Translations under genes and position numbers: made by a program
In this document: one piece after another, positions 1 through 12,647 of the stretch
Numbering within the stretch: position 1 is the first letter of the stretch
Layout of the letters: each line of letters opens with the position of its first letter
Notes under the pieces: generated by a model
The model's database searches: none
Seen by the model: only the letters and a program-made list of their open reading frames with translations
Told to the model about the DNA's origin: nothing
From: a virus
Lineage: Duplodnaviria > Heunggongvirae > Uroviricota > Caudoviricetes
Length of the DNA: 12,647 nt
Direction: 5' to 3' (one strand)
Virus record (IMG/VR): IMGVR_UViG_2671180422_000004

Positions 1-642
1 TTAATCGGACGCTTTTAAATTTTTATTTTTCCCAGCAGAAAAATTAGCTTTCCCGCTGTTTTGCAACTCAACAAGAGGAGATAACCGTCGGTAAACAGCC
101 AAAAGTATCTTTAACTGAACCAGTTCATCTGCCCCCGATAGTTGAACCAAGTTTTTACGTTGTTCTTCACTAAGTGCCATCACAGATTCAAGTGATTTAA
201 CTGCGTCAGAAACAAGTTCAATCTCTTTAATTTGATTCTGTATACGCAGCTTCTCTGATTTCAACTTTGCCCATTCTCTTTGTCGATATGTACGCATCAC
301 CTGATCGTAAACTTTGTTGGCAGCCAGAATACTTCCACCAACAGCAGTAACTAACTCAGCAATCTGCCAAGAGATATCAATAAGAGCAGACAATTCAATA
401 AAGCCAGGAGAGGCATACTGAATTTTTTTCACTACAGGACGTAAATCTGGTGGAGTCGCACTGTAAGCCCCTCTAAAAAAGTTCACCACACTGTGCCCAC
501 CCTCCCAAGGCATTGTTGAATATCCTCTTGATCCTCCTTTTAGGCCATAAAAAAAACCATATAGCTGCAAATACTCTTTCGTTAAGACCGCGAAATCAGC
601 TAACTCCCAACGATTATCAAGCTCAATTATAACTTTTTCCAT
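1..642 (-). CDS. Hypothetical protein, 213 aa; AT-rich accessory ORF beyond ogr, function unknown
   Basis: Complete minus-strand ORF: ATG at 642-640, TAA stop at 3-1 (the window starts exactly at its stop). GGTGG SD-like element a few nt upstream. Visibly lower GC than the adjacent P2 genes. C-terminal half is K/E/L/Q-rich (coiled-coil-like). I recognise no catalytic motif. Confidence 0.55.
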   Translation of the reverse strand: MEKVIIELDNRWELADFAVLTKEYLQLYGFFYGLKGGSRGYSTMPWEGGHSVVNFFRGAYSATPPDLRPVVKKIQYASPGFIELSALIDISWQIAELVTAVGGSILAANKVYDQVMRTYRQREWAKLKSEKLRIQNQIKEIELVSDAVKSLESVMALSEEQRKNLVQLSGADELVQLKILLAVYRRLSPLVELQNSGKANFSAGKNKNLKASD

Positions 643-742
643 TTTCCACCAACCTGTCCAACTTTAAAGATTGACTTTTAAGTATATGATAAACATAGTT
701 TATTAAACGTGATCCACTACTTTTAATGAAGAATATTCCCCA

Positions 743-778
743 AAACAGAAAGCCCCTCGACTGAGGGGCTTTCTGTTT
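743..778. terminator. Bidirectional intrinsic terminator hairpin downstream of ogr
   Basis: Perfect 16-bp inverted repeat AAACAGAAAGCCCCTC (743-758) / GAGGGGCTTTCTGTTT (763-778) with 4-nt loop GACT. GC-rich core flanked by an A-tract and a T-tract, so it can terminate in either orientation. It begins 5 nt past the ogr stop. Confidence 0.65.
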
Positions 779-782
779 GTAA

Positions 783-1001
783 TTACATCCACATAATTTG
801 CTGCCCTGACGGCAACGGGTGCGGCCTTACGGCGTGGACTTCTCCCGGTTTCACGATGTATCGCTGTACCGACTCATAAGTGATGAACGTGGCGCTGCAA
901 TTCACGTTCTGACACTGGTGATAACGCTCTTTTGTCGTGTCAGTAATATAGCGACTTGTACGCGCATGTGCGGCATGCTGGCATAAAGGACAATGAAACA
1001 T
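783..1001 (-). CDS. ogr: Ogr, zinc-finger late-gene transcriptional activator (72 aa)
   Basis: Translation from the internal ATG (1001-999) gives MFHCPLCQHAAHARTSRY...SGQQIMWM, 72 aa, with C-x2-C ... C-x4-C zinc-finger cysteines, matching my recollection of P2 Ogr. AGAGG-type SD about 8 nt upstream. The 93-aa ORF-track version starts at an upstream in-frame start codon that I consider unlikely. Confidence 0.9.
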   Translation of the reverse strand: MFHCPLCQHAAHARTSRYITDTTKERYHQCQNVNCSATFITYESVQRYIVKPGEVHAVRPHPLPSGQQIMWM

Positions 1002-1082
1002 CGCGAGCACCTCTTCCGGTTTTGTTGATGGTGCCATTTTAGTTAATTTATCCTTATAAAACAAACAGATAAAATAAAAACA

Positions 1083-1922
1083 TCACTCATCATCTTCTGT
1101 TTCGTACTCCACATCAGAAAGCCTGACCTCAAGCTCTAAGGACGTCGTGAAGCCGCTATTATTCAGAAAATGTGTCACCTTAGTGATTGTCCAGTCCTGC
1201 TCGTCTATGACGCGCTTAAAGCCTGACACTTTAACCGGTGTTTCCGTGTAAATATCAGCCCGACCGGTAGCCAGGCTGATGGAGAACTCCGCAACGCCCC
1301 GTTGCAGTTTATCCCACTTCGCCTGAGCGGCGCGCATGGCCTGCGCTTTCGTGGCATATACCGTAGTCAGGGCAAAAACATTGTCAGCCTCACCTGCCAT
1401 GTATTCACCTTCGCGCGCTTCCGGTACTTTTGGCGCTTTCTTCTGCGTGACCGGTTTCGCTTTCGGGTGCTCCAGTGCGCGCAGGTGTTTCTCTTTCTTT
1501 TTGCGTTTCAGTTTTACCTTCTGCTTTTGCGGCTTCGGGTCTTTGGTGTGTAACCACTTTGCCGTTACGCCGGTGTAGGCTCCACGGTCAGCAATCGCAA
1601 AATGATGGCGGTCACCGTCGCTGCGGGTGATGGTGACCTGCGGGATTTTTTTACCGCTGGCCGTCACCCCCTGCCCCGCTTTGAGAAACAGCAGTTTTCC
1701 CATTTTTACCGACACCTCACCGCCGTTGCGTTCTGCAAGACGGGTCAGAAATTTCGCATCAGACTCCTGCGACTGGTCGATGTGCGGGATTTTAATTCCG
1801 GCCAGTGACGGAGCGACACTGGCTTCCAGCCTGTTACGGGAGGCTACCCGTTCTGGTCGGGTGAACTGTTCAACCGGGGACGCGCCAGCGCCGCCGAACG
1901 CGTGGAAATCGACGTCAGTCAT
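1083..1922 (-). pseudogene. D: 5'-truncated tail gene D (phage late control D / gpD family), C-terminal about 270-280 codons retained
   Basis: C-terminal sequence (...IKIPHIDQSQESDAKFLTRLAERNGGEVSVKMGKLLFLKAGQGVTASGKKIPQVTITRSDGDRHHFAIADRGAYTGVTAKW ... lysine-rich linker ... SLELEVRLSDVEYETEDDE) reads as gpD family. P2 gpD is about 387 aa by recollection, and the N-terminal region is absent because the upstream open frame is antisense to terminase coding sequence. The minus frame stays open to 2219 and the ORF-track start at 2123 is a TTG; the true 5' limit is the deletion junction, which I cannot place exactly. Confidence 0.7.
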
Positions 1923-2741
1923 AACGCCCTTGCCGGTGGGCTTCTCTGTGCAGACGGCCAGTGGCGGCAGATTGTCACCATTGAGGACGCGCTGAAAGGC
2001 GGCTGCACGCTGTTCGACATTGAGCAGCTCAAACGTGAAAACAGCGCCGACGATTTTAAAAACCTGTTCATGTGTGAATTTGTTGACGACAAGGCGTCGG
2101 TGTTCCCGTTCGAGGAGCTGCAACGCTGCATGGTCGACACGCTGGAAGAATGGGAAGACTATGCGCCGTTTGCCGCGAATCCGTTCGGCTCCCGCCCGGT
2201 ATGGATTGGTTACGACCCGTCACACCGTGGCGACAGCGCCGGATGCGTGGTACTGGCACCGCCGGTGGTGGCCGGTGGCAAATTCAGAATACTTGAGCGT
2301 CACCAGTGGAAAGGCATGGACTTTGCCACTCAGGCGGAATCCATCCGCAAACTCACCGAAAAATACAACGTCGAATACATCGGTATTGATGCCACCGGCC
2401 TCGGTGTCGGCGTGTTCCAGCTCGTGCGCTCGTTCTATCCCGCCGCGCGCGATATCCGCTACACACCGGAAATGAAAACCGCAATGGTGCTCAAGGCAAA
2501 AGACGTCATCCGCCGTGGCTGTCTGGAATATGACGTCAGCGCCACCGACATCACCAGCTCGTTTATGGCTATCCGCAAGACCATGACCAGCAGCGGACGC
2601 AGCGCCACGTATGAGGCCAGCCGCAGCGAGGAAGCCAGCCACGCCGACCTCGCCTGGGCGACCATGCACGCCCTGTTAAATGAGCCACTCACCGCCGGTA
2701 TCAGCACCCCGCTGACATCCACCATTCTGGAGTTTTACTGA
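1902..2741 (+). pseudogene. P: 5'-truncated terminase large (ATPase/nuclease) subunit gene P, C-terminal about half retained
   Basis: Translation contains the terminase nuclease-domain signature ...RPVWIGYDPSHRGDSAGCVVLAPP...GKFRILERHQWKGMDFATQAESIRKLTEKYNVEYIGIDATGLGVGVFQ... and ends with a TGA overlapping the Q start (TGATG). P2 gpP is about 590 aa by recollection, so the N-terminal ATPase half is missing. The ORF-track start at 1902 is a GTG; the frame is open back to 1809, where an in-frame TGA sits. Confidence 0.75.
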
Positions 2742-3775
2742 TGAGCAAGAAAAAAGGGAAAACACCGCAACCTGCGGCCAAAAAAATGACCGCCAGCGCC
2801 CCGAAAATGGAAGCATTCACCTTTGGCGAGCCGGTACCGGTACTCGACCGCCGTGACATTCTGGATTACGTCGAGTGCATCAGTAACGGCAGATGGTATG
2901 AACCACCGGTCAGCTTTACCGGTCTGGCAAAAAGCCTGCGTGCTGCCGTGCATCACAGCTCACCGATTTACGTCAAACGTAATATTCTGGCCTCAACATT
3001 TATCCCGCATCCGTGGCTTTCCCAGCAGGATTTCAGCCGCTTTGTGCTGGATTTTCTGGTGTTCGGTAATGCGTTTCTGGAAAAGCGTTACAGCACCACC
3101 GGTAAGGTCATCAGACTGGAAACCTCACCGGCAAAATATACCCGTCGTGGCGTGGAGGAGGATGTTTACTGGTGGGTGCCGTCCTTCAACGAGCCGACAC
3201 CTTTCACGCCCGGCTCCGTGTTTCACCTGCTGGAGCCGGATATCAATCAGGAGCTGTACGGCCTGCCAGAATATCTGAGCGCCCTTAACTCTGCCTGGCT
3301 GAATGAGTCGGCCACGCTGTTCCGCCGCAAGTATTACGAAAACGGCGCTCATGCCGGATATATCATGTACGTCACCGATGCCGTGCAGGACCGCAACGAT
3401 ATCGAAATGCTTCGCGAAAACATGGTTAAGTCGAAAGGCCGCAACAACTTTAAAAATCTGTTTCTCTATGCCCCGCAGGGGAAAGCTGACGGCATTAAAA
3501 TTATCCCGCTCAGTGAAGTGGCAACGAAGGACGATTTTTTTAATATCAAAAAAGCCAGCGCCGCTGACCTGCTGGACGCGCACCGCATCCCCTTTCAGTT
3601 GATGGGCGGCAAGCCGGAGAACGTCGGGTCACTGGGAGATATTGAGAAAGTGGCAAAGGTCTTTGTCCGCAATGAGCTTATCCCGCTACAGGACAGGATC
3701 CGCGAGATAAACGGCTGGCTCGGTCAGGAGGTCATCCGCTTTAAAAACTACTCACTGGACACTGACAACGGCTGA
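2741..3775 (+). CDS. Q: Portal (capsid portal vertex) protein Q, 344 aa
   Basis: 344-aa product MSKKKGKTPQPAAKK...FKNYSLDTDNG, same length and lysine-rich N-terminus as P2 gpQ as I recall it. ATG at 2741 overlaps the P stop (coupled operon). Followed by a terminator. Confidence 0.92.
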   Translation: MSKKKGKTPQPAAKKMTASAPKMEAFTFGEPVPVLDRRDILDYVECISNGRWYEPPVSFTGLAKSLRAAVHHSSPIYVKRNILASTFIPHPWLSQQDFSRFVLDFLVFGNAFLEKRYSTTGKVIRLETSPAKYTRRGVEEDVYWWVPSFNEPTPFTPGSVFHLLEPDINQELYGLPEYLSALNSAWLNESATLFRRKYYENGAHAGYIMYVTDAVQDRNDIEMLRENMVKSKGRNNFKNLFLYAPQGKADGIKIIPLSEVATKDDFFNIKKASAADLLDAHRIPFQLMGGKPENVGSLGDIEKVAKVFVRNELIPLQDRIREINGWLGQEVIRFKNYSLDTDNG

Positions 3776-3780
3776 ACATC

Positions 3781-3802
3781 GCCGCCTGCGGGCGGCTTTT
3801 TT
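3781..3802 (+). terminator. Intrinsic terminator after Q
   Basis: GCCGCC (3781-3786) / loop TGCG / GGCGGC (3791-3796) followed by TTTTTT (3797-3802), 6 nt after the Q stop. Confidence 0.6.
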
Positions 3803-3944
3803 ACATCCCGTCATCACGCCCTCACACGCTCACCACCGCACAAAACAGTCCGCAGGCAAACCAACGCCTCAACGGACAGACTAAGCGCCGTCACGACGCG
3901 CTGAGACGCTGAAAAAATAAAATCAGCACCACCGCCAGCGCGCA

Positions 3945-3963
3945 GTGCTTTCCCCGCCTCGCC
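3945..3963. other. cos site: 19-nt cohesive-end sequence of P2 type
   Basis: Plus strand reads GTGCTTTCCCCGCCTCGCC, the reverse complement of GGCGAGGCGGGGAAAGCAC, which I recall as the P2 19-nt cohesive end. It sits where expected, between the Q end and the tin/old-equivalent region. Confidence 0.7.
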
Positions 3964-4057
3964 CGCCCGCTTCATGGGGCGGTTTTGATGCAACCTCGTA
4001 TTAAAGGGGACACCATAGCCCATCAAACCTCAGACTTCGCCCCTAGCTAACGTTTAT

Positions 4058-4087
4058 GAATGCAATGTAATGCAACTTAATGCAAGT
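4058..4087. repeat. Three tandem 10-bp units (GAATGCAATG / TAATGCAACT / TAATGCAAGT) about 60-90 bp upstream of the cargo gene; candidate regulator-binding array
   Basis: AATGCAA heptamer recurs at 4059-4065, 4069-4075 and 4079-4085, with exact 10-bp (one helical turn) phasing, in the AT-rich leader before the SD (AAGAGGA, 4134-4140) and ATG 4147. Confidence 0.45.
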
Positions 4088-4146
4088 TATGGTAATGATA
4101 ATTCTGCGTTAACAATTAAACTAATGTACCTGTAAGAGGATAAAAA

Positions 4147-6630
4147 ATGTCTGGTTTTTTCCTTGATTTAACCAAGCTTTCGCCCAGTGTAAATAGCGAC
4201 ACAGCGATTCCACCGCGAGATATATTTACAGCTCTACCGAGCAAAGACACCAAATTTCAATACCCTCGAGATGTGCAATCAGAGGTCTGGGAAAAATGGT
4301 ATGAAGCAAGGAGAAGCCCAACCAATGTAATAAAAATGAATACCGGAAGCGGTAAAACTTCAGTTGGGTTAATCATTCTTAAAAGCTGTATAAATGAAGG
4401 AGAAGGTCCCGCTGTATATGTTGTTCCTGACAACTATCTAGTTGAGCAAGTGGTTTTGGAGGCTAATCAACTTGGTATACCTGTAACTCAAGATGAGAGG
4501 TCCCCCAAATTTATTGCAGGTAAAGAAATTTTAGTTACAAATATATTCAAAGTGGTTAATGGACGTTCTGCATTTGGCGTTGGAGATGATGGACAAAGAA
4601 TACCAATAGGTTCTATAATAATTGACGATGCTCACGCTTGCCTTTCTTCAATTGAAGAACAATTCTCCATTAGCATTCAAAAAAACAACCCTGCCTATGA
4701 TAAATTATTCAGAATTTTTGAAAATTCACTAATGACACAAGCTGGTGCAAAAACACTAGAGATAAAATCCGGCGATAGAAATGCTTATGTGAGAGTTCCA
4801 TTTTGGAAATGGCAAGAAAGCATAAATGATATAATGACAATCTTGTTAGAAAATAAAGACCATGATGACTTGAGTTTCAAATGGCCATTAATAAAAGACA
4901 ATCTAATATTATCGAAATGCGTTGTAAGTGCTTCCAAAATAGAGATATCACCTCATTGCATACCAATCCAAATGATCCCAAGCCTATCAAACGCAAGAAG
5001 AAAAATATTCATGACAGCTACTCTTGTCGATGAATCCATTCTAGCGAGCCACTTCGGAATAACGGATGAATCACTCTCTAATCCGATAACACCAAAAACA
5101 ATTGGTGATATTGGTGATAGAATGATACTAATGCCTCAGGTTATAAACCCTAGTCTTTCTGATGTAGATATCAAAGCTATGTGCAAGGAGATATCCTCCA
5201 AACATAATGTTGTTGTAATTGTACCATCCGATTACAGAACTAGATTTTGGCAAGATGTTGCAGACAGAATATTAGATAAAAATACAATTTATCAAGGTGT
5301 ACAAGAATTAAGGACACAACATGTTGGCTTAGTAGTCCTAGTTAATAGATATGATGGTATTGATTTACCAAATACCGCATGTCGTCTATTAGTAATAGAT
5401 GGACTTCCTGACGTTCGTAGACTAATAGATAAAGTCTCACAAAGCTTATTGCTTGGAAGCGAAAAAACCAAAGATGAAATTATCCAGAAAATTGAACAAG
5501 GAATGGGGCGAGGAGTGAGATCAAGCGACGACTTCTGCGGAGTGATCTTACTTGGCAAAGCATTAAATGGCGCTGTTTTCCTTGGCTCCTCCTTAGAAAG
5601 GTTTTCTCCAGCAACGAAAGCACAAATTCAACTTTCACAGCAATTGGTATCGATACTGCCGGATACAACTATTGATTCAATCAAAGGTGCTCTTGATTAT
5701 TGTCTGTTACGCAATTCTGACTGGGTCTCAAAAAGCAAAGGTATATTGACTGGCTTAACATTGGAAAATAAGCAGATTGACCAGCATACTATAAATAAAA
5801 GATTGGCATATGACTTAGCATCACGAAATATGTTTCAACAAGCCGCTTTAACTCTAAAAAATGATAGTAGTACAGCTGACAAAGTTTATAAGGGTTATCT
5901 AAAAGAACATGCTGCGGAATATGTAAACTTATATGACAAATCTGAAGCTCAGATATTGCTTCAGTCTGCATCAAACGATAACTATCGGGTATTAAAACCA
6001 CTAATCGGCGTAACATATAATAGACTTAATGGTGCGGCACTTGAACAGGCCAGGGAATGTAGCTCCTATCTCAGAAGTAATTTTGAATCGGCCAATCAAG
6101 TCGTTGTGCATACTAATTCAATAATAGAAAACCTTATTTTCTCCGAGGGCACATCGAATCCCTTCGAAGATGCTATCGAAAAAGTTGCATATTTGGTCGG
6201 TTTTCGTAGCCAACGGCCAGAAAATGATACAGGTAAAGGACCTGACAATTTATGGGCAATGGGAGAAAACAATTATCTAGTAATTGAATGCAAAAATGGA
6301 GCAACCGCAGAAAGAATAAGTAAGCATGACTGCAATCAGTTAAATGGGTCGGGTGCATGGTTCAGAAACATGTATGATCAAACTGCTACCGCCACACCTA
6401 TAATGATACATCACTCTAATATGCCTGAATATGCCGCAACACTAAACGAAGGGTCTCGAATAATGACCATAAATGATCTTGAACGTTTTAAAGCATCTAT
6501 CCTCAGTTTTATCACGGCCATTTGTACAAGTGATAAACGACACGATGAGATATTTATAAGAGAACAATTGATCACATGTAAATTACGTGCATCAGACATA
6601 GTTGAAACCTATACGCGAAACCCTCGTTAA
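4147..6630 (+). CDS. Helicase-nuclease fusion protein, 827 aa: N-terminal SF2 DExH-type helicase core plus C-terminal PD-(D/E)xK nuclease-like domain; candidate anti-phage defence/exclusion protein
   Basis: Strong SD AAGAGGA 6 nt before ATG. Helicase motifs in order: I NTGSGKT (aa 65-71; nt 4339-4359), Ia AVYVVPDNYLVEQ, II IIIDDAHA (DDAH, aa 160-163; nt 4624-4635), III FMTATL, V YDGIDLPNTACRLLVIDGLPD, VI QGMGRGVRSSDDFCGVILLG. C-terminal FEDAIEK ... GPD (D700; nt 6244-6246) ... VIECK (E714/K716; nt 6286-6294) fits an E..PD..ExK restriction-endonuclease-like active site. GC clearly lower than the phage backbone (about 30-43% in two 60-nt samples I counted). Confidence 0.85.
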   Translation: MSGFFLDLTKLSPSVNSDTAIPPRDIFTALPSKDTKFQYPRDVQSEVWEKWYEARRSPTNVIKMNTGSGKTSVGLIILKSCINEGEGPAVYVVPDNYLVEQVVLEANQLGIPVTQDERSPKFIAGKEILVTNIFKVVNGRSAFGVGDDGQRIPIGSIIIDDAHACLSSIEEQFSISIQKNNPAYDKLFRIFENSLMTQAGAKTLEIKSGDRNAYVRVPFWKWQESINDIMTILLENKDHDDLSFKWPLIKDNLILSKCVVSASKIEISPHCIPIQMIPSLSNARRKIFMTATLVDESILASHFGITDESLSNPITPKTIGDIGDRMILMPQVINPSLSDVDIKAMCKEISSKHNVVVIVPSDYRTRFWQDVADRILDKNTIYQGVQELRTQHVGLVVLVNRYDGIDLPNTACRLLVIDGLPDVRRLIDKVSQSLLLGSEKTKDEIIQKIEQGMGRGVRSSDDFCGVILLGKALNGAVFLGSSLERFSPATKAQIQLSQQLVSILPDTTIDSIKGALDYCLLRNSDWVSKSKGILTGLTLENKQIDQHTINKRLAYDLASRNMFQQAALTLKNDSSTADKVYKGYLKEHAAEYVNLYDKSEAQILLQSASNDNYRVLKPLIGVTYNRLNGAALEQARECSSYLRSNFESANQVVVHTNSIIENLIFSEGTSNPFEDAIEKVAYLVGFRSQRPENDTGKGPDNLWAMGENNYLVIECKNGATAERISKHDCNQLNGSGAWFRNMYDQTATATPIMIHHSNMPEYAATLNEGSRIMTINDLERFKASILSFITAICTSDKRHDEIFIREQLITCKLRASDIVETYTRNPR

Positions 6631-6639
6631 ACAGTAAAA

Positions 6640-6662
6640 GACCACCTCCTAAGGAGGTGGTC
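6640..6662. terminator. Hairpin between the convergent cargo gene and gene A; likely terminator, better on the minus strand
   Basis: GACCACCTCC (6640-6649) / loop TAA / GGAGGTGGTC (6653-6662), starting 10 nt after the cargo stop. On the minus strand the stem is followed by TTTTAC; on the plus strand the U-tract is poor (CTTGTATAAT). Confidence 0.5.
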
Positions 6663-6869
6663 CTTGTATAATAAAAAGAACCAGTTTTTATTGTTAATAA
6701 TACAATTCTCGAATTTCAACATAGACTTATTGTACCACCAGTAAAATCATCAATATTAATATATAGAAAAAAAGAAATGTCGATTGTTTGTACGTAGCGT
6801 AATCATATTAACATATACAGATAAACAGCAACCTTACCATTATGCAACCAATCTAAAACATTATGTTTA

Positions 6870-9149
6870 TTACTCTGAATAACCAGAAAACCCACTCCAC
6901 TCATCTACACTAGGATATGAAAATTGCTTTTCATTGTAATTGACGATCGCACCGCGTACTAACGCCTCAAGCTCCCATCGCTGCGGCCTGATACCGTTTT
7001 GAGCAAGGTCAACACGGATACGGGTGATTTGCAATCGTTCAGACCGGGTCAGTCTGGCCGATGGTGCAATTTCATGTGGTTTTAACGGGCTTCCGTTTCT
7101 TTGCTGACGACCTGGCGTTCTCCGACCGTGTTTTAATGCACCCCTGAGCGCCCTCACGACCTCCGGGTCATTCCATTCGATAACACCGTCATCAACCAGA
7201 TTTAGCACTGCTGCGGCGTGCTCAGAAGGTGTGGGAGCCGGTAACGAAGTATCACCACCGGTGAGCTTTCCACAGTTATTGACAGGACTCCGAGGCGCGG
7301 CGATGCCGCTTTTTAAAGTCAAAGGCTCAACGACCGGAACTTTCGGCACAATGCGCCAGTCCGTCGTTCTGGTGATATGAATATGACGCGCGCCGAGATG
7401 CGGCGCGTAAATGCCGACCACTCTCTCGACTTCTTCCTCGTACTCGTTAACGTCATCCGACAGACTACGGGCGACCCTGACAGTCTGACAATCGCGCGGG
7501 ACATTTGCCCCGCCCTGCGCGCTGATATACAGCGCAAAATCACCACTGTCTGCGGCGGCGCGTGCAGCCTCGACGCGCTCGTCAAACTCATCAGCAATGC
7601 TGACGCCGCGAGGCAATTTGCGTAGTTCACGGTAAGCCCCCATTGTCGGCAGGCCAACCGTTTTAAATTGCGGAATGCGCCACGTTGACGCCCATGCGGT
7701 AACAGCCGCTGCAGTGTCTTTCAGCGGCCTGCCGGTGTCGTTATCGAGCTGACCATCCAGTGCATAGCCGTCGATGTTTTTTGAAATGTATTTCGCGATA
7801 TATCCCGCAGCACCGCCCCGGTTAAGGTGTTTTGCCTGAAAACGGTTTCGCGCGGCTCCTCTTTCGTCGCCATCCTCTTTGAGCGCATAGCGACGCATGA
7901 TTTCGATAATCTGGTTACGCTGGCGTGGATGACAAAAAAGCATCATATGCCAGTGCGGCGTTCCGTCGTGGTGTGGCTCGACGACTCGCAAACCGTAGAC
8001 CTGTAAATCATTATCCTTGAATGCCGTGCGCATCAGGCTCCAGATACGGCAGAGATAACGCTGCGCATCCTTTGGATTAAATGCCTCATCGTTCCAGCCG
8101 TGATTAAGCTGAACGGTTTTACTTTCGCCTTTTCCGACCTGACGTGTCGGGTGATACTTTGACGGCGCGGTCAGCGTGATAAACATCCCCACATCACCCT
8201 CTGCGGCGGCGTAACGCTCAATACCGGCAATGGTGTTCATCAGCTCCATCCGGCGAATTTCAGGATTAGAAATACTGCCCATCACCTTACTGATAAGGTC
8301 GATGCGCTCGCCGGTTTCCCTGTTTTCAAGGTCACACGATTTAAGAAATTCCAGATTTGCCTGGCGGCGCGCACGCACATCACGAATGGCGTGTTTACTG
8401 GCATAAGGAGAACGGTCTTTATTGACCTCCCCGACAGCTATCAGTAACGCCTCATGCCAGCGCATACGCTGGCCTTTAAGCTGATGAGTCCACCACTCAT
8501 CGTTAAACAGGCGGGCAATGGCAGAATATGCCTGCCTCGTGGTCATCTGTCCTTTACGGTATTTTTTCCAGTAGAGCGGGGAAATATTGAAAGCACGTGC
8601 AGCGCCAGCAACATGACCATACAGGTGAGCCTGCGCCTCATCCGTAAACAGCGATTCTTTTTCACCATGCGCATCAACCCATGCATCGCAGAGTTCCTCA
8701 TACATCATGAAAAGCTGCGATGAGATACGGGCGGCAAACTTTTTCAGCTCCTTGTCATTCATTCCCGGCAGGCGCGCATAGTGGTCACGCTCTGCCAGAA
8801 ACAGCAACGACGCGTCGGTGTTCATTTCATGGCGCTGATTCACACGCTCAATGCGCGGCCATAAACGACGCTGAAAAGTAGATGTGAGGAAATAAAACCC
8901 GTGCACCGGGCTTTTATTGCGCCGGATGTAGTCATAGCGTGAAGTAAACAGCGAGCGCAAAAAGTAAGGCAGGCGGTTAATCGTGGATAAAACACCTTGC
9001 ACCTGACGCATCTCGTCACGTGTAAGAGGTCTTTCGCGCCCGACAGCCTCGCGTGGCGCGTTCCATGCATAAGCACCGGTAAACGCCTTACCGGTGCCTG
9101 CGGTAAATGCTGACGGAGGGACAAAACGCCCGGAGGCTTTAACGGCCAT
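6870..9149 (-). CDS. A: Replication initiation protein A (rolling-circle initiator endonuclease), about 759 aa
   Basis: Translation from ATG 9149 starts MAVKASGRFVPPSAF..., which matches my recollection of the P2 gpA N-terminus and length (about 761 aa). The ORF-track start at 9191 is a TTG giving 14 extra residues, which I reject. The last ~25 codons use AT-rich codons unlike the rest of the gene. Confidence 0.9.
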   Translation of the reverse strand: MAVKASGRFVPPSAFTAGTGKAFTGAYAWNAPREAVGRERPLTRDEMRQVQGVLSTINRLPYFLRSLFTSRYDYIRRNKSPVHGFYFLTSTFQRRLWPRIERVNQRHEMNTDASLLFLAERDHYARLPGMNDKELKKFAARISSQLFMMYEELCDAWVDAHGEKESLFTDEAQAHLYGHVAGAARAFNISPLYWKKYRKGQMTTRQAYSAIARLFNDEWWTHQLKGQRMRWHEALLIAVGEVNKDRSPYASKHAIRDVRARRQANLEFLKSCDLENRETGERIDLISKVMGSISNPEIRRMELMNTIAGIERYAAAEGDVGMFITLTAPSKYHPTRQVGKGESKTVQLNHGWNDEAFNPKDAQRYLCRIWSLMRTAFKDNDLQVYGLRVVEPHHDGTPHWHMMLFCHPRQRNQIIEIMRRYALKEDGDERGAARNRFQAKHLNRGGAAGYIAKYISKNIDGYALDGQLDNDTGRPLKDTAAAVTAWASTWRIPQFKTVGLPTMGAYRELRKLPRGVSIADEFDERVEAARAAADSGDFALYISAQGGANVPRDCQTVRVARSLSDDVNEYEEEVERVVGIYAPHLGARHIHITRTTDWRIVPKVPVVEPLTLKSGIAAPRSPVNNCGKLTGGDTSLPAPTPSEHAAAVLNLVDDGVIEWNDPEVVRALRGALKHGRRTPGRQQRNGSPLKPHEIAPSARLTRSERLQITRIRVDLAQNGIRPQRWELEALVRGAIVNYNEKQFSYPSVDEWSGFSGYSE

Positions 9150-9414
9150 ATGAGCCAAAAGCCTCTGAACAACGCTTGCTGAGTTGCTCAACCTGCGCGT
9201 TTAAATCAGCAAAAGATTTTGCGCTTCCGGTCAGAATATCGTGATGCATCAGGCCGGAAACGAGCTGGCCTAATTTCGGGTAATAACCAACCACCGCCAG
9301 CCATTCCTGACCGGCGTTTTTACCGCTTTCCGCTCTCTTTTTCTCGTGGAGAATAAACTGAAAGCTGTCACTGGTAACGACATAACGTTCGCCAATTTCA
9401 ATACGAATACTCAT
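9139..9414 (-). CDS. Small early-operon protein, P2 orf83-like (91 aa)
   Basis: ORF in the position of P2 orf83 immediately upstream of A; its start overlaps the orf82 stop (ATGA-type coupling). Confidence 0.7.
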   Translation of the reverse strand: MSIRIEIGERYVVTSDSFQFILHEKKRAESGKNAGQEWLAVVGYYPKLGQLVSGLMHHDILTGSAKSFADLNAQVEQLSKRCSEAFGSYGR

Positions 9415-9635
9415 GCCGTTCTCCGGTAATGTTTGTTTTTTGCTTCAAAGACTGACTGACAGGAAACACAACGCGTGGCTGACGGATAAGCCGCACGACG
9501 GGCAGCAGGTATTGGCGCGTCACACTCTTCGCAAACCAGCGCAGAAACACCGCAATGTTTTACCCTTGCCGCGTTAATCTGGCGCTCCAGTAATTCAGCC
9601 TGTTGTTCCTGAATAAAATCCACGTTGTCCGGCAT
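9411..9635 (-). CDS. TraR/DksA-family C4 zinc-finger protein, P2 orf82-like (74 aa)
   Basis: CEEC ... CVSC four-cysteine arrangement in a 74-aa protein; position between the orf81-like and orf83-like ORFs; start overlaps the upstream stop. Confidence 0.8.
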   Translation of the reverse strand: MPDNVDFIQEQQAELLERQINAARVKHCGVSALVCEECDAPIPAARRAAYPSATRCVSCQSVFEAKNKHYRRTA

Positions 9636-9940
9636 TACCAGCTCCTTTTGTCGTTCAGCTTCTTAAATTCATCAGCGCAATAACTGGCGAGTTCTGTCGT
9701 TAATTTTGTCAGTTCATCCACTGAGGAAATTTGCTTGTGGAATACAGCGCGTTTAACAAGTAAATTGACCACATCAGACAGGAGGTTTAATTCACTCTGA
9801 TAAATCGCGATAACAGATTCAGTTATTTCGCGCTTCTCTTTATCAATACCAAGTTGAATAAGAGACAAATCACCATTTTTCATAACGGCGATTTTTAAGG
9901 CGTTATTCAGTAATACAACCGAACGAGAACAGGACATCAA
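9635..9940 (-). CDS. Small early-operon protein, P2 orf81-like (101 aa)
   Basis: ORF with start overlapping the orf80-like stop; position conserved in the P2 early operon between B and A. Confidence 0.7.
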
Positions 9941-10161
9941 AGCACCTCCCCGCGAGACAATCCGATATTGTGAAATTTTTCCGACTCCTGACTGAGCAGC
10001 TCAACTATCTCCACGCGGGATAACTCCGCCTTTGTGATGTGGCGAATCATGGCGTCAAGATGAGAAGAAAAGCGCGTCGCAGCGTCGGCCTGTGCTTCGG
10101 TTCTGGCCTGTTGCAGCAGTAATGCGTATTTACCGCACTGATTTTCAGAAACTGTATGCAT
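9937..10161 (-). CDS. Small early-operon protein, P2 orf80-like (74 aa)
   Basis: ATG at 10161-10159 preceded by GGAG about 7 nt upstream; located immediately after B in the early operon. Confidence 0.7.
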
Positions 10162-10224
10162 GACTTTCTCCAGGCAAAAAGAAGCCCCGCACGATTAAGT
10201 GCGTTAAAAACTCTGGTTAATTAT

Positions 10225-10725
10225 TTAATGCAGATATTGCTCTGGTTTTACCGACGTCAGAATTGTCGGTGCATACTCAAACAGACTGAATAATTCACGT
10301 AATGCACGGAATAAAGCATCACGCCAGTAACATGATTCTTCATTAATTCGCCAGTACGGCTGATTGAATTCTTTTTCTGTCAATCCCGCATGCATAAATA
10401 AAGTACGACGCTGACTGACTGTTAAAAAACTAATATATGCATACTCACTTGCGCCGACCTGACGGCGTTTTGAGAATGCGCCACGCAATTCATCAATTGC
10501 ACAAACCAGTCGTTCACGTTCGACGTCGTTCATTTCTTCAAAACGCATCGTTGCGTGACGCTGTTTTAACTGTGCATGAAAGCAAACCGTTAGCCGTTCG
10601 CGCTCCATCATCTGATTATAATAATCACATGTATCCTGCCAGCGAGGGACGGCAAGATGCTTGCCAATTATCCGGCGCATAGCTGCTGGCTGTTTTTCAA
10701 CGAGATTGAGCGTCATCACTGTCAT
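10225..10725 (-). CDS. B: Replication protein B (helicase-loader-like), 166 aa
   Basis: Translation from ATG 10725 starts MTVMTLNLVEKQPAAMRRIIGKHLAVPRWQDTCDYYNQMMERERL..., consistent with my recollection of P2 gpB (166 aa). GGAGGG SD is 7 nt upstream of this ATG and only 1 nt from the ORF-track ATG at 10731, so I take 10725 as the start. Confidence 0.85.
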   Translation of the reverse strand: MTVMTLNLVEKQPAAMRRIIGKHLAVPRWQDTCDYYNQMMERERLTVCFHAQLKQRHATMRFEEMNDVERERLVCAIDELRGAFSKRRQVGASEYAYISFLTVSQRRTLFMHAGLTEKEFNQPYWRINEESCYWRDALFRALRELFSLFEYAPTILTSVKPEQYLH

Positions 10726-10892
10726 TTCCATACCCTCCGGCTTTTCAGAAAGGTCAGAGCCTTTTTTAACGGACTCTGTTTTTTGGTGCGGATAATGATT
10801 CCCTTACGCCCCTTACCGTGGGTGATGGTGAAGTCAATCGCCCTGGGGCTTTCGTTACGCAATAACTGAGCAATACAACGCGGCTCATTCAT
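10722..10892 (-). CDS. Small protein, P2 orf78-like (56 aa)
   Basis: Sits between cox and B; ATG 10892 follows the cox stop (10895-10897) and its stop overlaps the B start. The longer ORF-track version (start 10919) would overlap cox. Confidence 0.55.
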   Translation of the reverse strand: MNEPRCIAQLLRNESPRAIDFTITHGKGRKGIIIRTKKQSPLKKALTFLKSRRVWK

Positions 10893-10894
10893 AA

Positions 10895-11182
10895 TCACAA
10901 CCCCATCCACAAAAGCCATGCATCACGCTGTTCAACCGGTCGGTTATAAAACGCCTCACGTACAGCGCGATTAAACTCAGGAATGAAAACCCATTTTTCA
11001 CCGGCACGAGCCTTCGGTTTGCAAGGATCACGCAATTCAATAATTGGTAATTTATTTGCCTTCACCATTTCACTGACGGCTGTCTTTGGCTTCCCTAATA
11101 AATCAGCAAATTTATCCACATGAACCGCATCAAGCGGATACTGAATCACATAATTTTCAGCGTCCATATATGGTACCCTCAT
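10895..11182 (-). CDS. cox: Cox-type excisionase / early repressor of the lysogenic promoter (90-95 aa)
   Basis: First gene of the early operon, divergent from C; size and basic character fit the P2 Cox family. Start is ambiguous: ATG 11182 (95 aa) or ATG 11167 (90 aa), the latter with GAGGG 8 nt upstream. Confidence 0.8.
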   Translation of the reverse strand: MRVPYMDAENYVIQYPLDAVHVDKFADLLGKPKTAVSEMVKANKLPIIELRDPCKPKARAGEKWVFIPEFNRAVREAFYNRPVEQRDAWLLWMGL

Positions 11183-11303
11183 AGGATCCAGCCCTTTCTA
11201 AACCACTCAAAACCGTTTAGATGCTGGTTTATTCTCAAATCAATGGAACCTATATAGGTTCCAGTTTTGAGGGAATTTAGTCCCTATATAGGCACCATGT
11301 CAA
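11183..11303. promoter_or_regulatory. Immunity switch region (Pe/Pc-type promoters and operators) between cox and C
   Basis: Intergenic region between the divergent cox and C genes. Contains the 18-bp perfect palindrome GGAACCTATATAGGTTCC (11245-11262) and a second copy of its core, CCTATATAGG (11283-11292), in AGTCCCTATATAGGCACC; both carry TATATA (-10-like) hexamers. Confidence 0.6.
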
Positions 11304-11597
11304 ATGAAATTAAGCGAAAAGATTAAGGCCTTGCGTGAGGCTGAAGGGCTAAGCCAATCAAAATTCTGTGAAATCATAGAGTTACCGCTAAGCACACTTA
11401 AAAAATATGAAGGAGGAAACTTTGAACCCGGTGGCACAGCTTTGCTAAAAATCACTATGCATCCCACATTCCAAAAATATGCTCTATGGCTTATGACAGA
11501 TAAAACCGCGCCGGACGCAGGACAAATCGCACCGGCTCTCGCGCACATTGGGCCAGAGTCAACAGAGTCCAACCACTCCGCGAAAAGGATTGGCTAA
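11304..11597 (+). CDS. C: Immunity repressor C (P2 C family, 97 aa)
   Basis: 97-aa product ending ...WLMTDKTAPDAGQIAPALAHIGPESTESNHSAKRIG; the C-terminal half closely resembles my recollection of P2 C (...QIAPESGQIAPALAHFGQ...), while the N-terminal DNA-binding part differs. Position between the switch region and int. Confidence 0.85.
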   Translation: MKLSEKIKALREAEGLSQSKFCEIIELPLSTLKKYEGGNFEPGGTALLKITMHPTFQKYALWLMTDKTAPDAGQIAPALAHIGPESTESNHSAKRIG

Positions 11598-11666
11598 CTC
11601 TATATAAAGATTACATTTTCACCATTTGCTACCAAGATGGTGAATACAGCGCCGGAGGGCTTTCTT

Positions 11667-12647
11667 ATGGCAATTAAGAAGCTCGATGATGGTCGCTATG
11701 AAGTGGACATTAGACCTCGCGGTCGCGACGGAAAACGCATCCGCAGGAAATTCGAAAGAAAAGCTGAAGCACTAGCATTTGAGCGATACACAATCGCCAA
11801 TGCCAGTCAGAAAGAATGGGGAGGCCAGCGAGCAGACCGCCGGACTTTGAGTGAGTTGCTGGACATCTGGTGGAAATATCACGGGCAAAACCACGAGCAT
11901 GGAACAAAAGAGTTTAATCATCTACTCAAAACCATCAGCGGCATAGGTGATATACCAGTGAGCAGGATGAGCAAAAGGGCTTTGATGGATTATCGTTCCA
12001 TGCGACTACGTGATGGTATCAGTGCCGCAACGATAAACCGTGACATGTACCGATTATCCGGCATGTTCACAAAATTAATTCAATTGGATGAATTTTCCGG
12101 GCAACACCCAATTCACGGACTGCCGCCACTGGCGGAGGCCAACCCTGAAATGACGTTCCTGGAAAAAGCAGAAATCGAAAAACTGTTAAATGTTTTGGCT
12201 GGTGATGACTTACTTGTCGCGCTTTTATGTCTGAGCACCGGAGGAAGATGGACGGAAGTTGCCACGCTAAAACCAGCACAGATTACAAATTGCAGGGTTA
12301 CCTTCCTGAAAACCAAAAACGGTAAAAAGCGAACCGTGCCGATTTCTGAGGAACTGGAGAAAAAAGTTAAAGAGGAGGCCAGCGCCAAATTATTCAAAGT
12401 TGATTATGAGAAATTTTGCGGGATTTTACGCAGAGTGAAACCTGATATACCACCCAATCAGGCAACCCACATCCTGCGGCATACATTCGCAAGCCATTTC
12501 ATGATGAATGGGGGCAATATAATCGCACTGCAACAGATTCTGGGACATGCGAGCATTCAGCAGACGATGGCCTATGCGCACCTTGCGCCTGACTATCTGC
12601 AAAATGCCGTCGCTCTGAATCCACTAAAAGGCGGAGTGACGTTATAA
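11667..12647 (+). CDS. int: Tyrosine integrase, P2 Int family (326 aa)
   Basis: Translation from ATG 11667 (GGAGGG SD 7 nt upstream) starts MAIKKLDDGRYEVDIRPRGRDGKRIRRKF... and contains the catalytic-domain signatures ...ATHILRHTFASHFMMNGGNIIALQQILGHASIQQTMAYAHLAPDYL (R, H-x-x-R, Y). TAA stop is the last 3 nt of the window. The ORF-track start at 11637 adds 10 residues, which I consider less likely. Confidence 0.9.
   Translation: MAIKKLDDGRYEVDIRPRGRDGKRIRRKFERKAEALAFERYTIANASQKEWGGQRADRRTLSELLDIWWKYHGQNHEHGTKEFNHLLKTISGIGDIPVSRMSKRALMDYRSMRLRDGISAATINRDMYRLSGMFTKLIQLDEFSGQHPIHGLPPLAEANPEMTFLEKAEIEKLLNVLAGDDLLVALLCLSTGGRWTEVATLKPAQITNCRVTFLKTKNGKKRTVPISEELEKKVKEEASAKLFKVDYEKFCGILRRVKPDIPPNQATHILRHTFASHFMMNGGNIIALQQILGHASIQQTMAYAHLAPDYLQNAVALNPLKGGVTL

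Follow-up and report, generated by a model that had tools for sequence, protein, structure and literature searches.

Does the AT-rich open reading frame lying beyond ogr, at one edge of a P2-like prophage, belong to that prophage, to its host or to a larger island, and what might its product do? The question arises from a stretch of 12,647 nucleotides (IMG/VR record IMGVR_UViG_2671180422_000004), referred to in its entirety as the window, which is an E. coli P2-like prophage running from the ogr end to the integrase end. The reading frame, ORF213 (1–642, minus strand), is followed by the ogr terminator (743–778) and by ogrK (783–1001, minus strand; RefSeq WP_000468308.1), which encodes the late-gene activator and is the final backbone gene of the prophage, and then by a truncated gpD joined to the C-terminal portion of terminase gpP, the portal gene gpQ, an AT-rich helicase gene (827 aa; 4147–6630, plus strand), gpA, cox and C, and the integrase gene (11637–12647). 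Comparison with the complete prophage of strain CFS3273 (locus L002) revealed 100% identity except for a 21.3-kb deletion, in which L002 3507–24815, a segment starting within gpD and ending within terminase gpP, has been lost and the junction (window 1844–1846) shows a 3-bp CTA microhomology. Thus, the window represents a degraded prophage from which all virion genes are gone, and ORF213 is kept intact in this remnant, minus 21.3 kb of structural genes, together with ogr and the helicase, replication, immunity and integrase genes. The same deletion junction, accompanied by an IS21-family insertion, is found in strain EC2. The GC content of the whole prophage is 52.4%. Its other AT-rich accessory gene, that of the 827-aa protein (annotated as a DEAD/DEAH helicase), occupies the classical tin/old hotspot of P2, which lies between gpQ and gpA, and its product is matched end to end by the PADLOC candidate system PDC-S28 (E=0, 1054 bits).

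Boundaries of the prophage and of the inserted segment

The element is flanked by fieF and cpxP in complete genomes, and its att core is a 47-bp direct repeat (GATAAAAAAAACCCCCACA[G/T]CATGTGGGGGAAGACAGGGATGGTGTC; L002 1532–1578 and 35736–35782), one copy of which is found between fieF and the ORF213 stop codon and the other between the integrase stop codon and cpxP. A composite empty site, assembled from the fieF flank, one copy of the repeat and the cpxP flank, matched 4591 of 5426 complete E. coli genomes as one unbroken stretch at 100% identity, K-12 MG1655 included. The att repeat to the left of the gene and the contiguous empty site together place ORF213 inside the att-delimited element. 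The window itself ends at the ORF213 stop codon with nothing further, which is compatible with a conserved host gene outside the prophage, or with the opening gene of a larger island extending leftwards; the preliminary description had raised the latter, and had named an att site between positions 643 and 742 as the sign of the former. Mapping of the site agrees with neither notion, since the att core lies between ORF213 and fieF, its end 82 bp to the left of window base 1, the next gene on the left is fieF itself (start 207 bp away), the segment contains one gene, and the site is empty in 4591 of the 5426 genomes with ORF213 present in only 159. Host-gene origin and a larger left locus are both ruled out by these boundaries, and retain practically no probability.

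The extent of the segment was defined by comparison with related prophages. Approximately 1990 genomes with P2-like prophages match the window only from position 749 onwards, this being the start of the conserved P2 backbone within the terminator hairpin. Genomes fall into three classes at the fieF–cpxP att site, namely empty sites whose homology does not extend past the att core, prophages in which the att core is shared along with 70 bp of phage arm as far as L002:1648, divergence setting in thereafter, and 158 genomes running on into ORF213. In two prophages at this site that lack ORF213 (L018, L019) the arm leads directly into the ogr terminator, and in two others at the classical yegQ site (L016, L017) ogr is directly followed by att. 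The breakpoints at 749 and L002:1648, together with these sister prophages lacking the gene, establish a discrete single-gene insertion of ~760 bp (L002 1649–2408, or window −12 to 748, of which 1–748 lies within the window), flanked by attP integrase-arm DNA and the ogr terminator, with ORF213 as its only gene. The earlier proposal of an accessory gene inside the prophage beyond ogr, where these four relatives have just a terminator and att, is thereby upheld. The ogr-side phage arm holds a GTCCACATAGCGTCCACA repeat, found again on the integrase-side arm. Direct repeats of GTCCACATAG[C/T]GTCCACA by the att core on both arms (L002 1630–1650 and 35637–35656) are probably integrase arm-type binding sites, and the insertion starts a few bases past the ogr-side copy, leaving this repeat intact.

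Among complete E. coli genomes the segment occurs in 159 of 5426, in 158 of these at a sequence identity of at least 99% and always at the same site, and ORF213 is uninterrupted in 158 of the 159 as well as in a Salmonella copy. By these alignments its E. coli distribution is near-clonal, representing one prophage lineage at one site. A tblastn search of 50,697 sequenced phage records gave no match, and the gene has so far been seen only in prophages. The Salmonella copy, 100% identical and located at the fieF site, comes from a linear 80-kb record of Salmonella enterica SR33 labelled ‘plasmid unnamed1’ (NZ_CP092913.1, L028), which carries fieF, pfkA, sbp and the same prophage end. A plasmid-borne copy in Salmonella was considered and rejected, the record being a mislabelled chromosomal contig as judged by fieF and pfkA, and it indicates that Salmonella, too, is lysogenised by this phage lineage, with integration at an unchanged site. 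Two E. coli strains carry insertion sequences in this region: IS150 separates ORF213 from the ogr terminator in Ec-050 (L015 6787–8156), and ISApl1 truncates the 5' end of ORF213 in 2018-05-2CC (L029 3513–4606), where the prophage is heavily degraded.

ORF213 itself begins with ATG, encodes 213 aa and ends with TAA at window bases 1–3, as given by the open reading frame list and by an intact RefSeq coding sequence (WP_000416606.1, named ‘hypothetical protein’). Its GC content is 39.9%, and that of positions 1–748 is 38.5%, compared with 54.7% for the backbone at 749–4000. The initial picture of a low-GC reading frame ending at the window edge, preceded by a terminator, was thus accurate. This terminator, the intrinsic-terminator hairpin of ogr (743–778, minus strand), was supported by its fold, the homology breakpoint and alignment with L018; its 16-bp stem has a dG of −28.3 kcal/mol (z = −6.4, with none of 200 shuffles equal), and it was missed by a simple consensus scan since only four T follow the stem. 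Between terminator and gene is an AT-rich, cassette-specific leader of ~106 bp (643–748, minus strand), identified from the sequence and from the start of homology at 749, with a GGTGG ribosome-binding site 3 nt ahead of the ATG; a promoter scan found no consensus promoter on the ORF213 strand. At the opposite end the stop codon lies in a second hairpin (minus strand; L002 1642–1663, comprising window 1–12 and 12 bases to the left), with an 8-bp stem (AGCGUCCG-AUUAAA-CGGACGCU) and the UAA in its loop. Folding of L002:1625–1690 on the minus strand gave this hairpin a dG of −18 kcal/mol (z = −3.6), and no U-tract follows it. The window edge splits the structure, its second half lying just outside. 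The gene thus has the ogr terminator before it and a hairpin after it. An Rfam search of 1–1200 returned nothing near gathering scores.

A domain shared with PD-T4-10B, in short and long forms

The preliminary description saw no recognisable features in the 213-aa protein apart from a coiled-coil-like C-terminal half, and this must be revised, as ORF213 is clearly homologous to the conserved domain that forms the C-terminal part of the anti-phage toxin PD-T4-10B. The PADLOC PD-T4-10_B model PDLC04024 aligns ORF213 residues 3–201 with profile positions 139–346 of 353 (E=1.3e-34), and further B models, PDLC04025 (E=7e-23) and PDLC04026 (E=3e-19), also match. Searches of Pfam, PHROGs and NCBIfam with ORF213 gave nothing meaningful, a family profile run against all PDB sequences found none below E=0.1, and no structural or sequence relative with an established activity came to light.

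A direct search returned 118 homologues from Enterobacter, Siccibacter, Pectobacterium, Pseudomonas, Vibrio, Agarivorans and many metagenomes, nearly all of 198–252 aa (a few shorter ones cover part of the query) and none with a Pfam domain, and a profile search of 1.84 billion representatives extended the family to 789 clusters at 50% identity. Two architectures are found: a short form of ~210–240 aa consisting of the domain alone, to which most top profile matches belong, and a long form of ~320–400 aa, whose N-terminal extension of ~120–165 residues matches Pfam DUF6575 and which matches the PD-T4-10_B model over its full length (E 1e-72 to 1e-92). Ten residues (W12, Y28, W46, G48, G49, S51, S78, P79, G80 and R185) are invariant in short and long forms, five others (F55, Y76, I82, L84 and K178) are nearly so, and ORF213 retains all of them. 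It begins where the shared domain begins, lacks the DUF6575-like N-terminal domain, and belongs to a short-form family in which start, length and motifs are conserved across phyla. With every signature residue kept, ORF213 is a complete short-form protein rather than the product of a truncated gene, and the strong motif conservation among the 789 clusters of relatives shows that it is a real gene and no chance reading frame.

An AlphaFold2 model of ORF213 (pLDDT 84) predicts a small N-terminal α/β unit (strand 2–8, helices 14–35 and 49–61, hairpin 70–86) followed by C-terminal helices at residues 88–103, 105–154, 159–169 and 173–195, the long helix 105–154 and the two succeeding it being in line with the coiled-coil-like C-terminal half first noticed. 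The fold of the ~210-aa domain is without a known relative. A putative ligand-binding or catalytic site is suggested by the invariant GG-S at the N-terminus of a helix, by the SPG turn of the hairpin and by basic residues of the last helix. The helix at residues ~88–110 is hydrophobic in many short forms, with maximum Kyte-Doolittle 19-residue means of 1.6–2.3. A family-wide membrane anchor, which would make this a transmembrane toxin, was considered and demoted, given a value of only 1.35 in ORF213 and the charged residues found in this helix in long forms.

The nearest characterised relative, PD-T4-10, emerged from a functional selection in E. coli ECOR65 as two overlapping open reading frames (Vassallo et al. 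2022, Nat Microbiol, PMC9519451), and constitutes a validated two-gene abortive-infection system active against T-even phages in which B is toxic and neutralised by A, A cannot be deleted, and deletion of B abolishes T4 resistance; DUF6575 is among the novel defence domains of the same study (PMC9519451). In three long-form loci a reading frame of 137–148 aa abuts or overlaps the start of B and matches the PADLOC PD-T4-10_A model (E 1e-18 to 3e-20). An A HMM was built from these three verified proteins and used to search six-frame translations of all collected loci, the short-form set consisting of the window, the complete prophage, 11 look-up loci, 19 IMG/VR loci and 35 intact species-representative loci gathered by a profile search of genome contigs with the short-form alignment (~55 distinct loci after allowing for overlap). 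An A gene abuts B upstream in seven of seven distinct long-form loci (L011, L012, L013/14, L054, L055/56, L095 and L096), and no A-like reading frame was detected by this HMM within 3–6 kb of the short form in any of the ~55. The A-like frames share the motifs FKYK, DF(L/I)PPA, C-x-x-YALS-x-F and GHFD(L/F)(Y/H)E, and are often uncalled in the source assemblies (L011 3555–3998, L012 3587–4000, L013 3562–4008, and those in L054, L055, L095 and L096). Long-form A-B pairs are usually located beside an integrase gene, the pair at L012 being carried by a filamentous prophage (Zot, coat B).

Upstream of ORF213 no reading frame of at least 25 aa shows any similarity, and a hidden small antitoxin was rejected as a candidate, the 39–55-aa frames upstream of several homologues sharing no similarity with one another. 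No family recurs in more than two loci among 134 nearest-neighbour reading frames, and the layout of a bicistronic type II toxin-antitoxin pair is not found, with no conserved small frame upstream or downstream of the gene in the window or in homologous loci. With no A, no related small frames and no recurrent neighbour, the short form is best described as a single-gene module. Across the loci searched, the antitoxin tracks the DUF6575-like N-terminal domain and not the shared domain.

Genomic contexts and possible roles

Short forms are patchily spread over Gamma-, Beta-, Alpha- and Zetaproteobacteria, Spirochaetia, Bacteroidota, Verrucomicrobiota, Nitrospira, Planctomycetota and Calditrichota, and their surroundings are mobile or variable. 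A 77%-identical homologue in a P2-like prophage of Kosakonia arachidis directly follows ogr, whose product is 87.5% identical, and is itself followed by a host-like sulfatase-family gene; a 72%-identical homologue in another locus (L040) directly follows a gpD homologue at the end of a predicted prophage. The short form is likewise the last gene of several other IMG/VR predicted prophages and stands at the end of an HP1/P2-like prophage in Pectobacterium. In Enterobacter it lies in an Ogr/Delta-containing islet adjoining gapA, in Siccibacter it follows umuC, and in Pseudomonas it is a prophage moron beside a DUF4917 gene. In Vibrio (L008–L010) a VCR-type attC repeat (TAACAAACGCCTCAAGAGGGACTGTCAACGCG...) lies upstream of the homologue at L008 3025, and this repeat, together with an array of small same-strand genes, identifies the homologue as a superintegron cassette. 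Defence-type neighbours, including AIPR, PifA, AbiU, GajA, HmaC, PDC-S21, PDC-M51A, PD-Lambda-4_A, a KAP NTPase and DUF4917, appear in about one quarter of sampled loci, a proportion counted without a formal background control, so that the association is modest and at most suggestive. Disrupted copies were seen in six of 43 species-representative loci.

Taken together, these data slightly favour (with a probability of about 0.55) the interpretation that ORF213 is a single-gene anti-phage effector carried as defence cargo. According to this proposal, ORF213 is a horizontally acquired cargo gene, or ‘moron’, brought in on the ~760-bp insertion into the prophage between cpxP and fieF, and the shared domain would act as an autonomous effector that is inactive in the uninfected lysogen. 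No antitoxin would be needed if, as we infer, the effector stays inactive without a phage cue. Infection by a competing phage would then switch the effector on, leading to arrest or death of the cell and thereby protecting both the lysogen population and the prophage. The A protein and the DUF6575-like domain of the long form would represent a detachable regulatory add-on, and PW-GG-S51, Y-A-S78-P-G, K178 and R185 would contribute to the putative ligand-binding or catalytic site. Homology to a validated toxin, retention of all invariant residues, autonomy of the solo form and its mobile single-gene contexts speak for this interpretation, as do the defence-type neighbours in about one quarter of loci, the PDC-S28 candidate in the same prophage, the foreign composition and sharp boundaries of the insertion, and the survival of the intact gene in the remnant prophage. 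On the other side, functional data on the family concern the long, two-gene form only, and no promoter was recognised on the strand of the gene. Moreover, a toxin domain without an antitoxin requires an assumed auto-inhibition, and if the DUF6575-like N-terminal domain were the toxin, the solo domain would not be an effector. Persistence in E. coli could also reflect hitch-hiking, since the gene is near-clonal there (158 of 159 copies at ≥99% identity, one lineage, one site).

This last point leads to the alternative of an orphan remnant or neutral passenger of a PD-T4-10-like module, perhaps silenced, that persists by riding along with a successful prophage lineage. In E. coli, H-NS typically silences DNA as AT-rich as this, which together with the lack of a recognisable promoter and the near-clonal occurrence at one site fits such a passenger, as do the disruptions in six of 43 species-representative loci and the E. 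coli copy truncated by ISApl1. Yet the reading frame is intact in 158 of the 159 genomes and in the Salmonella copy, the family is coherent and full-length across phyla rather than a truncation product, and homologues of 72–77% identity in the same prophage slot of other genera imply long-term retention, making a mere passenger unlikely. The pattern of antitoxin occurrence, perfectly tracking the N-terminal domain and never the shared domain, would suit a different scenario in which the N-terminal domain is the dangerous part and ORF213 is a decoy, a non-toxic copy of the PD-T4-10B-type assembly or sensor domain that poisons or titrates such systems, in the host or in competing elements, or their trigger. 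A short form of this sort would need no antitoxin, and its long helices, as modelled, could mediate oligomerisation with a full-length partner. However, the invariant polar and aromatic residues kept across many phyla reflect a constraint beyond what a simple decoy would require, short forms are more numerous than long ones and occur in lineages with no long form seen nearby, and several stand beside defence rather than anti-defence genes, all of which renders this scenario rather improbable.

A role unrelated to defence, for instance as an envelope or stress-physiology factor acting in lysogenic conversion, was also weighed. The hydrophobic central helix (1.35 in ORF213, 1.6–2.3 in relatives) might be taken to hint at it, and the cargo of P2-like phages does include non-defensive genes such as plasmid-partitioning systems and cytolethal distending toxin (Rousset et al., PMC9122126). 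This role is nevertheless quite doubtful, considering that the only characterised relative is a defence toxin, that the hydrophobicity of the helix is not conserved in long forms, and that neither a signal peptide or other envelope feature nor a recurrent metabolic or virulence neighbour was found. Two broader statements can be built on these comparisons. One, tentative and short of even odds, joins a self-sufficient effector without antitoxin, a detachable A/DUF6575-like module and the ogr–attP junction as an unlisted cargo slot. In the other, a module of new fold and ~210 aa works alone, and the solo copy of the prophage is a decoy or dominant-negative inhibitor of PD-T4-10-type toxins; the former is the more probable, and the latter, itself a poor bet, would if true describe an anti-defence gene derived from a defence toxin.

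Comparison with known systems

Like the cargo of the established P2 hotspots (tin/old between gpA and portal, Z/fun in the tail region), ORF213 is small, AT-rich, polymorphic in presence or absence and flanked by backbone, and in the same prophage the tin/old hotspot is occupied by the candidate defence gene PDC-S28. In contrast to these hotspots, its site lies between the ogr terminator and the attP arm. Minor P2 sites have been described as integrase-att, integrase-primase, late-gene and post-gpL, ogr-attP not being among them (bioRxiv 10.64898/2026.02.27.708500), and the word ‘ogr’ is absent from the main text of both this preprint and Rousset et al. 2022 (PMC9122126). The insertion site is outside the P2 hotspots of Rousset et al. 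2022 and of the 2026 P2/P4 preprint, and the interval from ogr terminator to attP is a cargo position that surveys anchored on gpA/portal or tail genes would miss. A further likeness is to P2 tin, old and fun and to the lactococcal Abi genes, which are also stand-alone genes of temperate phages with a presumed role in inter-phage competition, although ORF213 has no sequence or structural similarity to any of them.

The closest comparison remains that with PD-T4-10. Over its whole length ORF213 is homologous to the C-terminal ~210 residues of PD-T4-10B (E=1.3e-34), it has all the residues that short and long forms invariably share, and it lies, as relatives of PD-T4-10 do, at the edge of an integrated mobile element. 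Unlike PD-T4-10B it has neither the ~135-aa DUF6575-like N-terminal domain nor an upstream overlapping PD-T4-10A gene, and as a single gene it does not satisfy the PADLOC definition, which comprises A and B. Lacking the full B architecture and the A partner, ORF213 is described here as a solo variant and not as a member of the system, and system-level tools such as PADLOC would not call the solo form because the A component is absent. Should the solo form defend, ~3% of complete E. coli genomes would carry an unannotated single-gene defence. More generally, the PD-T4-10 ‘toxin’ is modular, its widely dispersed ~210-aa core occurring by itself much more frequently than in fusion with a DUF6575-like domain, and this modularity offers a direct experimental route to locating the toxic half, to finding the part bound by the antitoxin and to learning whether the core can defend on its own. 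The main value of the comparison is that it renders the modular logic of PD-T4-10 directly testable.

What the first reader, a model, noticed from the sequence alone, without database searches (positions are those of the whole stretch)
1809..2219. Deletion junction fusing truncated terminase gene P to truncated tail gene D
Seen in sequence: a plus-strand terminase C-terminal fragment and a minus-strand gpD C-terminal fragment abut with their truncated 5' ends facing each other. Both frames are open over 1809-2219 (plus-frame TGA at 1806-1808, minus-frame stop at 2220-2222), so the breakpoint lies in this interval. Established knowledge: in P2, P and D are separated by about 24 kb holding scaffold, capsid, small terminase, lysis, tail and baseplate genes. 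Inference: a single large deletion removed the whole structural module, so this prophage cannot form particles on its own.
Basis: partly seen in the sequence, partly recalled or inferred. Interest (0 to 1): 0.55.

Follow-up and report, generated by a model that had tools for sequence, protein, structure and literature searches.

The report
P2-like prophage deletion at recurrent breakpoints
This is the scar of a 21-kb deletion that removed nearly all head, tail and lysis genes from a P2-like prophage of E. coli; such decay is ordinary, but both breakpoints fall exactly where many unrelated P2-like remnants are also broken, which points to preferred break sites.

Summary
Confirmed. Window 1-1846 and 1844-12647 match the two ends of an intact P2-like prophage between fieF and cpxP in E. 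coli CFS3273, with 0 mismatches. About 21.3 kb is missing (P2 coordinates 2119-23190). That covers P codons 1-292, O through U, and D codons 1-134. The element keeps ogr, D', 'P (nuclease domain), portal Q, cos, a defence-candidate helicase, A with its ori, the early genes and int. It cannot make particles.

The unexpected part is that neither endpoint is random. The P endpoint (P nt 876|877, ...|TACCCGTTC) recurs to the nucleotide with 11 different left partners in independent assemblies, complete genomes included. A control interval in P gave mostly point mutations and two scattered deletions. The D endpoint (TAGCCTCCCG on the P2 + strand) recurs with 5 partners. The same D|P junction occurs in a prophage about 3% diverged from this one, so it arose more than once. 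The D' fragment of E. coli K-12 PR-X ends at another of these recurrent sites.

Overlaps at the P site are always none, T, TA or TACC, as expected of a fixed DNA end joined elsewhere by microhomology. What makes the fixed ends is unresolved. No test supported Int, invertase, insertion sequences, the gpA ori nick or the cos nicks.

The parts
783..1001 (-). ogr (late-gene activator), intact
   Evidence: ORF. Annotated as ogrK at the matching position in CFS3273 and EC2. 97% identical to P2.
1083..1846 (-). D' : 3' part of tail gene D (D nt 401-1164, about aa 135-387), with no start codon or promoter of its own
   Evidence: 0 mismatches to CFS3273 D. Phage_GPD profile positions 106-304. Gene callers report a 206-aa product from the ATG at 1703.
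1844..1846 (.). Deletion junction: CTA present in both parents (GGAGG-CTA-tcgcc in D, gacgc-CTA-CCCG in P)
   Evidence: The deleted interval is CFS3273 locus L003 14507-35818 (21,312 bp), equal to P2 2119-23190.
1844..2741 (+). 'P : 3' part of the large terminase gene (P nt 876-1773, aa 293-590). It holds the tail of the ATPase domain and the whole RNaseH-like nuclease domain. The HTH, Terminase_5 and Walker regions are lost.
   Evidence: Gene callers report a 279-aa product from the GTG at 1902.
1847..2123 (-). Antisense-of-'P extension of the D' reading frame (the 346-aa ORF from TTG 2123). An artefact of the fusion, not a gene.
   Evidence: No assembly on record calls this product. No promoter-like site in 1000-2900.
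2741..3775 (+). Q (portal), intact but without the late promoter that lay between P and O
   Evidence: P2 annotation.
3945..3963 (-). cos: 19-nt cohesive-end sequence identical to that of P2 (GGCGAGGCGGGGAAAGCAC)
4147..6630 (+). 827-aa DEAD/DEAH helicase at the old/tin cargo locus. It matches the PADLOC defence candidate PDC-S28.
   Evidence: The locus is variable in every relative examined.
6870..9149 (-). A (rolling-circle replication endonuclease), intact, containing the ori
   Evidence: Many relatives carry ISEc12 inside this gene.
7271..7310 (-). ori nick region, identical to P2 (AGCGGCATCGCCGCGCCTC|GGAGTCCTGTCAATAACTGTG)
9139..11182 (-). Early operon: orf83/82/81/80 homologues, B and cox
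11304..11597 (+). C-type immunity repressor (HTH)
11667..12647 (+). Integrase (326-aa type, fieF/cpxP attachment site)
   Evidence: attL and attR lie just outside the window.

Best explanation
Window 1809-2219 contains, at 1844-1846, the junction of a roughly 21.3-kb internal deletion in a P2-like (Peduovirus) prophage integrated between fieF and cpxP of E. coli. The deletion fused the 3' 898 nt of the large terminase gene P to the 3' 764 nt of tail gene D, tail to tail. It removed the P/O late promoter region and every head, lysis, tail and baseplate gene. What remains is a 12.9-kb defective element holding int, C, cox, B, A with ori, a defence-type helicase, cos, Q, 'P, D', ogr and a PD-T4-10_B-like gene. 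Shown: the breakpoint, the parent structure and the gene content. Inferred: the joint formed by homology-independent (illegitimate) joining that used TA/CTA microhomology. Also inferred: it formed at two sites that are intrinsically break-prone or join-prone in P2-like genomes. The P site behaves as a fixed 3'-OH end ...ACGGGTA-3' on the P2 + strand (P nt 876|877), which is annealed or ligated to downstream DNA through 0-4 nt of microhomology. The D site (5'-TAGCCTCCCG on the same strand) behaves as a preferred acceptor. Serial use of such sites would produce the stereotyped remnants seen in many strains. The agent that creates the fixed ends (a nick or break made by a phage or host enzyme, followed by fork collapse and template switching or end joining) is not identified.
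For: Parent and breakpoint: (0 mismatches on both sides, 3-bp overlap). Domain content. The 279-aa 'P product is on record in 341 blocks of the assembly collection. P endpoint at exactly 876|877 with 11 different partners, in L003 coordinates: 13952, 14506, 15719, 16015, 16401, about 16550, 18300, 19292, 28528, 32343 and cargo DNA. These occur at three chromosomal sites with three integrase types and in NCBI, ENA, Logan, JGI and IMG/VR assemblies, including complete genomes (Survcare253 plus 6 others, and FT130). Control: the neighbouring 168-nt interval of P (223-aa product) gave 8 of 10 full-length genes with point changes and only 2 deletions, at different positions. D endpoint with 5 partners. 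Independent recurrence: the window and L004 share the D|P junction but differ at 32 positions within about 800 nt, the nearest at -89 and +15, while the window is identical to the intact CFS3273 prophage. L009 and L012 share 13952|35816 at different chromosomal sites. Other recurrent endpoints are 13952, 19469, 19564-6, 37657-9 and 43471-3. K-12 PR-X ends at 13952. Microhomologies at the P site are only none, T, TA or TACC. Small collinear islands of 97-400 bp lie between serial deletions.
Against: No reads are available, so the junction in this particular genome rests on the assembly. None of 5426 complete E. coli genomes carries this exact D|P junction. The hotspot sample is partly selected by exact-product look-ups, which confine the endpoints found to 120-nt (P) and similar (D) intervals. 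The comparison with other positions rests on one control interval and on two junction types from complete genomes. No enzyme is identified. Similarity of the P site to the cos + strand nick (10 of 16 positions) and to the ori nick (9 of 16) is within chance (null 3% and 9%). Terminal hairpins are not generally enriched. No shared k-mer lies at a fixed offset. The TAYCSG/CSGRTA motif at 8 of about 13 TA-type sites was noticed after the fact.
Confidence: 0.85

Rival explanations
1. One-off random illegitimate deletion: a single slippage or end-joining event at a chance 3-bp microhomology, with no site preference.
For: 3-bp microhomology, no insertion sequence and no long repeat at the junction. 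Such events are the textbook route of prophage decay.
Against: Both endpoints recur to the nucleotide with many different partners, and the identical junction recurs in a background about 3% diverged. The control interval shows no such clustering.
Confidence: 0.1
2. Two-step origin: first an ISEc12-associated deletion like that of strain EC2 (U|ISEc12|'P from P nt 652), then a second 3.65-kb deletion that removed the insertion sequence, U and the 5' part of D.
For: EC2 has the same prophage at the same site, matches the window at 100% on both sides, and like the window lacks the ISEc12 copy in gene A that most relatives carry.
Against: No trace of an insertion sequence is left. The window's endpoints are the general hotspots seen in lineages without ISEc12. 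Nothing requires the intermediate.
Confidence: 0.1
3. Site-specific recombinase or transposase action at pseudo-sites (P2-type Int, the Cin-like invertase of this prophage, an IS630-like TA-target transposase, or gpA at pseudo-ori sites).
For: Nucleotide-precise recurrent endpoints. About half of the junctions are TA-to-TA joints. K-12 PR-X joins the 13952 site to the middle of the P2 att core. The 13952 site matches the ori nick region at 11 of 16 positions.
Against: The P hotspot is used in prophages with three different integrases and attachment sites. The invertase sites here are cix-like (TTCTCCCAAACC-AA-GG) and unlike the hotspots. No locus has an insertion sequence at a hotspot. The ends of the excised segments show no inverted repeats (mean 3.4 of 12 matches against a null of 3.0). 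The ori-like match does not survive correction for 21 tests, and its predicted nick is 2 nt from the observed break.
Confidence: 0.1
4. Assembly artefact: a chimeric join of two contigs or a collapsed repeat.
For: None of 5426 complete genomes, the GTDB representatives, the JGI metagenomes or IMG/VR has the exact 41-mer across the junction.
Against: A 3-bp overlap cannot create a graph join. Both flanks are error-free. The same junction is found in an independent NCBI assembly within a 97-kb contig that runs from glpX to cpxP (L004). Equivalent junctions are found in long-read complete genomes.
Confidence: 0.03

Closest known systems
Cryptic prophage PR-X of E. coli K-12 (ogrK plus the yegZ D' fragment)
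   Same: A P2-like remnant that keeps ogr and a 3' fragment of D next to attR. Its D' fragment ends at L003 13952, one of the recurrent endpoints found here, which L009 and L012 join to the same P site as the window.
   Different: PR-X has lost everything else up to the att core (629 bp remain). The window keeps 12.6 kb, including int, A/ori, cos, Q and cargo, sits at a different chromosomal site, and uses the D endpoint at nt 401 rather than 13952.
Bacteriophage P2 (AF063097) and intact Peduovirus prophages such as that of E. coli CFS3273
   Same: 97% nucleotide identity in shared genes, the same gene order, and identical cos and ori nick sequences. The window is 100% identical to CFS3273 outside the deletion.
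   Different: The window lacks P2 coordinates 2119-23190. It has a different integrase and attachment site, and different cargo at the old/tin locus (a PDC-S28 helicase instead of old and tin).
Deletions anchored at a fixed nick or fork-arrest site (M13 and pC194 origin-nick deletions, Ter/Tus-site deletions, gyrase-site illegitimate recombination). Recalled from established literature and not retrieved here.
   Same: One nucleotide-precise endpoint, many partners, and 0-4 nt of microhomology.
   Different: Here the fixed sites lie inside the structural genes P and D and not at the known origin (the ori is 5.4 kb away in gene A). No nickase, arrest protein or topoisomerase site has been tied to them.
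Prophage domestication with retention of defence cargo at the P2 old/tin hotspot. Known concept, not retrieved here.
   Same: In the window and the window-type remnants (L004-L012), the variable cargo locus next to cos is retained while the late genes are lost.
   Different: Gene-level selection does not explain endpoints that repeat to the nucleotide.

Membership tests
P2-like (Peduovirus) prophage | P2 gene order: ogr-D ... P-Q-cos-cargo-A-(orf80-83)-B-cox-C-int | tested here: met
   ORFs and annotation of identical relatives. Collinear 97% match to AF063097.
P2-like (Peduovirus) prophage | P2-type 19-nt cos sequence and the gpA ori nick sequence inside gene A | tested here: met
   Exact cos at 3945-3963. 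Exact 40-nt ori region at 7271-7310.
P2-like (Peduovirus) prophage | Complete morphogenetic module (O N M L X ... FI FII E T U D) able to produce virions | tested here: not met
   All of it is absent. The element is therefore a defective remnant and not a functional member.
Microhomology-mediated (illegitimate) deletion | Junction with 1-10 nt shared by both parental sites, no longer repeat, no mobile element | tested here: met
   CTA is shared. Flanks are otherwise unrelated (13 of 28 positions by eye). No insertion sequence is present.
IS-mediated adjacent deletion | An insertion sequence, or a target-site duplication footprint, at the junction | tested here: not met
   The junction is seamless. 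EC2 shows what the IS-mediated form looks like.
Integrase-mediated or invertase-mediated secondary-site recombination | One partner is the bona fide att or cix site, or both partners resemble its core | tested here: not met
   Neither endpoint is at att or at the cix-like sites. The hotspot is used with three integrase types.
Rolling-circle Rep (gpA) or terminase pseudo-site cleavage | Significant similarity of the break site to the ori nick or the cos nicks, on the correct strand and at the correct position | tested here: inconclusive
   The P site matches the cos + strand nick at 10 of 16 positions, with the nick aligned and on the same strand, but the null probability is 3%. It matches the ori nick at 9 of 16. 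The D site shows no match.
Phage satellite mobilisable by a helper (P4-like lifestyle) | Own integrase, replication and cos; demonstrated packaging by a helper; capsid-size redirection or helper-exploitation genes | not testable with these tools
   int, A/ori and cos are present. No sid, psu or delta-like genes were seen in the Pfam families precomputed for the called genes of the related loci, and these genes were not searched for in the window. Mobilisation is untested.

The most novel reading that the evidence does not exclude
P2-like prophages decay along a stereotyped path. A small set of nucleotide-precise sites (P nt 876|877, D nt 400|401, and sites in FI, Q and D nt 954|955) is repeatedly nicked or broken by a still unidentified phage or host activity. 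The ends are then rejoined by microhomology-primed template switching or end joining. The same deletions therefore arise independently in different lineages, K-12 PR-X among them. The result is a defective element that keeps integrase, replication functions, cos and the anti-phage cargo.
Probability: 0.45. Interest if true: 0.7.

Novelty: new member of a known kind. Interest (0 to 1): 0.5.

Why it matters
On its own, the junction only shows that this prophage is dead as a virus. It remains a carrier of int, replication functions, cos and a candidate defence helicase, which matters for annotation because 'P, D' and the two long fusion ORFs should be called pseudogenes. The wider point is that prophage decay is usually modelled as random deletion filtered by selection. 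Here the same endpoints, and even the same endpoint pairs, recur in diverged P2-like prophages. This suggests a mutational bias (site-specific nicks or breaks) that shapes which remnants exist, the classic K-12 remnant included. The idea can be tested directly with lysogens of P2.

Tried and rejected
(1) Exact 41-mer across the junction: no hit in GTDB representative genomes, JGI metagenomes or IMG/VR. No full-length hit for window 1700-2300 in 5426 complete E. coli genomes.

(2) Exact-product look-ups of the long fusion ORFs (279-aa and 346-aa D' forms): not on record. Gene callers use the 206-aa D' form.

(3) A protein search with full-length P, meant to give a length distribution of truncated forms, listed only full-length clusters.

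(4) Cin-like invertase quasi-sites: rejected.

(5) A shared k-mer at a fixed offset from seven hotspots, as expected for a Type IIS or Type III enzyme: none found.

(6) A hairpin at the retained 3' end acting as an exonuclease stop. It is present at P877 (dG -4.4, 1 nt overhang), 29171 and 28528, but overall it is not above the 15% background.

(7) Similarity to the P2 cos nicks and the ori nick: not significant after correction.

(8) Terminal inverted repeats of the excised DNA or inverted repeats of the flanks, as for a transposase-like excision: none.

(9) Insertion sequences at hotspots in 40 loci: none.

(10) C at position -4 as in type IA topoisomerase sites, Chi-like octamers, and REP/RAYT and IS621 target resemblance: inspected by eye. 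These were inconsistent between sites (the D site fails) and were not pursued.

(11) The gyrase motif score could not be computed, because the position matrix in the Topo-Seq supplement is truncated in the held copy. The text says only that quinolone-stabilised scission occurs before G, which fits one strand at 9 of 15 TA-type sites.

(12) Literature searches for described P2 deletion hotspots found nothing relevant. The 1994 ori-nick paper is not held, so the nick site was taken from the annotation of AF063097.

Full report
OBSERVATION. The window is a compact P2-like prophage. It carries a 213-aa ORF (1-642, -), ogr (783-1001, -) and a D-like ORF ending at 1083 (-). It then carries a P-like ORF ending at 2741 (+), portal Q (2741-3775, +) and an 827-aa helicase (4147-6630, +). 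Beyond these lie A (6870-9149, -), the early genes, a C-type repressor and int (11667-12647, +). The plus frame is open from 1809 (TGA at 1806-1808) and the minus frame from 2219 (stop at 2220-2222). Pfam confirms that only C-terminal parts survive: Terminase_6N profile positions 137-215 plus the whole Terminase_6C nuclease domain, and Phage_GPD positions 106-304. The intact proteins of a relative match these profiles from near their starts.

PARENT STRUCTURE AND BREAKPOINT. A megablast of the whole window against 5426 complete E. coli genomes found 57 genomes covering at least 80% of it. Most match only 1844-12647 in one place and the rest of the window elsewhere. In strain CFS3273 the same chromosomal site (fieF ... 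cpxP) holds a complete prophage with all late genes. Window 1-1846 equals that prophage at offset +12660, and window 1844-12647 equals it at offset +33972. There are no mismatches on either side, and the two alignments overlap by CTA. The deleted interval is L003 14507-35818 (21,312 bp). Against phage P2 (AF063097) the flanks map to 24288-23191 and 2118-1, so P2 2119-23190 is missing. The lost DNA comprises P codons 1-292 with the divergent P/O late promoters, O, N, M, L, X, Y, K, lysA-C, R, S, V, W, J, I, H, G, the Z/fun-invertase region, FI, FII, E, E', T, U and D codons 1-134. The element retains the exact P2 cos sequence (3945-3963) and the exact ori nick region inside A (7271-7310). No sigma-70-like promoter lies in 1000-2900. 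The two long fusion ORFs are therefore best read as unexpressed pseudogenes.

IS THE JUNCTION REAL? The exact junction is absent from complete genomes, GTDB representatives, JGI metagenomes and IMG/VR. However, the 279-aa 'P product is on record in 341 blocks of the assembly collection. One of these places, L004 (GCA_002512785.1, a 97-kb contig running from glpX to cpxP), has the very same D|P junction. A 3-bp overlap cannot be produced by graph assembly. Misassembly is therefore very unlikely, although reads for this particular genome were not available.

THE UNEXPECTED RESULT: RECURRENT ENDPOINTS. The ten places returned for the 279-aa product lie at three chromosomal sites (fieF/cpxP, yegQ/yegR, pflB/pflA), with three integrase types and different cargo genes. 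Eight of them are deletions with different left endpoints (in D, T, E, FI, V and cargo DNA). In all eight, homology to P starts at the same base...|(C)TACCCGTTCTGG, which is P nt 876/877.

The look-up itself only restricts endpoints to a 120-nt interval without in-frame start codons. A control look-up for the next interval (the 223-aa product) gave 8 of 10 full-length P genes carrying point or frameshift changes. It gave only two deletions, at P nt 963 and 1017.

A pattern search that required non-parental bases just upstream of TACCCG found further partners in metagenomes (L003 15719, 16401 and 18301). Searches with two junctions against complete genomes found different junctions that again start at exactly P 877. 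These were T'|'P in Survcare253 and six other genomes, and D'|M fragment|'P in FT130. That makes 11 distinct partners in total.

The D endpoint behaves in the same way. On the P2 + strand, five different upstream sequences are all joined to TAGCCTCCCGTAAC: ACGGG| (window), TCGGA| (FI), TCCTG| (Q), GGGGA| and GCCGGT| (both T).

Other endpoints recur with different partners: 13952, 19469, 19564-6 (where either side can be the retained one), 37657-9 and 43471-3. The D' pseudogene yegZ of K-12 cryptic prophage PR-X ends at 13952. There it is joined to TACACGGGCTTATTTTTT, which is part of the P2 att core.

INDEPENDENCE. The window and L004 share the junction but differ at 32 positions within about 800 nt, the nearest at -89 and +15. 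The window is identical to an intact prophage. L009 and L012 share 13952|35816 at different chromosomal sites, with their nearest differences at -26 and +51. Import of the junction by homologous recombination would need conversion tracts of about 100 nt or less. Independent recurrence of identical deletions is the simpler reading.

HOW IT PROBABLY WORKS. Shown: the joints are seamless and collinear, and they carry 0-4 nt of overlap (rarely more). At the P site the overlap is always none, T, TA or TACC, that is, a prefix of the retained sequence. About half of 25 distinct junctions join two TA sites. Several remnants carry serial deletions separated by retained islands of 97-400 bp, all in the original order and orientation.

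Inferred: the P site acts as a fixed 3'-OH end (...ACGGGTA-3' on the P2 + strand). This end is annealed or ligated to downstream DNA by terminal microhomology. That is what would be expected after a strand-specific nick and fork collapse, followed by template switching or by alternative end joining. The D site acts as a preferred acceptor.

Gene-level selection probably decides which products persist. Loss of the lysis and late genes and retention of the variable cargo locus next to cos would be favoured. Selection cannot, however, explain precision to the nucleotide.

WHAT MAKES THE FIXED ENDS IS UNRESOLVED.
- Integrase is unlikely, because three integrase types share the hotspot.
- The invertase sites of this prophage are cix-like and unrelated to the hotspots.
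- No insertion sequence sits at any hotspot.
- The excised segments have no terminal inverted repeats.
- No k-mer is shared at a fixed offset.
- 3'-terminal hairpins occur at P877 (ACCCG-N7-CGGGT followed by A) but are not enriched overall.
- The P site resembles the cos + strand nick (AACGGGTA|GGCGTCGT against AGCGGGCG|GGCGAGGC, 10 of 16 positions, same strand, nick aligned) and the ori nick (9 of 16). Both are within chance.
- A TAYCSG/CSGRTA motif occurs at 8 of about 13 TA-type sites, against 46 such sites among 1267 TA dinucleotides. It was noticed after the fact and is not sufficient.
- A gyrase-site score could not be computed.

COMPARISON AND NOVELTY. As an object this is a new member of a well-known kind, a defective P2-like prophage. 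Its closest named relative is K-12 PR-X, and intact phage P2 is its parent type. Insertion sequences take other routes in the same prophage: ISEc12 lies inside A in many strains, and an ISEc12-bounded U|'P deletion occurs in EC2. A two-step origin through an EC2-like intermediate cannot be excluded.

My two literature searches found no description of nucleotide-precise recurrent endpoints shared by independent P2-like remnants. If confirmed by an unbiased census, they would be a new variant of site-anchored illegitimate recombination.

VERDICT. The junction lies at 1844-1846 (CTA) and about 21.3 kb is deleted. Interest is moderate because of the recurrent-endpoint phenomenon, not because of the deletion itself.

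Noticed in passing
window 4147-6630 (+): The 827-aa DEAD/DEAH (ResIII, Helicase_C_2) protein at the P2 old/tin cargo locus matches the PADLOC defence-candidate model PDC-S28 end to end (1054 bits). Every related remnant carries different cargo here, for example GmrSD, retron-type RT, AAA_15/21, kinases or FRG.
   Followed up: partly
window 1-642 (-): The 213-aa ORF between ogr and attR has no Pfam hit but matches PADLOC PD-T4-10_B (E 1e-34, profile positions 139-346 of 353). It lies inside the prophage, since the att repeat is at L003 12532-12570. It is absent from L004, L024 and Survcare253.
   Followed up: partly
L042 (E. coli K-12 NC_000913.3) 4603-4821; junction near 4812: The D' fragment (yegZ) of K-12 cryptic prophage PR-X ends at the same base (L003 13952) as the remnants L009, L012 and L011. 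It is joined to TACACGGGCTTATTTTTT, the distal part of the P2 att core.
   Followed up: partly
L002 (strain EC2) 5772-8075, and gene A of many ST167-like genomes: ISEc12 (IS21 family) takes two alternative positions in this same prophage. It sits inside replication gene A in most 100%-identical relatives. In EC2 it sits between U and a 1122-nt 'P fragment, with T through the 5' part of P deleted. The window has neither copy.
   Followed up: partly
L008 9940-9950; L037, L039 and L041 at the P hotspot: Small indels sit at or next to the P hotspot in genes that are otherwise full length or differently deleted: +T in CCCGTT (complete genome CP027484.1) and loss of one C of GCC|TAC in three metagenome or viral contigs. 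The latter three were selected by the search pattern, and one has only 1.1x coverage.
   Followed up: no
L011, L024, L025, L027, L044: Several remnants carry two to four serial deletions that leave collinear islands of 97-400 bp, for example FI 19469-19565, V 28129-28528 and M 31981-32343. This pattern resembles repeated template switching.
   Followed up: partly
L003 23214-23242 and 25168-25196: The intact relative has a Mu/P1-type invertible tail-fibre segment flanked by cix-like sites (TTCTCCCAAACC-AA-GG...). It has a Cin-like recombinase gene with an ISEc22 inserted next to it. All of this lies inside the DNA deleted from the window.
   Followed up: yes
window 1877-1910 (P nt 909-942 region) and 1845-1862: The DNA just inside the retained 'P end is rich in short inverted repeats: ACCCG-ttctggt-CGGGT directly at the break, then TGAAC-T-GTTCA. 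Whether this structure contributes to the hotspot is unknown.
   Followed up: partly

Follow-up and report, generated by a model that had tools for sequence, protein, structure and literature searches.

Gene content of the window

The window, that is, the whole stretch of 12,647 bp of DNA that was analysed, is a P2-like (Peduovirus) prophage lying in reversed orientation with respect to the P2 map. When it is turned round, its orthologous proteins follow the P2 order int-C-cox-B-A-[hotspot]-cos-Q-P...D-ogr (Table 1), and the genes from ogr to int are P2 orthologues with the exception of a large cargo gene between A and cos. The original prediction had listed int, cox, the C/cox switch, the A/B replication module, the portal gene Q and the late activator ogr among the parts kept by the element, and all of these are present: int, cox, C, B, A, Q and ogr are full length and match functional phages. 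The closest complete genome is that of Escherichia coli EC2, in which the same element sits between fieF and cpxP. Late-gene-bearing prophages in many complete genomes are 100% identical to the window outside a single deletion, and keep P, O, N, M and the other genes that it has lost.

Table 1. Features of the window (positions in the 12,647-bp stretch; aa, amino acids)
Feature	Position	Strand	Evidence or remark
213-aa accessory ORF	1..642	-	PADLOC PD-T4-10_B, E=1.3e-34, C-terminal part
ogr, late-gene activator, 72 aa, intact	783..1001	-	NCBIfam NF007241, E=4.6e-53, 72/72 positions; 98.9% aa identity to P2
D' fragment, C-terminal 254 codons of tail gene D, N-terminus deleted	1083..1846	-	Partial Pfam Phage_GPD
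D'/'P deletion junction, 3-bp microhomology 'cta'	1844..1846		Alignment to EC2
'P fragment, C-terminal ~297 codons of large terminase	1847..2741	+	Pfam Terminase_6C complete, Terminase_6N tail only
Q, portal gene, 344 aa, intact	2741..3775	+	Pfam Phage_portal; 98.8% aa identity to P2 Q
tQ, rho-independent terminator of P-Q operon	3781..3796	+	Terminator scan; aligns with annotated P2 tQ
cos core common to P2, P4 and 186	3938..3993		Alignment of circularised cos regions
First TGCA box, within cos core	3989..3992		Offset +26 from cos
Three TGCA boxes, 10-bp spacing	4061..4084		Offsets +98, +108 and +118 from cos
Cargo, putative Hna-family helicase/nuclease, 827 aa	4147..6630	+	PADLOC PDC-S28, E=0; Pfam ResIII/DEAD/Helicase_C_2
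A, rolling-circle replication endonuclease, 759 aa	6870..9149	-	Pfam Phage_GPA, E=3e-124; 96.5% aa identity to P2 A; EC2 annotation
Homologues of P2 orf83, orf82, orf81 and orf80, small early genes	9139..10161	-	95-99% aa identity to P2; EC2 annotation
B, replication gene, intact	10225..10725	-	99.4% aa identity to P2 B; EC2 annotation
cox, excisionase and Pc repressor	10895..11167	-	Pfam Phage_Cox; 45% aa identity to P2 Cox
C, immunity repressor, 97 aa	11304..11597	+	Pfam HTH_3 only; 43% aa identity to P2 C
int, tyrosine integrase, 326 aa	11667..12647	+	Pfam Int_N and Phage_integrase; 98.2% aa identity to phage 899 Int, 52% to P2 Int

Missing from the window are O, N, M, L, X, Y, K, R, S, V, W, J, I, H, G, FI, FII, E, T and U, and with them the complete morphogenetic, terminase and lysis modules, of which only Q and two fragments are left. 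The earlier statement that the element has no capsid or tail genes was correct, but it passed over these dead fragments, D' (the C-terminal 254 aa) and 'P (the C-terminal ~297 aa). In tblastn comparisons D' matches P2 D from residue ~134 through the end, and 'P is 100% identical in amino acid sequence to the C-terminus of P2 P, keeping only the nuclease domain, with both the ATPase N-terminus and the late promoter gone. The promoter of the P2 P operon sits upstream of P, in the part deleted from the window; hence Q is cut off from its late promoter and is left without one of its own.

The early region, in contrast to the late one, shows the parts of a working replicon. The region of the replication origin (ori) nick lies inside A at about 7251-7330 and is identical to P2 at 79/80 nt around the annotated nick site, so that the element has its own origin together with full-length A and B. 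The C/cox region is at least 99% identical at the nucleotide level to that of L-413C and of 17 other phage records (18 in total), including P2-T22, R18C and YpM_50, and the immunity region is accordingly of the L-413C/T22 type and not of the P2 type. As the C repressor has a helix-turn-helix (HTH) domain only and is without a peptidase domain, SOS induction should not be expected, as with the repressor of P2; repressors of the P2 type are not induced by the SOS response (PMC2669165). The att core and the Int arm sites fall beyond the end of the window. In EC2 the att site is a 47-nt direct repeat (46/47 identical; L001, 7872-7918 and 24413-24459), and arm-type repeats of the form TGTCCACATAG[C/T]GTCCACA are present. 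The proposal that the element keeps what is needed for excision, replication and packaging therefore holds for int, cox, A, B, ori and cos, all of which are intact, but the att and Int arm sites lie outside the window and were seen only in EC2.

The 213-aa ORF between ogr and the att site is the second accessory gene of the element. It has no Pfam match and no partner A gene in the window, and it is annotated as hypothetical in EC2. Phage 899 and P2 have no counterpart, ogr being followed directly by att/int in both, and the position of this ORF may represent a third accessory-gene slot in the prophage lineage. Compared with EC2, the window has 4 extra nt between this ORF and ogr, at about 643-782. 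This insertion is the sole indel in the 12.6 kb that the two share, and it lies in none of the annotated genes.

The cos site and its distal boxes

Window positions 3945-3963 read gtgctttccccgcctcgcc, the exact (19/19) reverse complement of the P2 cohesive end GGCGAGGCGGGGAAAGCAC, which is annotated as cosL/cosR in the P2 reference NC_001895 and also forms the ends of P4. The chance expectation for a given 19-mer is about 1e-7 in 12.6 kb, counting both strands. On the Q side of cos the homology with P2 is continuous up to tQ. On the cargo side about 30 bp (3964-3993, with the hairpin at 3963-3982 included) match P2, P4 and 186, and the homology of the window to other P2-like phages stops at about 3992. 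The core shared by P2, P4 and 186, namely TGCATTAAAACCGCCCC...GCGGGCG followed by cos and.GCGCGC, corresponds to the '55-bp cos' of the literature (PMC9594776, PMC2231350). The prediction of a 19-nt P2-type cohesive end with its flanks was thus borne out by an exact match and conserved flanks, and the interval for which it was made, 3776-4146, proves to cover the whole packaging signal, including the distal boxes described below. Nothing reached the Rfam gathering threshold anywhere in the window. An ORF of 70 aa (3814-4026, minus strand) spans cos, and several phage records have its equivalents annotated as hypothetical; as it would be split in two in the mature linear genome, it is almost certainly no true gene.

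Two differences set the cos core of the window apart from that of P2: a base in the hairpin loop, where 186 has the same base as the window, and an A>G change at +24 (3987), adjoining the first TGCA box. Position +24 is A in 10/10 isolated phages and satellites (P2, P4, 186, 10W, D8, PhiR44_1, P2-T22, vB_YpM_50, pro483 and 899) and G in 8/8 of the prophages examined that carry the Hna cargo. We considered whether this G is a cos-inactivating mutation tied to the cargo, the positions needed for terminase recognition being judged by conservation only, and find this unlikely: a scan of IMG/VR prophages also showed G beside three other, unrelated cargo flanks, making four flanks in all. Because of this recurrence, the +24 G is a natural polymorphism and not a private lesion. 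A tblastn search of isolated phage genomes with the cargo found no carrier phage, the sole match being 30% identical and from a Salmonella record, and hence no virion-derived sequence shows a cos with G at +24 at work.

Beyond about +30 from cos, the sequence is cargo-specific and unrelated between phages. Nevertheless, P2, P4, 186 and the other elements compared have TGCA boxes at the same offsets as the window, where they begin at 3989, 4061, 4071 and 4081 (+26, +98, +108 and +118). We compared 13 distinct flanks, from the window, P2 (L002), P4 (L003), 186 (L004) and the collected loci L006, L016-L020, L024, L027 and L030. A TGCA box occurs at +26 in 12/13 of these, at +32 in 8/13, at +97/98 in 13/13, at +107/108 in 10/13 and at +117 to +121 in 6/13. 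The sequence from +36 to +95 has a median ungapped identity of only 0.33 over the 13 flanks, with values of 0.23-0.37 for the window against the others, and yet this spacer of ~65 bp between the boxes is constant in length. Even P4, which beyond the boxes has nothing but the cos core in common with P2, carries them. From these patterns we infer that the TGCA boxes may form a phased distal part of the terminase recognition region. This reading fits the finding that longer cos flanks on a cosmid bring a roughly 1e4-fold gain in P2 transduction (PMC9594776). By the same token, the predicted packaging signal of the element in the window appears complete.

Cargo distribution and the deletion junction

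The protein encoded by the cargo gene combines, in one chain, an SF2 helicase region at the N-terminus with a nuclease at the C-terminus. Residues 60-792 match PDB 10UJ/9YKJ, the Hna of Sinorhizobium meliloti, with E=7e-121, and these structures have been assigned to Hna (PMC13381803). The PADLOC PDC-S28 and Hna structure matches together uphold the earlier 'helicase-nuclease' label, and the protein can be placed in the Hna family of helicase/nuclease defence proteins. A phage SSB activates Hna, which is a 3'-5' ssDNA exonuclease. The protein in the window shares the helicase plus nuclease architecture of S. meliloti Hna (PMC13381803), from which it differs in being an E. coli prophage-borne homologue of putative anti-phage activity. 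PADLOC still names its family only as the candidate PDC-S28. A sigma-70 consensus scan of 3700-4250 found no promoter for the cargo.

A cos-proximal hotspot with defence cargo between A and Q is already known from P2-like prophages (Rousset et al. 2022, PMC9122126), which have the same order of A, cargo, cos and Q and likewise carry defence genes. Typical members of that group keep their late genes, whereas the late region as a whole is gone from the copy in the window. There is also a systematic description of defective P2-like elements in which defence genes are conserved (PMC13586616). The cargo is present at an identity of at least 99% in 69 of 5,426 complete E. coli genomes, and an identical protein is indexed in 1,619 blocks of an assembly collection. 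In 66 of these 69 genomes the cargo is joined without a break, by way of cos, Q and P, to the capsid gene N. Furthermore, one of the eight cargo places listed (L012) has a different int, C, cox and insertion site. The cargo and its cos flank therefore move between phage backbones that keep their capsid and packaging genes, and the contiguity in 66/69 genomes together with the second backbone explains the horizontal spread of the cargo by such prophages.

The remnant in the window, in contrast, is a singleton with no sign of spread. In alignment with EC2, positions 1-1846 of the window match up to the middle of D, and the match resumes in the middle of P for positions 1844-12647, the two sequences being otherwise colinear. 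Relative to the P2 map the deletion comprises roughly 21 kb of late genes. Compared with a full prophage the element lacks all head, tail and lysis genes and all late promoters, as well as the small terminase gene M and the ATPase half of P. A megablast search with the D'/'P junction gave 0 matches in the 5,426 complete E. coli genomes, and an exact 30-mer across it is absent from the GTDB species representatives, the JGI metagenomes and IMG/VR. A recurring, horizontally spreading lineage is thus not supported by any of these four collections. Two IMG/VR contigs of 10.9-11.5 kb with the same cargo (L021 and L022) were considered as similar remnants and rejected; they are truncated pieces that are colinear into P past the position of the junction and end at int.

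These features are consistent with one event of illegitimate recombination, which would have used the 3-bp microhomology to fuse the middle of D to the middle of P, and would in the same step have taken out the head, tail and lysis genes without exception, together with the two terminase functions and all of the late promoters. On such a course cos would have been spared by position alone, lying on the far side of Q from the deletion and beside the accessory-gene hotspot. The description of cos as 'retained' had implied selection; this is not needed, since cos survives because it lies outside a single D-to-P deletion.

The prophage lineage degrades often, and by several routes. EC2 itself is another decay product of the same prophage, with the arrangement D-U'-ISEc12-'P, and in other genomes of the lineage A is truncated or interrupted by ISEc12, or ISEc12 lies between Q and the cargo. 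ISEc12 belongs to the IS21 family and has inserted independently at several places in the lineage (L001, 10772-13075; L008, 13802-16104; L010, 7484-9786; L013, about 14418-16098). The insertion in L010 parts cos from the cargo gene.

Prospects of mobilisation and the satellite question

With flanks of the EC2 type, the excised circle is predicted to measure 12,892 bp (about 12.9 kb), which is 0.38 of P2 and 1.11 of P4. The original prediction was that, if the element made up about one third of a P2 genome, it could be packaged as a multimer in the manner of P4-sized genomes. A trimer, at 1.15 of P2 (115%), does not bear this out, but a dimer, at 0.77 (77%), fits. A dimer in a P2 head is plausible and an under-filled monomer borderline; a trimer is unlikely, as packaging into a P4-sized head would also be. 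The terminase of the P2/P4 system uses closed circles, and 5-10-kb circles with cos are packaged in it; P4 heads packaged cosmids of 5 and 8 kb, whereas one of 3 kb (about 27% of the P4 genome) was not delivered (PMC2231350). More generally, P2 packages any replicon with the P2/P4 cos (PMC9594776, PMC2231350), and for cos plasmids the transduction by P2vir1 reaches 0.035 per plaque-forming unit (PMC9594776). P2/P4 cosmids (Kahn et al. 1991; PMC9594776; PMC2231350), as circular cos replicons that are cut and packaged by the P2 terminase, are an apt comparison for the predicted circle. They differ from the remnant in being high-copy plasmids in cells where the helper is growing, whereas the remnant is integrated, repressed and single-copy; in addition, flanking sequence strongly affects the efficiency with which cosmids are packaged (PMC9594776, PMC2231350).

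The nearest precedent is Sp13 of E. coli O157:H7 Sakai (Asadulghani et al. 2009), a P2-like prophage that, like the element in the window, has lost most morphogenetic and packaging genes and kept its early functions. It excises, replicates and yields DNase-protected DNA in particles (PMC2669165). In contrast to the element in the window, which has no such gene, Sp13 has a P4 epsilon-like gene and is mitomycin-inducible. Given this precedent and the ability of P2 to transduce any cos replicon, it is reasonable to regard the remnant as packageable in principle. Its competence for excision, replication and packaging is something we infer from the state of its parts: with intact cis sites and early genes it may flip the C/Cox switch, excise and replicate from ori. 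The terminase of a P2-type phage would then cut it at cos, and the packaged form would be a circle of ~12.9 kb or, better, a 25.8-kb dimer. Any such mobilisation would probably be of the rare, incidental kind documented for defective prophages and cos plasmids. The suggestion of packaging by a helper is in this respect mechanistically possible and has precedent, but no means of sensing a helper was found in the sequence.

The further description of the element as satellite-like is not supported. With a satellite it shares the lack of structural genes and a cos common to the helper. P4 and the remnant have in common the 19-nt cos, its core of ~55 bp, TGCA boxes at +26, +98 and +108, an activator of the Ogr/Delta type and the lack of capsid and tail genes, and they are similar in size (about 11.6 kb for P4 and about 12.9 kb for the remnant). 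However, P4 has an alpha primase-helicase replicon, the epsilon antirepressor, Sid, which determines capsid size, Psu and a widespread lineage, and the remnant has none of these. Among the genes of the window there is no alpha primase-helicase, epsilon antirepressor, Sid, Psu or P4-type integrase, nor a candidate for helper-responsive induction or exploitation; C has the HTH domain only, and Int and Cox differ in specificity from those of P2. Ogr, as a homologue of Delta, is the only relative of a P4 marker, and neither Hna nor the 213-aa ORF is one. Hence there are no hijacking genes of the P4 type and no induction trigger, the junction is unique, and the cargo is found mostly in capsid-bearing prophages.

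Taken as a whole, the remnant is most probably a private deletion derivative of a widespread P2-like (Peduovirus) prophage, produced by ordinary decay and not a satellite, and it is best read as a recent decay product. That the D'/'P junction is instead an artefact of assembly or extraction, the source having a full-length or EC2-type prophage, appears very improbable. The junction does occur in no other genome, and the nearest genome has ISEc12, a misassembly-prone repeat, within the missing interval; but at either end this interval reaches past the IS, into D and P sequence that is unique, and a 3-bp microhomology at the join is typical of real illegitimate recombination. A possible, if doubtful, alternative is that the element is a domesticated defence island, kept for Hna, for the PD-T4-10_B-like gene and for the superinfection immunity conferred by C, the loss of lysis and late genes benefiting the host and cos being a neutral passenger. 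Two defence-type genes and C are indeed intact, and the deletion takes exactly the genes that are lethal to the host. Against long-term retention speaks the private junction, and the undecayed early and replication genes (100% identical to those of late-gene-bearing prophages) point to a recent event.

The original prediction, that the remnant is a helper-mobilisable, satellite-like element which a P2-like phage packages via cos and which thereby spreads the Hna gene, we consider unlikely. It accords with the intact cos and accessory motifs, with the intact int, cox, C, B, A and ori, which would be found in a mobilisable element, and with the P2vir1, cos-circle and Sp13 precedents given above. 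Moreover P2, 899 and 186 are heteroimmune to the C repressor and so could grow in a cell that carries it. Yet these phages have no known way to derepress the remnant, and homoimmune phages of the L-413C type would be repressed by it. P2 A acts in cis. Given this, the lack of a route of derepression by heteroimmune helpers and an Int only 52% identical to that of P2, the remnant would have to derepress spontaneously in a cell in which the helper is growing. The absence of epsilon, Sid, Psu and alpha, the lack of any trigger coupled to a helper, the unique junction and the overwhelming occurrence of the cargo in prophages with capsid and packaging genes all count against the prediction, as does a size of 0.38 of P2, which is unfavourable to trimer packaging. 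Only one scenario would favour it, in which a co-resident homoimmune prophage with its structural and packaging genes still in place is induced together with the remnant. A more novel reading, which we hold to be quite improbable, is a nascent 'mini-P2' satellite formed in one step: a self-excising, self-replicating 12.9-kb circle with a complete packaging signal, whose dimer would be packaged through homoimmune co-induction or by a heteroimmune phage. If true, P2 satellites could arise directly from the helper family by a single deletion.

If it were mobilised, the remnant would give the Hna defence gene an extra route from one E. coli strain to another, and would illustrate how a phage can decay until it hitch-hikes on its relatives. 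What the evidence shows instead is that the cargo moves in prophages bearing head and packaging genes, and that the copy in the remnant is a dead-end decay product. Beside the observed anatomy of the remnant, the intactness of its parts, the uniqueness of its junction and the distribution of its cargo, mobilisation at some level could in principle occur, by analogy with Sp13. The hotspot with defence cargo, defective defence-bearing P2-like elements, the packaging of Sp13 and the transduction of cos replicons by P2 were all known already. The practical value of the present case lies mostly in annotation, as a defective P2-like prophage with a functional-looking cos and a gene of the Hna family in the cos-proximal hotspot. 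The most useful by-product is the set of fixed-offset TGCA boxes: on the cargo side the reach of the conserved packaging signal would be about 125 bp, and it is about this far from cos that the 'variable hotspot' effectively begins. The IMG/VR prophage L021, which has the same cargo, has four 10-bp TGCA units after +98 (about 2925-2965) and not three, so the copy number of the distal box array varies.

Follow-up and report, generated by a model that had tools for sequence, protein, structure and literature searches.

A predicted Hna-family protein in the Q-A slot of a P2-like Escherichia coli prophage

Hna (helicase-nuclease abortive infection) was reported from pSymA of S. meliloti (Sather et al. 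2023), and the E. coli Hna tested in that study may or may not be WP_000012516. Genetics, biochemistry and cryo-EM structures of the family have been published (PMC13381803), and structures 10UJ and 9YKJ of the S. meliloti protein (SmHna) were reported by Hooper et al. 2026. Hna is a single-gene Abi system with phage SSB as its trigger (PMC13381803; PMC10732053); the latter source, by secondary citation, has both S. meliloti and E. coli Hna responding to phage SSB. SmHna is a Mg-dependent 3'-5' ssDNA exonuclease inhibited via ATP-driven dimerisation, and its trigger is a T7-gp2.5-like SSB. Unwinding could not be detected for SmHna, and its nuclease is not driven but inhibited when ATP binds. 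Hna is further described with a reduced Arch and without an Fe-S cluster, and its authors anticipate that the recognised factors will vary from one orthologue to another (all PMC13381803). A purified protein named EcHna, for which the preprint gives no accession, was a monomer/dimer mixture and was inactive in vitro on all DNA substrates tried, where other nucleases worked (bioRxiv 10.1101/2025.07.10.664194).

The window, by which we mean the whole analysed stretch of 12,647 nucleotides, encodes an 827-aa protein recorded in RefSeq as WP_000012516.1, "DEAD/DEAH box helicase family protein". XPD/Rad3/DinG helicases and CasDinG, including exonuclease-bearing DinG, share its SF2 subfamily fold and its spelling of motifs V/VI. 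In contrast to the 827-aa protein, XPD/Rad3/DinG carry a 4-Cys Fe-S domain in HEL1, which is missing here, and the Arch is shortened. Exonuclease-bearing DinG has its exonuclease at the N-terminus, whereas the 827-aa protein has a C-terminal PD-(D/E)XK domain instead. Unlike these helicases, SmHna showed no unwinding activity. Hachiman HamAB, Nhi, DdmD and Upx are other helicase-nuclease defences that sense phage SSB or DNA ends, but their architecture and partner proteins are unlike those of the 827-aa protein, and PADLOC gave no significant match to any of the four beyond the generic helicase core.

Family membership and domain architecture

Judged by sequence comparison, the 827-aa protein is a member of the characterised Hna family. 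A phmmer search against S. meliloti Hna (PDB 10UJ/9YHN/9YKJ) returned an end-to-end alignment (E 7e-121), a family profile spanned residues 1-841 of the 845 in SmHna (E 6.8e-163), and BLASTP gave 32% identity to SmHna across 751 aa (E 2e-129). PADLOC model PDLC04986 (PDC-S28) matched the 827-aa protein at full length, covering positions 2-826 of its 831 (1054.6 bits, E 0), and SmHna scores 1018 bits on the same HMM. Since the validated SmHna matches this model, PDC-S28, itself a computational candidate label for a single gene, corresponds to the Hna family. NCBIfam yielded only sub-threshold generic helicase matches and no match to a dedicated Hna model.

The two proteins are of one length class, with 827 aa here and 845 aa in SmHna. 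Their domains follow each other in the same order, namely HEL1, a reduced Arch, HEL2, a helical linker and PD-(D/E)XK (Table 1), and both are encoded by stand-alone genes on mobile elements. They differ in setting: SmHna resides on the rhizobial megaplasmid pSymA, and the 827-aa protein in a prophage hotspot of P2-like elements in Enterobacteriaceae. A preliminary description, made from the letters alone, had called the protein a candidate uncharacterised factor and its family unassignable by reading alone, while noting a likeness to Hna. The searches above overturn the first statement and show the likeness to be membership of that family, and the evidence supports renaming the RefSeq entry as Hna.

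Table 1. Features of the hna locus, in window coordinates (strand "." where none applies)
Feature	Position	Strand	Detail or basis
Portal gene Q, flanking	2741..3775	+	Pfam Phage_portal; RefSeq annotation
P2 cos cohesive-end 19-mer, GGCGAGGCGGGGAAAGCAC	3945..3963	-	exact match
Low-GC cargo segment, P2 Q-A hotspot	3993..6869	.	GC 0.367; variable among P2-like prophages
Shine-Dalgarno AAGAGG	4134..4139	+	sequence; 7 nt 5' of hna ATG
hna-family gene, 827 aa	4147..6630	+	ATG start; intact ORF; PADLOC PDC-S28; PDB Hna match
HEL1 core, residues ~40-175	4264..4671	+	Pfam ResIII/DEAD; 46.5% identity to SmHna in block
HEL1 sites: Q-motif R41/Q44; Walker A GSGKT (K70); DDAH	GSGKT 4345-4359; DDAH 4624-4635	+	alignment to SmHna
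Insertion between motifs II/III, residues ~176-284	4672..4998	+	SmHna alignment, 34% identity; corresponds to reduced Arch-like insert of Hna
HEL2, residues ~285-480	4999..5586	+	TAT, YDGIDLP, QGMGRGVRS; Pfam Helicase_C_2; Foldseek XPD/DinG/CasDinG after Hna
All-helical linker, residues ~481-660	5587..6126	+	AF2 secondary structure H488-661; 23% identity to SmHna
PD-(D/E)XK nuclease domain, residues ~661-800	6127..6546	+	catalytic-residue motifs
Predicted catalytic residues E674; P699-D700; E714-C715-K716	6166-6168; 6241-6246; 6286-6294	+	
Perfect 13-bp hairpin, terminator-like	6637..6665	.	sequence; between convergent hna and gene A
Replication endonuclease gene A, flanking	6870..9191	-	Pfam Phage_GPA, E 2.9e-124; RefSeq annotation

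The helicase and nuclease motifs quoted in the preliminary description were all found at the residues it had named, namely GSGKT at 67-71, DDAH at 160-163, TAT at 290-292, YDGIDLP at 402-408, QGMGRGVRS at 451-459, FEDAIEK at 673-679, GPD at 698-700 and VIECK at 712-716. Pfam places ResIII/DEAD over residues 40-172 and Helicase_C_2 over 400-471; given these matches and the whole-protein match to a solved homologue, the motifs are not a product of chance. Between the Walker A lysine K70 and motif II D160, a span of 90 residues, C81 is the only cysteine, which argues that an Fe-S cluster domain is missing.

Alignment to SmHna pairs the functional residues of the two proteins. In the helicase part, SmHna K72, D162-D163, R36 and Q39 correspond to K70, D160-D161, R41 and Q44, and in the nuclease P712-D713, E727 and K729 correspond to P699-D700, E714 and K716. 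Every catalytic and ATP-coordinating residue mutated in the SmHna structural study is kept in the aligned 827-aa protein, and K70, D160/D161, R41/Q44, P699/D700, E714 and K716 do not vary when 20 family members are aligned. The least conserved part is formed by the N-terminal 59 residues, with about 20% identity to SmHna. Here T30, D31 and P34 of the SmHna dimer loop are unmatched position for position in an uncertain stretch of the alignment, and the window protein has D34-T35...P40. Its loop residues 32-39 are predicted to be disordered (AF2 pLDDT <50), as in the SmHna loop, and lie in the homologous place before the Q-motif; K33, Y39, P40 and R41 are invariant within its own clade.

Structure prediction leads to the same family. 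The AF2 model of the full-length protein (pLDDT 80) has the Hna monomer as its best Foldseek match (E 1e-58, TM 0.67), followed by XPD, DinG and CasDinG at E 1e-10 to 1e-11. The nuclease domain alone again finds Hna as its closest structural match. Both fold readings of the preliminary description hold in these searches: the C-terminal signature belongs to a domain predicted to adopt a true nuclease fold, and the helicase core, thought Rad3/DinG-like from motifs V and VI, is Rad3/XPD/DinG-like. The profile and fold searches it had proposed point to Hna and not to a housekeeping repair helicase. Its picture of a stand-alone, defence-type protein combining an SF2 ATPase with a PD-(D/E)XK nuclease is likewise supported.

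The prophage slot and its cargo

The gene lies where the preliminary description had put it, between cos/Q and gene A, with Phage_portal and Phage_GPA matches on the two sides and an exact copy of GGCGAGGCGGGGAAAGCAC near the portal gene. This 19-nt pattern, the P2 cohesive end, occurs with 0 mismatches where 0.01 are expected by chance. The portal gene and gene A have GC contents of 0.529 and 0.533, and hna one of 0.374, as the earlier remark on composition had indicated. Apart from opposite-strand ORFs inside hna, the gene is the sole ORF of at least 60 aa in the cargo segment. No partner methyltransferase is encoded in or beside this segment, in agreement with the first reading. The start region of hna is kept in homologous loci. 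A simple scan of positions 3993-4146 for a sigma-70-like promoter upstream of hna found none over consensus thresholds, and an Rfam scan of the whole window gave zero matches at the gathering threshold.

In other P2-like prophages, matching to the window ends at about position 3992 and returns within or near gene A, and prophages with the same flanks carry different cargo, for example a HEPN protein or retron Ec48. The locus is the exchange hotspot named in the preliminary description, with hna as sole cargo here. All complete E. coli genomes that carry hna (70 of 70) have it between Q and A. Among 16 IMG/VR loci, homologues of portal and gpA lie on either side of the gene in 12, which are 75-100% identical. 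Rousset et al. 2022 list WP_000012516 as P2-hotspot cargo (their Table S5); compared with the other Q-A hotspot cargo of that study, hna here is single-gene cargo. P2 old/tin occupy the same slot, adjoin cos, are convergent with gene A and have the same presumed role in competition between phages. The 827-aa protein is nonetheless unrelated in sequence to Old, an OLD-family ATPase-Toprim nuclease, or to Tin, and no Old or Tin model is among its PADLOC matches at E up to 1.

Hna thereby joins the defence systems trafficked via the cos-proximal hotspot of P2. Beyond annotation the importance of this is small, for the family is already characterised and the slot well known. We found no paper that joins Hna, P2-like and hotspot. 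The host prophage is decayed: it is a 12.6-kb remnant, and in a second inspected genome gene A is split by an IS element.

Proposed mode of action and rival readings

We propose, with a probability of roughly 0.8, that the gene is an Hna-family single-polypeptide abortive-infection system carried as sole Q-A cargo by a decayed P2-like E. coli prophage. In the uninfected cell the protein would bind ATP via its DinG/XPD-like SF2 core and form an auto-inhibited homodimer with the C-terminal PD-(D/E)XK domain disengaged. A phage SSB would break this state and free the monomers, which would then act as Mg-dependent 3'-5' ssDNA exonucleases. Unchecked, they would degrade DNA carrying 3' single-stranded ends and thereby kill or arrest the cell ahead of progeny release. 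P2 uses host SSB, and because of this reliance P2 itself would presumably not trip an Hna-family protein. The preliminary description had spoken of an ATP-dependent helicase-nuclease, and this part is probably wrong in view of the behaviour of SmHna, in which bound ATP holds the nuclease back and unwinding was not detected. Since EcHna acted on none of the DNA substrates offered to it, biochemical details may also differ from those of SmHna.

This last point bears on a reading that we consider unlikely, in which the protein belongs to the Hna family and has a trigger or mode different from that of SmHna, for example a trigger other than a gp2.5-like SSB, or a direct attack on phage replication intermediates without killing of the host. 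Besides the inactivity of EcHna, it draws on the poor conservation of the N-terminal dimer/SSB-competition region (about 20% identity), on dimer-loop residues that are not identical to those of SmHna, and on the differences in recognised factors that the Hna authors expect among orthologues (PMC13381803). Against these points, phage SSB is said to activate both S. meliloti and E. coli Hna (PMC10732053), and the loop is invariant at four positions within the clade and predicted to be disordered like its SmHna counterpart. As a tentative extension, which we think rather doubtful, the Hna clade of the enterobacterial P2 hotspot may form a distinct branch with a diverged N-terminal sensor/dimer interface and a trigger that is not gp2.5-like, perhaps domesticated after prophage decay.

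Far less probable is an enzyme of DNA metabolism that benefits the phage as a helper of replication, recombination or packaging. Proximity to cos and replication gene A, together with the DinG/XPD-like fold, would suit such a role, but the slot is variable and holds unrelated cargo elsewhere, and the GC content of hna is 16 points under that of the phage backbone. Moreover, of about 2190 genomes in which these flanks are present only 70 have the gene, homologues both close and distant are found on plasmids and on mobile elements other than phages, and hna persists in prophages that are past replicating or assembling. We give the least credence of all to an orphan Res subunit of a Type III restriction system or a housekeeping DinG-type repair helicase. 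The Pfam ResIII match (E 1e-9), weak PADLOC typeIV_DinG matches and the structural neighbours DinG and XPD point that way. The ResIII match is, however, confined to residues 40-168, and ResIII and DEAD alike span only the generic HEL1 domain; as the cargo segment encodes no Mod methyltransferase, the protein has no Fe-S cluster domain and the context is a mobile element in place of a conserved chromosomal locus, we reject both identities.

Homologues in other elements

Distant homologues of hna are lone genes on integrative or conjugative elements, on plasmids and in a Lamassu-containing island. Their neighbours are wholly different in the Pectobacterium, Pseudomonas and Legionella loci, so that no partner gene is conserved. 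We considered and rejected a two-gene system with a 213-aa ORF: the gene upstream of hna in Pectobacterium and the ORF at window positions 1-642 share only 23% identity over 82 aa in BLASTP, in stretches that do not correspond between the two proteins, and the Pectobacterium gene has no convincing relative in the window. Their equal length of 213 aa was treated as a coincidence. The ORF at positions 1-642 is PD-T4-10_B-like, and the Pectobacterium 213-aa gene has no match.

Among the INPHARED phage genomes, a single distant match was found (30% identity, on a Salmonella contig), and the isolated P2-like phages there are without hna. A second variant is present in E. coli/Salmonella; it is plasmid-borne and only 29% identical.

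Assignment of the protein to the Hna family

Generic libraries see only the SF2 core of the 827-residue hna product (WP_000012516.1, the window protein). Pfam recognizes ResIII/DEAD (residues 40-172) and Helicase_C_2 (residues 400-471), an NCBIfam search returned no match above the cut-off, and PHROGs places the protein in phrog_16128, annotated as "unknown function". Two other sequence searches gave the decisive identifications. The PADLOC model PDC-S28, a single-gene "phage defence candidate", matches the full-length protein with 1054.6 bits, and the PDB contains one strong match (E 7e-121, residues 60-792), the 845-residue chain of entries 10UJ, 9YHN, and 9YKJ. These entries are cryo-EM structures of Hna from Sinorhizobium meliloti (SmHna; Hooper et al., Nat Commun 2026, PMC13381803). 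Since the experimentally validated SmHna reaches 1018.5 bits with the PDC-S28 model, PDC-S28 and Hna are one family, which the window protein fits as well as the founding member does.

A profile built from 20 diverse homologues of the window protein widened the alignment to Hna residues 1-841 (E 6.8e-163). BLASTP against an SmHna sequence reconstructed from the profile alignment gave 32% identity over 751 residues (E 2e-129). Identity to SmHna is about 20% in the N-terminal 59 residues, 46% in HEL1, 34% in both the Arch-like insert and HEL2, 23% in the helical linker, and 30% in the nuclease domain. All SmHna residues at which mutations alter activity (PMC13381803) are conserved in the alignment, and all catalytic and ATP-coordinating residues are present: K72 (Walker A) corresponds to K70 of the window protein, D162/D163 (motif II) to D160/D161, R36/Q39 (ATP coordination) to R41/Q44, P712/D713/E727 (metal coordination) to P699/D700/E714, and K729 (the nuclease-dead mutant position) to K716. 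Apart from the dimer loop, which aligns only with uncertainty, every computationally testable feature of Hna was found in the window protein. The preliminary description's claim of an uncharacterized factor is not supported; its observation was accurate, its functional guess, phage defence, was essentially right, and its motifs all occur at the residues it named (see table).

An AlphaFold2 model based on the 20-sequence alignment (mean pLDDT 80) finds the Hna monomer (E 1e-58, TM 0.67) and the two chains of the dimer as its best PDB matches in Foldseek. XPD, DinG, and CasDinG follow at E ~1e-10, which supports the Rad3/DinG-like core suggested earlier. In contrast to XPD/DinG-type helicases, the window protein contains no Fe-S domain; a single cysteine lies in the 90-residue stretch that separates Walker A from motif II. 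Hna is likewise reported without this domain (PMC13381803). The window protein thus lacks the Fe-S cluster that defines XPD/DinG helicases, and it lacks the Mod partner that defines a Type III Res subunit. The window protein is also unrelated to either P2 Old or Tin.

Features of hna, its product, and the flanking genes
Feature	Position	Strand	Remark
Phage_portal gene (Q)	2741-3775	+	Pfam
Ribosome-binding site AAGAGG	7 nt 5' of hna start	+	sequence
hna ORF	4147-6630	+	ATG start, 827 aa, single long ORF
GSGKT	residues 67-71		window protein
DDAH	residues 160-163		window protein
TAT	residues 290-292		window protein
YDGIDLP	residues 402-408		window protein
QGMGRGVRS	residues 451-459		window protein
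FEDAIEK	residues 673-679		window protein
GPD	residues 698-700		window protein
VIECK	residues 712-716		window protein
Perfect 13-bp GC-rich hairpin	6637-6665		7 nt after hna stop, between convergent hna and gene A
Phage_GPA replication endonuclease gene (A)	6870-9191	-	Pfam

Probable mechanism by homology to SmHna

Binding of ATP causes SmHna to form a homodimer through an unstructured loop in the N-terminal HEL1, a state that leaves the nuclease domain disengaged and without activity. Unwinding was not detected, and the weak ATPase is stimulated by ssDNA. Once free, the monomer acts as a 3'-5' ssDNA exonuclease that requires Mg or Mn and halts at duplex junctions. A gp2.5-like SSB from a T7-like phage binds SmHna, splits the dimer, and switches on the nuclease despite ATP, while SSB variants of escape mutants fail in this. 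Mutations that raise nuclease activity also raise toxicity, and the outcome is abortive infection (all PMC13381803).

By homology, the window protein would operate in the same mode: an inactive dimer held by ATP, released by SSB to degrade ssDNA as an exonuclease, leading to abortive infection. The earlier term "ATP-dependent helicase-nuclease" probably inverts the role of ATP, which inhibits SmHna. Residues 32-40 of the window protein form a clade-invariant loop, predicted to be disordered, directly before the Q-motif. Because this loop occupies the homologous place but the three SmHna dimer-loop residues have no one-for-one match, regulation by dimerization and SSB is plausible, if unproven, in the window protein.

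Prophage context and cargo slot

The window is identical to a stretch of E. coli strain 26561 (NZ_CP027118.1) and represents a whole 12.6-kb P2-like prophage remnant between fieF and cpxP, with int, C, cox, B-region genes, A, hna, cos, Q, a terminase/gpD fragment fusion, ogr, and a small gene. A C-terminal gpD fragment (-) adjoins a C-terminal terminase fragment (+) at 1083-2741 (junction ~1839-1853), and both are pseudogenes in RefSeq. The P-to-D head, tail, and lysis genes are therefore all deleted. In E. coli M217 (12802-15104 of that locus), the hna prophage retains structural genes and carries a gene A split by ISEc12. Both inspected prophages are thus defective with hna intact.

As described previously, hna lies between cos/Q and A and is poorer in GC (37.4%) than the portal gene (52.9%) and gene A (53.3%). 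The 19-nt P2 cohesive-end sequence has a single exact match at 3945-3963 (0.01 expected by chance). A 70-residue ORF (3814-4026, -) overlaps cos and matches phrog_17350 (unknown function, E 7e-42); either a small conserved P2 ORF or an ORF prediction across conserved cos-region DNA could account for it. Upstream of hna (60-90 bp from the start), AATGCAA occurs three times with exact 10-bp phasing (4059, 4069, 4079; span 4059-4085, +). These repeats are kept in two loci with 89-90% identity (L017 and L019), partly in L020, and are absent from the upstream regions of L021 and the Pectobacterium locus. They could constitute an operator or promoter element; a promoter scan found no consensus sigma-70 promoter around them. 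The hairpin downstream of hna is probably a bidirectional terminator.

Among 5426 complete E. coli genomes, 70 contain hna with at least 99% identity, always flanked by Q and A, and ~2190 genomes carry other cargo between these flanks, such as a HEPN protein or retron Ec48. In IMG/VR, 12 of the 16 related loci (identity 75-100%) lie between homologues of portal and gpA that diverge to varying degrees. One of the twelve, L021 (UViG_2852055501_000009, 2476-8844), is a divergent P2-like phage (gpA 50%, portal 63% identical) with a 75% identical hna flipped in the Q-A slot, an arrangement that fits either an independent insertion or an inverted cassette. This slot is the hotspot reported by Rousset et al. 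2022, and their Table S5 already places WP_000012516 there as a one-gene "ResIII/DEAD" arrangement; among the systems they tabulate as tested, neither this accession nor any entry of "ResIII" or "DEAD" occurs. Family, mechanism, structure, hotspot, and the presence of the accession in the hotspot are all already published.

The prophage end holds a 213-residue ORF (1-642, -), located between ogr and the host gene fieF, with a low GC content (0.40). No match was found in Pfam or PHROG, while PADLOC model PD-T4-10_B matches with E 1.3e-34. In the two-gene toxin-antitoxin defence system of Vassallo et al. 2022, PD-T4-10_B is the toxin, and the antitoxin proved undeletable; no obvious ORF for a PD-T4-10A partner is present upstream. 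The presence of this segment in just ~4 complete E. coli genomes points to another variable slot.

Homologues in other mobile elements

More distant relatives (48-54% identity; Pectobacterium also given as 80%) stand alone in other mobile contexts. The Pectobacterium homologue (CP051652.1, 6894-17953 of the locus) resides in an integrase-bounded island with a Lamassu-like gene; an unannotated 213-residue gene precedes it, and genes encoding MC3 and LmuB_C (Lamassu) domains follow. Relatedness of this gene to the 213-residue ORF of the window is not convincing. Pseudomonas aeruginosa carries a homologue in an integrative element, and Legionella pneumophila one (51% identical; L007-L009, 7331-7952) in a TrwC/TraI conjugative element. 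The latter lies directly 3' of a Gp49 (HigB-like) and HTH pair, which may be an associated toxin-antitoxin or regulator module.

Matches also occur in 268 plasmid records, among them plasmids of rhizobia, Agrobacterium, Enterococcus, and Salmonella. On plasmids of ~37.7-41 kb from Salmonella and E. coli (H45-H49, e.g. NC_019138.1 and CP099007.1), a separate Hna-family variant is encoded with just 29% identity to the window protein, so that the name "E. coli Hna" could refer to either lineage in published work. According to a secondary source (PMC10732053), phage SSB activates Hna of both S. meliloti and E. coli. A purified "EcHna" was a monomer/dimer mixture, inactive on the DNA substrates tried (bioRxiv 10.1101/2025.07.10.664194). 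The family numbers in the thousands (at least 3958 matches at E <=1e-5), and the distribution of homologues fits that published for Hna, a widespread single-gene system with horizontal distribution (PMC13381803).
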